A stretch of DNA of 64,000 nt from Nitrospirota bacterium (GTDB taxonomy: Bacteria > Nitrospirota > UBA9217), in assembly GCA_963840455.1 (NCBI GenBank), contig CAWIYV010000010.1, positions 32,001-96,000 of the forward strand, written 5' to 3'. The position numbers and the translations under genes are program-made. Of this stretch, positions 1 to 64,000 are shown piece after piece. A model generated the notes under the pieces. It was not told where the DNA came from. It saw nothing but the letters and a program-made list of their open reading frames with translations, and did no database searches. Numbering within the stretch: position 1 is the first letter of the stretch; the number at the start of each line of letters is the position of its first letter.

Positions 1-1084
1 CGAGCGGTGATCCGAAGAACTTGTCCTTCCACCGCGCGTGGGTCGGTTTGCCGACGATAATCTTGCCCACATTCCGGCTCCGCGCATACGCGATGACCTC
101 GTCGCTCATCCGCTGGCCCGTCAACGTCACCGTCTCGGCGCCCAGGCTCTCAGCCAGGCGCATGTGATCGGCCATCTGTTTGATATCGCTTTCCGAGGCC
201 CGTACCCGGGACGGGGCCTCAACGTGGACCGCGATCCACTCCGCCCGGAGGCCTGCAGCGAGCCTCCTCGCCGCATGGATGAGGCGGATCGAACGGGGAT
301 TATGGCCCACGCAGACGAGAATCCGCTCCCCCGCGGGCCAGATGTCCTTGATCCCCTTGTCCCTGCGGTAGGTCTGCATCTGCTCGTCGACCCGGTCCGC
401 GGTCCTGCGCAGGGCAAGCTCCCGGAGCGCGATGAGGTTGCCTTTGCGGAAGAAGTTCTCGATGGCTGCCGCCGCCTGGTCGGGCATGTACACCTTCCCC
501 TCCCTGAGGCGCTGGATCAGGTCGTCCGGCGGCAGGTCAACCAGTTCGATCTCATCGGCCCGATCGAGGAGAAAGTCGGGGACGGTCTCGCGGACATTGA
601 TGCCGGTTATCTGGGAGACCACGTCGTTCAGGCTCTCCATGTGCTGCACGTTCATTGTGGTGTAAATAGAGATGCCGGCGCCAAGCAGCTCGTAGATGTC
701 CTGCCATCGCTTCTTGTGGCGGGAACCCGGAGCATTCGTATGGGCAAGCTCGTCAACAAGCATGACTGCGGGCTTGCGAAGAAGGGCCGCATCGAGATCG
801 AACTCCTTTAAGCGAGTCCCCCGATACTCCACAGCTCTGCGGGGCAGGACCTCCAGTCCTTCGAGCAGTGCTTCGGTTTCTTTCCGGCCGTGGGTCTCGA
901 CAAGACCAACCACGATATCTACGCCCTCACGCTTCTTCTGGCGAGCTGCTTCGAGCATGGAAGAGGTCTTGCCCACGCCCGGTGCAGCGCCGAAGAAGAT
1001 CTTCAGCTGCCCTTCGCGTTTTCGCTCTTCCTCTTTGTGGGCCCGCTGGAGAAGCTCATCGGGATCAGGTCGTCGTTCTTCCAT
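1..1084 (-). CDS. kdpD: Sensor histidine kinase KdpD, N-terminal part (runs off the left edge)
   Basis: Manual minus-strand translation from ATG at 1084: MEERRPDPDELLQRAHKEEERKREGQLKIFFGAAPGVGKT, the KdpD N-terminal Walker-A signature; lies downstream of kdpFABC. Missing from the ORF track because it has no stop in the window. Confidence 0.95.
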   Translation of the reverse strand, partial: MEERRPDPDELLQRAHKEEERKREGQLKIFFGAAPGVGKTSSMLEAARQKKREGVDIVVGLVETHGRKETEALLEGLEVLPRRAVEYRGTRLKEFDLDAALLRKPAVMLVDELAHTNAPGSRHKKRWQDIYELLGAGISIYTTMNVQHMESLNDVVSQITGINVRETVPDFLLDRADEIELVDLPPDDLIQRLREGKVYMPDQAAAAIENFFRKGNLIALRELALRRTADRVDEQMQTYRRDKGIKDIWPAGERILVCVGHNPRSIRLIHAARRLAAGLRAEWIAVHVEAPSRVRASESDIKQMADHMRLAESLGAETVTLTGQRMSDEVIAYARSRNVGKIIVGKPTHARWKDKFFGSPL

Positions 1085-1225
1085 TGCGTTTGACTCCGAA
1101 ATAGTATCCCTCTGCTTTTGCTATCTTTTACTATATAGTATTTTCACGCATTTTTCATCAGCACGTACAAAAAATTGATGTTACTCTTGGCCGTATCAAA
1201 ATACTATTAAAAATAAGGGTGAAAG

Positions 1226-1246
1226 CATAAAGATTTCATAAAGATT
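1226..1246 (-). promoter_or_regulatory. Putative KdpE-type direct-repeat binding site upstream of kdpD
   Basis: CATAAAGATTTCATAAAGATT, an 11-bp-period direct repeat; the core AAGATTTCATAAAG recurs upstream of kdpF (6658-6671). Confidence 0.6.
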
Positions 1247-1271
1247 GTTACTGCCCCATGGTCCTCCTGAC

Positions 1272-1301
1272 AAAAAAAACGGGGCCCTGTCACAGGGCCC
1301 C
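1272..1301 (-). terminator. Rho-independent terminator after the kdpC-downstream gene
   Basis: GGGGCCCTG-tca-CAGGGCCCC hairpin preceded on + by an A-tract (U-tract on -). Confidence 0.8.
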
Positions 1302-1348
1302 ACCGAGAATGATGCACACTTACTTACCCGTCACTGCCGGGTATGGAC

Positions 1349-1741
1349 TTACTCTTTACATTTATCTTCGGAGGATATCACGAGGCTCGCGACATCGCCT
1401 TTTTTCGCGATGTCGCCGGCTCTCAGTTCGCCTTCAACAACCTCGCCTTTCAAATAATCCTCCCCTGCATAGGAAAGCACCCTGATCTTTCCCACTTCTT
1501 TGAATTCGTGGTTCTTGTTTTCACGGTAGACAGAAAGAACATCATTAACATTAATCGTTTTCTTCACGTCCGCGGTTCCGCTCTGGAACAGGCATACGGT
1601 CTCCCCCTTCACTTTGATCCCTTTAGTGATCTTCTCTTCGCGCTCTTCCGGAACGGGGGAAGGGGAGACGGCGTGTGCGAGCGGAGGCAATCCCAGGCAT
1701 GAGATCAACAAAACGGCAAGAAGCTTTCCAATCTTTTTCAT
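1349..1741 (-). CDS. Secreted hypothetical protein (small beta-rich domain, possibly FlgT C-terminal-like) in the kdp operon
   Basis: 130-aa ORF with a signal peptide (MKKIGKLLAVLLISCLGLPPLAHA) and GGAG RBS, 22 bp after kdpC. Confidence 0.7.
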   Translation of the reverse strand: MKKIGKLLAVLLISCLGLPPLAHAVSPSPVPEEREEKITKGIKVKGETVCLFQSGTADVKKTINVNDVLSVYRENKNHEFKEVGKIRVLSYAGEDYLKGEVVEGELRAGDIAKKGDVASLVISSEDKCKE

Positions 1742-1763
1742 GTTTTATTCTCCACGGTTATCT

Positions 1764-2330
1764 CTACTCATCGAGCGCAAGGTTCAGTTTCAGAACATTT
1801 ACCACAGGCTCGCCGATCAAGCCGAGCCAGCGGCCCTGAGTGTTCCTGGCAACAATGTCAAGGACCTTTGCGTCCTCGAGGCCCCGGGCCTTTGCCACTC
1901 GGTGTATCTGATATTCAGCAGCGGCCGGACTGATATGCGGATCAAGCCCGCTGCCGGAAGCAGTGACGAGATCCACTGGAAACTTTGCACCATTACCCGG
2001 ATCGGCAGCACGCAAAGTATCTATGCGCGCCTGGACGGCCTTCACGAGATTGGGGTTGGTCGGCCCAAGGTTGGAGCCGGAAGACGACCCGCCGTTATAG
2101 GGATAGGGGGTCGTCGATGAAAGCCTTCCCCAGAAGTACTTCGGGTCATCGAACTGCTGGCCGAGGAGTTCAGAGCCCACGGCCTTTCCGTTCTTCATGA
2201 TGACGCTTCCGTTCGCCTGCTTGGGGAATATCACGTGGGCAAGCCCGGTCACCGCAAGGGGATAGATAATCCCGGTGAGTGTGGTGAACAGCAGCAAGGA
2301 CATGAGTGCATTTCGGATCATGGTGAACAT
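1764..2330 (-). CDS. kdpC: K+-transporting ATPase subunit C
   Basis: Motifs GSELLGQQF, YFWGRLS, SGSNLGPTN, DLVTASGSGLDPHIS. Confidence 0.97.
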   Translation of the reverse strand: MFTMIRNALMSLLLFTTLTGIIYPLAVTGLAHVIFPKQANGSVIMKNGKAVGSELLGQQFDDPKYFWGRLSSTTPYPYNGGSSSGSNLGPTNPNLVKAVQARIDTLRAADPGNGAKFPVDLVTASGSGLDPHISPAAAEYQIHRVAKARGLEDAKVLDIVARNTQGRWLGLIGEPVVNVLKLNLALDE

Positions 2331-2343
2331 GGCTTCCTCCGTC

Positions 2344-4419
2344 TCAGACGATATGCAATGCCGTTATCAGTATATCGATCAGCTTGATCCCGATGAAGGG
2401 AACAATCAGGCCGCCGACGCCGTAGATCAGGGCGTTGTTCCGCAGAACCACCGAGGCCCCGAGGGGGCGGTATTTCACGCCGCGAAGCGCCAGAGGGACC
2501 AGAAATATGATGATCAACGCATTGAAGATGACCGCTGACAGGACCGCACTCTCTGGCGTTGCCAGGCCCATGATATTGAGCGCGCCAAGCGCCGGATAGA
2601 TCGAAAGAAAGGCCGCGGGAAGGATCGCGAAATATTTTGCCACGTCGTTCGCGATGCTGAAGGTCGTGAGGGTCCCCCGCGTCATCAGGAGCTGCTTGCC
2701 GATCTCGACGATCTGGATTAGCTTCGTGGGATTTGAGTCGAGGTCAACGAGATTGCCTGCCTCCTTGGCCGCCTGCGTGCCGGTGTGCATGGCAACGGCC
2801 ACGTCCGCCTGGGCAAGCGCGGGCGCATCGTTCGTGCCGTCGCCGGTCATGGCCACAAGCCTTCCGCCTTTCTGGTGCTCCCGGATGAGCTTGAGCTTGG
2901 TTTCGGGCGTAGCCTCGGCCAGGAAATCGTCCACACCGGCCTCGGCAGCAACCGCGGCGGCAGTGAGCGGGTTGTCACCAGTGATCATGATCGTTTTAAT
3001 ACCCATCTTGCGCATCTCGGCGAAGCGCTCCCTGATCCCCCCCTTGACGACATCGTTCAACCGGATGACGCCCAGCACCTTGGTCTTGTCTGCGACAACG
3101 AGCGGCGTGGCTCCCTGCTTCGCGATATCATCAACGATCGAACGGACATCGGGAGGAAACGCCCCTCCCTGCTTTTTGACATATTTTTCCACGGCATCGG
3201 CTGCGCCCTTGCGGACCTCCCGGCCATCAAAATTCACGCCGCTCATGCGTGTCTGAGCAGTGAACGGCACGAAGGATGCGCCTATCGTATGAATGTCCCG
3301 CGCGCCAAGGCCGTATTTCTCCTTCGCGAGCACCACAATGCTTCTTCCTTCGGGAGTTTCATCCGCCAGGGACGCAAGCTGTGCAGCATCGGCGAGGGTG
3401 CCCACATGCACTCCCGGAGCAGGAATGAATTCCGTAGCCTGGCGGTTTCCGAGGGTGATGGTGCCGGTCTTGTCGAGCAGGAGCACGTCAACGTCGCCGG
3501 CTGCCTCCACAGCCCGGCCTGACAGGGCGATCACGTTCGCCTGGATCATCCGGTCCATGCCTGCAATGCCGATGGCGGATAGCAGACCTCCGATCGTCGT
3601 CGGAATCAGGCAGACAAGGAGCGCAACGAGAACCGTGATCGTAATCGGGCTGCCTTGACCCGCAGCCTTGACGCTGAAGAGGGAATAGGGAAGGAGCGTC
3701 GCGCATACGAGCAGAAAAATGATCGTCATTCCGGCTAGGAGAATGTCGAGGGCGATCTCGTTCGGTGTTTTCTGGCGCTTTGCACCCTCTACCATGCCGA
3801 TCATCCGGTCAAGGAAGGTCTCTCCGGGACTGGAGGTGATCCGCACCACGAGCCAGTCCGACAGGACCGTGGTCCCGCCGGTGACGGCGCTCCGGTCACC
3901 TCCGCTCTCCCGGATCACCGGCGCGCTTTCGCCGGTCACCGCGCTTTCATTCACTGATGCCACACCCTCGACGATCTCACCGTCCATGGGAATGACGTCG
4001 CCGGCCTCCACGATGACGATGTCGCCCTTCTTCAATTGAGAAGAGGAGACCTGGGTGACGTCCGCCTGCGGGTCCGACTTCGCAAGGCGCTTGGCCATGA
4101 CATCGCGCCGTGTTTTGCGAAGTGAATCCGCCTGTGCCTTGCCGCGGCCCTCTGCCATGGATTCAGCAAAATTGGCGAAGAGCACCGTTATCCAGAGCCA
4201 GAATGAGATCTGGAATATGAAGGAAGGCGAGGCCTCTCCCTTTCCCGTGAAGAGCGCGTGGCAGAAAAGGAGCGTTGTAAGGATGCTGCCTACCTCCACA
4301 ACGAACATGACGGGATTCTTTATCTGATAAGCGGGATTGAGCTTCCTGAGTGAATCCCCGAAGGCTTTCTTTACGATTGCCGGCTCAAAGAGTTCGCGTT
4401 TATTTGCTTTACTGGTCAT
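2344..4419 (-). CDS. kdpB: K+-transporting P-type ATPase subunit B
   Basis: DKTGTIT phosphorylation site, [24 protein letters not shown]; 691 aa. Confidence 0.98.
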
Positions 4420-4519
4420 GCTCTTTCTCCTGCTGATACATCATTATCGTATGACTTGTTCGGAAAAGGGCATGGCGCATGGTGTGTATTCTTCACTTTC
4501 CGCCCCTTGCTCTCTGTCT

Positions 4520-6326
4520 TTATTTGGCCGTTAGCTGTTCTGCGATCGGCCCGAGCGCCCAGGCCGGCATGAATGACAAAGCTCCGACGATGAGGACGAC
4601 CCCGATCAAAAGCATTACAAACAAGAGCGTGTGCGTTGGCAATGTCCCCAGGCTTGACGGCACCTGCTTCTTCTTTGCCAGGGAACCGGCGATTGCCAGA
4701 ACCGGGATGATCACCCAGAAGCGTCCGATGAACATGGCTATGCCGAGTACCGTGTTATAAAAGACTGTGTTGGCGGAGAGGCCCGCAAAGGCGCTGCCGT
4801 TGTTGTTCGCGGCGGACGAGAACGCGTAGAGGACCTCGGAGAATCCGTGCGGTCCGGGATTTGCGATTCCCGCTACTCCCGCCTGTCGTAGCAACGCCGA
4901 CTGCAGTGCCGATCTTGACAAGAGCATTGACGATCAAGCATCAGCGAGTGCGGCCATCTTCATCTCGAACATCTCGATCTTCTTTCCGAGATATTCCGGT
5001 GTGCGTCCGACCATGAGCCCGGCGATGAAGACCGTGATAATGGCCATGATCAGCATCCCGTAGAGGCCGGAGCCCACGCCGCCGAAGATGACCTCTCCGA
5101 GCTGTATCAGCACCAGTGGATACAGCCCACCAATGGGTGTGAAGGAGTCGTGCATTGCATTGACCGAGCCGTTCGAAGCGGCTGTGGTCGCCGTGGCCCA
5201 GATCGCGGAGCTTGCGATCCCGAAGCGCGCTTCCTTGCCCTCCATATTGCCGCCGGACTGCAGGTCGCTCGCTGCCTGATCAATGCCGATGCCGCTCAAT
5301 CGGCGGATTGCCTGCCTGTTCGCTCCCGGTGCACAGAACCGTTAGCGTGACGAGCACGATGATCATTGCAGACAGGAGCGCCCAGCCCTGGCGGAGTCTC
5401 CGATCATTCTGCCGAAGGTGATGCAGAGCGCCGCCGGTATCAGCAGGATCGACAGCACCTCTAGAAAAGTTGGAGAAGTGCTGTCGGATTCTCGAAAGGA
5501 TGAGCCGAATTGACATTAAAGAATCCGCCGCCGTTCGTGCCGAGCTGCTTGATCGCGATCTGAGAAGCAGCAGGGCCGAGCGGTATGACCTGTTCATTCA
5601 GTCTTCTTGTTTCGTCACGGGATTTCCCATTTCATCCTTGATCGGGTTGCCCTTGTCATCGAGCTTCGGACTATCGTAGGTGATGGTCTGAGTGAGCGAA
5701 ACGGTCTTGTATTCGTTGAAGGTCTGTACAACCCCCTGAGATACGAGCAGCAGTGAATAAACCAGCGAAAGCGGGAGCAGGATATAGAGCGTCGAACGGG
5801 TGAGATCGAACCAGAAGTTGCCGATGGTCTCTGCTGAGTGCCTTTTGAACCCGCGGATCAGGGCAACGAGCACGGCCATTCCCGCCGCCGGCGGATACGA
5901 AATTCTGCACGCCGATCCCGGTCATCTGGGTGAGGTAGCTCATCGTGGTCTCGCCGCCGTAGGACTGCCAGTTGGTGTTGGTGATGAAGCTTACGGCAGT
6001 GTTGAAGGCAAGATCAGGTGGGACGCCGGGGAATCTCTGTGGATTGAGTGGCAGCATCCCCTGCAGCGCTGTAAGGCATAGAGCAGGAACAGCCCTCCGG
6101 CGCTAAAGATTAGCACTGCTCCGGCATACTTTTTCCAGCTCATTTCTTCTTCGGGCTTGATGCCGCAGAACCGGTAAGAAAAGACGTTCAATAGGTCCGA
6201 GCATCCGGTCCAGAGCAGGAAGGCTGTCCTTCATAGACCCGCGCCATGTAGACACCCAGCGGTTTGCCAGGAAAAGCAGAATGCCGAAATATAACAATTA
6301 TCTGCACGAATATCGTTGCCGGTCAT
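4520..6326 (-). pseudogene. kdpA: K+-transporting ATPase subunit A, broken by multiple frameshifts (or sequencing indels)
   Basis: Consecutive fragments in different frames carry KdpA motifs: [88 protein letters not shown] at 6326 overlaps the kdpF stop. Confidence 0.9.
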
Positions 6327-6415
6327 GACAATGCCTCGGGTTTGAGCAATGCGATCAAAAGATAGATCAGCAATCCGGCGGCGAGGATGCCGCTGATCCA
6401 GTAGAAGAGTTCCAT
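6323..6415 (-). CDS. kdpF: K+-transporting ATPase subunit F
   Basis: Manual translation MELFYWISGILAAGLLIYLLIALLKPEALS* (30 aa, YL..ALLKPE motif), GGAGG RBS, ATGA overlap with kdpA. Confidence 0.9.
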   Translation of the reverse strand: MELFYWISGILAAGLLIYLLIALLKPEALS

Positions 6416-6428
6416 TCTCTTCCTCCTT

Positions 6429-6509
6429 CTAGACCCTCTCAACAAGCTTTACGAAGAACCAGCTGTGCCGAATAATGCGATACCGATTCCGAGATATGCG
6501 GCAATCCAT
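6429..6509 (-). CDS. Small membrane peptide upstream of kdpF (appears to carry compensating indels)
   Basis: ATG at 6509 with GGAGG RBS and TAG at 6429; an alternative frame in the middle reads AYLGIGIALF, then SWFFVKLVERV*. This resembles the ~27-aa peptides that precede kdpF in many kdp operons. Confidence 0.55.
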   Translation of the reverse strand: MDCRISRNRYRIIRHSWFFVKLVERV

Positions 6510-6528
6510 GGAACACCTCCGGTCACGA

Positions 6529-6603
6529 TTGAAGATTCCCTGCAGCAAGCTGAAGGGAATCTTCGCTCTCAGGGTTTCATCTCCTGATCTCGCTCCTGAA
6601 TAC
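6529..6603. repeat. Dispersed hairpin repeat, copy 1 (degenerate)
   Basis: TTGAAGATTCCCTGCAGCAAGCTGAAGGGAATCTTCG...CTCAGGGT...CTCGCTCCTGAATAC; aligns with 27297-27435 and 52637-52718. Confidence 0.7.
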
Positions 6604-6635
6604 CAAGTATACCCACAAGGTGCATTAATTTGCTG

Positions 6636-6671
6636 TTAAGATTTCAAGGAAAATATTAAGATTTCATAAAG
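6636..6671 (-). promoter_or_regulatory. Putative KdpE binding region upstream of kdpFABC
   Basis: TTAAGATTTCA twice (6636-6646, 6656-6666); the second continues TAAAG and matches the motif upstream of kdpD. Confidence 0.6.
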
Positions 6672-6736
6672 GCAACGGGGAACATAGAGGGGATTCATCG
6701 AGCCAGCGGAAATAGATGCGGCGGTGTAAGGGCAAC

Positions 6737-6769
6737 AAAAAACCGGAACCCCATCGCTTGGGGTCCCGG
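6737..6769 (-). terminator. Terminator after glnA
   Basis: AAAAAA-CCGGAACCCCA...TGGGGTCCCGG hairpin. Confidence 0.7.
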
Positions 6770-6799
6770 CATGCGCTCACCTGGCTATGGGTGTAAATC

Positions 6800-8212
6800 T
6801 TAGATGTCGTAGTACAGGAAGAACTCGTACGGATGGGGCCGGAGCCGGAGGGCGTCCACTTCCTTGGTCCGCTTGTAGTTGATATGCATCTCGATGGCGT
6901 CCTTGGTGAACACATCGCCCTTCATCAGGAAGTCGTGGTCCGCCTCGAGGTTGTCCAGTGCCTCCTCGAGCGAGCCTGGCATGGACGGCACGCCGGCCAG
7001 TTCCTCGGGTGCCATATCGTAGATGTCCTTGTCCAGCGGCTGGCCCGGATCGATCTTGTTCTCGATGCCGTCGAGGCCCGCCATCAGCATGGCCGCGAAG
7101 GCCAGATAAGGATTGCACGACGGATCGGGAAAGCGAACTTCGGCCCGCTTTGCCTTCGGGTTCGCGCTGTACATGGGTATGCGGACCGAGGCCGAACGGT
7201 TCCGGCTTGAGTAGGCCAGGTTCACCGGCGCTTCAAAGCCCGGCGTGAGCCGCTTATAGGAATTCATCGTGGGGTTCGTGAAGGCAGCGATCTTCTTGGC
7301 ATGCTTCAGGATGCCGCCAATGTAGTAGAGCGCCATCTGGGACAGGCCGGCATACTGATCGCCGGCGAAGAGGGGCTTGCCGCCCTTCCAGATGGACTGG
7401 TGGGTGTGCATACCCGACCCGTTGTCGCCGAAGAGCGGCTTGGGCATGAAGGTGACCGTCTTGTTATGCCGCTTGGCCACGTTCTTGATGATGTACTTGA
7501 AGTACATGACCTGGTCGGCGCACTTGACCAGCGGGTTGAAGCGGATATCGATCTCGGCCTGGCCGGCGGTCGCCACCTCATGGTGCTGGCGCTCGACGTA
7601 GATGCCGACCTTCTGCATCTCCATGACCATCTCGGAGCGGATGTCCTCCTGGGAGTCGATGGGCGGAACCGGGAAATAACCTTCCTTGTGGCGGGGCTTG
7701 TAGCCGAGGTTCGGGTTCTCAACGCGGCCGCTGTTCCAGATGCCTTCCGAGCTGTCGATGTGATAGTAGCCTTCATGGGAGTTCTGGTCGAAGCGCACAT
7801 CGTCGAAAATGAAAAATTCCGGCTCCGGGCCCATGTAGCACGTGTCGCCGATGCCCGTGGACTTGAGGTAGGCTTCGGCCTTCTGAGCGATATACCGCGG
7901 GTCGCGTGAATAGCGCTCCTTGGTGATGGGATCGACGATATTGCAGATCAGCGACAGCGTTGCGAACTGGGTGAAGGGATCCATCACCGCCGTTTCCGCA
8001 TCGGGCACTACCAGCATGTCGCTGGTGTGAATGGACTGCCAGCCGCGAATGCTGGACCCGTCGAACCCGAGCCCATCCTCGAAGATCCCTTCGGTCAACT
8101 CGTCCACGGGCACGGAAAAGTGCTGCCACAGTCCCGGGTAGTCCATGAACTTGAAGTCCACCATCAACGCCTTGTTCTCTTTTGCCAGTTTCAATACATC
8201 TTTTGGTGTCAT
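6800..8212 (-). CDS. glnA: Glutamine synthetase type I
   Basis: [47 protein letters not shown]. The likely start MTPKDVLK at 8212 has an AGGAGG RBS; the frame stays open upstream to 8383. Confidence 0.98.
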
Positions 8213-8379
8213 GACATCCTCCTGTTCTGAATTTCGTACAGAGACCTCGGGGATCTTCTGGTTGCGATCATCTTTCGCCTGCTGCGCACGCGACAGTTTC
8301 TTTTTTACCGATTTCTTCTTGAGTGATTTTTTCACTGCTTTCCGGACAGGTTTTCGGGTACCGCTCTTTTTCCCCTTTT

Positions 8380-8760
<381 letters not shown>

Positions 8761-8872
8761 ATATTGAAACACATAAATTTCAATTGGTTATGTCATATGA
8801 AAAACGAAACGGCCGCCCAGATTTTAGGCAGCCGACTAATAAATAGGCAGGATTACCGTCCAATTGGAGGGT

Positions 8873-11800
8873 TCATTTCCTGCTCTTCTTGGTCTTCTCC
8901 TCCCGTTCGATGCGGGCGCCCTCTTCCAGGAACTTGAAGGAGATCTCTTTTTCGATGTCCTCCTTGATGGCGTCCATGGAAATGAGGTCGCCCTGCTGAA
9001 GCTCATGGACCTTGATCTCTACCTCGCGGTAGGTAGGGCCGAGATTATAGACCTTCTGGAACTGCTCGAGGGCGGAAGCGTTGTTCCCGACACCCTGGAA
9101 GGCGAGCCCCAGGTCGTAGTGCATGCCGAGCCGCTCCTCGCTCGCCTCGCCGAAACTGTACGAATACCCCAGAGCGTTCTGGATCTCCGTGATCGCGGTC
9201 TCGAAGTCGCCTTTTTCGAGATAGCAAAGGCCAAGCATGTAGCGGCTCTGGATGAACTTAGGTTCGCCCTCGTTGGTCATATTGAACTCGGAGACAGCGT
9301 CGTCGAGAAGGCCCATTTCCCGGTAAGCGACCCCCAGGTTGTAGTGGGTGTCCTCATCCTCCTTCTTCTCGTGGGCCTCCACGCCCGCCTTGAATTCCTC
9401 GAAGATCTCATCAAGGCTCTGCTCGTGGACCGTTGCCGACGTTCTTTGGGCCGGCGACGCGCTCAACTCGTCCCGGAGCTCGGCGGCAAGATCAAAGAAA
9501 TCACTGGAATCATCGGACCCTGCAGGCTCCGGCGCGGGGGCCGGCGCCTTGGGTGCCGGCCGTGTGCCAGCTCCTCTAAGCTCCCTATCAATGTCGGCGA
9601 AAGATTCCTCGGAATCCGCAGCGGAGAATCGTGCAACTGCCGGCGCAGCGGCGGCCGGGGTCTCCGTATCGATATCTGCAAAGGACTCTTCGGGCTCCTC
9701 TCTTCGCGGCGGCGGGACCGGTTCCGCGGCCTTTGCAGGTGCTTTAGCGGCAGGGGCGGTCTTCTCCCCCTTCCGCATCTCGGTGATCTCCTGCATGAGC
9801 GACCGGACCGACTGTGCATCGCTCGGCGATACGGCCTCTTCGGACGCTTCGGGCCCGGACTTGACCATGTTCTCCAGGCCCTCGACGGCCTCGGCAAGGC
9901 GCGAGAACTCCTCGTCTTCTTCCTTTTCCCGGGTTATCTCGACGACCCGCTCCATCGCCCGCCGTTCGCCCGGCTTCACGTCAAGGATCTTCTCGTAGTG
10001 CTTCCGGGCCTCGTCGAACAGCCCCTGCTGGTAGTAGAACTCCGCTTCGGCCCAGAGCTCGGCAATGTCTGTCTCGGCGGACGTCTCCTGAACGGATGCG
10101 GGATGCTCGAAGGGATGCTCTTCCTTTGCAGCGGGCGGCTGATAGGCCCTGCCCGCACGCCCTCTCTGCGGCGGCGCCTCTTCCTCGGTCTCCTCGAAGA
10201 GCATCTCGTCACCGAAGGATATCTCCTCGGCCTCTTCGGGGGCCGAGGCCGCCTTCGGCCGCCTGGGTGCGGCCGGAGGCTCCTCATCGGGGATCTGGAG
10301 CTCTTCGATGTCCTCTTCAGCCGGCGTTTGCAGCTCAAGGCCTTCGATGCCGGGAATTGCGAGTTCAGGCACCTCGTCGATGGTCTCGATGGCCTCGGGC
10401 TCCTCGATGGTCTCAATGGCCTCGGGCACTTCGGGCTCCGCTTCGGCCCCATCCATGCCGAGCTTTGCCATGATCTGGGGGTTGCCGGGCGCCAGTTCGA
10501 GCGCGGACCGCAGCACGGACTGGCTCTCATCATTCCGGCCCTTTTTTTCGTAGAGCTCGGCGAGCATGAGGGCCTGGACCACGGCCTTCATGGTGTTCTG
10601 CTGATCGCGGTACAGGTCAAGCAGGCGGGCACGGACCTTCGGATCCTCGGGATATTTCCGGACGATCCCTTCGAGCTGCTCGACCGCCTTTGCGCCGAGG
10701 CCGTACTTGATGAGCACATCCACTTCGGTGAGCGCCTCGATCACGGCAGGATCAGCGGCCTCTTCCCGGGCTTCCCTGCGCGGCGGTGCGGCGGCGGGGA
10801 CAGGCACTTCCGGAATGGCCAGTTCTTCAACGGCCTCGGACGGCTCCTCCGTGAGCTCTGCTGCGGCGGGCGCGGCAGGCTTGCTCGGCGCAACGCCGGT
10901 GAGCCCTTCGAGCCTTTCCTTCACTTCATACAGGTCCGGGGCAAGCAGGCTCGCCCGGCCAAGCACTTCGCGTGCATCATCGCGGCTGCCCCGTTCAATA
11001 AGCACGTCCGCCGCCAACATGAGCTCGCGGGCGCCGTCCGTGGCTCGGCCGAGCTTCGAAAAAAGCTCGGCAAGGGCGACAGCGCCCGCCAGGGGGTCGT
11101 GCGTGACCGCGATGAACTCCTTCAGGATTCCGGCCGCCCCCTCCAAGTCCATGCTCTCCGCCCTGTGTTCGGCGAGGATGACAGCCTCTTTCAGGGCTTT
11201 GTCGAAGTCCTGCCGGGCGAGATATATCTGGTAGAGCTTTTCGTGGAGGTCTTGGCGCGAGGGATCAAGCAACAGGAGCTTCTTGTAGACCTCGTCCGCG
11301 TCACCGGCACGGCCTGCCTTCGTGAGCGCCTCCAGATACAGATTGATCAGGTCCTGATTATCGGGATCGCTCTCAAAGGCGGGTTTGAGCGCCTTGCAGG
11401 CCTCGGCGAACTTCCCCTCCTTGAAGTAGACGATGCCTGCCTTGTGGTAAACTTCCTTGTTGTTCGGCTCGACCGCCAGGATCTTCTCGAAGATCTGGCG
11501 GGCATCCTGGAACGCATCCTTGGCGATGTGCTGGTCTGCGGCATCGAGGAAGGCCTTGACGGCCTCTTGCTGCATGCCCTCCTTGAGGTACATCTCGGTC
11601 AGCTTCATGCGGAAAGTGATGTTCGTGGGATTGAGGTCGGCCATCTTCTGGTAGATGCCGAGGGCCTGGGGCATGTCGTTCTTCTTTTTGTAATGGTCGG
11701 CGACCTTCTTGTAGCTCTCGAGGGCGTTCCCGGTGAGACCCTTGTCGGCGTTCATATCGCCAAGGGCGAGATGGACCTCGATCTTTTCGGGATCGATGTT

Positions 11801-12058
11801 GAGGACCTTTTTGTAGAGCGCGATGGCCTTGGAGGTGAAGCCATCCTCGGCGAGGATATCAGCGGCGCGCTTGTAGGCGTCCACGGCCTCGGCCTTGGCG
11901 TTCTTCTTGAGGCACAGATCGCCGATGGTATTGAAGATGTTCGCGTCGTTCGGCGTTTCCCTGACGAGCTTCCGCCATTCGGCAATAGCCTTGTCGAACT
12001 GGCCTTTACCCGCAAGTTTCTGCGCCTCTTTGATGACGGAATTTCTGTCGATGGCCAT
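8873..12058 (-). CDS. Large tetratricopeptide-repeat protein (SgmX-like architecture: N-terminal TPRs, acidic Pro/Ala/Glu linker, C-terminal TPRs)
   Basis: 1061 aa with repeated TPR motifs and C-terminal DTHYNLGVAYREMGLLDDAVSEF. Confidence 0.85.
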   Translation of the reverse strand: MAIDRNSVIKEAQKLAGKGQFDKAIAEWRKLVRETPNDANIFNTIGDLCLKKNAKAEAVDAYKRAADILAEDGFTSKAIALYKKVLNIDPEKIEVHLALGDMNADKGLTGNALESYKKVADHYKKKNDMPQALGIYQKMADLNPTNITFRMKLTEMYLKEGMQQEAVKAFLDAADQHIAKDAFQDARQIFEKILAVEPNNKEVYHKAGIVYFKEGKFAEACKALKPAFESDPDNQDLINLYLEALTKAGRAGDADEVYKKLLLLDPSRQDLHEKLYQIYLARQDFDKALKEAVILAEHRAESMDLEGAAGILKEFIAVTHDPLAGAVALAELFSKLGRATDGARELMLAADVLIERGSRDDAREVLGRASLLAPDLYEVKERLEGLTGVAPSKPAAPAAAELTEEPSEAVEELAIPEVPVPAAAPPRREAREEAADPAVIEALTEVDVLIKYGLGAKAVEQLEGIVRKYPEDPKVRARLLDLYRDQQNTMKAVVQALMLAELYEKKGRNDESQSVLRSALELAPGNPQIMAKLGMDGAEAEPEVPEAIETIEEPEAIETIDEVPELAIPGIEGLELQTPAEEDIEELQIPDEEPPAAPRRPKAASAPEEAEEISFGDEMLFEETEEEAPPQRGRAGRAYQPPAAKEEHPFEHPASVQETSAETDIAELWAEAEFYYQQGLFDEARKHYEKILDVKPGERRAMERVVEITREKEEDEEFSRLAEAVEGLENMVKSGPEASEEAVSPSDAQSVRSLMQEITEMRKGEKTAPAAKAPAKAAEPVPPPRREEPEESFADIDTETPAAAAPAVARFSAADSEESFADIDRELRGAGTRPAPKAPAPAPEPAGSDDSSDFFDLAAELRDELSASPAQRTSATVHEQSLDEIFEEFKAGVEAHEKKEDEDTHYNLGVAYREMGLLDDAVSEFNMTNEGEPKFIQSRYMLGLCYLEKGDFETAITEIQNALGYSYSFGEASEERLGMHYDLGLAFQGVGNNASALEQFQKVYNLGPTYREVEIKVHELQQGDLISMDAIKEDIEKEISFKFLEEGARIEREEKTKKSRK

Positions 12059-12163
12059 AGCAGTTCAAAATACCACATTTATGCGGAAAGTGTCAACACA
12101 GTTCACTCCCCAAGTCCATCTTTCCCTTGATTTTTCAAGGTAATCATGGTAAACATGCAAATC

Positions 12164-12682
12164 ATGGCAGTTCGAGAGATAAAAAAGTACCCGGACCCGG
12201 TCCTGAGGAGAAAAACAGCTTCCGTCGGAGCCATTGACGAGGACATTTGCCGCCTGATTGACGATATGGTGGAGACCATGCATGCGGCGCCGGGCGTCGG
12301 CCTGGCGGCCAACCAGGTGGGGGTCCCGCTCCAGGTCGCGGTCATCGACATCGGCAGTCACGAAGAAGAGGGGGAAAAACACTCTCTCGTGGTCCTGATC
12401 AACCCCGAGATCGTCTCCCAGGAAGGGGCCGTTGTGGCCGAGGAGGGCTGCCTCAGCGTCCCTGATTTCACGGAGAAGGTGAAGCGCGCTGCCCGCGTAA
12501 AAGTGCGGGCCAGGGACCGCGCTGGTAAGACCTTTGAATTGGAAGCCGACGGTCTCATGGCAAAGGCGCTCCAGCACGAGATCGACCACCTCAATGGCAT
12601 TCTCTTCATTGACCGGTTAAGCCCCATCAAGAAGAGCATTTTCCGGCGAAAACTAAAGAAGGCCCTTGCCGAGACCGCATAA
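12164..12682 (+). CDS. def: Peptide deformylase
   Basis: GVGLAANQVG, EGCLSVP, QHEIDHLNG. Confidence 0.98.
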   Translation: MAVREIKKYPDPVLRRKTASVGAIDEDICRLIDDMVETMHAAPGVGLAANQVGVPLQVAVIDIGSHEEEGEKHSLVVLINPEIVSQEGAVVAEEGCLSVPDFTEKVKRAARVKVRARDRAGKTFELEADGLMAKALQHEIDHLNGILFIDRLSPIKKSIFRRKLKKALAETA

Positions 12683-12684
12683 GG

Positions 12685-12817
12685 GCAAGCACGAATCACC
12701 ACATGACAAATCCCAAATAATTTCCAGTGTTCAAGATGCAACGATCTCGCCGTTTGATCATTGTCGTCTTGATGCCTGGGACTTGTTTGGGATTTGGCGC
12801 TTCGGATTTGGAACTTT
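12685..12817. repeat. Degenerate heptamer inverted-repeat tract (def/fmt gap)
   Basis: Left arm AAGCACG AATCACC ACATGAC AAATCCC AAATAAT; right arm TTGTTTG GGATTTG GCGCTTC GGATTTG GAACTTT. Confidence 0.65.
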
Positions 12818-13765
12818 ATGAGAATTGTTTATATGGGCACGCCGCCCTTCGCTGTTCCGTCGCTCCAGTCGCTGATCGCGGCAGGCAACGATGTCGTCGG
12901 CGTGGTCACCCGGATCGACAAGCCGGCGGGACGGGGAAAGGTCCTGACGCCTCCGGCGGTCAAGCTCGCGGCCGAGCAGTCGAGTGTGCCCGTGTTCCAG
13001 CCGAAACGGGTCAGGGAGCCGGCGAGCATCGAGGCGATTGGAACGATGCGGCCCGATGTCATCGTGGTCGCCGCCTACGGCCAGATCCTCCCGAAAGAGC
13101 TGCTGGGCCTGCCGAGGTACGGCTGCGTCAATATCCACGCCTCGCTCCTCCCGGCCTACCGCGGTGCGGCGCCGATCAATTGGGCCATCATCAACGGCGA
13201 GACGCGGACCGGCGTTACGATCATGCAGATGGACGAGGGCATGGACACCGGGGCGGTCCTGGCGCAGGAGGGCATTCCCATCGACCCCCGGGATACGGCC
13301 GGCACCCTGACGGAGAAGCTTGCCGAACTGGGCAGCTGGCTCATCGTCGATGCCCTGTCGCACATCGAAGCGGGAGGGCTCCCGGCCGTTCCGCAGGACC
13401 CCGACAAGGCGACGATGGCGCCGCTGCTCAAGAAAGAGGACGGCCGCATCGACTGGACCCTGGCCGCCCACACAATCCATAACCGGGTACGGGGGCTATC
13501 GCCCTGGCCGGGAGCTTATAGCTTCCTCGACGGAAAGCTGATCAAGGTCCTCGAGACGAAGGTCGCCGAGGGCGCCGGCGAGCCGGGATCGCTGCACGAA
13601 CAGGGCAGGGACGGCCTGATCGTTAGCACAGGAAAAGACATGCTCAGTATAGTGAGGCTCCAGCCCGAGGGCAAGAAGCCCATGTCCGCTTGCGAGTTTC
13701 TGCGGGGACACCGGGGAGTGGCGGGGAAGAAATTCAGCAACGGAGACTACACCCGAAGGGGGTAA
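12818..13765 (+). CDS. fmt: Methionyl-tRNA formyltransferase
   Basis: MRIVYMGTPPFAVPSL, NIHASLLPAYRGAAPI, MDEGMDTG. Confidence 0.98.
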   Translation: MRIVYMGTPPFAVPSLQSLIAAGNDVVGVVTRIDKPAGRGKVLTPPAVKLAAEQSSVPVFQPKRVREPASIEAIGTMRPDVIVVAAYGQILPKELLGLPRYGCVNIHASLLPAYRGAAPINWAIINGETRTGVTIMQMDEGMDTGAVLAQEGIPIDPRDTAGTLTEKLAELGSWLIVDALSHIEAGGLPAVPQDPDKATMAPLLKKEDGRIDWTLAAHTIHNRVRGLSPWPGAYSFLDGKLIKVLETKVAEGAGEPGSLHEQGRDGLIVSTGKDMLSIVRLQPEGKKPMSACEFLRGHRGVAGKKFSNGDYTRRG

Positions 13766-13830
13766 AGGGTTAGGGAACACGACATTACCCCTGACACGTT
13801 ACTCTTCACGCCTATCCTATTGAGAAAACC

Positions 13831-14610
13831 ATGTCCGAACCGAAAAAACGCATATTCATCGGCCTCATCGTCTTCACGGTCGTTCTCATCACGGCAGTCA
13901 CGGTGGGGCTCTATCTGATCCCCTATATCGGTCTCAAGAACATCCATCCCCTGGCGCCGAAGGTCGTCTGCGCGACCATGGGGCTGGTCATCGGTGTTCT
14001 CATCCTCGGCGTGGCGCTCTTGATCGTTACGCTTGTCCGGGGAAGAGAGGTCTTTTTTGCAGCGAAGCTCCGGGGGATCATCGTTGAAGTGCTCTTTCCC
14101 ATCATGATCGTCATCGGCAAGCTCCTGGGCATCTCCAAGGAGAAGATCCAGCAGTCCTTCGTCGAGGTGAACAACCTCCTTGTCCGCGCCAAGTTCAGAG
14201 GCTCCCGGACCGAACGCATCCTGCTCCTCATGCCCCACTGCCTCCAGTTCAACGACTGCAGCATCAAGATCACGAGCGACGTGTACAAGTGCGCGGCCTG
14301 CGGCAAATGCAGGATCAAGGACCTCGTGGCGCTGGCGCAGAAATATCAGGTCCACCTCTCCGTCGCCACGGGCGGAACGCTGGCCCGTCGGCGCGTTGCG
14401 GAGGCAAAGCCCCAGGCGATCATCGCGGTTGCATGCGAGCGCGACCTGACGAGCGGCATCCAGGACTCCTATCCCCTGCCGGTCATTGGCATTCTGAACG
14501 ACCGCCCCTTCGGGCCGTGCTTTAATACCAGCGTCGATATCACCAAGGTCGCAGAGGCCCTTGAGTTCCTCGCCGGAGGCCGGCGTGAGCCCCGCGTCGC
14601 GAACGGATAA
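13831..14610 (+). CDS. DUF116 family membrane protein
   Basis: Two N-terminal TM helices; LLMPHCLQ, CAACGKC, ATGGTLARR, AVACERDL, RPFGPCFNT; usual position between fmt and rsmB. Confidence 0.9.
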   Translation: MSEPKKRIFIGLIVFTVVLITAVTVGLYLIPYIGLKNIHPLAPKVVCATMGLVIGVLILGVALLIVTLVRGREVFFAAKLRGIIVEVLFPIMIVIGKLLGISKEKIQQSFVEVNNLLVRAKFRGSRTERILLLMPHCLQFNDCSIKITSDVYKCAACGKCRIKDLVALAQKYQVHLSVATGGTLARRRVAEAKPQAIIAVACERDLTSGIQDSYPLPVIGILNDRPFGPCFNTSVDITKVAEALEFLAGGRREPRVANG

Positions 14611-15949
14611 GCCCCGGGAGCGCGCCCTTTCCATCCTTCACAGCATTGAGCGTGGCGGCTTTGCTGATCCCCTGCTCGACGCGGCCCGCAAGGACTTCGA
14701 CGGGCGGGACAGCGCCTTCATCCTCGAACTGGTCTACGGCGTCCTGCGGAACCGCTCCCTCCTTGACTGGACCCTGGACCGCTTCTCCGAAAAGCCTATC
14801 GCAAAGACCGACGCCTGGACCCGGAACATCCTGCGGATGGCGGCCTATCAAATGATCCATCTTGACCGGGTACCGGCAAGCGCTGCCGTGAACACGGCAA
14901 CGGAGCTGGCGAAGATCTACGGAAAGAAGGGCGGCTACGTCAATGGCCTGCTCCGCACGTTCGAGCGGAACAAGACCGCCCTCCCCCTGCCGCCCGCCGA
15001 CAGCCCGCTCTCGCGCCTGTCCGTCATCCATTCCCATCCGGCATGGCTCGTCCGGCGCTGGCTGGATCGCCTCGGTATGCAAGCGGCCGACGAGGTTCTC
15101 AGGAACAATAACCGTCATGCGCCGCTGATGATCCGGACCAATGTGCTCAAGGGAAAGAGGAGCGACCTGCTGCCGCTCCTCGAAGCCCAGGGTGCATCCG
15201 TTCGGGCATCGCCTTATTCGCCTGCGGGTATCGAGGTCCTCTCTTCGCCCGGTATCGCTGTTCTGCCGGCCTATAGGGACGGCTGGTTCATGGTCCAGGA
15301 CGAGGCGGCTCAGCTCGTCGGCATGATGCTTTCCCCGCAAGAGGGTGAGACGGTGCTGGATGCATGCGCCGCGCCGGGAGGCAAAGCTACCCACCTAGCT
15401 GAGCTGATGGGTGATCAAGGAAGCGTGGTCGCTCTTGAGAGCGACAAGAAACGGATAGGAAAGATCAGCGCGAACAGCAGCAGGCTCGGCATCAGGATCA
15501 TCAGGCCCGTCCTCGGCGATGCGGCGACCTATCGGGAAGGGACCTACGACAGGATCCTGATCGATGCCCCCTGTTCGGGCCTCGGCGTGCTTCGGCGGCA
15601 CCCTGACGGCAGGTGGGCCAAAACCGAGGAGAGCATCAGCGAGCGGGCATCACTCCAAAAGAAGATCCTGGAGAACTGCGCTAAACTCGTGAGGCCTGGC
15701 GGCGTACTGGTCTATGCGACCTGCACCACGGAACCGGAGGAGAACGAGGCCGTGGTCAACGCCTTTGTCGCGACCTCTCGAGGCGAATTCCGCGTCGACG
15801 ATCCCCGGCCCTATCTTCCCGATACGGCCGCAGCGCTCGTGGGTTCGGACGGATTCTTCCGGACCTTTCCGGATGCGCCATTGATGGACGGATTCTTCGG
15901 TGCGAGGATCATAAAAAAGACCTGGGATACGTGTACAGTGAACGGTTAG
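14585..15949 (+). CDS. rsmB: 16S rRNA m5C967 methyltransferase
   Basis: NusB-like N-terminus, VQDEAAQ, LDACAAPGGKATH, DAPCSGLG, YATCT. Confidence 0.96.
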   Translation: MSPASRTDKPRERALSILHSIERGGFADPLLDAARKDFDGRDSAFILELVYGVLRNRSLLDWTLDRFSEKPIAKTDAWTRNILRMAAYQMIHLDRVPASAAVNTATELAKIYGKKGGYVNGLLRTFERNKTALPLPPADSPLSRLSVIHSHPAWLVRRWLDRLGMQAADEVLRNNNRHAPLMIRTNVLKGKRSDLLPLLEAQGASVRASPYSPAGIEVLSSPGIAVLPAYRDGWFMVQDEAAQLVGMMLSPQEGETVLDACAAPGGKATHLAELMGDQGSVVALESDKKRIGKISANSSRLGIRIIRPVLGDAATYREGTYDRILIDAPCSGLGVLRRHPDGRWAKTEESISERASLQKKILENCAKLVRPGGVLVYATCTTEPEENEAVVNAFVATSRGEFRVDDPRPYLPDTAAALVGSDGFFRTFPDAPLMDGFFGARIIKKTWDTCTVNG

Positions 15950-16079
15950 AGGACCAACGGGAAGCGGTTCTCCCCTCACCCTTTACCTCTTACGCCTGAC
16001 GTATTGACGGTATTATTGTATCTGCTTGCATATTCCCCTCATTACTGGTAAAATGCGGGCTCGCATTTATTCCTCAATC

Positions 16080-16796
16080 ATGAACCGTTTTCTCAAAGGC
16101 ATCGGGATATTCCTGACGCTGATCGTTGTCGGCATCGTCAGCGCCTTCGCGGTCATCGCACTGCTGCTCCGCCAGGAAGAAGTGAGGGTCCCGGACCTTA
16201 CAGGCCAGGACATCATCACGGTCATCGAGGTGGTCGGCCAGCATGGGCTGCAGCTCAAGGTGGACCGCCGCGAGCCGAGCCAGACCATGCCCCGGGATGC
16301 CGTGGTATCCCAGGCCCCCCCGCCGGGCACGGGCCTCAAGAAGGGGCGGTCCGTGCACGTCGTGGTCAGTCAGGGCCCGAGCGAATTGCTGGCGCCCCGG
16401 CTGATCGGCGAGCAGTACCGGAAGGCTGAGATCCTCCTGCGGCAAGGCGGACTTCTCTCCTTCGATGTGGCGCGGGTGTGGTCCGAAACAGTTGAGCGGG
16501 ACCTCGTGATCGCCCAGGACCCGCCGACGGGCACACCGCTCGAAAAGGGCGGCGGGGTAAGCCTCCTTGTGAGCCTCGGGAAAAAAGGGCGGTTGTACGT
16601 TACACCGTCGCTGGTCGGGAAAAAAGCGGAAGCGGCGGCCCGCCTGGTGGACCGTATGGGCCTCCAGCACCGCATCGTGTCGCGGAGCTCGAGCACCCGG
16701 CAGCAGACCGGCGATCGGGTCGTGGTGCGGCAGAAGCCCGCCGCCGGATATCCGCTCACTGCGGACACGGTGGTGGAACTGATGGTGGGAAAATGA
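16080..16796 (+). CDS. PASTA-domain membrane protein (three PASTA repeats)
   Basis: N-terminal TM, then VRVPDLTG...SQAPPPG, IAQDPPTG, VRQKPAAG. Confidence 0.9.
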   Translation: MNRFLKGIGIFLTLIVVGIVSAFAVIALLLRQEEVRVPDLTGQDIITVIEVVGQHGLQLKVDRREPSQTMPRDAVVSQAPPPGTGLKKGRSVHVVVSQGPSELLAPRLIGEQYRKAEILLRQGGLLSFDVARVWSETVERDLVIAQDPPTGTPLEKGGGVSLLVSLGKKGRLYVTPSLVGKKAEAAARLVDRMGLQHRIVSRSSSTRQQTGDRVVVRQKPAAGYPLTADTVVELMVGK

Positions 16797-16894
16797 ATGA
16801 ACAGTCAATGTTCAGCGTTCAAGGTTCAACGTGGCGGCATCCTCATATTGAAGATCGGATCGTGAATGTGGTTTAGGCTCTCTCGAGGTATCCC

Positions 16895-17557
16895 ATGCCG
16901 AAAAAAGTGAAAGTGGCGCCCTCCATCCTGTCGGCTGATTTCTCCCGCCTGGGCGAGGAGATCCGGGCTGTTGAGGCCGCTGGCGCGGACATCATCCATA
17001 TCGACGTCATGGACGGGCACTTCGTCCCGAACATCACCATCGGCCCCCTCATCGTGCAGGCGGCCCGGAAGGTGACGAAGCTGCCGCTGGATGTTCACCT
17101 CATGATCGAGAACCCCGAGCTGTACATCGCCGACTTCGCGAAGGCGGGCGCCGACTATCTGACGGTCCATGCCGAAGCCGCTTATCACCTCCACCGCCTG
17201 GTGCAGAGCATCAGGGAGCACAAGGGCGTGAAGGCCGCGGTCTCGCTGAACCCCGCGACGCCCCTCGATGCGCTTGACTACGTTCTGGGCGACCTGGATA
17301 TGGTCCTCATCATGTCCGTGAACCCGGGGTTCGGCGGCCAGGCGTTCATCCCCTCGCAGCTTGACAAGATCCGGGCGCTCCGGAAGCGCATCGATGACCG
17401 CAGGCTCGATCTGGAGATCGAGGTGGACGGCGGCATCAAGACCGACAATGCCGCCGAGGTGGCCGCTGCCGGCGCCGACATCCTCGTTGCGGGATCAGCG
17501 GTCTTCGGCGCAAAGGACTACGCGGCCGCAATCAAAGGAATACGAGGGATAAGATAA
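16895..17557 (+). CDS. rpe: Ribulose-phosphate 3-epimerase
   Basis: [36 protein letters not shown]. Confidence 0.98.
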
Positions 17558-17630
17558 TTCAAGATTCAAAATGGAAGATTCAAGGGAAGGTCGCGTTCAT
17601 TTTGAATTTTGCGTATTGAATATTGAACTT
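17556..17630. repeat. Heptamer inverted-repeat tract (rpe/citrate synthase gap)
   Basis: AATTCAA GATTCAA AATGGAA GATTCAA ... TTTTGAA TTTTGCG TATTGAA TATTGAA. Confidence 0.75.
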
Positions 17631-17649
17631 GTTGTTTCAGGAGGCACCC

Positions 17650-19437
17650 GTGACGATCAAGAAACAGACCATCAACATCCCCTTTGAGCTGAAGGACGTG
17701 AAGGAGCCGATCCTGTACCGTGAGATGTTCCCCTATTCGAGCGTCCCCAAGGTCGTGTTCGAGGACCGCATCATCCAGATCAACATGCCGAAGGACATCT
17801 GGCTCACGGACACGACCTTCCGCGACGGCCAGCAGTCCCGGCCGCCCTACACGCCGAAACAGATCGCGGAGATCTTCGACTTCATGCACCGCATGAGCGG
17901 GCCCAGCGGCGTGATCCGCCAGACAGAGTTCTTCCTCTACTCCGAAAAGGACCGGGAGGCCGTCCGACTTTGTCTGGAGCGGGGATACCGCTTTCCCGAG
18001 GTTACCGGGTGGATCCGGGCGAACAAGAACGACTTCAAGCTCGTGAAGGAGATGGGGCTCAAGGAGACCGGCATCCTCACCTCCTGCTCGGACTATCACA
18101 TCTTCCTCAAGATGAACCTGTCCCGCAAGGACGCGCTCAAGGCGTACCTCGATATCGTGGCCACCGCCCTGGAGCAGGGCATCATCCCCCGCTGCCATCT
18201 GGAGGACATCACTCGCGCGGACTTCTACGGGTTCGTCATCCCCTTCGTGCAGAACCTCATGAGGCTTTCCCAGTCGGCCAAGATGCCGGTGAAGGTCCGC
18301 GCCTGCGATACCATGGGCTACGGGTTCCCCTTCCCCGGGACCTCATTGCCGCGCGGCGTGCCTGAGATCTTCTACGCCCTGATCCACGAGGGGGGCGTTC
18401 CGTCGGAGCTCCTCGAGTGGCACGGGCACAACGATTTCCACAAAGGGCTCGTGAACGGCACGGCAGCATGGCTCTACGGCTGCTCGGCGGTGAACGGCGC
18501 GCTGCTCGGCTTCGGCGAGCGCACCGGCAACACGCCCGTCGAGGCCATGCTGATCGACTACATCAGCCTGACCGGGAACGACGCGGGCATCGATACCGCA
18601 GCGATCACGGAAATGGCCGAGTATTTCCGCCAGGAGATGGGCTTCCCCATCCCCTCGAACTACCCCTTTGTCGGCTCCGAATTCAACTCAACGGCAGCCG
18701 GCATCCATGCGGACGGCATGATGAAGAACGAGGAGATCTACAACATCTTCGACACCACCAAGATCCTGAAGCGGCCCATGGGCGTGATCATCACCGACAA
18801 GTCCGGCATCGCCGGCATCGCCCACTGGGTGAACAGCCATCTCGGTCTCGACGCGGACAAGAAGATCGACAAGCGCCACCCCGGGCTCGCCAAGATGCAC
18901 AAGTGGGTCATGGAGCAGTACGAGCAGGGCAGGACCACGAGCATGTCCCACGACGAGCTGCTGGATAAAGCGAAGAAATATCTGCCCGAGTACTTCGTTT
19001 CGGACCTCGACAAGCTGAAAAAGAAGGCGCAGGAGATCGCCCTGCACCTCGTGGAAGAGATGGTGGAGCTGAAGGAGATGCGCACCATGGACAACGCGAA
19101 GCAGGAAGCGGCCCTCCAGAAGCTCCTGGACGAGAACCCCTTCATCCAGTTCGCCTATGTGGTCAACAGCGAGGGGAAAAAGACGACGCGGAACATCACG
19201 CAGATCCAGTACAAGGCCCAGTTCGAGCATGCGGGCCTGGGCGACAACTTCTCGGACCGCCCCTGGTTCATCAGCCCCATGAAGGACGGCAAAAGCTTCG
19301 TTTCGGACTTCTACACCTCGAAGATCACCGGCGCCCTGTGCATCACCGTATCGGCGCCCGTTGCCAACGACGAGAGCAACATCATCGGCGTGTTCGGCGT
19401 GGACATCCGGTTCGAGGACCTGGTGCGGGCGGATTAG
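17650..19437 (+). CDS. DRE-TIM metallolyase, Re-citrate-synthase-like, with C-terminal Cache-like domain
   Basis: DTTFRDGQQSR, WHGHNDF, GERTGN, AGIHADG; C-terminal FSDRPWF...YTSKITGALCITVSAPV...GVFGVDI is Cache/PDC-like. Confidence 0.85.
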   Translation: MTIKKQTINIPFELKDVKEPILYREMFPYSSVPKVVFEDRIIQINMPKDIWLTDTTFRDGQQSRPPYTPKQIAEIFDFMHRMSGPSGVIRQTEFFLYSEKDREAVRLCLERGYRFPEVTGWIRANKNDFKLVKEMGLKETGILTSCSDYHIFLKMNLSRKDALKAYLDIVATALEQGIIPRCHLEDITRADFYGFVIPFVQNLMRLSQSAKMPVKVRACDTMGYGFPFPGTSLPRGVPEIFYALIHEGGVPSELLEWHGHNDFHKGLVNGTAAWLYGCSAVNGALLGFGERTGNTPVEAMLIDYISLTGNDAGIDTAAITEMAEYFRQEMGFPIPSNYPFVGSEFNSTAAGIHADGMMKNEEIYNIFDTTKILKRPMGVIITDKSGIAGIAHWVNSHLGLDADKKIDKRHPGLAKMHKWVMEQYEQGRTTSMSHDELLDKAKKYLPEYFVSDLDKLKKKAQEIALHLVEEMVELKEMRTMDNAKQEAALQKLLDENPFIQFAYVVNSEGKKTTRNITQIQYKAQFEHAGLGDNFSDRPWFISPMKDGKSFVSDFYTSKITGALCITVSAPVANDESNIIGVFGVDIRFEDLVRAD

Positions 19438-19464
19438 GATTAGTATCAGCGGCAGGCAGCGATC

Positions 19465-19502
19465 AAAAAAAAGCCGTACGTCCCTGGGGGCGTACGGCTT
19501 TT
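19465..19502. terminator. Bidirectional terminator
   Basis: AAAAAAAAGCCGTACG...CGTACGGCTTTT between convergent genes. Confidence 0.85.
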
Positions 19503-19543
19503 CTGTTGACAGGAGCCTTTGCAGGCCCGCGGCACAGCCTCGG

Positions 19544-20749
19544 TCACGGGTGCCGTGCGACGGTCCAGTCATCGATCGGGAAGAACTTTCCTCCCTTGAT
19601 GATGGTGGGATACACGGTCTGCGATCCCTGGTGGTCATCCTTCGCAAAGCTGATCTTGTTTCCCGCCTGGATGTCGAGGCCCTTGATGCTCTCCACGGTG
19701 TCGATGAATCCCTCCCGCGTCAGGTTCTTCCCCGCCCGCTTCAAAGCCTCAACGAAGACCTTCGTAGCGAGATACCCCTCGAGGCTCACGAAATTGGGCT
19801 TCATCAACGGGAAATGCCTGTTCATGGCGTTGAGATAGTCCGTCACCGCCGGATAGTTCTTGCCGTCTGTATTGAACGGCGGAACGACCTGGGTCACCAC
19901 CACGCCGAACCCGTACTTGTCGAGCAGCATCGCCATACGGTCGGGACCGACGAAGGAGACGTTCATGAACACCGGGTCCGGGTCCTTGCGTTTTTCGAGG
20001 AGCGTCTTGCGTTTCCATAAGGTGATGAACTTGGCGCAGGCACTGTAGGTCCCGGCCATGACCACGGCATCGGGCTTCGCCGACATGATCCTGTCCAGGG
20101 CTTCATTCACGTTCTCGAAATTGCGGGTGTACGTTCCGATGGCCACGGGGGCAAGGCTCCTCCGGTTGAGCGCCAGTGTGGCCCCGTCCAGCACGGCCTT
20201 CCCATACCCGTCGTCCTGGTAGAAGACCGCGACCTTCCGGTACCCCAGTACGTCCACCATGCCCTTGATGAAGACCTCGGTCTCCTGGTTGTAGCTCGCG
20301 CGGTAGTGCAAGAGGTACCGGTCCACCGGCTTCCGGAGCGATTCCGCCCCGGTGAAGGGGGCGAACAGGAAGACCTTCTCCTCGTCGAGCATCTTCCGGA
20401 TCGCCAGGGCAGTGGGCGTTCCCACATTCCCGAGGAGACCGAAAACGCCGTCCTCCTTGATCAGTTTCGTGGCGTTCGTAACGGCGTTCTTCGGTTCATA
20501 CCCGTCGTCATAGGCGATAAGCTTGATCTTGCGGCCATGCACCCCGCCTGCCTCGTTCACGGAATTAAGGTACGCTTCGACGCCCATCTTGAAGCTCGTG
20601 CCGAGGAACGATGCCGCTCCGTTCAGCGCCGTGGACATGCCCATCGTGACCTGGGTGCCCGTGACGCCGGTCTCGGCGCGGGCATTGACTGCCCCGGCAA
20701 TGACCATCCAAAGCATGATGACGACGATGACCAACCGCTTCCTGTTCAT
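19544..20749 (-). CDS. Branched-chain amino acid (LivJ-like) periplasmic binding protein
   Basis: Signal peptide; GGVHGRKIKLIAYDDGYEP, GNVGTPT, YRASYNQE, SLEGYLA. Confidence 0.92.
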   Translation of the reverse strand: MNRKRLVIVVIMLWMVIAGAVNARAETGVTGTQVTMGMSTALNGAASFLGTSFKMGVEAYLNSVNEAGGVHGRKIKLIAYDDGYEPKNAVTNATKLIKEDGVFGLLGNVGTPTALAIRKMLDEEKVFLFAPFTGAESLRKPVDRYLLHYRASYNQETEVFIKGMVDVLGYRKVAVFYQDDGYGKAVLDGATLALNRRSLAPVAIGTYTRNFENVNEALDRIMSAKPDAVVMAGTYSACAKFITLWKRKTLLEKRKDPDPVFMNVSFVGPDRMAMLLDKYGFGVVVTQVVPPFNTDGKNYPAVTDYLNAMNRHFPLMKPNFVSLEGYLATKVFVEALKRAGKNLTREGFIDTVESIKGLDIQAGNKISFAKDDHQGSQTVYPTIIKGGKFFPIDDWTVARHP

Positions 20750-20970
20750 AGTTGCTCCTTGTCGCAGATTATTTAAAAAAGCACAAGCGCCCGTCAGGCC
20801 CCGCGACCGGGCGCAGTATACCCGATATAAGAAATTTTACAAGGACTATTTATTTATAGTATGCTTGAGTCGTACCGGAAGGATGGGATATCCGGTGTCT
20901 TCGGCCTGGACATCCGCTTAAGGGATCTGGTCCAGGCGGAAGAGCGGGCCGCCCTGCTGTGCGCACGCAA

Positions 20971-21005
20971 GAAAGCCGTATGACCAGAGGCCATACGGCT
21001 TTTTT
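20971..21005 (-). terminator. Hairpin/terminator at the end of the upstream binding-protein paralog
   Basis: AAAGCCGTATG...CATACGGCTTT, homologous to the 19465-19502 hairpin. Confidence 0.7.
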
Positions 21006-21007
21006 CG

Positions 21008-22219
21008 TCAGCGCGTCCCGACGGATCGCCAGTCAATTATGGGCAGAAAGGCGCCGTTCTTAATGACGGTCATATAGACCTCATGGGATCCCTGGTGGTT
21101 GTCCTTCGAGAAGCTGATAGTGTTCCCGGCCTTGATGTCCAGGTCCCGAATACTTTCCGCCGCATCGATGAACGATTCGCGCGTGGGATTCTTGCCCGCC
21201 CTTTGGAGCGCCTCGACAAAGACCTTGGTCGCCAGGTAGCCTTCCAGACTTCCGAAGCTGGGGGCCGCTCCGCCACCGTACTTTCCCAGCGCCGATAGAT
21301 AATCGCTGACAGCAGGGAAGTTTCCGCCTCCCTGGGAGAACGGCGGAACGACCTGGGAGACCACCACGCCGTCACCATGCACCTCCAGCATCGATGCAAG
21401 CCGGTCCGGTCCCACGAAGGAAACGTTCATGAAGACCGGGATTGTGTCCCTCTCACCCCCGGCGAGGGTAGCCTTCAGCTTCCAGGTCCGGATGAACTTG
21501 GAACAGGCGCTGTACGTCCCGCCCATCACCACCGCATCGGGCCGCTCCCTCATGATGGCATCCACGGCAGGGATCACGTTCTCAAAGTTCCGCGTGTAGA
21601 CCCCCATTCCAACTGGCGTCAGCCCCCTCGTCTGGAGTGCGAGCCTGGTCCCGTCCAGCACGGCTTTCCCGTAGCCGTCGTCCTGGTGGAAGACCGCGAC
21701 CTTCCGGTAGCCCAGTACGTCGACCATCCCCTTGATGAATGCTTCGATCTCCTGATTATAGCTTGCCCGGTAATGGAACAGGTAGCGGCTGACCGGCTTC
21801 CGGAGCGATTCGGCCCCGGTGAACGGCGCAAAGAGCGGGACCCGGTTCTCCTCAAGGACGGGCTTGATCGCCAGCGTGGTCGGCGTGCCAACGTTCCCCA
21901 GGAGGCAGAACACCTTGTCCTCGGTGATCAGTTTTTTCACCTGGATGACCGTATTGGTGGGCTCGTACCGGTCGTCGTATGCAACAAGCTTAATCTTCCT
22001 CCCGTGCACGCCGCCGGATTCGTTCACCTTGCCGAGGTACGCTTCCACGCCGGCACGGAAGTTCGTCCCCAGGAAAGCGGAAGGACCCGAGAGGGCTGTG
22101 GACATGCCAATGGTGACCTGGTTGACGGTGACGCCCGGCTCCGCGAACGCCGGAAGCGTGACCATGGAGAGGATAAGCACGAGGGCCACCGGCAACAACG
22201 TGATAAGCTTCCTGTTCAT
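21008..22219 (-). CDS. Branched-chain amino acid (LivJ-like) periplasmic binding protein, paralog
   Basis: Same motifs as 19544-20749 with long identical blocks (FAPFTGAESLRKPV, FIKGMVDVLGYRKVAVF). Confidence 0.92.
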   Translation of the reverse strand: MNRKLITLLPVALVLILSMVTLPAFAEPGVTVNQVTIGMSTALSGPSAFLGTNFRAGVEAYLGKVNESGGVHGRKIKLVAYDDRYEPTNTVIQVKKLITEDKVFCLLGNVGTPTTLAIKPVLEENRVPLFAPFTGAESLRKPVSRYLFHYRASYNQEIEAFIKGMVDVLGYRKVAVFHQDDGYGKAVLDGTRLALQTRGLTPVGMGVYTRNFENVIPAVDAIMRERPDAVVMGGTYSACSKFIRTWKLKATLAGGERDTIPVFMNVSFVGPDRLASMLEVHGDGVVVSQVVPPFSQGGGNFPAVSDYLSALGKYGGGAAPSFGSLEGYLATKVFVEALQRAGKNPTRESFIDAAESIRDLDIKAGNTISFSKDNHQGSHEVYMTVIKNGAFLPIIDWRSVGTR

Positions 22220-22434
22220 ACAAAGCTCCTTCTGCTCCGATAGTCAGAGTACCGTATGGACCAGGAGCATGGGTCGACGACGATTGGAAAAATTATAGCG
22301 TACCTTCCGGGAAGCGCAAGCGCTGATCGCCATTTGTGCTGAGGAAAGAGAAAAAAAAGAGGTGCGATATTCCGCACCTCTTTGTCAGGTTCTGCTGTAT
22401 CGGCCCCTGTCCCGCTGTTCGCCGCAGGACCCGG

Positions 22435-22878
22435 TCAATCTTTGTCGCGACCTTTTCCCTTGCCTTTCCCTTTTCCCCGGCCCGTTCCGCTGTCCCCGCC
22501 GTACAGATCATGGCCGCGCTTCAATGCATGGAACTCCTTTGATCCCGGCTTGATGCCCAGACTCTTTGCCAAATTGCCCCAGCCCTGCCCTTTCGACGAA
22601 CGATATCGCTCCGTAACGCGGTCCGTCGGCTGACCCGACATCTCCCCGAGGCGCAGCACCATGTAGGCGTCAGCGGGCTTTTCAACACTGCTCAACACTG
22701 CCGTGATCTGCGCGTCGCCGATCTTGAATCGCGTCGCAAGACTTGCCTTGAATCCTGATGGATCGGCCTGCGCCCTGATGTTCAAGTCCTTCATCCACTC
22801 GAAGTCACCCGCCAACGCCGCTCCGGCCGCAAGCAGCACCACGACCACGCCCGCCAGTACCCGTCTGATCGTCATCAT
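22435..22878 (-). CDS. Secreted hypothetical protein with GK-repeat tail
   Basis: Signal peptide; GQGWGNLAKSLGIKPGSKEFHALK; C-terminal GKGKGKGKG; terminator-like hairpin at ~22350-22383. Confidence 0.8.
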   Translation of the reverse strand: MMTIRRVLAGVVVVLLAAGAALAGDFEWMKDLNIRAQADPSGFKASLATRFKIGDAQITAVLSSVEKPADAYMVLRLGEMSGQPTDRVTERYRSSKGQGWGNLAKSLGIKPGSKEFHALKRGHDLYGGDSGTGRGKGKGKGKGRDKD

Positions 22879-22918
22879 CCACTCATCCCCCTGTCCATGA
22901 ATATCGGGACCGCAGATA

Positions 22919-24544
22919 TCAATCGCGTTGCCGCAATTTTCTCATAAAATACACCGCCGCCAGCAAAAGGATACCAGACGCGCCGGCGCTCCAGCGCGCG
23001 TCGGTGTCGTAACCGCTGATACGGAATGCCACGGCAGCGGCTGCCGCGCCCGCCGAAAACATGGCCAAGACGAAGGCCCTGCCAATGTTGTGGATATGAC
23101 GGAGCACGCCCACAATGTCTCGGGACCCGATCTCGACGCGCAGTTCGCCGCGTGACGTAGTGACCAGGAGATCATGGAGCATTTTCGGCAGCTTCACGAG
23201 CGACCGCGCCGCGCCGGCAACCTGCTTCAGCGCGCCCTGTGCGGACATCTCCTCGGACTGTATGAACCGCTTCGCGTAGGGAGCCGATATCTCGATGATG
23301 TTCGTCTGCGGGTCGAGCTGCGAGCCCAGGCCGTTCAGCATGCCCACGACGCGGCCCAGCAGGATGAAGTCGTTGGGGATCTGGATGGCGGGATTAAGCT
23401 GCACTGCCTGCTGGATATCGCGGCCGATCTCCTCGATGTCCATTGCCTTGAACTCGCCGGGAGAGATGTCGCGGTACTTCTGGAGCAGGCGGTCAACGAA
23501 GACAACGAGCGGCTGGATGTCCTTGGTGAGCGGGATGAATCCCATGTCCACCAGCGCCCGCACGAGCCCCAGGCTGTCGCGCTCCACGATGGCGATGAAA
23601 GCCCGCCGGAGTTCCTCCTTCTTCCGCGCCGAGATGCGGTCCACCATGCCGAAGTCCACCAGAATCACGGAGGGACCCGACCGGACAAAGATGTTCCCGG
23701 GGTGCGGATCGCCGTGGAAGAACCCGTCGACGAAGAACATCTGGGCGTAGGCCTCGGCGAGGATGTGCGCCGTCTCTTTTTTGTCGATCCCCAGTCGGTC
23801 GATCTCCGCGAGGTCGGTGATCTTGGTGCCTTCGAGGTACTCCAGCGTCAGGACCTTCGAGGTCGTGTAGGGCCAGTAGACGATGGGGATCTTGATGCGC
23901 TCGTTCTTGGCGAAGTTCCGGGCGAAGGACTCGGCGTTCTTCCCTTCGAGGAGATAGTCCAGCTCTTCGGCAACGATGCGGGAGAATTCGGAGTAAATGA
24001 CGTCGAGGTTGATCTGGCGGTACAGGATCCGGAGGATCCGGATAATGTACTTGAGGGCGCGCATGTCCGCGGCGATCACCTCATCGATGCCGGGGTACTG
24101 GACCTTGACGACGATGCAGTCGCCGTCGCGAAGGCACGCGCGGTGCACCTGGCCCAGCGACGCCGATGCTATGGGGATCTCGGTGAAATCGGAGAAGATC
24201 TCATCCATCGGCCCGAGCTCTTCGGTGAGCCGCCTCACGATGTCGGAGAACGGCGCCGGCGGTACCTGGTCCTGGAGCTTCGAAAGCTCGTCGGTGTACT
24301 CCTCGGGCAGGATGTCGACGCGGGACGAGAAGAACTGGCCGATCTTGATCAGGATGCCCCGCATCCGGACCATGCGCTCGCGGATCATCCGCGCCATCTG
24401 GCTGTGCTGCCGCTTCATGCGCTCGCGTCGGATGGTAGCGGGAGTTAAGATGTTCCGGAGCGCAAAGAGCTTGTAGCTCAGCAGCACCCGGAAGAAGAGG
24501 ATGACGACCCGCACGACGCGGCCGCGGTATCTGAAGAATCGCAT
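22919..24544 (-). CDS. AarF/UbiB (ABC1) family protein kinase
   Basis: IKIGQFFSSRVD, ASASLGQVH, VKVQYPGI, FHGDPHPGN, VDFGMV. Confidence 0.95.
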   Translation of the reverse strand: MRFFRYRGRVVRVVILFFRVLLSYKLFALRNILTPATIRRERMKRQHSQMARMIRERMVRMRGILIKIGQFFSSRVDILPEEYTDELSKLQDQVPPAPFSDIVRRLTEELGPMDEIFSDFTEIPIASASLGQVHRACLRDGDCIVVKVQYPGIDEVIAADMRALKYIIRILRILYRQINLDVIYSEFSRIVAEELDYLLEGKNAESFARNFAKNERIKIPIVYWPYTTSKVLTLEYLEGTKITDLAEIDRLGIDKKETAHILAEAYAQMFFVDGFFHGDPHPGNIFVRSGPSVILVDFGMVDRISARKKEELRRAFIAIVERDSLGLVRALVDMGFIPLTKDIQPLVVFVDRLLQKYRDISPGEFKAMDIEEIGRDIQQAVQLNPAIQIPNDFILLGRVVGMLNGLGSQLDPQTNIIEISAPYAKRFIQSEEMSAQGALKQVAGAARSLVKLPKMLHDLLVTTSRGELRVEIGSRDIVGVLRHIHNIGRAFVLAMFSAGAAAAAVAFRISGYDTDARWSAGASGILLLAAVYFMRKLRQRD

Positions 24545-24649
24545 GGTTGATTATACCAAATTCATGGAAAAGGGACAGGACTTCCGCATGTTCACAACAG
24601 AGGCACAGCAGCCGTCCCGGCGGTTGGGTGATGCGGGTGAGAGCGGGGC

Positions 24650-25456
24650 CTACTTGACGATATCGCCGTACTCCTCAGGCCGCCGATGGCGCAGGAATCC
24701 CCAGGTCTCTACCGCTGCGTCCCGGTCCTTCAGGTCGATGTCGGCAATGACGATGGCGTCCTTGCTCCCGGCAAGCTCCGAGACCATCTCGCCCCAGGGC
24801 CCGGCGCAGAAGCTCCTGCCATAGAACACGATGCCCTCCTCCTGTCCGACCCGGTTCACGCGGAAGATAAAGATATTGTTGGCAAAGGCGTTCGCCGACA
24901 CGGCCCGCTCCCACAGAACGTGGCTCTCCACCGACGCGGCCGTGGGCGCGAACACGATGTCGGCCCCTTTGAGTGCCAGGACCCGCGTGCCCTCGGGGAA
25001 CAGGTTGTCCCAGCAGATCTGGACGCCGATCCTGCCGCGGGAGGTCCCGAAGACCGGAAGACCGGTATCTCCGGGCGAGAAGTAGAACCGTTCCTTATAA
25101 AAGGGGATGTCAGGGAGATGAAGCTTGCGGTAGACGCCGAGGACCTTGCCGCAGTCAATGACCGCGGCGCTGTTGTACAAGCGGTCCCCGCTCTTCTCGA
25201 AAAAGGGCAGCACGATGACGACCTGGTGTTTGAGCGACATCTTGACGAACTCGGCCACCATCGCTCCGGAGACCTCGCAGGCAAGGGACCGTCCCGCCGG
25301 GTCCTCCTTCCGGGGGAACCAGGGGAAGAGGCAGAGCTCGGGATAGCCGATGATCTTGGCGCCCTTCTCCGCGGCCACCCCGGCCATCTCCACAGCGCGG
25401 CTGATGTTCTTTGCAACATCAGCCCCCGCGCTCATCTGTATGCCGGCGATCCTCAT
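24650..25456 (-). CDS. Carbon-nitrogen hydrolase (nitrilase superfamily, N-carbamoylputrescine amidase-like)
   Basis: Catalytic triad E (YPEL), K (YRKLHLP), C (QICWD). Confidence 0.92.
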   Translation of the reverse strand: MRIAGIQMSAGADVAKNISRAVEMAGVAAEKGAKIIGYPELCLFPWFPRKEDPAGRSLACEVSGAMVAEFVKMSLKHQVVIVLPFFEKSGDRLYNSAAVIDCGKVLGVYRKLHLPDIPFYKERFYFSPGDTGLPVFGTSRGRIGVQICWDNLFPEGTRVLALKGADIVFAPTAASVESHVLWERAVSANAFANNIFIFRVNRVGQEEGIVFYGRSFCAGPWGEMVSELAGSKDAIVIADIDLKDRDAAVETWGFLRHRRPEEYGDIVK

Positions 25457-25722
25457 CGTGTCCGCGCAGGGAGCAGGCGGCTATGGCGCGCCTGTCCGTT
25501 GCTGCGGAGCATTATAGCGGTCAACGGGGAAAATGTAAATGGAATTTCATGCGACTCTCGATGTTCTCCCGCGGGAATACAGAACGCAAGGCTAGCCTCC
25601 CGCGGCCCTTCAAACGGCTGGCCGCATACTGCTCAATTCCGCAGTTGGAGTTATGCATAATGAGAACCAACGCCCCCAACGTTCCCCAGACGGCCCCGGA
25701 TAAAAGCATCTATAATTAGGAT

Positions 25723-26802
25723 ATGAATCACCCAGCAAGTCCTGATCTGGTGCGCATCGACGGTTCCTTCGGCGAAGGAGGGGGCCAGGTCCTGCGCACG
25801 TCGCTCGCCCTGTCCTGCGTGCTCGGACAGCCGATGGAGATCACGAACATCCGCAAGGCCAGGAAGAACCCGGGCCTCCGTCCGCAGCACCGGACAGCGG
25901 TCATGGCTGCTGCTTCCATCACCGGCGCCGAGGTCCAGGGTGCGGAGCTCTCGTCAGCAGCGCTCCAGTTCCGGCCCAACAGGACCAGCGGCGGTTCCTA
26001 CCGGTTCGATGTTGCCGAGAAGCAAGGCAGCGCCGGCAGCGTCAGCCTCGTGCTCCAGACCATCCTCCTGCCCCTCTGCTTCGCGGAACAGCCGTCCGAG
26101 GTCTTGGTGAAGGGCGGTACTCACGTGCCCTGGAGCCCGTCGTTCCACTATCTCCACTCCATCTTCGTGCCCCTGCTCGACCGCCTCGGTGCGCGCATCG
26201 AGCTCTCGATCGCATCCTGGGGCTGGTATCCGATCGGCAACGGTCAAGTCTCCGCCCGGATCGAGCCAGCGAAATCGCTCCAGCCGCTCACCATGATAGA
26301 TCGGGGCGGGCTCGTGCGCGTCACCGGCATCTCAGCGGTCTCGAACCTTCCCGGCCATATCGCAACGCGCCAACGCGACCGGGCGCGTGCGGTCCTCGGC
26401 ATGCAGGGCATCGACGCGTCCATCGAGACCCTGTCAGCGGCCTCGCTTTGCAAGGGCTCCTTCCTGTTCCTTGCCGCGGAGTTCGAGCATATCTCTGCCG
26501 GGTTCGGCAGCCTCGGCGCCATCGGCAAGCGGGCCGAGGATGTGGCTGACGAGGCATGCAACGGGCTGCTTTCCCATCTGTACTCAAAGGGCGCGCTGGA
26601 CCCGCACCTGGCGGACCAGGTCGTGCCCTGGCTCGCCTTCTGCCAGGGCACATCCGAGTTCACCACCAGCCGCGTCACCCAGCATCTTCTCACAAATCTC
26701 TGGGTGGTGCAGCAGTTCATGGATATTGATATCCAGGTGGAGGGACGCGAGGGAGAGGAAGGCCGGATCGTGATCCACCCCGCTGGGAGAAACGCTGTTT
26801 AA
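25723..26802 (+). CDS. rtcA: RNA 3'-terminal phosphate cyclase
   Basis: IDGSFGEGGGQVLRTSL, PGLRPQH, GGTHVPWSP, DPHLADQ. Confidence 0.96.
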   Translation: MNHPASPDLVRIDGSFGEGGGQVLRTSLALSCVLGQPMEITNIRKARKNPGLRPQHRTAVMAAASITGAEVQGAELSSAALQFRPNRTSGGSYRFDVAEKQGSAGSVSLVLQTILLPLCFAEQPSEVLVKGGTHVPWSPSFHYLHSIFVPLLDRLGARIELSIASWGWYPIGNGQVSARIEPAKSLQPLTMIDRGGLVRVTGISAVSNLPGHIATRQRDRARAVLGMQGIDASIETLSAASLCKGSFLFLAAEFEHISAGFGSLGAIGKRAEDVADEACNGLLSHLYSKGALDPHLADQVVPWLAFCQGTSEFTTSRVTQHLLTNLWVVQQFMDIDIQVEGREGEEGRIVIHPAGRNAV

Positions 26803-26886
26803 GCTGTGATTTGGAGCGGATGCTTTGCCCATGCTCCGTGTCGCGCCTTTATCCCTGCGTCACGTGAAACGGCAAGGAGGGAGGCC

Positions 26887-27228
26887 ATGAAGATCGATTC
26901 CTATTCCTTCGGCAGGATCGTCATCGACGGGAAGACCTACACCTCGGACGTTATTATCTATCCCGGCAGGGTAGACGCCTCGTGGTGGCGGAAGGAGGGG
27001 CACCTGCTCCACCTGGCTGACCTGGGCGAAGCGCTTCGGGCGAAGCCGGACGTGCTCGTCATCGGCACAGGCGCTGCCGGCGTCATGCGCGTTCCCCGGG
27101 AGACCGTTGACCGGATCGCCGGTCAGGGCATCGAGGTGAAGGTGGAGCGGACGTCAAAGGCGGTCGGGCTGTACAACGGGCTGCAGGGCGCAAGGACCGT
27201 GATCGCGGCGCTGCATATCACGTGCTGA
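26887..27228 (+). CDS. Mth938-like (DUF498) protein
   Basis: MKIDSYSFGRIVIDGK, WWRKEGH, VIGTG, ALHITC; GGAGG RBS. Confidence 0.92.
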   Translation: MKIDSYSFGRIVIDGKTYTSDVIIYPGRVDASWWRKEGHLLHLADLGEALRAKPDVLVIGTGAAGVMRVPRETVDRIAGQGIEVKVERTSKAVGLYNGLQGARTVIAALHITC

Positions 27229-27296
27229 GCAGGGTCACCGGTGAATATCCGTGCCTGTACTCTTTCGCGTTCGCGCAGGAAGCTTGCGCTGGCAGG

Positions 27297-27435
27297 TTGA
27301 AGCTCCCTGACGCTAAATGCATGGAGCTTCGATCCTCAGGGTAGATTGCTTATCCTAATCGTTCGCTAACCCCGCAGCAAGACTTCGGCGAGCTCAGTCG
27401 AGTCGCTGCGGGGAATGCACTCGCTCCTGGATTCA
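27297..27435. repeat. Dispersed hairpin repeat, copy 2 (longest; carries a nested palindrome)
   Basis: Shares CTTCGATCCTCAGGGTAGA and CTCGCTCCTGGATTCACG exactly with the copy at 52637; contains a CCCCGCAGC...GCTGCGGGG stem. Confidence 0.8.
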
Positions 27436-27663
27436 CGCGGCTACATGCCGGAGGCGGTAGGTGATCCTGCCCTTCGTCAGGTCGTAGGGCGAAAGGTCGA
27501 CCTTCACCCGATCGCCGTTCACGATCCTGATGTGCCGCACGCGCATCTTGCCCGACAAGTGTGCAAGGACCGTCTGGCCCGTGTCGAGCTTTACGTGGAA
27601 CAGCGTATGGGGCAGCGTCTCCACGATCGTTCCCTCGACCTCGATCATATCCTCTTTCGGCAT
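27433..27663 (-). CDS. infA: Translation initiation factor IF-1 (stand-alone copy)
   Basis: [40 protein letters not shown]. Confidence 0.95.
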
Positions 27664-27804
27664 ATTCCATCACTTCCCTTTCAAGCCCCCTGTTAAATCT
27701 TCCTTACTTATATTATACCGCGCGGCAAGATATCAGGAGCGGGCCTTTGGGTGAGCGATGCAGGGATGCGGGACCATACAGGGAGGGGAGGAGGCTGATG
27801 AACG

Positions 27805-29553
27805 CTATGCCGATGCTTTCCCGCGCTGTTTTCTCGATCTGCAGGCCTTCAATCGCTCGATGAGCTGCGCATAGGACAGCGTATTCAGCACGTCCTTCTT
27901 CTCCACCCATCCCCGGCGCGCGACCGAAACGCCATATGCCATGTAATCGAACTGGTTCGCAACGTGCGTATCGGTGCTGATGACCAGCGGCACGCCGTAG
28001 CCCTTCGCGATCCTGATGTGCAGGTCGTTCAGGTCGAGCCGGAGCGGATAGGCATTGATCTCCATGGCCACGCCGTACTTCGCGGCCTCTTTCAGCACCG
28101 CGTCCAGGTCAACGGCATAGGCGTCGCGCTCGCCCAGGAGCCTGCCCGTTGGATGGGCGATCACGTTCACGCAGGGGTTCCGGACCGCAGCGAGCAGCCG
28201 CCGGGTGATCTGCTCCTGCGGCTGCTTGAACCCCGAATGGATCGACGCCACAACGATGTCGAGGCCCGCGAGCGCCTCGTCCGCGAGGTCGAGCCTGCCG
28301 TCCGCCCGGATGTCCACTTCCGTCCCCGCGAGGACCGTGAACCCACGCAGCTTTTCGTTCACGCCCGTGATGAGCCGCATCTGCTCCCGGAGGCGCTTTT
28401 CGTCCAACCCGTGGGCCACGGCGAGCCCTTTCGTGTGGTCGGTGACAGCGATATAGCGGTATCCCCGCTTCCTCGCTTCCTGCACCATCGTATCGAGGTC
28501 ATGGCTGCCGTCGGACCATTTCGTGTGCACATGGAGATCGCCCTTGATGTCCGCAAGCGTCACCAGCTCCGGCAGCCGCCCTTCCAGCGCCGCCTCGATC
28601 TCGCCGGTGTCCTCCCTGAGCTCCGGCGGGATCCATGCCAGCTTGAGCGCCCGATACACGTCCTCTTCCTTTGTTCCCCCGATCTTCTTTTCGCCCGGCT
28701 CCCGGAACACGCCGTACTCGTTGATCTTGAGCCCGGCCCGCACGCCCATTTCGCGGAGCTTGATGTTATGCTGCTTGCTGCCGGTAAAGTATTGGAGCGC
28801 GGCGCCGAAGGAATCCTCGTCCACCACGCGCAGGTCGACCTGGATGCCGTCGTCCGTGATGATGGAGGATTTTGTTTCGCCATGGGCGAGCACCCTGCCC
28901 GTCTGCGGAAGATTCACGAACGCTGCCATCGCGGCCGCGGGGTCCCGGGAGGTGGCAAGGATGTCGATGTCCTTGACCTTGTCCTTCCATCGCCGGATGC
29001 TGCCTGCCACCTCGATCCGTTCAACGTACGCGCTGCCGCGCATGCGGCGGACGATCTCCTCGGCCAGCGGCAGGACCCTGCCGATCGGCCTGCGTTCGGT
29101 CCCGCGCCTCAGGAGCTCGATGCCCTTCAGGATGTTCTCCTCGGTCCGCTTCTGGATGCCGGGCAGGCCGCTGAGCTTTCCAGCGCGGACGGCAGCCTCC
29201 AGGTCGTCGATACCCTTGACCTTGAGTTTGTCGGACAGCAGCTTCGCCTTCTTCGGCCCCAGGCCTGGAACGCGGAGCAGATCAAGCAGGCCTTCGGGAG
29301 CAGCAGCCTTCAGCTCTTCATGCTTTGCGATCCTGCCGGTCTCGAGGAATTCCCGGACCTTGGCAGCCAGGTCCTTCCCGATACCCGGGACCGCCTCAAG
29401 CTCCTCAGACGAAAGGGATGCCACGTCCTTGGACAAATCCCCGATGTTCTGCGCCGCCCTGCGGTAGGCGCGGATGCGGAACACGTTCTCGTTCTTGAGC
29501 TCCAAAAGCTCCGCGATTTCGTTGAATATGTCTGCGATCTGCTGGTTCTTCAT
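27805..29553 (-). CDS. polX: DNA polymerase/3'-5' exonuclease PolX (PolX-PHP)
   Basis: HhH GIGK, AGSIRR, DID, LQYFTGSKQHN; PHP motifs DLHVHT, TDH, AHPTGR, TDTH. Confidence 0.95.
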   Translation of the reverse strand: MKNQQIADIFNEIAELLELKNENVFRIRAYRRAAQNIGDLSKDVASLSSEELEAVPGIGKDLAAKVREFLETGRIAKHEELKAAAPEGLLDLLRVPGLGPKKAKLLSDKLKVKGIDDLEAAVRAGKLSGLPGIQKRTEENILKGIELLRRGTERRPIGRVLPLAEEIVRRMRGSAYVERIEVAGSIRRWKDKVKDIDILATSRDPAAAMAAFVNLPQTGRVLAHGETKSSIITDDGIQVDLRVVDEDSFGAALQYFTGSKQHNIKLREMGVRAGLKINEYGVFREPGEKKIGGTKEEDVYRALKLAWIPPELREDTGEIEAALEGRLPELVTLADIKGDLHVHTKWSDGSHDLDTMVQEARKRGYRYIAVTDHTKGLAVAHGLDEKRLREQMRLITGVNEKLRGFTVLAGTEVDIRADGRLDLADEALAGLDIVVASIHSGFKQPQEQITRRLLAAVRNPCVNVIAHPTGRLLGERDAYAVDLDAVLKEAAKYGVAMEINAYPLRLDLNDLHIRIAKGYGVPLVISTDTHVANQFDYMAYGVSVARRGWVEKKDVLNTLSYAQLIERLKACRSRKQRGKASA

Positions 29554-30004
29554 GAGAGAGGTCCTCTCAGGACGTACCCTGCCGCATGCTGACGCGACAG
29601 CAGGGGGCTTTATTCAGCGCAGTCATAAGCCTGCAGGCAGCTTCTTTATTGATTTTAGCATGGAATAACGGCGGATGGTTCTTTAGAAAGAAACTGCTGG
29701 TTCGTCGGACGGAAGGTCGGGGTGAAAAGTAATAGTACAATGACCCACGATCTCGCATCCATTGAAAATCGTCAAATGACGTATAAACAACTACAGTCTC
29801 ACCCGCCAGCAGTCGTTATAGTCCTTTTTTCGTAGTTATTGATCATTTGAGATGCACTCGCTTTCTTCGCGCCATCGATATGAGAACAGCATGTTCCGGC
29901 ACACAGTGTCATTTTTCGCGCTATAATTTATTTGTATTTTCGTTCTGACTACTACCGGCCCCAAGCGGCCTTCGGCCGCCGCGGAGGCAGAAAAGGAGGC
30001 AGCT

Positions 30005-31201
30005 ATGGGAGTTCATCATTTCACACGCAGGGAATTCCTGAAAGCCGCGGGCACGGTTACAGCCGTGACGGCAATGGGAGGCATGCCCTTCGATGCCCTT
30101 GCCGCACCTTACGAGCGCAGGCTCGTGAAGTTCCCCGAGAAGACCGACCTCATCCTGCTCACGTCCCGTCCGCCGCAGCTCGAAACGCCGCTCTCCTATT
30201 TCAAAGAGCAGATCACGCCGAACGACGCCGTTTTCGTACGATGGCACATCAGCGAGATCCCGACATCCGTGGACCTCGCAGAATGGCGCCTCAAGGTCAG
30301 CGGCAACACAGAGAAGGAACTGCAACTCTCGTTCGGCGACCTCGCGAAGTTCGAAAAGGTCTCGTACACCGCGGTCATCCAGTGCGCGGGGAATGGCCGC
30401 AGCTTCTTTGATCCCCGCGTGCCAGGCGGCCAGTGGAAGAACGGCGCCATGGCCAACGTGACCTGGGGCGGTGCGCGTCTCAAGGACGTGCTGAACGCAG
30501 CAGGCCTCAAGGCAGGGTCCGTGGACGTGTCCTTCAACGGGCTCGACCGAGGTCCGCTCCCGTCGGTGCCTGACTTCGTCAAGAGTCTGGCCATGGACCA
30601 TGCCCTCGAAGAGGACATCATCATCGCCTATGAGATGAACGGGAAACCGCTCACCATGCTGAACGGCTTCCCTGCCCGGCTGATCGTGCCCGGCTGGTAC
30701 GCCACCTATTGGGTCAAGTCGCTCTCCGACATCTCGGTGAACACCAAGGCCTTCGAAGGCTTCTGGATGAATCCTGCCTACCGCATCCCGGACACGGAGT
30801 GCGGCTGCATCCCGCCGGGATCGAAGCCTTCCCGGACCATACCGATCCACCGCATGTCGACCCGGTCGCTGATCATAACGCCGACCGAGGGAGAAACCTT
30901 GAAGACGAACAAGCCGGTGAACATCACAGGCGTGGCGTTCTCGGGCGGGTACGGGATCAAGGACGTGATCGCGTCCACGGACGGCGGAAGGTCGTGGAGC
31001 CAGGCAGGCTTGGGCAAGGACCTCGGCAAGTACTCCTGGATCCAGTTCACACTGCCCTGGAAGCCCGCGAAGGCCGGGACCTACACCCTCATGGCAAAGG
31101 CGACGAACAGCATCGGCGATTCGCAGCCCTTCGAAGGTCTGTGGAACCCTGCGGGCTATCTCTGGAACAAGGTCGAACCCCTGACCGTGAAGGTGAAATA
31201 G
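30005..31201 (+). CDS. sorA: Sulfite oxidase-family molybdoenzyme (SorA-like), Tat-exported
   Basis: TRREFLK twin-arginine signal, FVRWH, QCAGNGR (Mo-ligand Cys), NGFPARLIVPGWYATYWVK. Confidence 0.88.
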   Translation: MGVHHFTRREFLKAAGTVTAVTAMGGMPFDALAAPYERRLVKFPEKTDLILLTSRPPQLETPLSYFKEQITPNDAVFVRWHISEIPTSVDLAEWRLKVSGNTEKELQLSFGDLAKFEKVSYTAVIQCAGNGRSFFDPRVPGGQWKNGAMANVTWGGARLKDVLNAAGLKAGSVDVSFNGLDRGPLPSVPDFVKSLAMDHALEEDIIIAYEMNGKPLTMLNGFPARLIVPGWYATYWVKSLSDISVNTKAFEGFWMNPAYRIPDTECGCIPPGSKPSRTIPIHRMSTRSLIITPTEGETLKTNKPVNITGVAFSGGYGIKDVIASTDGGRSWSQAGLGKDLGKYSWIQFTLPWKPAKAGTYTLMAKATNSIGDSQPFEGLWNPAGYLWNKVEPLTVKVK

Positions 31202-31210
31202 GAGGATGCC

Positions 31211-31552
31211 ATGAAAAAGACCCTTGTGCTGACGATCATCCTGGTCCTCTCCCTATTGATCGGAGCAGGCCTTTCCCGCACGTTGCTGGCGCAGCAAAAG
31301 GACGGCGTAAAATCCATCGAGCTGCCCGCCATGGTCTTTGATCTCGCCGACGGCCCGAACCGCGACAAGGCGGCTGGGTTCTGCGCCATCTGCCACGGGG
31401 CGGAGTACATTCCCATGCAGCCGAAGATGAGCAAGGCGCAATGGACCGCCACGGTTACGAAAATGGTCAAGGCCTTCGGCGCCCCGATCCCACAGGAGGA
31501 CGCGGACAAGATCAGCGAGTATCTCGGCGGTGCCTACGGAACGGGGAAGTGA
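31211..31552 (+). CDS. sorB: Monoheme cytochrome c subunit (SorB-like)
   Basis: Signal peptide, CAICH, MQP, VTKMVKAFGAPI; directly follows sorA. Confidence 0.85.
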   Translation: MKKTLVLTIILVLSLLIGAGLSRTLLAQQKDGVKSIELPAMVFDLADGPNRDKAAGFCAICHGAEYIPMQPKMSKAQWTATVTKMVKAFGAPIPQEDADKISEYLGGAYGTGK

Positions 31553-31697
31553 CCGTCCCTGGACCACCGAGGAATGACCACGGCAGTCTGTCAGGAGGCT
31601 TTCGGGGGGAAACATCCCGACCCTCCACTTTTTTTCTTCGGCCCGGCTCGTGCTGCGGGGTATTTTGAAAAACCGAGGGCAGGAATTACTTCTTTTG

Positions 31698-31942
31698 TTC
31701 TCTTCACCGCCGGGCGGCTCTGACGCGAGAGACGCGTTCAGGCATGCGGCATGCGAGGATACGAAAAAGAACCGGCCCGAAAGCAGCGCGTCCGCAGGGG
31801 AAGCGCTGCAGGAAAATGGGAACGAGCAATGGAGCGTACACGAAGAACCTGGCATGCAACGCTGCCGGGCGATGAGCAGCCCAAAAAAGAGCTCTTCTTT
31901 GTTTAGCCAAAATTTGCACTGTTGCGCAGGCATGCCGTAGCG
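31698..31942. repeat. Diverged ~230-bp repeat, copy A
   Basis: Collinear shared blocks with 43967-44188: TTCTCT..CCGGGCGGCT, GCATGC, GGGAAC, TGGCATGC, AAAAGAGC, CTGTTGCGCAGGCATGCC (18/18). Confidence 0.75.
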
Positions 31943-32104
31943 AAGGCGTTTCTTTGCACATCCCCTTTACGTCCTGAACGATATTGAAGCTGCCCTGAAG
32001 CGCGCTGCAGTGCGCGGCAACTTCGCAGGACCGCACCGGTGCATGCGCATAGCAATGGCAGCAAATCGGCAGGAATTGATGCCCTTGCCCGAACAGGCCT
32101 GGTT

Positions 32105-32692
32105 CTAGTGATAGGCGGACTTGTCGCCGATATCGTAGGCGAGGGGCTGGAAGACCTTGCGGAGCGTGAAGAGGACCAGCAGGGCCGCGATCAGGACCAG
32201 GCCGGAAGACGCGCCCGTTCCCGAGAGAGCGCCGACCGCGACCAGCAGCAGGTAGAACGGCATGAGCATGGCGAGGAGATAGCCCTCGAAGAGCTGGAAG
32301 CAGAACGCCTCCTTCGCGGTCACGAACCCCAGACAACCGGACAGAGATAGAAGGAGCAGCGGACCGTACGAACCCTGCATGAACGCGTCGGCAAGGGACC
32401 CCTTGCCGACGAGAATAAGTGCGGCAAAACAGCCGAGGCTCAGGAAATACAGTCCCACCAGGTAGGTCTTGATCTTGCGGACATAGAGATGAATGAAGAA
32501 CACGCTCATGCCAACTGAGGCATGGAGGCTGTAGCCAAGGAGGTTCGCCGCAGCAGTGCGCAGCGAAGCAGTTGCGAGGAGATAGGCCAGGCCGGCCATG
32601 ATGATCGCAGACAGCACGATTCCCACACGGTAGAGCACGACTGTTATTTTATCTTCCCTCGTAAGAGGCTGGAATACCTGTCGTTCACCCAT
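32105..32692 (-). CDS. DUF2301 family integral membrane protein
   Basis: LTREDKITVVLYRVG, FFIHLY, GFVTAKEAFCF, QPLAYDIGDKS. Confidence 0.88.
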   Translation of the reverse strand: MGERQVFQPLTREDKITVVLYRVGIVLSAIIMAGLAYLLATASLRTAAANLLGYSLHASVGMSVFFIHLYVRKIKTYLVGLYFLSLGCFAALILVGKGSLADAFMQGSYGPLLLLSLSGCLGFVTAKEAFCFQLFEGYLLAMLMPFYLLLVAVGALSGTGASSGLVLIAALLVLFTLRKVFQPLAYDIGDKSAYH

Positions 32693-32788
32693 TGTTTATC
32701 TCTCCTCTACTTTTAAAATCCGCATTGATCCGCGTTAATCCGCGTCCAAATGTTCTTCTTCTGCTCCACTCACTATGCGATCTGGCAT

Positions 32789-32953
32789 TCATCCCTTCTT
32801 CTCTTTCTTCCAGAACACCAGGTCGTTCATCATGAGCTTCAGAAGCTCGCGGGGCGTCATTTGCGAGGTTTCCTTGCACCTGCAGGCGTCATCCTTCCCT
32901 GCCCCTGCTTGCGCCTCTGCAGGTTTCTTCTCGCTCCCCTCGCTGCCTGCCAT
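32789..32953 (-). CDS. Small hypothetical protein
   Basis: 54-aa ORF ending CRCKETSQMTPRELLKLMMNDLVFWKKEKKG; genome-like codon usage, co-oriented with DUF2301. Confidence 0.5.
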   Translation of the reverse strand: MAGSEGSEKKPAEAQAGAGKDDACRCKETSQMTPRELLKLMMNDLVFWKKEKKG

Positions 32954-33204
32954 ATGAACGGTCCCGTGATGACGGGTAACCATCTTCAATTCCTCTGCGG
33001 TATATTACTCCTCCCGGAGGTAAGAGGCAACTCCTCAGGGGCCGGTCAAGCGGACGGGTCCGCATCAAGCGCATTCCTGTGCGGAGATTTTCCCTTGTAC
33101 ACATCTGAAGATAGGCCTGTTTGACCAATTGCTATTCGAAAGCTTTATTTTAACCAAACACCTGGCTATATCTGTAGGGAGGTGCGCAATGAAAGGCAAA
33201 GGAT

Positions 33205-33266
33205 CATAGGGCAGGGAGAACCGCAGGAAGCCGTATGCACCCATCTTGATGGACGTCGCGGGCAGT
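33205..33266 (-). pseudogene. Tiny relic of a NuoM/MrpD-type antiporter-like subunit
   Basis: LPATSIKMGAYGFLRFSLPY matches the NuoM motif L(L)KMGxYGFLRFxLP; no flanking homology. Confidence 0.6.
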
Positions 33267-33280
33267 AGATCCTTGCCTCG

Positions 33281-33560
33281 GATATCTACGTGAAGGTGGA
33301 AGGAAAAATCGAGACCGGCAGCCACACGGGCAGTAAGTTCAGTGTCGTCTCTTCATCGGGGGCGACGACGAAGTCCATCGGCGTCGACTATCGTTCTGCC
33401 AGTCTGGAGGGCACCCTTGCCGAAGAAGCATAGGTCGAAGTAAAACTGTACGGGTACAATGGCAGCTGGTTCCTCTCCAATAAGGTGGAGGTCGAAATCG
33501 AAGGGACCGTGACCGAGGACCGACAGACTGAGGTCAAGGGTCATACGATCTGTTTATGCA
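33281..33560 (+). pseudogene. Relic resembling a DUF5666 repeat domain
   Basis: DIYVKVEGKIE...IGVDYRSASLEGTLAEEA*VEVKLYGYNGSWFLSNKVEVEIEGTV, with an in-frame TAG at 33431 and no start codon. Confidence 0.5.
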
Positions 33561-33746
33561 TAGACACTTAGAGTAGCATGGCAACCGTAAGTGTTGCGTT
33601 TACTTATTGAACTCACAAGCTTTTGACGGGCAGCTTCGGGAACATTGCTGCATCCGTTGCGTTCTGCCGCCGGTCGCTGATTACGCGACCCGAGAAGCAA
33701 CACGCGCAATACTTTTCTATTTGCCGGTAAGCGGCATCGTTTCTCC

Positions 33747-34226
33747 TCACTTCCTGTCCGGCGGATTCTTCTCGGACGTGCTTCCGTGAGCCGGAGCAAC
33801 GGCCTGCGGCTTCCCCGCCTGCTGGGGCTTTCCTTCCTTCGTGCTTTTCTCCGCAGGCCTGGCAGCAGAGGCCGGCTCGGGAGTTGCCGGCAGTTCTTTT
33901 ACGATCCGCACGATCTTCGGATCGTCGATAAGGGGCGCGTACTTCGGAAGCGTGAATTCGATCACGTCCTTTTCGTTGACCAGAAGGCTGATCTCGTCGA
34001 CCTTCTTCGTGAATGTGGCCAGCAGCGCGCCGTCGGCTGTATTCACCGTCAGCAGCAGCGCATTCTCCTTTTTCTGCTTTGCCACAACGGTCCCCTTGAC
34101 CACAGTCGCTTTTCCCGTTGCCCATTCAGGGATGTAAGGCCGCACGTAGCCGGGCAGGAAGATCGTGCCCACGATACCCAGTACCAATCCGACAATGAGC
34201 AGAACCATGCTGGACGGCTTGTTCAT
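33747..34226 (-). CDS. Membrane-anchored hypothetical protein
   Basis: AGGAGG RBS, N-terminal TM, small beta domain, Pro/Ala/Lys tail. Confidence 0.75.
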   Translation of the reverse strand: MNKPSSMVLLIVGLVLGIVGTIFLPGYVRPYIPEWATGKATVVKGTVVAKQKKENALLLTVNTADGALLATFTKKVDEISLLVNEKDVIEFTLPKYAPLIDDPKIVRIVKELPATPEPASAARPAEKSTKEGKPQQAGKPQAVAPAHGSTSEKNPPDRK

Positions 34227-34270
34227 GAAATGGCCTCCTGATAATTTTAGAAGGATTCCGTTGCGACCCC

Positions 34271-34531
34271 TCAGGGATCACCCTTCTTCCTAAGAAACAG
34301 CAGCAACCCGGCAACGATTATGGAGCTGAACGCAAAGAGATTGACAAGAGCAACGACCGCCAGCCTGATCCAGAACGCTTCTTCCTTATCGGTCACGCTG
34401 CGAAAGACGTCCGCGTAGCCGTTGATGTGTTTTTCATGGATAGCATAGCCGATAATAATGAAGAAGAAAAGCACGAGCACGCATAAAAAAACGGCGTATA
34501 CCAGCAGTATGTTCTTCCGTTGTTTGTTCAT
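34271..34531 (-). CDS. Small two-TM hypothetical membrane protein
   Basis: Two hydrophobic helices; GGAGG upstream of MNKQRKN (alternative start 34588). Confidence 0.6.
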   Translation of the reverse strand: MNKQRKNILLVYAVFLCVLVLFFFIIIGYAIHEKHINGYADVFRSVTDKEEAFWIRLAVVALVNLFAFSSIIVAGLLLFLRKKGDP

Positions 34532-34584
34532 GGTCCTTGAGAACCTCCGGCAGGGCCCGGGTGTCCTCCCCTTTTCGTCCTTCT

Positions 34585-34971
34585 TCAATCATCATGCGCG
34601 TTCTTCTTTTTTCCATCGTGCTCCGCATGCTTTTCTCGCTTCTTTCCCCCCTTGTGGCATTCATGGCACTTCTTTGGGTCCTTGGTACTGAAGGTCGTGG
34701 TGCCATTGTGGCAGGCGCCGCAGAGCCCGCCCCGGTCGAGTGCGGCCATAGTGATCTTCGCCGTCCCGTGCTTCATGCTGAACAGACCAGGATGGCAGTC
34801 TTTGCACGTGTAGCCCTTCTCGGCGTGCTCATCTCCTTCGAACAGGACTTCCCCCCTGCCGCCTCCGGGCCAGACCAGGGTCTTGCCGGGACCTACTGCC
34901 GAAGCATACCCCGCCAAGATGACCGGCGTGAAGAGCGCAGCAGCAATAACAGTGCTCTTTATCCACCCCAT
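34585..34971 (-). CDS. Triheme c7-type cytochrome
   Basis: Signal peptide; CKDCH, CGACH, CHECH; GEVLFEGDEH; charged tail. Confidence 0.9.
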   Translation of the reverse strand: MGWIKSTVIAAALFTPVILAGYASAVGPGKTLVWPGGGRGEVLFEGDEHAEKGYTCKDCHPGLFSMKHGTAKITMAALDRGGLCGACHNGTTTFSTKDPKKCHECHKGGKKREKHAEHDGKKKNAHDD

Positions 34972-35103
34972 GCATGCACCTCCCGACCGCTGGCGTTTGA
35001 ATATGTTCAACCTTTCTTTGCAGTTGCTGAAAATAAGGTACAATTAAATCAACAAATGGCGCAGTGCGAGGTTGAGGCTTTTGCTACCGAAAAGGAGACA
35101 CAT

Positions 35104-35325
35104 ATGCTTTGGACCATTTTTGTGATCCTCGCGATCTTATGGCTTCTGGGCCTGATCAGCGGCCATACCATTGGCGGATATATTCATATCCTCGCTGTCA
35201 TCGCAATCGTTGTCGTCCTGCCAGGCTGTTGCCGAAATCGCATGTATGCTTCGATAAGCTCAGCACGAGCGGACTGCCTTCTTACGTATCCTTGCCCTTT
35301 TTCCGGTACTTGTCCAGCGAAATGA
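35104..35325 (+). pseudogene. lmo0937/DUF5670 family small membrane protein, C-terminus disrupted by repeat sequence
   Basis: AAGGAG RBS; MLWTIFVILAILWLLGLISGHTIGGYIHILAVIAIVVVL, then similarity stops at ~35220 where AGGCTGTTGCCGAAA...CTTCGATAAGCTCAG begins. Confidence 0.7.
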
Positions 35326-35698
35326 CCCGCTTCTGATCATCCTCTCCTGCTCCCGGCTTTGGCGACGCAGTAGGTTCCTTGTCCACATCGCCCCTCAGGA
35401 ACTGCACCCCTGCGTCCGGGGAGAACACGCCGATTAGGTCATCGTGATGGATATAGACATCTTCCTTGCGCGTACCGAAGGCGAGCATGCAGGAAAGATT
35501 CCCCTCTTCGTCCCAGTCCAGCTTGTTGTTGGTCTTGTCATTGAAAACCAGGATCAGACCGTGTTTTTTCTCGTCCTCGGTGAATCCCCGTTTGCCGATC
35601 CGTGTCCGTTCCGAATTGTTCACGATGAGGTAGACGCTGCCGAAATCGTTCCAGAGGTCGTAGAACAGCTTTTGCAGATACGAGACCTGTTTTTTCAT
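35282..35698 (-). CDS. Hypothetical protein, remote SspB (ClpXP adaptor)-like
   Basis: GLILVFN...LDWDEEGNLSCMLAFG...VYIHHDDLIGVFSPD and the C-terminal motif KRVISLDKYRKK. Confidence 0.65.
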   Translation of the reverse strand: MKKQVSYLQKLFYDLWNDFGSVYLIVNNSERTRIGKRGFTEDEKKHGLILVFNDKTNNKLDWDEEGNLSCMLAFGTRKEDVYIHHDDLIGVFSPDAGVQFLRGDVDKEPTASPKPGAGEDDQKRVISLDKYRKKGKDT

Positions 35699-35792
35699 AC
35701 CAATGCTGATCCTCGGCTGCGGCTCCAATAGACTGCCTAATGAGATGAGAGTATAGGAAACTGTATGTGAAGTCAATAGAACGGCATTACAT

Positions 35793-36466
35793 TGTCAAGC
35801 TAAAGTAGAAATGTCCTATTCTTACCAAAATAGAAATGTCCGGTTTTTACGGTGCCGATAGAGGCTGCTCTCGACGTCGTCTAGGTGTGAGGGCGGGCCT
35901 CGTTTTCCAGGGATGATCGGTCGGAGGTATCCAAGGCTTCTTTGCTGGGAACAGGGGGAGTGGCCCCGGCGTTTCCCTTGGCAGCTGTTCCGTAATCATC
36001 CGATAGCGCAGGTCCTGGCCGTTGTAAGTGATATGCAAACTGCCGTCAAGACGCGCCTCCACGGTGACCTTCTTGGCCCGGGTCATCTGCTCGATCTGGT
36101 AAAGCTTGCCGTTGTACGCGATCGTAAAGTCGTTCTTGACCGTCCGCTCCTCCTTGATGCAGAAGATGCGGTCGAGTTCTCTTGCATGCGGGGCCGGCCG
36201 GTGCAGGTCGGCCTTGAGACGAGCCTGTTTCCGGAACCGACTGTTATGCTTCGGCAGATAGGCGTCCAGGAAGGTATTCGCCTCGTCGACGTTCTTGATC
36301 CCCCGAAGGCGCATCTCCCGGACTAAGCGGTCCTGCAGCGTCTTGAACAGTCGTTCCACCCTGCCCTTGGCCTCGGGAGAGTTGCCCTCCCCATTTTAGG
36401 GCATTGTAGCCGGAATTAGGACATTTCTACTTTGGCAGAATAGGACATTATCATTTTGGCATTACA
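35793..36466 (-). mobile_element. Internally deleted ISNCY/IS1202-like insertion sequence (674 bp)
   Basis: Ends TGTCAAGCTAAAGTAGAAATGTCCTATTCT (left) and, reverse-complemented, TGTAATGCCAAAATGATAATGTCCTATTCT (right), each with repeated AATGTCC sites. Encodes only the transposase C-terminus. Confidence 0.88.
35847..36385 (-). pseudogene. ISNCY transposase C-terminal fragment
   Basis: ANSPEAKGRVERLFKTLQDRLVREMRL...YLPKHNSRF...PPTDHPWK; the 5' part is missing and joins the IR within ~80 bp. Confidence 0.88.
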
Positions 36467-36698
36467 GACTGTTGACGGACCACCAGAGCAGCAACCATTC
36501 TCCCTCCTCTATTCGGGAAGTGTAATCCGTAACAGCATCCTGGCGGTAATCACAAAGCAACTAAATGAACCGCAAGGAAATCGCGTCTCAGCTCTCAATT
36601 GCACCACGGAACTACCCCATCATATTTTATCTGATGATACAAGGCGGGTGTTGGGCAAAAAGAAAAAAGAGCTGCAAGATGCAGCTCCTTGATATGAT

Positions 36699-36760
36699 TG
36701 GCGTCCCCAAGGGGATTCGAACCCCCGTTATCGCCGTGAAAGGGCGAATGACCTCAGGCC
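36699..36760 (-). tRNA. tRNA-Glu(TTC) 3' fragment / pseudo-tRNA (att-like remnant)
   Basis: Minus strand ...CGCCCTTTCACGGCGATAACGGGGGTTCGAATCCCCTTGGGGACGCCA contains the anticodon arm, T arm and CCA, but no 5' GTCCCC acceptor strand. Followed by a GAGCTGCA-aga-TGCAGCTC terminator. Confidence 0.8.
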
Positions 36761-36951
36761 AAAAAAGGATACCCCTCATGTGGAGGTCAAACTGCTTCCG
36801 GTGAAAGATGAAATTGGAAAGGCCGGAGAGATGTCTCTCCGGCCTAACATTAGACGCGGTGATCGCAGCATCAAGCCGCAAGGCATGAACCTGTTTTCCT
36901 ATACATTATTTCCTATGGTGCGGACCTGTCAAGCCGCGGTCAATCAACGTT

Positions 36952-38613
36952 CTACCTCTTATCATGGGGGACACACACTGTTTTCGTTTTTTTGGACTGG
37001 CGTCCCGCTTTATCAGTTACAACAACAGTAATGGTGTACGACCTGCCTTCCATATCCGTGTCCTCACGCCAGGATTCCAGCGGGATCGCATGTTCGAAGC
37101 CATGAAGAGGGGGCATCTTGTGGATTCCGTATTTGTCGGTTACGGTAATTATTGTTGAATCGATTTCCGATCCGCAATGGGTAACCGAGCCTCTGATCTT
37201 AACGTTCACCATTTTATGATTCGGCGGCCAGAAGCACGCCGAGTCTTCATCCAGATCAGAGCTCTCTGCTTTGTGAATATTGATGGTCATTACCTGCGGC
37301 GTCTCAGCGTTCCCTGCATTGTCAAGCGCGAAAAAGGTCACGGTATGGGTCCCATCGCTCACGATTGAAAACGAGGTCGAACATTCCGACACGATGGCGT
37401 CTTTTCCGTCAATGCTGTAATGTACCTCCTTCACACCCGAGCCACCGTCATTGTCTGTTGCGAGCAATGTCATCTGCACATCAGACACATACCGCCCGTT
37501 TGTTCCCAGTGTCCCGGTCACCAAGGTTGTCGTCATTGGCGGAGTGACATCCAGTATTGCAGGGCCGCAAATAGGCATAATACTCGTAAAGAGAGAGGAG
37601 ACGTTCAACTGGCCACCGCTACTATCACCGACAGCCACTATGGTCCCATCCCCTTTAAGCCCGACCGTGTGATTCGCGCCTGCTGCGATGGCCTTTATGT
37701 CCGTCCAGGTCAAGGCATCGGCATCCAGCTGGCCATAGTCATTATTTCCGACAGCCACTATGGTCCCGTCCTCTTGAAGCCCGACCGTGTGATACGCGCC
37801 TGCTGCGATGGCCTTTATGTTCTTCCAGGTCAAGACATCCAGCTGGCCATAGTCAACTCCGATAGCCACGACGGTCCCGTCCGTTTTAAGCCCGACCGTG
37901 TGATACGCGCCTGCTGCGATGGCCTTTATGTCCGTCCAGGAGGAGACATTCAGCTGGCCATAGTCATCTCCGATAGCCACGACGGTCCCGTCCGTTTTAA
38001 GCCCGACCGTGTGATACGCGCCTGCTGCGATGGCCTTTATGTCCGTCCAGGAGGAGACATTCAGCTGGCCATAGTCATCTCCGATAGCCACGACGGTCCC
38101 GTCCGTTTTAAGCCCGACCGTGTGATACGCGCCTGCTGCGATGGCCTTTATGTCCGTCCAGGAGGAGACATCCGTCTGGTCTTGGTTCGTAAATGCGGCA
38201 GTATATCCGGTAGCCACGACGTTCCCGTCCTCATCAAGCCCGACCGTATGATACCAGCCTGCTGCAATGGCCTTCATGTTCGTCCAGGAGGAGACATTCA
38301 GCTGGCCAAAGTCCTTATTTCCGACAGCCACGACGGTCTTATTTTTGTTAAGCCCGACCGTGTGATACGCGCCTGCTGAAATAGTTGCATCATCAGAGCA
38401 TTGAATTGCCGGGGCCGCGTCTGGGGGGGACAGGGACAGGGACGGGGCCGCGGCCTGTATGGGCTCGTTTTCAACAGTCCCATTCATGCAGGAAAAAAGT
38501 AGGGATGCCGCCGAAATGATCAGAACTGATCGCATAACATGCATGACAAGATGAAGCGTCCTTCCTTCCAAACTTAGGTTCATAGCAAGTAATGAAGCAA
38601 TAGGCTTTTTCAT
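36952..38613 (-). CDS. RCC1/BLIP-II-repeat beta-propeller lipoprotein with C-terminal Ig-like domains
   Basis: Lipobox LLFSC; seven AG(A/W)(Y/N)HTVGL repeats; DVTPP...ATDNDGGSGV...DGTHTVTFFALDNAGNAE; FWPPNHKMV domain; AGGAGG RBS before 38613. Confidence 0.9.
   Translation of the reverse strand: MKKPIASLLAMNLSLEGRTLHLVMHVMRSVLIISAASLLFSCMNGTVENEPIQAAAPSLSLSPPDAAPAIQCSDDATISAGAYHTVGLNKNKTVVAVGNKDFGQLNVSSWTNMKAIAAGWYHTVGLDEDGNVVATGYTAAFTNQDQTDVSSWTDIKAIAAGAYHTVGLKTDGTVVAIGDDYGQLNVSSWTDIKAIAAGAYHTVGLKTDGTVVAIGDDYGQLNVSSWTDIKAIAAGAYHTVGLKTDGTVVAIGVDYGQLDVLTWKNIKAIAAGAYHTVGLQEDGTIVAVGNNDYGQLDADALTWTDIKAIAAGANHTVGLKGDGTIVAVGDSSGGQLNVSSLFTSIMPICGPAILDVTPPMTTTLVTGTLGTNGRYVSDVQMTLLATDNDGGSGVKEVHYSIDGKDAIVSECSTSFSIVSDGTHTVTFFALDNAGNAETPQVMTINIHKAESSDLDEDSACFWPPNHKMVNVKIRGSVTHCGSEIDSTIITVTDKYGIHKMPPLHGFEHAIPLESWREDTDMEGRSYTITVVVTDKAGRQSKKTKTVCVPHDKR
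37857..38171. repeat. Identical 111-bp tandem units within the RCC1 gene
   Basis: GATAGCCACGACGGTCCCGTCCG... starts at 37861, 37972 and 38083 (period 111 nt = 37 aa). Confidence 0.92.
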
Positions 38614-38715
38614 ACGGCCTCCTTTAAAAATGTAAAAATGCAAGTGGTTGCGTCCGGTTCATGAGAATTTAACGTATAATTTATATACATATAGTATTAG
38701 ATACTGATTTTTTGT

Positions 38716-38731
38716 TGCAATGTCGGTGCCA
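38716..38731 (-). promoter_or_regulatory. Sigma-54 promoter for the RCC1 lipoprotein gene
   Basis: Minus strand TGGCAC-CGACA-TTGCA, a perfect -24/-12 consensus ~100 bp upstream of the start, in AT-rich DNA. Confidence 0.8.
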
Positions 38732-39087
38732 CTATACTTCTTAATATTATTAAATAGTTACAATAATATTCGGGCCAGTATTATGAAAAAATATACCCAC
38801 ATGGGAAACATATTACATACTACCAAAATTATTAGTTAGTCGAAATCCATCAAAATCGTGATGTTGTCGTTCTGGTCTTGCTCATTTCTGAGGGCATATG
38901 GGGGCAGGATGTACGGGGGTTGCGGTTCCTGAGATGACCGACTATACGTATTAAGATCTGGTTGCGATGATCGAAGAAAGTGGTCCTACCCAGAGCAATC
39001 TCATCCTTACAGAGATACGTCATGATGTTTATAATCGCATGAAACAGACGACATCCACATTTACGCTAAATTGAAAAGCCACCTCAA

Positions 39088-39300
39088 TTACTTTGGCCAG
39101 GGATAGGTCGCTTTAATTACGTTTCGGTAGTTCTCATCTAATGCAGGTTGCAATGCAATAAGCGCTTTAAACCGTCTGGCCATCTCAGTCACATGGCGTA
39201 CCTCGTCCGGAGTCAAGCCACTGCCAAGCAAATCTTTTTCACGGTAGGATAACCACTTCTTGATGACCTGATATCCACCGATAGCGTAGTCCCACACGGG
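39088..39300 (-). pseudogene. C-terminal remnant of a Type ISP restriction-modification enzyme
   Basis: VWDYAIGGYQVIKKWLSYRE...LTPDEVRHVTEMARR...LDENY matches the Type ISP C-terminal specificity domain; the rest is absent. Confidence 0.8.
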
Positions 39301-39356
39301 AAAGCCCCGGGAATAGAAAAGGCGGTTCCGAACCGTCAGAACCGCCAAATCTAGCT

Positions 39357-39424
39357 AATTTCATTTGTGTGAGAATTTATTTCATTCGATGCGCACGGAA
39401 TTTCATACGATGCGCGAACTTACA
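39357..39424 (-). mobile_element. Orphan transposon end (TGT terminus plus three 21-bp-spaced binding sites)
   Basis: Minus strand TGTAAGTTC-GCGCATCGTATGAAAT-N5-GCGCATCGAATGAAAT-N5-CTCACACAAATGAAAT; on + ATTTCA starts at 39358, 39379 and 39400; terminus is 6 bp from the secA stop. Confidence 0.7.
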
Positions 39425-39430
39425 AACGGC

Positions 39431-42106
39431 CTATGCGCCGTGGCACTTCTTATATTTCTTGCCGCTCCCGCAGGGGCAGGGGTCGTTCCTTCCCACCTTC
39501 TTGTCCGTGTGCACCGGCTGGGGCGCCGCCATCGCGTCGCCCGCGCCCACGAAGCTGAGCTGGGCCATCTGCCGCTTCTGCCGCCGTTCGATCTCCCGGT
39601 CGTCCTCCTTCGCCTGCTTGACCCGGAAGATGCTCTCCACCGTGGTCTCGACGATGCGGCCCTTCATCTCCTCGAACATGTCGAACCCCTCTTTCTTGTA
39701 TTCGATGAGGGGGTCCTTTTGACCATAGCCCCGGAGGCCCACGCCTTCCTTGAGATGGTCCATGGCGAGGAGGTGGTCCTTCCACTGGTGGTCCACTGCC
39801 TGGAGCATGAAGAGCTTCTCGAGCCGCCGCATCAGATCGGGGCCGATCTCGGACTCCTTGTCATTGTAGCTCTTCTCGAGCGCCTGCCAGATGACGTCGC
39901 GGAACTCATCGCGCGATTTGTCGCCCTGCTCCAGGTCCCCGAGGCGGAAGGAGAACTTCGCAACCAGCGTCTCCTTGAGGCCGACGAGGTCCCAGGTCTC
40001 GGGGTAGGCGTCCTCAGGGCAGTAGAAGCCGAAGAGGCCGTCGAACAGCTCCTCGGCCAGGCCGAGCACGTCCTCTTTGAGGTTCTCGCCCGCCAGGATC
40101 TGGCGGCGCTGCTCGTAGATGACCTTGCGCTGCTGGTTCATCACATCGTCGTATTCGAGGACGTGCTTCCGCATCTCAAAGTTATGGTCCTCAACGCGCT
40201 TCTGGGCGCTCTCGATGGAGCGGGAAACCATGCGGTGCTCGATGGGGACGTCCTCCTCCATACCAAGCCGCTCCATGAGCCCGGAGATCCGGTCGGAGCC
40301 GAAGATCCGGAGCAGGTCGTCCTCGAGCGCGAGGTAGAACCGCGACGAACCCGGATCGCCCTGGCGTCCCGACCGTCCGCGCAGCTGGTTGTCGATCCGC
40401 CGCGACTCGTGCCGCTCCGTGCCCAGGATATGCAGCCCGCCGGCTGCGATCACCTTCTCCTTCTCCGCAGCGCATTGCTGCCGGCACTGGATCAGGGTAG
40501 TCTCCCATTCCTCCGGCGTGTGCTCTTTTCCCTTCAGTATCTGGCGCGCCAGGCCCTCGGGATTGCCGCCCAGTACGATGTCCGTACCGCGGCCGGCCAT
40601 GTTCGTGGCGATGGTCACGGCAGCGTGGCGGCCCGCCTGGGCCACGATCTCGGCCTCCATCTCGTGGTACTTGGCGTTCAGCACCGTGTGCCTGATGCCC
40701 TTCTTCTTGAGCAGCGTAGACAGCAGCTCGGACTTGGCGATGGAGATCGTGCCGACGAGCACAGGCTGGCCGATCTTGTTCTTCTCCTCGATCTCGCTGA
40801 TCACAGCGTTGAATTTGCCCTTCTCGTTCTTGTAGATGAAGTCAGCGTTGTCGATCCGTATCATGTCCCGGTGCGTCGGGATCACCACCACATCGAGGTT
40901 GTAGATCTTCGAGAACTCGGCTGCCTCGGTATCGGCTGTGCCGGTCATGCCGGCCAGCTTGTTGTAAAGCCGGAAGTAGTTCTGGAAGGTGATGGAGGCG
41001 AGCGTCTGGTTCTCGTTCTCGATCTTGACGTTCTCCTTGGCCTCGATGGCCTGGTGCAGGCCGTCGCTCCACCGGCGGCCCGGCATGAGCCGGCCGGTGA
41101 ACTCGTCCACGATCATCACCTGGCCGTCCTTCACCACGTAGTCAACGTCGAGCTGGAACAGGGCGTGGGCCTTCAGGGCCTGGTGGACATGGTGCACCAG
41201 GTCCACGTTGGCGGGATCATAAAGGTTCCCGGCATTCAGCAGCTTCTCGACCCGTATATTGCCCTCCTCGGTGAGGGCTACGGTCTTGGTCTTCTCCTCG
41301 ATGGTGTAGTCTGCGTCCTTCTTGAGGCTCGGGATGATGCGGTTGATCTTGTAGTACTTATCGGTCGATTCCTCGGCCGGGCCGGAGATGATGAGCGGCG
41401 TTCGGGCCTCGTCGATCAGGATGGAGTCCACCTCGTCCACGATTGCGTAGTTCTGCTCGCGCTGAACGTAGTCCGCCAGGTCGAACTTCATGTTGTCCCG
41501 CAGGTAGTCGAAGCCGAACTCGTTGTTCGTGCCGTAGGTCACGTCGCTGTTGTACGACGCCTGCCGCTCCTCGTCGTCGAGGCCGTGGACGATGACGCCC
41601 ACGGTGAGGCCCAGGAACTGGTAGATGGGCCCCATCCACTGGGCGTCGCGTCTGGCGAGGTAGTCGTTCACCGTCACCACGTGCACGCCCCTGCCGGTGA
41701 GGCTGTTCAGATAGACTGGGAGCGTGGCGACCAGGGTCTTGCCCTCGCCGGTCCGCATCTCGGCGATCTTTCCCTCGTGCAGCACGATGCCGCCGATGAG
41801 CTGGACGTCGAAATGGCGCATGCCCAGAGTGCGCTTCGACGCCTCCCGAACGACGGCAAAGGCCTCGGGCAGGATCTCTTCGAGGACCGTCTTCTCCGCG
41901 CCGCGCAGCTCCACGGGATCTTCGATGCCTTCCGTGCGCTCCCGGATCAGCTTCTTGAATGCGTCCGTCTTTGCCTTGAGCTCCCCGTCAGTGAGCCGCG
42001 CAATGTCCGCTTCGAGCGCATTGATCGCCTCGACGCGCGACTGGATGCGCTTCAGGTCGCGTTCGTTCTTGGTGCCCAGAATCTTCTTGAGGATCGTTCC
42101 TATCAT
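39431..42106 (-). CDS. secA: Preprotein translocase ATPase SecA
   Basis: [64 protein letters not shown]. Confidence 0.99.
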
Positions 42107-42301
42107 GAGACTCCCATCTCAGCCATTGTGATCTTTCGTGAAGCACCCGTCATGATAATCACTTTCCCTTGTAAATTCAAGGGAAATATGCCTTGACCGC
42201 TTCTGGGGCGGCGCTCATCATCAGCTGAGACCACGCCCTTCCCCGCAGTGGGCATCCTATTTATTTCTTGACAGGGGCCGCGTTTACGTTAAAATGTACG
42301 C

Positions 42302-42634
42302 ATGAAAGCACTCCTGACGGACAAGTCCATTTTCGAGATGCAGGCGGAGATCTGTAAGACCCTCACCAATCCAAAGCGCATCGAGATCCTGAACGCCCTG
42401 AAGACAGACGAAAGGACCGTGACGGACTTGGTGAACATCCTGGGCGCGTCCAAGGCGAACGTCTCGCAGCACCTCGCGGTGATGCGCCACAAGGGTATCC
42501 TGACAACGAGGCGGGAAGGTGTGAATATCTTCTATCGCGTGGCTAATCCCAAGGTCATCGAGGCTTGTGCACTCATGAAGGAAGTGCTGTTCGAGCAGCA
42601 CGCGGCGAGGAAAAAGGCGGTTTCCGGCGCCTGA
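42302..42634 (+). CDS. ArsR/SmtB family transcriptional regulator
   Basis: CKTLTNPKRIEIL, SKANVSQHLAVMR, RREG..IFY; Cys residues near both termini. Confidence 0.93.
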   Translation: MKALLTDKSIFEMQAEICKTLTNPKRIEILNALKTDERTVTDLVNILGASKANVSQHLAVMRHKGILTTRREGVNIFYRVANPKVIEACALMKEVLFEQHAARKKAVSGA

Positions 42635-42734
42635 TTGCCTGCCATTTTTTTTAACCTTATAGTTGCAAATATTCTAAACTTGTATCTTTAGCACCCCGGT
42701 CATTTCTACCGGATTTATCACAGACGAAAGAAGG

Positions 42735-43283
42735 ATGGTTATGAAGACAGGCAGTGTTCAGGACGCAGACACACGGCCCGCGCAGTACATGAACCCTTAT
42801 GTTGCCGGGGTCGGGCTCGGGCTGGTGCTGCTAGCGGCATTCGTTATCGCAGGACGGGGTCTGGGGGCCTCAGGCGCTTTTGCCTCGGTGGTGAGCTACG
42901 TGGTCAGCTTGGTAGCGCCGGCCCATGCAGGGAACAACCCCTTCTACCAGAAATACCTGTCCCGGGCGTCCAATCCTTTCAAGGACTGGCTTTTCATTGA
43001 AGTGCTCGGTGTGATGATAGGCGGGTTTCTGTCCGGATACTTCACACGGCGGGTGGCCAAAACAATCGAGCGGGGCCCGAACATCTCCGACAAGGGCCGG
43101 CTCGCCCTGGCCTTCGGCGGCGGCATGCTCGTATCCTTCGGCGCACAGTTCGCCCGGGGCTGCACCAGCGGGCAGTCCATCACGGGAGGGGCGCTCCTGA
43201 ACCTGGGTAGCTGGGCGTTCACCATGTCGGTGTTCGCCGGGGCCTACGGCGCTGCGTACTTTCTGAGGAGGGAATGGAAATGA
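42735..43283 (+). CDS. YeeE/YedE sulfur-compound transporter subunit 1
   Basis: NPYVAGVGLG, GRGLGASG, FGAQFARGCTSGQ motif; multiple TM helices. Confidence 0.92.
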   Translation: MVMKTGSVQDADTRPAQYMNPYVAGVGLGLVLLAAFVIAGRGLGASGAFASVVSYVVSLVAPAHAGNNPFYQKYLSRASNPFKDWLFIEVLGVMIGGFLSGYFTRRVAKTIERGPNISDKGRLALAFGGGMLVSFGAQFARGCTSGQSITGGALLNLGSWAFTMSVFAGAYGAAYFLRREWK

Positions 43284-43867
43284 CGGCACCGCTCATCACA
43301 TCCGGGGCCCTGAGCCCCTCGTACGATCTGTTCTTCGCGCTGCTGATCGGCATCGCCTTCGGGTTCTTCCTGGAGCGCGCAGGATTCGGCAGTGCGCGTA
43401 AGCTCGTTGCCCAGTTCTACCTCACCGACCTCTCGGTCTTCAAGGTCATGTTCACCGCGCTCGTGACCGCTATGGTGGGGGCCATCATTCTGAACCGCGT
43501 GGGGTTCCTCGATATCGGTGAGCTCCCCCTTATCGGGACGTACATCGTCCCTATGATGGTCGGCGGCCTGATCCTCGGCGTCGGTTTCGTCATCGGAGGA
43601 TATTGACCCGGCACCTCTGCCGTGGCGGTCGCCACGGGCAAGGTCGACGGCATGGTCTATGTGGGAGGCCTCCTGGCAGGCATGTTCGTCTATGCTGAGC
43701 TCTCGCCAGTCCTTATGCCGTTCGTGAACAGCACCAGCATGGGACAGATAACCATCCCGCAGTATTTCAACCTCCCGGTCTTCGGGGTGGTTGCCGCGGT
43801 CATCGTGATGGCCCTCGCCGGCTTTTACGGCGCGACCATCGTGGAGAAGAAGTTCGGAAGCCGCTGA
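43280..43867 (+). CDS. YeeE/YedE sulfur-compound transporter subunit 2, probable selenoprotein (UGA at 43604-43606)
   Basis: ORF-track pieces 43274-43606 and 43622-43867 are in one frame: ...GFVIGGY-TGA-PGTSAVAVATGK... The TGA occupies the Cys of the GxCPGT motif. Read-through gives 195 aa. Confidence 0.88.
43619..43639 (+). promoter_or_regulatory. Bacterial SECIS-like hairpin
   Basis: CCGTGGC-GGTC-GCCACGG perfect 7-bp stem with a G-led loop, separated from the UGA by 13 nt. Confidence 0.75.
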
Positions 43868-43890
43868 GCAGCACATTGCATCGGAGCGAC

Positions 43891-43932
43891 AACGGCCGCC
43901 GAGGGAGACCCTTCGGCGGCCGTTCTTTTTTT
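43891..43932 (+). terminator. Terminator of the arsR-yeeE-yeeE operon
   Basis: AACGGCCGCCGAGGG...CCCTTCGGCGGCCGTT followed by CTTTTTTT; it lies after the read-through stop (43867), not after the UGA. Confidence 0.9.
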
Positions 43933-43966
43933 CGAAGATCTTGTCGCTGCACCATGGTGCTCACGC

Positions 43967-44188
43967 TTCTCTCCCACCCCGGGCGGCTAGGCTGCGACGA
44001 CTGTGAGTATGCATGCCAATGCCCTACCCCTAACAAGAGCTGTCAAAAAAGCAACGCGGCAGAAGGGAACAAACTATTGAGCATGAACGAATATTATGGC
44101 ATGCCAACGCGGCTGAGCGATAAGCCGCCCAAAAGAGCGATTTTTTTCTACGGCCCGCCCCGCGCTGTTGCGCAGGCATGCCTTAGAG
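43967..44188. repeat. Diverged ~230-bp repeat, copy B
   Basis: Collinear similarity to 31698-31942, same orientation. Confidence 0.75.
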
Positions 44189-44371
44189 ATTGTTCGCTCC
44201 AAAAGTCCTTGCTTCACTCGCTCGTAATGGAGATGTTCCTTTTGCAGCCGCACACACAAAGAAACCCCGGAGAGAGGGGTCTCCGGGGTTCCGATCATGT
44301 CTGTCTGTGACTTTCTGCTGTACCGAGCTACCCGCGGCCAAGTCCGTCGCGAAACGCTTCGGTATGCCCGT

Positions 44372-44578
44372 TTAGGAATCCTTGCTTACATTTGCTGCCT
44401 GGGGCCCCTTCTCTCCCTGAATAACGTCAAAGGTGACGGGCTGGCCCTCGGAAAGAGTCTTGAAGCCTTCGCCCTGAATGGCCGAGTAATGCACGAAGAC
44501 GTCCCGTCCGCCGCCGTCCGGCTCGATGAAACCGAATCCTTTTGCCTCGTTGAACCACTTCACTTTCCCGTTCGACAT
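44372..44578 (-). CDS. Cold-shock protein
   Basis: [37 protein letters not shown]; hairpin terminator at ~44260-44291. Confidence 0.96.
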
Positions 44579-44790
44579 AAATCGTACTCCCTCCTTGCGT
44601 GTAGTTCCGCCCGCGGCCGTGGTTCCCCTTTTACCACTGCCGATCCCTGGCAAAACTACGGTTTTGAACAACAGAGATGAGCCTCATGTCTCCCCTGAGC
44701 TCAATTCCCCGAAAAGCCAGAAGTGTATGAACGTTTGAGTTCGCTGCCATAGGTATGATGGGATAAGCAAGGCCTGTACGCGCCCTTTTT

Positions 44791-45729
44791 TTAATTCAGA
44801 TATTTCCCCGGATTGACCGGAAGGCCGTTCAGGCGCACTTCGTAGTGGAGGTGAGGTCCGGTGCTGGAGCCGGAGTCGCCGGCATATGCAATGACGTCGC
44901 CACGCCGAACGCGCTGTCCGGCCTTCACGTTGAGGCGGGAATTATGAGCATAGAGCGTCTTGATGCCGTAGCCATGGCTGATCTCGACCATGTTGCCGTA
45001 ACCCGTGCCGAAACCGGCCTTGACCACCACGCCGTCGGCAGAGGCCACGACCGGCGTACCCGTCTGTGCCGCAATGTCCATGCCCTCATGGAACTTCTGG
45101 ATGCCGCTGAAGGGTGATATCCTGCTCCCGAAGCGGGAGGTGACCCAGCCGCGTACGGGCCAGACGGAAGGCGTAGATGCGTACAGCGATCGCTTGTCCT
45201 CGAAGTATTCGATCAGCACCTGCAGGCTGGCTTCCTGCCGGGATGCCGCTCCTTTAAGCTGGGTGAGTTCATCGCTCATTTCCTTGAGCGCCTCGGCCTG
45301 CTTCTTTTCACCGAGCGCTGTGAGGTTCTGAAGGCCAAGCTCGTCGGGGCCTCCGATGCCGAGCACCTGCTGGGCCTTGTCCCGGGGTCCGAGGCTCACC
45401 GCGCGGCGGAGCTTGGTATCCAGATCGCGGAGCAGGAACATCTGGCGCTTGTAGTCCAGAAGGTTCAGCGCGAAATTCTGCACCTGGGCCTTCTGCTGCA
45501 TGAGCTCTTCGCGCATGGATTGCAGTTCCCAGACCTTGTCCTTCACATCGTTATACTCATAGACCAGGTACAGCGAGAGCACCAGGACGCCGAGGAACGA
45601 TAGGAGAGAGGTCTTGATGGCAGACTTCGAAATGCGGAGGGTACGCACGGGGGAGTTCGGGCCGGGCACGACCATGATCGTAAAATATTCTTTTTTCTTG
45701 ATATTTCTCGCTTTCCCTGCCCTCATCAT
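44791..45729 (-). CDS. M23 family metallopeptidase with coiled coil
   Basis: TM + coiled coil; HEGMDIA, YAHNS, STGPHLHYEV. Confidence 0.95.
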   Translation of the reverse strand: MMRAGKARNIKKKEYFTIMVVPGPNSPVRTLRISKSAIKTSLLSFLGVLVLSLYLVYEYNDVKDKVWELQSMREELMQQKAQVQNFALNLLDYKRQMFLLRDLDTKLRRAVSLGPRDKAQQVLGIGGPDELGLQNLTALGEKKQAEALKEMSDELTQLKGAASRQEASLQVLIEYFEDKRSLYASTPSVWPVRGWVTSRFGSRISPFSGIQKFHEGMDIAAQTGTPVVASADGVVVKAGFGTGYGNMVEISHGYGIKTLYAHNSRLNVKAGQRVRRGDVIAYAGDSGSSTGPHLHYEVRLNGLPVNPGKYLN

Positions 45730-45827
45730 CCCTCCGCAGTGAGAAGACGCACCCGTTACTGCATAGACAGTAGCATAGAGCCCGCTTTGATGTCAAGATT
45801 TTCTTTGAAAGACCGATTCTTCCGGCA

Positions 45828-46571
45828 CTATATATTGTAGGGCACCGCAGGGTGCTCCAATATCTTGTTTTTGATCTTGTTCTTGGGTCTTGGCTGACAT
45901 ACCTTGATCGTGCGCGGCAGAAATGGTTCGAGAGGGCAGCCGCTGCACCGGGGCGCGGTCTTCGTGCAGTGCATCTTTCCCAGCCTTACCAGGAGGGCGT
46001 GGTATTCATTGAACAGGCTTGTATCCCGCGGAAGGCTATCCATGAACAACTGCTGGACAACGTGGTAACCATCGTCCCCGCTCACCATCCCGTGCCTGCT
46101 GAAGATCCTCCTCGTGTAGGCATCCACCACGAAGACCGGATGTCCCGCTGCATAGAGCATGATTGCATCGGCCGTTTCCGGGCCGATCCCGTTCACCGAG
46201 AGAAGGCCTTTTCGCAGTTCTTCCGGATCATCCCGGAACATCCGGGCAAGGCTCCCTCCATACCGTTCGGTCAGAAAGGCCATGAGGTGGCTGAGGCGTT
46301 TCGCCTTGACGGTATAGTATCCGCTCGGCCTGATGAGGGCGGCAAGCTTGCGGCGGCCAAGACCTCGGAGGCGGACCACGGTCAGAGAGCCTCCCGACTT
46401 CAGATTAGTGATCGCTTTTTCGACATTGCCCCACGCGGTGTTCTGGGTGAGGACCGCACCCACCATCACCTCAAAGGGGGAGTCGCCGGGCCACCACTGC
46501 TGCGGTCCATATTTCTTGAAGAGGGCACCGTAGATGGCCATGAGCTGTTTCCGGGTCCTGTCCGCCTTCAT
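45828..46571 (-). CDS. Endonuclease III-related HhH-GPD glycosylase
   Basis: WWPGDSPFEVMVGAVLTQNTAW, GIGPETAD, VVDAYTRR, Fe-S Cys motif CTKTAPRCSGCPL. Confidence 0.93.
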   Translation of the reverse strand: MKADRTRKQLMAIYGALFKKYGPQQWWPGDSPFEVMVGAVLTQNTAWGNVEKAITNLKSGGSLTVVRLRGLGRRKLAALIRPSGYYTVKAKRLSHLMAFLTERYGGSLARMFRDDPEELRKGLLSVNGIGPETADAIMLYAAGHPVFVVDAYTRRIFSRHGMVSGDDGYHVVQQLFMDSLPRDTSLFNEYHALLVRLGKMHCTKTAPRCSGCPLEPFLPRTIKVCQPRPKNKIKNKILEHPAVPYNI

Positions 46572-46629
46572 GATCGATCCCTGCGGTATGCGGTCCGGTC
46601 CTCCGGCGGGTGCGCCGTCAACGGCCGCA

Positions 46630-46950
46630 TCACCCCTTCGTCGCATCCTTCACCCACGCAAGATAGGTCGGCAGGCCGGCCGCGATGGGCAAGGCGATGA
46701 TCTCCGGCACGGAATAGGTATGGAGCGTCTTGACCCGCGCAATGACCGCATCCATGAGCGGCATTCTGCTCTTGCAGATCAGGAGCGCCTCCACGGCATC
46801 CTGGGTCTTTCCTTCCCAGAAGAAGAACGAGCGCACTCCGGGAATGACGTTCACACAGGCAGCCAGGTGTTCGTCGACAAGCGTCCGGGCGATGGTTGCC
46901 GCCTCGTCAGATGAACCTGTGGTGATCAGAATGACGATCTCTTCGGCCAT
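46630..46950 (-). CDS. cutA: Divalent-cation tolerance protein CutA
   Basis: LAACVN, SFFFWEG, HTYSVPEIIALPI. Confidence 0.95.
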   Translation of the reverse strand: MAEEIVILITTGSSDEAATIARTLVDEHLAACVNVIPGVRSFFFWEGKTQDAVEALLICKSRMPLMDAVIARVKTLHTYSVPEIIALPIAAGLPTYLAWVKDATKG

Positions 46951-47043
46951 GATCCCTCCTGGGTGAATGGTGTGCCAGATTCTCGCTACGCGAAGTCGTT
47001 CCCCGCCTCGTCATGTGATCGCACGGTCTTCAGCAGCAGCATC

Positions 47044-49068
47044 CTAGAACTTCATCCCGCCAAGCCCTTTGAGGTCCAGCATGACGAGATACTGCGTCTC
47101 GCCCGGCTTGTTCATATAGGAAAACCCCACGCCCCAGCACTGGGAGGCGTAATGGACTTTATATTCCTTCTGGGTGATGGTCCCGTTCTGTATATCGCGC
47201 CACATCTGGCCCTTCAGGTCCCACCTATCCAGTTTCAAACCGAGCCCGGTGATGAGGAATTGGGTCCGGGGATCTCGAAGGTACTGGTGGGTCATATCGA
47301 ACTGAACGGTCTCACCCTTGACCGTTACGCTCTCGGAGGAGGAGGAAAGCCTGTTGGTATACGTATCGTAGTTTGCGTTGGCAGAAACGGTGAGCAGCTT
47401 CGGCGTCTTGACGGCAAGTTCGCCTATGATCTCGGAGCGCGGGTGGGCGTTCACGAGGTCCTTGTTCCGCGCCTCGCCCACGTTATAGGACTGGGAGAGG
47501 CGAAAGACCATAAGATCGAAGGTCCGCACGTTCGCACCGTCCCTGTATCGGGCGGTGAGCCGGTTGATGAGGGATAGGGTCACCAGGTTCTCTTCCTGCA
47601 CGTCGTCCACAGCATCCAGGTGGGGGAAGTCGCCCTGGTCGATCCGGGGGATGTAGGAATACGAGACCGTCGGTTCGATGGAATGCCGGACCCGGCCGAT
47701 CCCGGACTCTTCGTCCTGTCCATAGACCTTCGAGAAGCGCGCGTTGAGGTCCGCACCGGCGTACGTATATTTCCGCTCCACCGGTTCGATGGTCGTCGCG
47801 CCCCGGTCATAGAAGGTGGCGCGGGCTCCTATGCGGGGCGTCAGGCTCAGACCGTATCCGCTCAGGACTGTCGTGAGCTCGGGCTTGAAGTCCGCCCGCA
47901 ACACATTCCCCCCGTCGCTGGACGTGAAGTTGGTCGCCAATCCTTCGAACCGGAGGTAGGCCAGCCGGACCAGCGGCTCACCGAAGATCGTGTACCGGAG
48001 TTCGGGCAGCTTCTGGACCGTCTTGTCATTCGGCTGGGTCAGGTCCGTTGAATACTGACCCAGGAGATAGAGCGAGGCCGTGTTCCACCGCTCCACGTAA
48101 AATGCGTTCGAATCGATATATGGCCGGGCGCGCAGCTCCAGTTTCTTCTCGAGATCGCGGTAATAGTTCTGGTCACTCACGAGGTTGACGTCCGCACGGA
48201 ACGAGAGGTCCTCGGCGAATTCCTCTCGGTGCTGGAACTGAAGCTCCCATTGGTTCGTTTTGGAATGGAAGTTGTTGAAGTAGTTGTAATAGGCCTTACC
48301 CTCCGAATCCCGGTTGTTCACATAGCGGTATTCGATCCCGGTCCCGTGGCCGGTCCGGTCGCGGTAGTCGGTGGTGAACGTCATGTCCCGGGAGTCGGAG
48401 ATGGCCCAGAAGAAGGTGTTTTTCATGAGGAAGCCGTCGCTGCTGCTGAAGCCAACGACCGGGATCAGCAGGCCGCTCTGCCGCTTGACCGGAAAGAGGA
48501 AATAGGGCGCGTACATAATCGGCAGGCCTTCCATATTGAACGACACATGACTGCCCGTGGCGTACTTGGCCAGGTCCACATCGAGCTCGCGCGCCTTGAG
48601 GTACCACTCCCCCTCGTCACAGGTGGTGAAGGTGCCGTTCTCCACGTGATACACGGTTTCGGAGCGCCGCTCGATACGGTCGCCCTTCAGATAAAAATTT
48701 TCCTTGCTCTTGTACAGCTGGCCTTTTGTGAAGAAGCCGACGCCCGTGGTCAGGTTCACCTCCAGCCGGTCCGCCATCACGGTGTCGCCCTTGTCCCGGA
48801 GATATACGTTCCCTTCGGCGACCGCCTCGCCGGTGCTGTTGTTCAGCACGATCCGGTCAGCCTCCAGCCGCATGTCCTGCTGGTCTATCCTCACATGGCC
48901 TTCGGCGGTGTAGATGTCGTTCGCCCGGTCGTGGTCCAACTTGTCCGCGGTCACGTTGACGGGGATCTTTTTTCTCAGAGGCTCCTCGGCGGACACAGTG
49001 CATAACGTTCCCGCTGCCAGGACCGCCGCAAGGACAAACACGGTGATGGGAACTGCTCGCCTGGTCAT
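47044..49068 (-). CDS. lptD: LPS-assembly protein LptD
   Basis: OstA-like N-terminus (TADKL, AEGNV), FTTC, KRQSGLLIP, RHSIEP, SQCW; beta-barrel C-terminus. Confidence 0.92.
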   Translation of the reverse strand: MTRRAVPITVFVLAAVLAAGTLCTVSAEEPLRKKIPVNVTADKLDHDRANDIYTAEGHVRIDQQDMRLEADRIVLNNSTGEAVAEGNVYLRDKGDTVMADRLEVNLTTGVGFFTKGQLYKSKENFYLKGDRIERRSETVYHVENGTFTTCDEGEWYLKARELDVDLAKYATGSHVSFNMEGLPIMYAPYFLFPVKRQSGLLIPVVGFSSSDGFLMKNTFFWAISDSRDMTFTTDYRDRTGHGTGIEYRYVNNRDSEGKAYYNYFNNFHSKTNQWELQFQHREEFAEDLSFRADVNLVSDQNYYRDLEKKLELRARPYIDSNAFYVERWNTASLYLLGQYSTDLTQPNDKTVQKLPELRYTIFGEPLVRLAYLRFEGLATNFTSSDGGNVLRADFKPELTTVLSGYGLSLTPRIGARATFYDRGATTIEPVERKYTYAGADLNARFSKVYGQDEESGIGRVRHSIEPTVSYSYIPRIDQGDFPHLDAVDDVQEENLVTLSLINRLTARYRDGANVRTFDLMVFRLSQSYNVGEARNKDLVNAHPRSEIIGELAVKTPKLLTVSANANYDTYTNRLSSSSESVTVKGETVQFDMTHQYLRDPRTQFLITGLGLKLDRWDLKGQMWRDIQNGTITQKEYKVHYASQCWGVGFSYMNKPGETQYLVMLDLKGLGGMKF

Positions 49069-49118
49069 GGCGTTCTCTGTGCTCCGCGTTCTGCGTTCCG
49101 CACTCCGCACGTCCTCCC

Positions 49119-50450
49119 TCATCCCTTCAACCCCCGCAGCATCACCGGCCCTTCTCCGGGCCTGAACGCCGCCCGCGCGTCCCCGACGGTATAGAGGGAG
49201 CCCGTGATGATGATGAGGTCGTCCCTGGCTGTCTCCCGGCGCGCCAGATCAATGGCCTCGGCCACGGACCCCGTGGAGGCCACGTCGCCGTGGAACGTGC
49301 TGATCTCCGCTGCCAGGGATGCGGTGTCGAGCGCCCGGGAATAGTTTGGCCGGGTCACCACTACCCGGTCGGCCAGGGGAACCAGCCTGTCGAGGATCCC
49401 CCGGAAGTCCTTGTCCTTCAGGATGCCCACGACCAGGACCATCCGGCGGTACGACCGCTTCAGATCCCGCAAGGCGTCTGCGAGGACCTGAGCCGATGCC
49501 GGATTATGGGCGCCGTCCAGATAGATGTCCGGACTCTGCGCCACCTGTTCAAGCCGTCCTTCCCACACTGCATCCTCGAGACCGGCCCGGAGGGCGGCTT
49601 CGGGGATCTTCATGCCTGCCTTGCCGATGCACTCGGCCGCGGCAAGCGCGATGCAGGCGTTCCCTACCTGGTGCCTGCCGAGCATGACGATCCGGAGGCG
49701 CGGCAGGCGAGCGAAGATGCCCCGGTAATCGAATTCCTGCTCCCGATCCGTAGCCACCTGTTCGGCGCCAAAATCCTGCGGCATCCGGAAGACCGGTGAT
49801 CCTGCCAGCCTAGCCTGCTGTTCGATCACCGCGAGGACCTCCGGCTGGACCGCGCCGGTCACTACCGGCACGCCTGGCTTGATGATCCCCGCCTTTTCTG
49901 AGGCGATCAGCCCGACGGTCGTTCCAAGGAACTCCGTGTGCTCCAGGTCGATGTTGGTGATCACCGAGACCAGCGGGGCGATCACGTTCGTGGAGTCCAG
50001 CCGTCCGCCCATCCCGGCCTCAACCACCGCGATGTCGACCCGCTCCTCCGCGAAGCAGGTGAAGGCCATTGCCGTCGTGACCTCGAAGAACGTCGGCGTC
50101 AGGGGCCCGCCGTCTGCGGACCGTACATTCTCGTACCTCGCCAGCACACGCTCAGCCAGCCCGACCACCCGCTCCTCGGTGACCGGAACGCCGTTGATCC
50201 TGATCCGCTCGGTAAAGCTCACCAGGTGCGGCGACGTATAGAGCCCCACACGGTATCCCGCCGCTCTGAGCATGCTGGCTAGAAAAGCGGCCGTCGATCC
50301 TTTGCCATTGGTTCCGGCGATGTGGACCGACTGGAACCGCCGCTGCGGGTCGCCCATAAGCCCCATCAGCTGGATGCTGTTGGACAGGCCGAACTTGATG
50401 CCGTGCTTCTGGAGGCCGAAAAGATAGTCGATGGTTTCCTGGTACGACAT
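49119..50450 (-). CDS. folC: Folylpolyglutamate/dihydrofolate synthase
   Basis: HIAGTNGKGST, YTSPHL, EAGMGGRLDSTN, DGAHNP, TGSLY. Confidence 0.98.
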   Translation of the reverse strand: MSYQETIDYLFGLQKHGIKFGLSNSIQLMGLMGDPQRRFQSVHIAGTNGKGSTAAFLASMLRAAGYRVGLYTSPHLVSFTERIRINGVPVTEERVVGLAERVLARYENVRSADGGPLTPTFFEVTTAMAFTCFAEERVDIAVVEAGMGGRLDSTNVIAPLVSVITNIDLEHTEFLGTTVGLIASEKAGIIKPGVPVVTGAVQPEVLAVIEQQARLAGSPVFRMPQDFGAEQVATDREQEFDYRGIFARLPRLRIVMLGRHQVGNACIALAAAECIGKAGMKIPEAALRAGLEDAVWEGRLEQVAQSPDIYLDGAHNPASAQVLADALRDLKRSYRRMVLVVGILKDKDFRGILDRLVPLADRVVVTRPNYSRALDTASLAAEISTFHGDVASTGSVAEAIDLARRETARDDLIIITGSLYTVGDARAAFRPGEGPVMLRGLKG

Positions 50451-50459
50451 GGCGAACCG

Positions 50460-51359
50460 CTATTGCGGCGCCTGCGGGGACGGCGGTGCAGGCTTGTCCT
50501 CGGGTTTGGTCACCGGTATCTCCGCTGCCGTGCTTTCAACGGCCTTTTCCGTGGGCTTGTCCACCGGCAGAGCCGCAGGTTGTTCCACGGGCAGCCGAGG
50601 GGGGGCGGAAACGGACTGGAGCTTCAGGACAAAGGGAAGCTGTTCGTCTTTCGCTGCCGATGCCAGACGGGACCGTTTGTAGCTGATCTTCCCGGCGTCC
50701 CGGATCCGGTCAAAGAAGGTGTACAGTTCATCGGGGGTGAGCCTGCCGGATACCTCATGGACCTGGTCGCTGAACCGCAACGAGGTGAGCAGGGGGTGCT
50801 CCTTCATGGCCTCGTTGATCCGCCTGACGCTCGCCTTCTCGCTCGCCTTCTCCACCGTGATGGTGATCAACAGTGGGTCGGCCTTCGGCGCCGTGACAAC
50901 CGGCGGCGACTGCTTCTTCGGCTCAGGCGCCGCGGGAGGGGCCGGCGGGGGCGTGGTGACCGATAGTGGCGCGGTCTCGAGCTTCGCGGCAGACGGCGGA
51001 AGCGGACCGGCATCGAGCTTCTCCAGGTCGGGATCGTGCACGAGCGGTGTGATGACGTAGAGATAGACAGCTACGGAAATAGCGACGACCGCCAGCAGCC
51101 TCAGCGGCCGGAAGAATATCCTGGTAATCCCTGAAAGGCCGGACACCCGTTCCTTCAGGCGCCCCGCCATCCCTTCGGGTGGTGATAGATAGTTCAGGAA
51201 CCGCTGCGTCTCGTCGATCTGCCGGAGCGAATCGATCTTGGAGCGGCAGACCGCGCAGGCGGCAAGGTGGCGCTCCACCCGCTTCTGTTGCGGCAGAAAA
51301 AGATGCCCCTTGAGGTATCGGGGAAGCAGGCTCCGCGTACGTTCACATTCCTTCTTCAT
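50460..51359 (-). CDS. zf-HC2 (anti-sigma-like) membrane protein
   Basis: C...LLPRYL...HLAACAVC zinc motif, one TM, Pro-rich extracytoplasmic part. Confidence 0.85.
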   Translation of the reverse strand: MKKECERTRSLLPRYLKGHLFLPQQKRVERHLAACAVCRSKIDSLRQIDETQRFLNYLSPPEGMAGRLKERVSGLSGITRIFFRPLRLLAVVAISVAVYLYVITPLVHDPDLEKLDAGPLPPSAAKLETAPLSVTTPPPAPPAAPEPKKQSPPVVTAPKADPLLITITVEKASEKASVRRINEAMKEHPLLTSLRFSDQVHEVSGRLTPDELYTFFDRIRDAGKISYKRSRLASAAKDEQLPFVLKLQSVSAPPRLPVEQPAALPVDKPTEKAVESTAAEIPVTKPEDKPAPPSPQAPQ

Positions 51360-51410
51360 TGATCATGTCCTCGTTATTTCTGTTCCGCGACCCGTATATC
51401 GCGCTCGACA

Positions 51411-52214
51411 TTACGCTCCTCCGACCTTCACCTGTTCGGCCGCCAGGTGGGCGTCCCCGAGAAAGAGCTTGCCGAGCTTCTCGAACCGCGCCGGCGTGTC
51501 GGTGACGAAATACCTCCGCTCTGCCGCACCCTGCCCCGGACGATGCCACTTGAGCTTGTCGAGCACCGCGGCAACTTCCTTGGCGGTCTCGGTGGCCGAA
51601 TCGATGAGCGTGATGCCAGGGCCCACGGCCCTTCCGATCACCTTCTTGAGGAGCGGGTAGTGCGTGCACCCCAGGACCAGCGTGTCGATGCCGCTTGTCC
51701 GGAAGAACGCGAGGTATTGCTCCGCCACGAGCTCCGCCACGTCGTTGTCCACCCAGCCTTCTTCCGCCAGCGGAACGAAGAGCGGGCAGGCCTTGCTGAT
51801 GACCTGGATGTCCGGATCCAGCCTGGTGATGGACCGTTCGTAGGCAGCGCTGCCGATGGTCGCCTCGGTGCCGATGACGCCGATCTTCTTCGTCCTCGTC
51901 GCGGCAACGGCAGCACGTGCCCCGGGATCGAGCACACCGATGATCGGAAGGGGAAACTCTTTCTTCACCGCGTCGAGGCTGACGGCCGATGCTGTATTGC
52001 ACGCCACGACCAGCATCTTGATCTCCTGGGACAGGAGGAACTGCGTGTTCTCGAAGCTGTAGCGGGTAACCGTCTCGGCGGACCGGATGCCGTAAGGAAC
52101 TCGCGCCGTGTCGCCCAAGTAGATGGTGTTCTCCCGGGGAAGCGCGGCCATAAGCTCTTTCAGGACCGTAAGACCGCCGATGCCGGAATCGAATATGCCA
52201 ATGGCTTTCTGCAT
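51411..52214 (-). CDS. murI: Glutamate racemase
   Basis: FDSGIGGLTV, VVACNTAS, LGCTHYP. Confidence 0.98.
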   Translation of the reverse strand: MQKAIGIFDSGIGGLTVLKELMAALPRENTIYLGDTARVPYGIRSAETVTRYSFENTQFLLSQEIKMLVVACNTASAVSLDAVKKEFPLPIIGVLDPGARAAVAATRTKKIGVIGTEATIGSAAYERSITRLDPDIQVISKACPLFVPLAEEGWVDNDVAELVAEQYLAFFRTSGIDTLVLGCTHYPLLKKVIGRAVGPGITLIDSATETAKEVAAVLDKLKWHRPGQGAAERRYFVTDTPARFEKLGKLFLGDAHLAAEQVKVGGA

Positions 52215-52636
52215 AGTCAGGGAAGAACCAAGACAGTTGCCGCAGAGGTCGCGCAGAACATCTGACTTATTGAGGAATGCACATTTTTGCCCATATCATT
52301 TGCCATCGAGAACATACTCTGCTCTTGCGAAGGCGCAGGCACCAGCAGAGAGAAAGACCGGATTAACTGAGCATTTGATCGTTTCTCCGTGTACTCGGAG
52401 ACCTCCATGGCAACGTATTTAATGCGCCTCATAATTATGAATTTTCTCGTATTTGTCTGTATCAATCACCGACCGATATTCCTGAACGCTTTTATCGGGG
52501 ATCCAGGATGTTGGCCGGATTCCCGCTCAGTACCGTTGCAAGAATGACGACAGGGGATTTCTGATGCTGTCAAATCTCGCATGAAACCTATGCTACGTTC
52601 TGAATGAACGATCTCAAACAGCTGCTGCCCGTCTCA

Positions 52637-52718
52637 TTGAAGCTTACTGTAGCAAGCTGCAGGAAATCTTCGATCCTCAGGGTAGAATGTTTTTTCTAAT
52701 CGCTCGCTCCTGGATTCA
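52637..52718. repeat. Dispersed hairpin repeat, copy 3
   Basis: TTGAAGCTTACTGTAGCAAGCTGCAGGAAATCTTCGATCCTCAGGGTAGA...CTAATCGCTCGCTCCTGGATTCA. Confidence 0.8.
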
Positions 52719-52812
52719 CGATGATACCGGAACACCGCTCATCCATCGTGCAATGTCGGGATGATGTCTATTGCCTTCCTCTGCGTCCTCTGCGGTGAGT
52801 ACGCCGTTCGCC

Positions 52813-53412
52813 TTACTGGGTCCTCACCAGGTCCATTCGTTTCACGAGCGAGCGGGACAGGTCGATGTGCCCCGCCAGGGTCTGGGCCTCCCTGCCGTCG
52901 ACAAGGACCCTGACTTGGCGAACCTCGGGGAAGTTCTGGGTCACGGTGTTCACCAGGGCATAGACAGCGAGAAGCTCCTCCTGCGCAGAGGCCCGGATCT
53001 CCTTCTGGCCCGCGGTGACAAGCGACAGGTCCAGATAGACGGTACCTGCTGCGTCGAGATACAGGGCCCGGAGCTTCAGCTCCTTCAGGACCGCTGCCTT
53101 CCCTCCTTGATCTCCGGCAAGGACAGCGGCAACCGCCTCCCGCGCCTGGAGCTGGACATCCGGCTCCCGTTTGACCGCGACAACGGCTGCGCCGAGCTTC
53201 CCCTCTGCGGGAAGGTACAACGTCGCCATGAACGGCTCGTTCGGCTTCGCTGCCGGTGCGGTCTCCTGCTGCTGTACCTGCACGGGCTGCGGCGCCCCTG
53301 CTGTTCGGAACCAGAGGTAGGCCCCGCCGCCGGCGGCGACCAGGGCAGTGGCTATAACGGCCATGGCCAGCCTTCCGCTGCCCGGCAGGCGTCTATCGTT
53401 TCTCTCTGACAT
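52813..53412 (-). CDS. GerMN domain protein
   Basis: TM, then YLDLS, ELLAVYALVNT, VRVLVDG...TLAGHIDLS; amidase-GerMN-murI context. Confidence 0.9.
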   Translation of the reverse strand: MSERNDRRLPGSGRLAMAVIATALVAAGGGAYLWFRTAGAPQPVQVQQQETAPAAKPNEPFMATLYLPAEGKLGAAVVAVKREPDVQLQAREAVAAVLAGDQGGKAAVLKELKLRALYLDAAGTVYLDLSLVTAGQKEIRASAQEELLAVYALVNTVTQNFPEVRQVRVLVDGREAQTLAGHIDLSRSLVKRMDLVRTQ

Positions 53413-54415
53413 AGTGTCCGATCTCCCGGGCGATAGCCTCGGCCGCCTTCCCGCGGTTCATGGCCATGCCGGTCTCTATGAGCACGGCAGCCGCATCAAC
53501 GGCCTTGAGCTGGGCAAGCGGCGCCTGCTCCGGCTCAGCAGCCTCGCTCGCCGTCAGCACCCGGACCATGCTCCTGCCGAACCTGCCGCTTTCCTGGGCG
53601 TGCCTGGCCTGCTGGGTCCCCCAGAGCACCTGCTGCTGCTCGCTCATAGCGTCATACCCCAGGAAATCGGAGGGACCGCCGGAGGAGGATGATGTCTGGC
53701 CCTCGTCGGGATCAAGAATGAAAACGCGGGCGTCATGCCCGAGCGCAACGTGCAGGCTCACGAACAGAACGGCGCCGGCGGCGTTGGCGAACCCAGACCG
53801 CTCGTCCGGGGTCATTTGCTGGTCCTGCTCCCGCGTGAGGAGCACCGTCATCTTTATGCCGCTCGCTTTCAGAATTTTCCTGACGGCGTTTGCCAGATCG
53901 AGCGTGAGCGCTTTTTCCACGCCCTGGACCGCGACGATGCCGGTATCCGCGCCTCCGTGCCCCGCATCGATCACGACAACGGGGGCCTTTGCCGCAAGGG
54001 CCTCCGGCACCTCTGCGGGCGCCGCGCCCCGACGCACGTCGACGACGATCCGGTCGGGCCCGCGAAGAACGAAATCCTTGGCGTCGCCGGCCGCCGGGCC
54101 AAGTGTGATGATGATCGATCGGTGGTCGCGTTCCTGGCGAAGCTCCATGCCCTTCACTACGCCGTCGTTGATCAACGGGAGCTGCGGCGACCTGAGGACG
54201 AACGGCCCGCCGTAGGAGCTGAAATAGAGCGTCTTCCCGTCGCCCGATCTCGTCAGGACATAGGGTGCCGCCTCTTCGGCCTCGAACACGATGCGCGTGA
54301 AGCCGGGGTAGGTAAAATACCGGACACCCCTGACCGTAAGCCCCTTGTCCGCAAGAGCAGCGGCCGCGGGGACAGCGATCAGGAACGCGCAGAGAATTCC
54401 AGCAATGGTCCGCAT
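53393..54415 (-). CDS. N-acetylmuramoyl-L-alanine amidase (AMIN + Amidase_3)
   Basis: TRIVFE...PDRIVVDV (AMIN), IDAGHGGADTG, EK, SLH, VLIETG. Confidence 0.88.
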   Translation of the reverse strand: MRTIAGILCAFLIAVPAAAALADKGLTVRGVRYFTYPGFTRIVFEAEEAAPYVLTRSGDGKTLYFSSYGGPFVLRSPQLPLINDGVVKGMELRQERDHRSIIITLGPAAGDAKDFVLRGPDRIVVDVRRGAAPAEVPEALAAKAPVVVIDAGHGGADTGIVAVQGVEKALTLDLANAVRKILKASGIKMTVLLTREQDQQMTPDERSGFANAAGAVLFVSLHVALGHDARVFILDPDEGQTSSSSGGPSDFLGYDAMSEQQQVLWGTQQARHAQESGRFGRSMVRVLTASEAAEPEQAPLAQLKAVDAAAVLIETGMAMNRGKAAEAIAREIGHYVREKR

Positions 54416-54585
54416 ACAGGCAGGCATAGTAACATAGCCGAAATAATTGTGCAAGGAAAAGCCCTGTAATAACGCCGGAGTAGCGCTGTCCCGCCGACAG
54501 AGAAAAAGCGCAGCGGTCGGTTGCCGGCTGTCAGGGCCCGTAGCCCCAAGACATGGCTGGAAGGCTTAAAAGGAATTGCATAGAC

Positions 54586-54745
54586 GTCAAGTTCGACATC
54601 GTCCCGAAGATGGCTGTAAATAGGCCTTCCGCGCGGCGAAGGCAAGGTCACCTGCGGCACCTGCCACGACCCGCATACGAACACCAACGGCAGCTAGCTC
54701 CGGATGAAGACCATGGACCTGGGCCAGGCATGCTCATCCCGTTAA
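54586..54745 (+). pseudogene. Relic of a multiheme cytochrome c
   Basis: Frame from 54635 reads GEGKVTCGTCHDPHTNTNGS*LRMK (CxxCHDPH...LR), with a TAG at 54695 and no start codon. Confidence 0.65.
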
Positions 54746-54753
54746 AGCAGGCC

Positions 54754-54972
54754 TCAATCCTCTTCCACGCGGTAGCCGAGCTTTTCGATGCTGTCCCGCG
54801 TGAGCTTCTGCACCTGCTCTTCCGGTATTTTCCGCTCATCAAAATCGACGGCAACCGCTCCGTTCTCCACGTCCACGGCAATGACGCCGTCCATGCCGCC
54901 GATGAACCGCCGGAGCGCAAGCGAACATTCCCCGCAGAACTGTTTCTGCACCTTGAAATAGGCCTTCGTCAT
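54754..54972 (-). CDS. Small heavy-metal-associated (HMA/CopZ-like) protein
   Basis: 72 aa; FCGECS, GVIAVDV, SIEKLGY; GGAGG RBS. Confidence 0.8.
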   Translation of the reverse strand: MTKAYFKVQKQFCGECSLALRRFIGGMDGVIAVDVENGAVAVDFDERKIPEEQVQKLTRDSIEKLGYRVEED

Positions 54973-55138
54973 TGTCACCCTCCCGCACGCTGTCCCCGGG
55001 AGTATGATAATCCCGCACAACCGCACCGTCAAGCGGTAGGTCTGCCTCGATCATGGATCATTTGACTATTCCGGCATTTTCTGCTACTTTTTAGTTAAGA
55101 GACAAGAGAGAAAAAAGAGAGGATGGAGGAACGACACC

Positions 55139-55672
55139 ATGAAGATCACACCCCAGATCACGCTTAAGAACGTGCCGCATTCCGAAGCAGTAGAAGCAAA
55201 GATCCGCGAAAAGATAGGGAAATTGGACCAGTTCTCCGACAGGATCATGGGCTGCAGGGTCACGGTCGAGGAGTCCCAGCGCAGGCAGCACCAGGGCAAA
55301 CTCTACTCGGTCCGCGTCGACATCACTGTTCCGGGCAAGGAGCTGGTCGTGAACCGCATGGAGAACGAGGACCTCTATGTCGCTGTCCGGGACGCGTTCG
55401 ACGCGGCGAAGCGCCAGCTCGAGGAGCACTCCCGCAAGCGGCGCGGCGACGTCAAGGCCCACGCCGAGTCGCCCCGCGGCAAGGTTGCCAAGATATTCCC
55501 CTTCGACGGGTACGGATTCATCGTCACGAACGACGGGCGGGAGATCTACTTCCACCGCAACAGCGTCATCGAGCCGACCTTCGACCGTCTTGAAGAAGGC
55601 GCCGAGGTGGCGTTCCTGGAGGAACAGGGAAAGGAAGGGCCGCAAGCTGTCCGCGTCGCGGCAAGCAGGTAG
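55139..55672 (+). CDS. HPF/RaiA ribosome-associated protein with C-terminal cold-shock domain
   Basis: QITLKNVPHSEAVE, EDLYVAVRDAFDAAKRQL, GYGFI...EIYFHRNSV...KEGPQA. Confidence 0.93.
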   Translation: MKITPQITLKNVPHSEAVEAKIREKIGKLDQFSDRIMGCRVTVEESQRRQHQGKLYSVRVDITVPGKELVVNRMENEDLYVAVRDAFDAAKRQLEEHSRKRRGDVKAHAESPRGKVAKIFPFDGYGFIVTNDGREIYFHRNSVIEPTFDRLEEGAEVAFLEEQGKEGPQAVRVAASR

Positions 55673-55689
55673 GAACTACGCGGGGTACT

Positions 55690-56040
55690 CTCCGACATGG
55701 GGAAGATGAAGCCTGTGATGAGTTGATTCATATCCCGGCTGCTATCGTTGAAGGGCCGGGATATTTTTTTCTCCGGGAATACGTCATCGAGGACGGGAAC
55801 AGGCGTACCCTTGTACCTGTGCGGCCTGATCTCCCCGCCATCCACCTTATGAGGCAGAAAACCGTCCTCACGTCCCACCGCACTGCATATTCGTTCTGCT
55901 CCTTGTCATAGCAGAGTTCGAACCCGAGACACCATCGCAATCATCGAACCAGTCCGTCAGATCTATGCCCTTAGAGGAAAAGGGACCTCCACCGTGCATC
56001 ACCGGCGACCTGTCAAACATCGCGGCTTTCCTTCAATCTT
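55690..56040 (-). pseudogene. Decayed conserved hypothetical protein
   Basis: Stitched frames read LKESRDV*QVAGDARWR/FSSKGIDLTDWFDD/GFELCYDKEQNEYAVRW/GFLPHKVDGGEIRPHRYKGTP. This resembles a small hypothetical family with a GFQLCYDK motif, recalled rather than searched. Confidence 0.55.
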
Positions 56041-56118
56041 GCATTCCTTCGAATGGAGAGCGTCGAAGTGATCGGCACGTGATCCATAAAAGCCGAGATG
56101 TGTGTCAAAAAAGCTTTT

Positions 56119-56934
56119 TCATGCCTTCGTGCCGATGGTGAACAGCACGCCAACGTCCAGCCATATCCCCTCCGTCGTCGCGAGCGCGGCAATCTCCTCA
56201 AGATGTTCCCTCCGGAACCGTTCCTGCTCAAATGGCGTGAGCTGGCCCACGAGCCTGCGGAACCCGGCGTTCCAGATGACTTCCCACCAGGCATGCGCAT
56301 CTTCGAGAAAATATCCGACGTTCCTAGCCACCACCTGGACATCCCGGAACCCCGCCTGTTCGAACAGGTCCCGGCATCCCGCCTCTGTCGCGATGCGCTT
56401 CCAGGTATGGGTCGGTTCTTGCACGCCACAGCCAGCGAGCCGGTCGAACATCAGGTCCACAAGCGGACGGAATAGATCTTCCTTAAATCCGGAGATCGCA
56501 ACCTGACCGCCAGACTTGACCGTTCCCGCGATATGCGCCAGTTGGCCGGCCATGTCTTCGACAAAAAATATCCCGAATGCGCAAACCGCAACATCAAACT
56601 GGCTCGCCGGAAAGCCCAATTCCTGCATGTCCCGCTCGATGAACTCTATGTTCCGGACATTCATTGAAGCGGCCTTCCTGCGTGCCTGTTCCAGCATGCC
56701 CGGAGAAAAATCCACTGCCGTCACACGGCCTTTGGGCAGGCGGCCGGCCAAAGCCAGCGCTGCATGGCCCGTGCCGGTTGCAACATCGAGGACCTGCTCG
56801 TCACCATGAAGGCTAAGGATGGCGGCAAGGTGTTCAGCGCTCTCGGGAAAGAACCTTAGCGCATTACCGTCGTAGCCGGTCGAGACGGTGTTGAAGGTTT
56901 CCTTGAGGAATGCTTTGCGCTGTTGTTCGTCCAC
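56119..56934 (-). CDS. Class I SAM-dependent methyltransferase (UbiE-like)
   Basis: VLDVATGTG, AVDFSPGML, FDVAVCAFGIFF. Confidence 0.93.
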   Translation of the reverse strand: MDEQQRKAFLKETFNTVSTGYDGNALRFFPESAEHLAAILSLHGDEQVLDVATGTGHAALALAGRLPKGRVTAVDFSPGMLEQARRKAASMNVRNIEFIERDMQELGFPASQFDVAVCAFGIFFVEDMAGQLAHIAGTVKSGGQVAISGFKEDLFRPLVDLMFDRLAGCGVQEPTHTWKRIATEAGCRDLFEQAGFRDVQVVARNVGYFLEDAHAWWEVIWNAGFRRLVGQLTPFEQERFRREHLEEIAALATTEGIWLDVGVLFTIGTKA

Positions 56935-57065
56935 GGGAGGGAGTTTCCGGACCGCCTGTCCTCGTTCCTTATCAGAACCGGCAGGACCCGAGGGAAGGCA
57001 TGGTCAAACCGGAACGGCCAACGCCGGCAACGGGAGCAGCGCCGGTGCGCTCTCGGGAAAGATTG

Positions 57066-58526
57066 TCAGGTGGTTTCGCGGAGGGGGATCTTCAGCTTCT
57101 GACCGGTACGGATCACGCGGCCGCTTTTCAGGTTGTTCGCGTCCATGATCCGATTGATGCTGGTATGATATCTGATCGCGATAGTGGACAAGGTCTCTCC
57201 CCGCCGCACGCGATGAACGACAAACGAGGACTTCGGCGGGGACCATTTCGGCAGCGTCGCTGCGGCTGCCACGACCGCTTCCCGCGACCCCGGCGGGACC
57301 TTCAGGTCATAGGCGGTTCCGGGCGTGGCAGCATGACGCAGCTCCGGGTTCAGCACTGCCAGGTCTTCGTACGCGCAGCCGGCCTTCTCGGCAAGCTTTT
57401 CCAGATGGACCGGCCGATCGATCACCGCGATCTCGTAGGGAAACGGATTGTCCGTTCCTTCAAGCGTGAATCCGTATTTTGCCGGGTCCTTCACGATGGC
57501 CAGGACCGCGAGGAACCGGGGATAGTATCTGGCCGTCTCCCGCGGAAGCCGTTCATAGAGGTCCCAGAAATTATCCAGGTAGTTGATCTTCTGCTGCCGG
57601 ATGACCCGCAGAACATTGCCTTCCCCGCAGTTGTACGCGGCAAGGACCGTCGCCCAATCGCCGAAGATCTGGTGCAGTTCGTTCAGATAGGCAATGGCTG
57701 CCCTGGTGGACTTTTCCGGATCCAGCCGCTCATCGACCCATTCGTTCCGCTTCAGGCCGAACTTGTAGCCTGTTGACGGGATGAACTGCCAGAGGCCGAG
57801 CGCCCGGGCCCGGGAGAGGGCTTTCGTCTTGAATCCGCTCTCGATGAGCGGAAGCCAGGCAAGGTCCTCGGGCATTCCGGCGTCCCGGATCATCTGCGCG
57901 AACTGTTCCCGGTACCTGCCGGACCTCTCGTAGGATTCCAGGAAAAAATCACGCTCCACGGTCTGAAAGAGCCTGATCTCCCGCTCCACATGATCATTGA
58001 TCGTGATCGGGATCTCTTTGCCGTTGCCGTTCACCGACGTGAACCGGGAAGCGTAGATCTCCGTCAGCCGCTTGGAGATCACGAACCGGAGGTCCTCCTT
58101 CTGCTGGACGGCCTTGGCGTCGGCATCTGAGGGCACCTTCAGGATGACGGCATAGGCCTGGTCGAGCGCTTCGATCGCCCGGTCCCGGTCCCCCGCCGCC
58201 CAGTGCTCCTGGGACGCGTCGATCAGCTCCAGTGCGGCATCGAGAACGCTCTCATCAGTCGGATCAACGTCCGTGTCGTCCTCCGCCGCGGCCTCGGGGT
58301 CCCCGGCTACAGCGTCACCCTCGGTCCGCAGCGGGGAGATTGGCGGCTCAGCCACCACCGGTGATGCTTCGGGGGCATAGGACACCGGCGACTCAGCAAC
58401 CATCGGTGACGCTTCGGGGGCATAGGACACCGGTGCCTGACCGGCCGGCAATGACGAGCAGCCCATCCCGGATGTAGAGACGAAAAGAAAGAGAGAAACG
58501 ATATATGGCGAGGATTTCGTAAGCAT
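57066..58526 (-). CDS. mltD: Membrane-bound lytic murein transglycosylase D-like (SLT + LysM)
   Basis: Lipoprotein signal, LIESGF, GLWQFI, AAYNCGEG, LPRET..Y, C-terminal LysM. Confidence 0.92.
   Translation of the reverse strand: MLTKSSPYIVSLFLFVSTSGMGCSSLPAGQAPVSYAPEASPMVAESPVSYAPEASPVVAEPPISPLRTEGDAVAGDPEAAAEDDTDVDPTDESVLDAALELIDASQEHWAAGDRDRAIEALDQAYAVILKVPSDADAKAVQQKEDLRFVISKRLTEIYASRFTSVNGNGKEIPITINDHVEREIRLFQTVERDFFLESYERSGRYREQFAQMIRDAGMPEDLAWLPLIESGFKTKALSRARALGLWQFIPSTGYKFGLKRNEWVDERLDPEKSTRAAIAYLNELHQIFGDWATVLAAYNCGEGNVLRVIRQQKINYLDNFWDLYERLPRETARYYPRFLAVLAIVKDPAKYGFTLEGTDNPFPYEIAVIDRPVHLEKLAEKAGCAYEDLAVLNPELRHAATPGTAYDLKVPPGSREAVVAAAATLPKWSPPKSSFVVHRVRRGETLSTIAIRYHTSINRIMDANNLKSGRVIRTGQKLKIPLRETT
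58342..58431. repeat. 45-bp tandem duplication in the mltD linker
   Basis: Two units (58342-58386, 58387-58431) encoding VSYAPEASP(M/V)VAE(S/P)P. Confidence 0.9.
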
Positions 58527-58862
58527 TGCTTTTGTCCGATACTACGATATCATCCGGCAAAATGCAAAGGTTTTATGAACAGGAGCGTTTTTTCTTCGGC
58601 GGCCGCAGAGGGCGAATGGCGGGGGGAATATCCATGACAGGCGTACATGGGTGCGCTGCGAAAAAAAGAACGGATGGGCAAGAGCTGTCAGGCTGTGGTA
58701 CACCGGTTCCAGGAGCGAGCGCACTCCCGCAGCTTGCTTCAGGGAGCTTCAACGGGGGCCTCGTTGGGGTCAGACGTCACCGGTGATGGACTTCTGAACA
58801 CTGCCACAAGATAGTGGATCCAGATATTCTCACAAAGTCTTCGCGGCCCTGTACAATCTCCT

Positions 58863-59822
58863 CTACCAGCTTCCCGACGCTCCGCCGCCGCCTGATGACC
58901 CGCCCCCGCCGGAAAAGCCGCCGCCGCCGCCCGAGCTCCAGCCTCCACCCCCGCCAAAGCCGCCGGACATGAACGTGAATCCGCCGATGGAGGTGCGGCC
59001 CTTGGAACGGAGGTCCGCCCCCGCCTTCCTGTACCAGTCCGAGTTCCTGAGCATGAGCTTGGCAATGGGGAAGCCCGCCAGATAGGTGATGAGCAGAGTG
59101 AGCGCGCCTGACGTACCGACCACCATGATCGGGAACATAGCCCAGAAAGGGATGAGAAAAAAGTAGAGGAACCACCCGGCCCCGGGCGTCACGATGCCGA
59201 TGACGGTGAACAGACCGATGATGCCGAAGATGAACGCGCCGATGAGGATCCGCTCGGTGAGAGACATGTCCGGGGGCTCGATGTGGAGGCCCGAAGAGGT
59301 CTTGCCCACTCCACCTGCGCTGCCTTCGCCGGACGGTGCTTCGCCTTTCTCCAGAAGGTCGAGAATGGCCTGCACGCCGGCATCGATGCCGCCGTTGTAG
59401 TCCCCGGTCTTGAAACGGGGCGTCATGACGTTCCGGACGATCCTGCCGGCCGCGAGGTCGGTGAGCGTGCCTTCGAGACCGTATCCGACCTCGATGCGCA
59501 TGCGCCGGTCCTTCGGCGCCACGATGATCAGGACGCCGTTGTCCTTGCCTTTCTTGCCGAGCTTCCAGGACTCGAAGACCTTGACGGCGTATTCCTCGAT
59601 GTTCTCGCCTTCAAGCGAGGGGACCGTGAGCACGGCAATCTGGTCGCCTGTCCTTTCCTCGTGCGCCTTGAGCCGCTCTGTGATCGACCGTCGTGTACCG
59701 TCGTTCAGGACCTCCGCGTTGTCGGTCACGCGGCCGGAGAGGAAAGGCACCTCCAGCGCCGCGGAACTGATAGCCGACAGGAGCATTGCCGCCAGGAGCG
59801 TGTTCTTGAGAATTATTCTCAT
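58863..59822 (-). CDS. TPM domain protein (YgcG-like) with Gly-rich tail
   Basis: GRVTDNA, WKLGKKGKDNGVL, RIEVGYGLEG, GGGSSGGGGASGSW. Confidence 0.95.
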   Translation of the reverse strand: MRIILKNTLLAAMLLSAISSAALEVPFLSGRVTDNAEVLNDGTRRSITERLKAHEERTGDQIAVLTVPSLEGENIEEYAVKVFESWKLGKKGKDNGVLIIVAPKDRRMRIEVGYGLEGTLTDLAAGRIVRNVMTPRFKTGDYNGGIDAGVQAILDLLEKGEAPSGEGSAGGVGKTSSGLHIEPPDMSLTERILIGAFIFGIIGLFTVIGIVTPGAGWFLYFFLIPFWAMFPIMVVGTSGALTLLITYLAGFPIAKLMLRNSDWYRKAGADLRSKGRTSIGGFTFMSGGFGGGGGWSSGGGGGFSGGGGSSGGGGASGSW

Positions 59823-60469
59823 GAGCCTTTCTCCTCGACGATCGCATTGGGGAGCTCGTCCTCGGCCGCAGCCGCAACCGCCGTGGCTCCCAGGACCTCT
59901 TCCAGGCCGGCCAGCCCCGCTTCAAAGGCTATCGCGACCCGGCCCGACGCGAGAAGCGACGTCATGCGCGTGATGATCCCCTGCGAAGCCTCCCGGCCGA
60001 GGCGTTTGGACAACCCGGTGTCGGGAAGCATGATGACCTGCCGCTCGAACAGGCTGACGAGCAGCAGGATGCCCCTCCGCCCGCGCGTGGCGAAGACCTC
60101 GCGGGAGAGGAACAGGGACTCTGCGTACTGCCGCGTCTCCACCTCTGCGCGATGGGCATCGAGGAAGAGGCGGGCAAAGCCCGGCAGGCTGACGCAGGCC
60201 AGCGCGCAGGCAGCGCCGGCGATGAGCGTGGCCGTCACGGCGAGCAGCACCGCGGTCGATGAGTGCCATCCGGGCCGCAGCAGGTCCAGCGCGGTGACCG
60301 CAAGGCCGGCACCGGCCGCTCCCAGCGCGAATGCCTTCCAGGGTAGTTCGGCATAGACGTCGCTGCGCTCGACGACTGCGAGCACGATCTGGGTGCCTGT
60401 CCGCTTCTCTGCATCGGCGATGCGCCTGTCAAGCTGCTGCCGTTCCTGTTCGGTCAGGGGATGTTTCAT
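59819..60469 (-). CDS. TPM domain membrane protein
   Basis: IADAEKRTG, TRGRRGILLLVSLFER, DELPNA. Confidence 0.9.
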   Translation of the reverse strand: MKHPLTEQERQQLDRRIADAEKRTGTQIVLAVVERSDVYAELPWKAFALGAAGAGLAVTALDLLRPGWHSSTAVLLAVTATLIAGAACALACVSLPGFARLFLDAHRAEVETRQYAESLFLSREVFATRGRRGILLLVSLFERQVIMLPDTGLSKRLGREASQGIITRMTSLLASGRVAIAFEAGLAGLEEVLGATAVAAAAEDELPNAIVEEKGS

Positions 60470-60627
60470 GAGGTGATTGCTCCGATAAAGTCAAAGAACG
60501 CCAATGAACAACCTTTGACACAGATAAAAGCTGATCAATGACCATGAAGCAGCCTGATCAGGCTGGGTGTCTTCATGCGTCTTCATAGCATCATTCAAAA
60601 TCTACAGCGCCGGAAATGAACCCGTCG

Positions 60628-61215
60628 TTACATCTCTACCTTCGGCGCTTTCGCCGCGCCTTCCTCGGCTTTAAAGGATTCCTTCAGCTTCAGGTGGAGC
60701 AGCAGGCTGTTCGTCAGGTTGTTCGGAAAGATCCGGATGGAGGTGTTGAAGGTCTCCACGGCCTTGTTGTACCGCGAGCGCGCCACGTTGATCCGGTTCT
60801 CCGTTCCTTCCAGCTGGCCCTGCAGGTCCATGAAGTTCTGGTTCGCCTTGAGATCGGGATACTTCTCGACCACGACCATGAGCCGTGACAGCGAACTGCT
60901 GAGCGCGCCCTGGGCCTGCTGGAACTGCGCCAGCGCCTGCGGGTCCTCGAGCATGGCACTCGATATCTTCACCTGGCCGACCTTTGCCCGGGCCTCGGTC
61001 ACGGCGGTCAAGGTCTCCCGCTCGTGCTTCGCGTAGGCTTTGACGACCGTCACGAGGTTCGGGATCAGGTCGGCACGGCGCTGGTATGCCGATTCCACGT
61101 CCCCCCACGCCGCCTTGACCGCCTCCTCGTTGGCCTGCATGGCGTTGTACCCGCAGCCGGAAAGTAGCGAGGCGATCGAAACAATGAGCATGGCCAGCAC
61201 GATACGGATCTTCAT
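60628..61215 (-). CDS. lemA: LemA family protein
   Basis: [40 protein letters not shown]. Confidence 0.97.
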
Positions 61216-61373
61216 GTGTTCCTCCTTAATATTGGCCTTCCGCTTTCAGGGTTCGACCTGCCGGCGGTTTTGCCTGCCGGCAGGCTGACCAGTAATGGAT
61301 ACTGCGAAGACGTTCCCTTGCCGCAAAACGCACGAAGCTGGCTGTCTTCGCATCAATGCGGTCGTGTCACCGA

Positions 61374-61559
61374 TCACTCGATCTTCTTGAACATCTTCTT
61401 GCCCGCGCCGCAGGACGGGCACTTCCAGTCATCAGGCAGGTCCTCGAACCGCGTGCCTGGAGGGATCTTGCCTTTCCGGTCACCTTTTGCGGGATTATAA
61501 ATGTAACCGCAGTTACCTATCTGGCACTGCCACATGCCGCCGAGATCTTCATCTGACAT
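61374..61559 (-). CDS. Rubredoxin (CxxxxC variant)
   Basis: [28 protein letters not shown]; GGAGG RBS. Confidence 0.93.
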
Positions 61560-61605
61560 GCAATTCCTCCTGAGGATGCTTCTCCCCGATAGCGCATCCC
61601 CTGCT

Positions 61606-62349
61606 TCACGCTTGTCCCGCTGCCGGACCGGACGGGATGATACCCGCACCGAGCTGCTCATGGATGAAAAACCGGAGCAAGGCGCTGTCCGTGGGCGCAA
61701 TGTCCACGAACTTCATCCCCATGCCCGGTTCGCAAAAAGGCCCCTTCTCGAAGGAGACGATGTACAGCACTTCCGCCCGGAGGTCCACCGTCCGGTCCCC
61801 GAAGGAGATGCTCACCCCGGTGCGCGCCTTCACCGCCCGGGGTTCCAGGGTCCGGAAGAACATCCCGTATTGCGACAGGACCGTGACGTATCCCTCGGTC
61901 CCGCCGTGCTCGTCCCGCAGCTCCGCCGGCAGGGCGGTGGGGATCCGGATGTTCTTGCGCGAGCCACCCTCGGTCGCCTTCTGGATGACCTGGAACACAT
62001 CGTCCGGGTTGACGGGAGTCCGGAGCAGGCCGGCCAGTTCGCCCCGCGAGAGCTGTTTTTCGAGGTCCCGGTCCTGTCCGCTCACCACCAGGATGAGCGG
62101 CATGTCCCGGAACCGGACATCGGCCTTGAGCCGCGCCGCCAGCTCTTTGCCGACCGCCCCTCCCTCGGCAAAAACTGCCGCGGCAGGCGCCACGCACAGG
62201 AACTCGACGCCCTCACGGGCGCTGCTCGTGCTCGCAACGGTGTAGCCGAACCGCTGCAGGAGCATGCTGAGGGTGAACCGGTCGTTCCAGTCCGAGTCCA
62301 CCACCAGGATATACCGCATCTGCCCGCTCACCAGTGCAGGTTCGCTCAT
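61606..62349 (-). CDS. Degenerate receiver + PilZ domain protein
   Basis: ILVVDS, REC fold, RKNIR, PGMGMKF. Confidence 0.88.
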
Positions 62350-62493
62350 AGTAATTCTCCGCAGACGAAGAAAAGGATGCAGACGAAAGGTCAGGGAATG
62401 TTGCTAACGCAGGGCCTCCAACGGAACAACTGCCGGTCCTCGATGACCTTGACGGCCGCGAACATCGCGCGAAGTACGATTCCGGGCCTCCGC

Positions 62494-63252
62494 CTATTCG
62501 CTTTCCGCCGCGATGCCGCGCGTCACCTCGTCGTGAATGAACTTCCGGAGGATCTCGCGTGTCTCAGGCGCGATCACCGTGAACCTGACTGCCATGCCCG
62601 GGTCCCGGAACGGCCCTTCACCGGCCCGGCGACTATGCATGACCACAGCGTCGGCATTAAGGTTGCGGCCATTGATGTTCAGCTCGATAGACACCCGTTC
62701 GTTCCGGCGGGGCGGCTTGAACATCCGCACGAACACGCCGTTCTCCGAGATGTTCATGATGTATTCGCCTTTGGCGGCGTCCAGGAGGACCTTGTTCACG
62801 GAGGCCGGGAGCGTGGTCGGAATGCGGAGATACGCGCGGGGCGTGGCCTCGACAACCGCTTGGACGGCCCGGTACAGGTCCTCGGTGTGGACCGGCTTCG
62901 TGAGGCAGAGCACGCCCCCGCCGATCTCGACCGGCCGTGTTTCCACATGCGCATCGGGCCCGGGAAGGAGGAGGAGAATGGGCAGCGTGCGGACGTCGCC
63001 CTTTACATTCCTCAGCATATCCAGACCGCTCATATCGGGAAGGACCAGATCGGTGATCACGAGCGCCGGCAGGGCCACCGCGATGATATCGAGCGCCTGT
63101 TTCGCTGTCTGCGCGGTGCAGACCTGATAGGCGAACCGCTGCAGCAGCATGGAGATGCTGAACAGGTCGTCCGTGCTTGAGGTGACGACCAGAATGAAGC
63201 GGCGGGGCTTGCTGGCGATGCTCTTCAGCGTCTCGCCCGTGTTCTTTTCCAT
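62494..63252 (-). CDS. Receiver + PilZ domain protein
   Basis: VITDLVLPDMSG, LTKP, RAYLR, NISENG, PGMAVRF. Confidence 0.9.
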   Translation of the reverse strand: MEKNTGETLKSIASKPRRFILVVTSSTDDLFSISMLLQRFAYQVCTAQTAKQALDIIAVALPALVITDLVLPDMSGLDMLRNVKGDVRTLPILLLLPGPDAHVETRPVEIGGGVLCLTKPVHTEDLYRAVQAVVEATPRAYLRIPTTLPASVNKVLLDAAKGEYIMNISENGVFVRMFKPPRRNERVSIELNINGRNLNADAVVMHSRRAGEGPFRDPGMAVRFTVIAPETREILRKFIHDEVTRGIAAESE

Positions 63253-63279
63253 CAGCGCACCTTCCCGGACCTCGGCTTG

Positions 63280-63741
63280 TTATCGCCGTTTCGCCTTTAC
63301 CGGCACCACCAGCACTTTGCAGGGCGCGTGGCCGATGACCCGCGACACGGTGCTGCCCATCATGAGCCGGGTGAGCCCCGTTCGGCCGTGGCTGCCCATC
63401 ACAATGGTGCTGACCTTGCGCTTCGCCGCCTCGGCGACGATCAGTTTATAGGGCTCATCGCCCCAATGCAGGACGGTCTCGCAGGCGACGCCGGCCTTCG
63501 CCGCCTTCGCCTTGACGCCCGCGAGATATTTCCTGATGCTCCCCTCGAGCTTCTCAGCGGCGTGCGCATCCCAGAGCTCGACCTCGGTGCTCACCTCGAA
63601 CACGTGCATGACGATCAGCGTGCTCGAACAAGCTGCGGCGATATTAACCGCCTCCTGCAGCGCGGCTGCGCTGAACCCGGACCCGTCGGTAGCCACCAGC
63701 AGTTTTTCGAACCCCGGTGTCGGACATACGTTCTTCTTCAT
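63280..63741 (-). CDS. Universal stress protein
   Basis: KLLVATDGS, IVMGSHGRTG, MGSTVSRVIGHAPCKVLVV. Confidence 0.95.
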   Translation of the reverse strand: MKKNVCPTPGFEKLLVATDGSGFSAAALQEAVNIAAACSSTLIVMHVFEVSTEVELWDAHAAEKLEGSIRKYLAGVKAKAAKAGVACETVLHWGDEPYKLIVAEAAKRKVSTIVMGSHGRTGLTRLMMGSTVSRVIGHAPCKVLVVPVKAKRR

Positions 63742-64000
63742 GGAAGACCTCCTGGCCCTGCGGGTCATATGTCGTCGTTATCCGCTCTCCGGAAAGCGGG
63801 GGCGATGGGCAGAACAGGAACGCCCTTCAGCCAGCTCCTTCCGATGCGAAGAGGATACCTCACTTTCCCGGAAGGGTCAAGGGAATGCGCGGGAAACGGA
63901 TCGCGAAAAAAACCGGCAAAGTTACCTCGGCCGGCTTTACGATCCCGCTTAATAATGAGTACAGTTGCTCCTATTTCCCAGGGACCGGACAGGCCTCCCC

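What the first reader, a model, noticed from the sequence alone, without database searches (positions are those of the whole stretch)
42302..43932. ArsR-controlled two-subunit YeeE/YedE transporter whose second subunit appears to be a selenoprotein
Seen: the second YeeE/YedE gene reads GGA GGA TAT TGA CCC GGC ACC = G-G-Y-[UGA]-P-G-T and stays in frame with membrane-protein sequence for 86 more codons. A perfect 7-bp hairpin (CCGTGGC-GGTC-GCCACGG) follows 13 nt after the UGA, and the operon terminator comes only after the later stop. Established: YeeE/YedE thiosulfate transporters use conserved GxC cysteines to relay substrate, and bacterial Sec insertion uses a hairpin just 3' of UGA. Inference: a Cys/Sec heteromeric sulfur (or selenium) transporter, with Cys in subunit 1 (ARGCTSG) and Sec in subunit 2. 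Gene callers would split it or label it a pseudogene. Sec in an integral membrane transporter is unusual; I cannot confirm from here how well this case is already described.
Basis: partly seen in the sequence, partly recalled or inferred. Interest (0 to 1): 0.9.

Follow-up and report, generated by a model that had tools for sequence, protein, structure and literature searches.

The report
Selenocysteine in a split sulfur transporter
The in-frame TGA in the second half-transporter gene is very probably a real selenocysteine codon replacing an essential pore cysteine; the transporter family is already listed as a selenoprotein family, but with selenocysteine in the partner subunit.

Summary
Window 42302-43932 carries arsR, a PmpA-like half YeeE/YedE gene (Cys, RGCTSG) and a PmpB-like half gene with in-frame TGA at 43604-43606 (GGY-U-PGTS), followed by 86 in-frame codons, a hairpin 13 nt after the TGA and one terminator.

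The TGA aligns with a Cys that is invariant in 120 of 120 full-length homologues and matches essential C91 of the solved YeeE. It recurs in a same-genus genome and in 7 of 80 metagenome contigs. dN/dS is 0.147 downstream against 0.136 upstream. The six hairpin codons are frozen at synonymous sites in all 9 TGA copies, while flanking codons vary. The genome has two tRNA-Sec genes, selA, selB and a Sec-containing selD. I read it as a selenoprotein gene that gene callers truncate.

It is not a new class. A 2026 catalogue lists YeeE/YedE (PF04143) as a selenoprotein family with motif GUxSG. I found that motif in the PmpA-like subunit of Geobacterales pairs. The window has the reciprocal layout, Sec in the PmpB-like subunit, and that form is not in the catalogue. 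Fused relatives also carry TGA at this site.

Substrate, heterodimer formation and ArsR control are inferred. Verdict: real, a new form of a known selenoprotein family.

The parts
42268..42295 (+). Promoter-like site TTGACA-16-TAAAAT directly before the arsR ATG; this suggests a leaderless or near-leaderless arsR mRNA
   Evidence: 11 of 12 consensus matches. 4 such sites were found in the region against 0.8 expected from shuffles. The -10 hexamer ends 6 nt before the ATG at 42302.
42302..42634 (+). arsR: ArsR/SmtB-family winged-helix regulator, 110 aa, effector unknown
   Evidence: PF01022 at 51.4 bits (cut-off 22). NF033788 at 81.4 bits (cut-off 55). BigR (51.8 against 155) and TsoR (45.4 against 115) are far below their cut-offs. 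Best solved relatives are Rv0081, PagR and NolR. C18 and C89 are kept in 3 of 3 full orthologues.
42635..42680 (+). Promoter-like site TTGCCT-17-TATAGT (42635-42663) overlapped by an imperfect AT-rich palindrome (42659-42680); candidate operator for the transporter genes
   Evidence: The stretch is nearly identical in the same-genus orthologue. Function is inferred only.
42741..43283 (+). Subunit 1, PmpA-like C-terminal-half YeeE/YedE protein (180 aa; alternative start 42735), with Cys in ARGCTSGQ
   Evidence: PF04143 at 68.1 bits, profile positions 175-309 of 310; the Cys aligns with C293 of 6leo/6lep, weakly (E 0.025-0.031). It lies directly upstream of subunit 2 in 154 of 160 related loci. 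dN/dS against the G003 orthologue is 0.182.
43280..43867 (+). Subunit 2, PmpB-like N-terminal-half YeeE/YedE (DUF6691) selenoprotein gene, 195 codons; the start overlaps the subunit-1 stop (ATGA) and GGAGG lies 8 nt upstream
   Evidence: PF04143 at 42.8 bits (profile positions 2-149) and PF20398 at 30.9 bits. dN/dS is 0.136 for codons 1-108 and 0.147 for codons 110-195.
43604..43606 (+). Sec codon UGA (residue 109, GGY-U-PGTS)
   Evidence: It aligns with Cys in 120 of 120 full-length homologues and with C91 of StYeeE. Codon counts at this position: 61 TGC, 44 TGT and 5 TGA in 110 genome loci; 45 TGC, 28 TGT and 7 TGA in 80 metagenome loci. A contig of run X1 covers it with a single difference, and that difference lies elsewhere.
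43620..43637 (+). Candidate bacterial SECIS core: 7-bp stem CCGUGGC/GCCACGG with tetraloop GGUC, 20 nt between the UGA and the loop
   Evidence: It meets the published bSECIS constraints (section 5 of PMC13188914; -12.6 kcal/mol). Codons 114-119 use one codon each in 9 of 9 TGA copies, while neighbours vary. The Cys-form L138 has the hairpin broken. selD of the same genome has a GG-tetraloop hairpin 17 nt after its UGA.
43891..43932 (+). Intrinsic terminator of the operon
   Evidence: 15-bp stem (11 G-C pairs), 4-nt loop, then a T run.

Best explanation
The second transporter gene (43280-43867) is one intact gene whose UGA at 43604-43606 is decoded as selenocysteine.

Shown:
- The UGA replaces a Cys that is invariant in homologues.
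- The downstream 86 codons are under the same purifying selection as the upstream part.
- TGA is kept in independent relatives together with a frozen hairpin at SECIS distance.
- The genome has the Sec machinery.

Inferred from homology:
- The product is the PmpB-like (N-terminal-half) subunit of a split YeeE/YedE channel-like transporter. Its partner is the upstream PmpA-like (C-terminal-half) subunit.
- Sec109 takes the place of the central, essential pore residue C91 of the solved YeeE. The partner Cys takes the place of the periplasm-facing C293. There is no equivalent of C22.

Inferred mechanism:
- A reduced sulfur species (thiosulfate, sulfane or zero-valent sulfur, or a selenium analogue) is handed from the outer Cys to the inner Sec and released to the cytoplasm.
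- The selenolate makes that step faster or more selective.

The adjacent ArsR-family repressor probably controls the genes from the AT-rich palindrome between arsR and subunit 1; its effector is unknown.

My odds: about 0.9 for Sec decoding, about 0.75 for a heterodimer, and about 0.4 for any particular substrate.
For: Cys/Sec alignment:
- 120 of 120 full-length homologues have Cys in GGYCPGTS.
- No codon other than TGC, TGT or TGA occurs at this position in 190 loci.
- The residue aligns with C91 of StYeeE. C91A and C293A mutants do not complement (PMC7449682, passages seen).

Recurrence of TGA:
- The same-genus genome G003, at 90% amino-acid identity, keeps it with synonymous changes on both sides.
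- 7 of 80 metagenome contigs at 79-90% identity have it.
- 44 truncated database calls at 52-95% identity end at ...GGY.
- Fused full-length relatives in other families of the phylum have TGA at the same site (L050, L051, L221, L222).
- 8 of 301 sampled genomes of the phylum have a TGA-bearing match.
- The Sec/Cys label needs at least 7 changes on a FastTree of 164 rows; well-supported branches force at least 2.

Translation past the UGA: dN/dS is 0.147 downstream and 0.136 upstream.

SECIS: the hairpin fits the published rules and is frozen at six four-fold-degenerate codons in 9 of 9 copies.

Machinery: two tRNA-Sec genes, selB and selA side by side, and selD with its own in-frame TGA and a similar hairpin.

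Genetic code: TGA is the ordinary stop of all three genes here, so the code is not reassigned.

Subunit pairing: the Pfam halves are complementary, the genes overlap by ATGA, subunit 1 lies directly upstream in 154 of 160 loci, and fused forms exist. A PmpAB heterodimer has been proposed in print (PMC11582611, passages seen).
Against: - No protein-level evidence exists.
- The hairpin is not exceptional by energy (8 of 105 Cys loci do as well).
- No Rfam family matches. Rfam may hold no general bacterial SECIS model; I did not check.
- The read check is weak. Only contigs were available. X1 may be the source sample. 25 differences were not displayed, so X3 and the RNA-library contig X14 cannot be called identical at the codon.
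- The alignment of subunit 1 to 6leo is weak (E 0.025-0.031).
- No TusA/YeeD-like gene lies near the operon; the nearest of the 7 TusA-like matches in the genome is about 140 kb away on the same contig. All substrate-specific NCBIfam models score far below their cut-offs.
- ArsR adjacency holds only in close relatives: 6 complete arrangements, against 111 loci with enough upstream room and no such gene.
Confidence: 0.85

Rival explanations
1. Nonsense mutation: the second subunit is a recent pseudogene and the downstream frame is decaying.
For: Gene callers stop at the TGA. The genome also holds an all-Cys paralogous pair that could cover the function.
Against: TGA is kept in at least 9 sequences down to 79% identity. 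dN/dS downstream is 0.147, about the same as upstream (0.136), and there are no further stops or frameshifts. The stop is always TGA, never TAA or TAG.
Confidence: 0.03
2. A true stop: the gene is split again into a 108-aa fragment and an 81-aa fragment that restarts at GTG 43622, and the three pieces assemble.
For: An 81-aa ORF starts at GTG 43622.
Against: I saw no Shine-Dalgarno-like sequence before that GTG. The essential pore Cys would be lost, although it is invariant elsewhere. The frozen hairpin spans the proposed start. The codon is exclusively TGA. Fused relatives carry the same TGA inside a single ~370-aa frame.
Confidence: 0.04
3. UGA is read through without selenium, by near-cognate Cys or Trp insertion or by local recoding.
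For: Cannot be excluded from sequence. Low-level UGA read-through is known in bacteria (my own knowledge).
Against: Full Sec machinery is present, and selD itself carries an in-frame UGA. The hairpin is conserved at SECIS distance with a GG loop, like that of selD. TGA serves as the ordinary stop of the three genes here.
Confidence: 0.05
4. Sequencing or assembly error at 43604-43606.
For: None found.
Against: The same codon occurs in an independent genome assembly and in 7 metagenome contigs from other records, and in a contig of run X1.
Confidence: 0.01

Closest known systems
PmpA/PmpB half-size YeeE/YedE proteins (Serratia sp. ATCC 39006 and relatives)
   Same: Two adjacent short genes in the order C-half (PmpA) then N-half (PmpB). 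Each has one conserved Cys, matching C293 and C91 of the long YeeE. A heterodimer has been proposed, and related proteins are reported to import zero-valent sulfur (PMC11582611, passages seen). The window pair has the same halves, order and Cys positions. From recall only: the Serratia genes are under the ArsR-type regulator PigS.
   Different: The PmpB-position Cys is Sec here. The proteins are longer (180 and 195 aa against about 130 aa). Subunit 2 carries an extra hydrophobic C-terminal segment. No TusA/SirA-like third gene is present.
Catalogued YeeE/YedE selenoprotein (PF04143, motif GUxSG, example WP_012471001.1)
   Same: Same Pfam family and the same two-gene layout. In 5 of the 8 Geobacterales loci I fetched (chosen because their matches were flagged with a TGA), TGA lies in ...ADG-U-PSGHG, which fits GUxSG.
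   Different: In those loci Sec sits in the PmpA-like subunit (C293-equivalent, outer site) and the PmpB-like subunit has Cys (LGYCPGTS). The window is the reverse: Cys in RGCTSG and Sec in GYUPGT (C91-equivalent, central site). The catalogue tables I saw list only the one form. I could not fetch WP_012471001.1 itself.
TsuA/YeeE thiosulfate importer (Spirochaeta thermophila, PDB 6LEO; E. coli YeeE)
   Same: Same fold family. The pore residues C91 and C293 are essential and cannot be replaced by Ser in the E. coli protein (PMC7449682). Sec109 aligns with C91.
   Different: It is a single 9-helix chain with a third Cys (C22) and an obligatory partner, TsuB/YeeD. The window proteins score 22.7-29.1 bits against TsuA models whose cut-offs are 400 and 645. 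No C22 equivalent is present and no YeeD/TusA gene lies nearby.
YedE/FdhT putative selenium transporters (TIGR04112, NF033796)
   Same: Distant members of the same superfamily that are linked to selenium metabolism (PMC5322559, search listing only; PMC9312934, passages seen).
   Different: Scores are 23-30.5 bits against cut-offs of 200-350. No selenium-metabolism gene lies next to the operon.

Membership tests
Bacterial selenoprotein gene (Sec-UGA) | In-frame UGA aligned with Cys in homologues | tested here: met
   120 of 120 homologues have Cys. Only TGC, TGT or TGA occurs at the codon in 190 loci.
Bacterial selenoprotein gene (Sec-UGA) | Coding frame conserved and under selection downstream of the UGA | tested here: met
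   dN/dS is 0.147 over 86 codons downstream against 0.136 upstream. There are no extra stops in 9 copies.
Bacterial selenoprotein gene (Sec-UGA) | bSECIS stem-loop: 3-9 nt loop with G in its first two positions, 4-16 bp stem, 16-37 nt from the UGA, -7.5 kcal/mol or better | tested here: met
   Rules taken from PMC13188914, section 5. The hairpin has a 7-bp stem, a GGUC loop, 20-nt spacing and -12.6 kcal/mol. Its sequence is frozen in 9 of 9 copies. bSECISearch itself was not available.
Bacterial selenoprotein gene (Sec-UGA) | Sec machinery (selA, selB, selC, selD) in the same genome | tested here: met
   (two tRNA-Sec genes), all above the curated cut-offs.
Bacterial selenoprotein gene (Sec-UGA) | Selenium actually incorporated | not testable with these tools
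   Needs 75Se labelling or mass spectrometry.
YeeE/YedE (PF04143), PmpAB-type split form | Pfam match above the gathering score for each half, with the two halves complementary | tested here: met
   Subunit 1: 68.1 bits, profile positions 175-309. Subunit 2: 42.8 bits, profile positions 2-149, plus DUF6691 at 30.9 bits.
YeeE/YedE (PF04143), PmpAB-type split form | One conserved pore Cys per half, at the C91 and C293 positions | tested here: met
   with Sec in place of the C91 Cys. The alignment for subunit 1 is weak (E 0.025-0.031).
YeeE/YedE (PF04143), PmpAB-type split form | The two subunits assemble and transport a sulfur species | not tested
   Indirect support only: adjacency in 154 of 160 loci, the ATGA overlap and fused homologues. 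No complex prediction was run.
Catalogued YeeE/YedE selenoprotein form (GUxSG) | Sec within a G-U-x-S-G motif | tested here: not met
   The window's G-C-T-S-G motif in subunit 1 holds Cys. Sec lies in G-Y-U-P-G-T of subunit 2. The GUxSG form was seen in Geobacterales loci.
TsuA/YeeE thiosulfate importer (NF041049, NF052577) | Score above the equivalog cut-off, and a TsuB/YeeD partner gene | tested here: not met
   22.7-29.1 bits against cut-offs of 400 and 645. No TusA-family match lies near C10:74-76 kb.
YedE/FdhT selenium transporter (TIGR04112, NF033796) | Score above the curated cut-off | tested here: not met
   23.3-30.5 bits against cut-offs of 200-350.
ArsR/SmtB regulator | HTH_5 / NF033788 match above the cut-off | tested here: met
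BigR/SqrR persulfide-sensing ArsR subgroup | Equivalog score, and the sensing Cys pair at the SqrR C41/C107 positions (residue numbers recalled) | tested here: not met
   BigR model: 51.8 bits against a cut-off of 155. The best solved relatives are Rv0081, PagR and NolR; BigR and SqrR rank lower. By the ranges listed, C18 and C89 do not fall at the SqrR sensing positions. I did not see a residue-by-residue alignment to SqrR.

The most novel reading that the evidence does not exclude
The pore residues of YeeE-family transporters are chemical relay sites, not hydrogen-bond guides. Nature places a selenolate at either the outer (PmpA, C293-equivalent) or the central (PmpB, C91-equivalent) site. 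In the 19 TGA-bearing genes I examined, Sec never occupied both of these two sites. This fits a covalent hand-over of sulfane sulfur, or of selenium, through a Cys-S-S(e)-Sec intermediate across the membrane. The ArsR-linked Nitrospirota form would then be a dedicated high-affinity importer of a reactive chalcogen species, and a natural probe of the transport mechanism.
Probability: 0.3. Interest if true: 0.75.

Novelty: new variant of a known kind. Interest (0 to 1): 0.55.

Why it matters
- Annotation. This gene is cut at the UGA in public records. 44 truncated database clusters end at ...GGY, and the named ones are called 'hypothetical protein' or 'Rhodanese domain protein'. A family model with a Sec site would repair many Nitrospirota and metagenome annotations.
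- Mechanism. The crystal-structure paper proposed that the pore cysteines guide thiosulfate by S-H-S hydrogen bonds (PMC7449682). A selenol is largely deprotonated at neutral pH (my own knowledge). Repeated natural Cys-to-Sec replacement at these sites therefore argues for nucleophilic or redox chemistry in transport. It also gives ready-made variants (U, C, S) to test that.
- Evolution. Sec sits in one subunit in Geobacterales and in the other here, with frequent Sec/Cys switching. This is a compact example of Sec/Cys exchange at paired active-site residues.

Tried and rejected
- Folding energy as evidence for a SECIS. The region is GC-rich and folds no better than shuffles. Whole-segment MFE ranks the window 39th of 110 loci. 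I dropped energy as an argument and used rule-based hairpins and synonymous-site conservation instead.
- Rfam scan of 42100-44100 at E up to 1. It gave only two sub-threshold chance hits on the terminator.
- Reads. Only Logan contigs were served, and no run held half of the sampled words. X1 covers the codon cleanly but may be the source sample. X3 and the RNA-library run X14 cover it with diverged contigs, and 25 differences were not displayed. I therefore claim neither identity at the codon in those runs, nor transcription, nor a habitat.
- BigR/SqrR-type persulfide sensing for the ArsR protein: rejected as unsupported.
- TsuA and YedE equivalog membership: rejected.
- A TusA partner next to the operon: not found.
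- Context of the all-Cys paralogous pair (L220). Its neighbours are a PanE-like gene and an ABC ATPase, which are uninformative.
- The '1 TGA' flags on N-half matches in three Geobacterales loci (L215, L216, L217). For L215 and L217 the stop lies just upstream of the gene start, at the boundary with the preceding gene, not at a Cys site. L216 showed no stop in my alignment. All three have Cys in both subunits.
- Literature. Zhang and Gladyshev 2008 (PMC2398784) and Peng 2016 (PMC5029168) are cited by the catalogue for the YeeE/YedE entry, but their main texts contain none of my terms. Their supplements are closed, so an alignment there could already show the PmpB-site form. 'DUF6691' occurs in no held paper. 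The deep-Sep main text mentions no transporter.
- Complex prediction and structure prediction were not run. The read-through protein is not a table-11 product, and halves of a split gene tend to pass by likeness to the solved YeeE.
Full report
WHAT IS THERE. The region 42302-43932 holds three co-directional genes and one terminator.

The first gene (42302-42634) is an ArsR/SmtB regulator. It scores 51.4 bits on PF01022 and 81.4 bits on NF033788 (cut-off 55), and no effector-specific model reaches its cut-off.

The second gene (42741-43283, alternative start 42735) matches only the C-terminal half of Pfam Sulf_transp (profile positions 175-309, 68.1 bits) and carries ARGCTSGQ.

The third gene starts at ATG 43280. 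This start overlaps the preceding stop as ATGA, and GGAGG lies 8 nt upstream. It matches the N-terminal half of Sulf_transp (positions 2-149, 42.8 bits) and DUF6691 (30.9 bits). It reads GGY-TGA-PGTS at 43595-43615 and stays open for 86 more codons, to TGA 43865-43867.

The hairpin CCGUGGC-GGUC-GCCACGG lies at 43620-43637, 13 nt after the UGA. A 15-bp terminator follows at 43891-43924. The flanking genes are secA upstream on the other strand, then a cold-shock gene, an M23 peptidase gene and an HhH-GPD gene downstream.

IS THE UGA A SEC CODON? Five lines of evidence agree.

(1) The position. In 120 of 120 full-length homologues (56-82% identity) the aligned residue is Cys, in an invariant GGYCPGTS context. 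At DNA level, 110 genome loci give 61 TGC, 44 TGT and 5 TGA. The five are the window itself, one same-genus contig that was fetched twice, and two distant fused genes. Eighty metagenome loci give 45 TGC, 28 TGT and 7 TGA. No other codon occurs there.

(2) Recurrence. The same-genus genome G003 has the whole operon at about 89% DNA identity. Its TGA is kept while the codons on both sides change synonymously (GGA to GGG, TAT to TAC, ACC to ACG, TCT to TCG). The seven metagenome contigs are 79-90% identical at protein level and have no additional stops. A search with the 108-residue N-terminal fragment listed 119 new short proteins. Of these, 47 are 111 aa or shorter, and 44 of those end exactly at ...GGY, at 52-95% identity. 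I take these as calls truncated at the same codon, but I saw DNA only for the seven contigs. On a FastTree of 119 Cys forms and 45 putative Sec forms (N-terminal 108 columns only, so weakly resolved), the label needs at least 7 changes. Well-supported branches force at least 2.

(3) Selection. Against the G003 orthologue, dN/dS is 0.136 for codons 1-108 and 0.147 for codons 110-195. Subunit 1 gives 0.182. The part after the UGA is therefore translated.

(4) The RNA element. By energy the hairpin is unremarkable (z -0.36). Of 105 Cys-form loci, 27 have a rule-compliant hairpin and 8 have one of -12 kcal/mol or better. It does satisfy every constraint of the published bacterial SECIS model: a 3-9 nt loop with G in its first two positions, a 4-16 bp stem, 16-37 nt from the UGA, and -7.5 kcal/mol or better (PMC13188914 section 5, read). 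The window's hairpin has a 7-bp stem, loop GGUC, 20-nt spacing and -12.6 kcal/mol.

The decisive point is conservation. Codons 114-119 (A V A V A T, all four-fold degenerate) use a single codon each in all 9 TGA-bearing sequences. Codons 97-108 and 110-113 all vary at the third position. The one close Cys-form contig for which I had DNA (L138, 74% identity) has the stem broken. The distant fused Sec forms carry a different strong hairpin at the same distance (CGUGGCCC-GGU-GGGCCGCG, 19 nt, -14.2). selD of the same genome has GGUCC-GGCG-GGACC 17 nt after its own UGA.

(5) Machinery and code. The genome (4.03 Mb, 14 contigs, completeness 100) has two tRNA-Sec genes with anticodon TCA. selB and selA lie side by side, and selD has an in-frame TGA. 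All three genes of the operon end in TGA, so the code is not reassigned.

The read check adds little. A contig of run X1 covers the codon with a single difference elsewhere, but X1 may be the source sample. The other runs are diverged contigs, and part of their differences were not displayed.

Pseudogene, split gene, non-Sec read-through and sequencing error are each unlikely. Their odds are given under the rival explanations.

WHAT THE PROTEIN IS. Subunit 2 aligns to the solved Spirochaeta thermophila YeeE (6leo, E 8e-5) with residue 109 on C91. The C22 position falls in a gap. Subunit 1 aligns more weakly (E 0.025-0.031), with its Cys on C293.

In the structure paper the three cysteines lie in a line at about 7 Å intervals through the thinnest part of an hourglass-shaped protein. 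C293 lies next to the periplasmic thiosulfate site and C22 on the cytoplasmic side. C91A and C293A mutants fail to complement. In E. coli YeeE the three cysteines cannot be replaced by Ser (PMC7449682, passages seen).

A 2024 paper shows that the short PmpB and PmpA proteins correspond to the N- and C-terminal halves of the long YeeE, that they keep the C91 and C293 cysteines, and that they probably form a heterodimer. It cites work showing that similar proteins import zero-valent sulfur (PMC11582611, passages seen).

The window pair fits this description. The gene order is PmpA-like then PmpB-like. The genes overlap. Subunit 1 lies directly upstream of subunit 2 in 154 of 160 related loci; the other six lacked enough upstream sequence. 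In other families of the phylum the two halves are fused in one ~370-aa frame that carries TGA at the same site and Cys in GGGCTSG (L050, L051, L221, L222). That fusion is Rosetta-stone evidence that the halves work together.

So Sec109 is the central pore residue of a split YeeE-type transporter. The substrate is not identified. TsuA and YedE/FdhT models score 22.7-30.5 bits against cut-offs of 200-645. None of the 7 TusA-like matches in the genome is near the operon.

REGULATION. A strong promoter-like site (TTGACA-16-TAAAAT, 11 of 12 matches) ends 6 nt before the arsR ATG. A weaker one (TTGCCT-17-TATAGT) follows the arsR stop and is overlapped by an imperfect palindrome at 42659-42680. The stretch is almost unchanged in G003.

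arsR lies upstream in the same orientation in the close TGA-bearing relatives: 6 complete cases and 3 more cut by contig ends. It is not found by this query at that place in 111 more distant loci that have enough upstream sequence.

The protein resembles Rv0081, PagR and NolR more than BigR or SqrR. Its two cysteines are kept in 3 of 3 full orthologues, but these are 83-94% identical, so this says little. 'ArsR-controlled' is a reasonable inference and no more.

WHAT IS KNOWN. [quoted passage not shown] Its text names this family among several transporter selenoproteins (PMC13188914, passages seen). A 2022 table lists the same entry without a motif (PMC9312934).

To see what GUxSG means, I searched PF04143 in 121 Geobacterales genomes. 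I fetched eight loci whose matches were flagged with a TGA, including both genes of one pair. Five have TGA in the PmpA-like subunit...ADG-U-PSGHG, with Cys in the PmpB-like subunit, LGYCPGTS. The window is the mirror image.

The catalogue separates other families into 'form 1', 'form 2' and so on by Sec position. It has a single YeeE/YedE entry, and no UPGT-type motif is listed for this family. 'DUF6691' occurs in no held paper. In GenBank-derived records the fragment is named 'hypothetical protein' or 'Rhodanese domain protein'.

I therefore rate this as a new form of a known selenoprotein family, not as a new kind. In a sample of 301 genomes of the phylum, 8 carry a TGA-bearing match. Two are split genes, both in the window's genus. 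Six are long frames of about 370-410 aa; of these I inspected four, all fused forms with the TGA at this site, and did not inspect G183 and G355.

WIDER PATTERN. Other YeeE-family genes of the phylum have TGA at the remaining conserved positions. One full-length gene (L223) has TGA at both the C22- and the C293-equivalents and Cys at C91. Two others (L224, L225) have TGA at the C22-equivalent, with only weak hairpins.

I looked at 19 TGA-bearing genes or pairs: 9 of the window type, 5 Geobacterales pairs, 4 fused forms and L223. Sec never occupies both the C91 and the C293 positions in any of them. The sample is small and the sequences are related, so this is an observation and not a rule.

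A selenol is mostly ionised at neutral pH (my own knowledge). Repeated Sec substitution therefore fits poorly with a purely hydrogen-bond-donor role for these residues. It suggests a nucleophilic or redox relay. This is the most interesting reading, and it is untested.

VERDICT. Sec decoding is very likely (about 0.9). Split PmpAB-type YeeE transporter is the best family assignment. Substrate, assembly and ArsR control are inferred. Novelty is a new variant of a known kind.

Noticed in passing
L223 (G048:C1:1759300-1761500, minus strand); L224 (G035:C1:1737000-1739300); L225 (G028:C9:69200-71500): Full-length YeeE-family genes of the same phylum with in-frame TGA at other conserved Cys sites. 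L223 has two: QRGRY-TGA-MNS (C22-equivalent) and AVAGG-TGA-TVGHS (C293-equivalent, with a GGUA-loop hairpin of -9.9 kcal/mol). L224 and L225 have QRGRF-TGA-MLS, with only weak hairpins (-5.1).
   Followed up: partly
L050, L051, L221, L222 (G058, G041, G037, G050): Fused N-half plus C-half YeeE-like genes of about 370 aa. They carry TGA at the C91-equivalent (AGF/AGL-TGA-PGTC) and Cys in GGGCTSG/GGGCTTG. Hairpins lie 18-19 nt downstream.
   Followed up: partly
G000:C1:311722-311816 and G000:C9:389439-389529 (L001, L002): The genome holds two tRNA-Sec genes (both with anticodon TCA by ARAGORN; 66.5 and 52.9 bits on RF01852). Neither lies next to selB/selA on contig 7.
   Followed up: no
G000:C13:35917-37184 (L220 3417-4684, minus strand): A second, all-Cys PmpA-like plus PmpB-like pair in the same genome, 42% identical to subunit 2. 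It may be a selenium-independent backup. Its neighbours (a PanE-like gene and an ABC ATPase) are uninformative.
   Followed up: partly
window 42268-42302: The -10 hexamer of a near-consensus promoter ends 6 nt before the arsR ATG, so arsR may be translated from a leaderless mRNA.
   Followed up: no
G000:C14:252661-253584 (L018): selD is itself a selenoprotein gene (TCG-TGA-AAKIGP). Its hairpin GGUCC-GGCG-GGACC lies 17 nt after the UGA.
   Followed up: partly
G000:C11:92704-93117, with TusA-like matches at C11:86019 and C11:71451: A full-length YeeE-like gene (372-aa frame, no stop) lies within about 7-21 kb of two TusA-family genes. It is a more conventional YeeE/TusA neighbourhood than the window's operon.
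   Followed up: no
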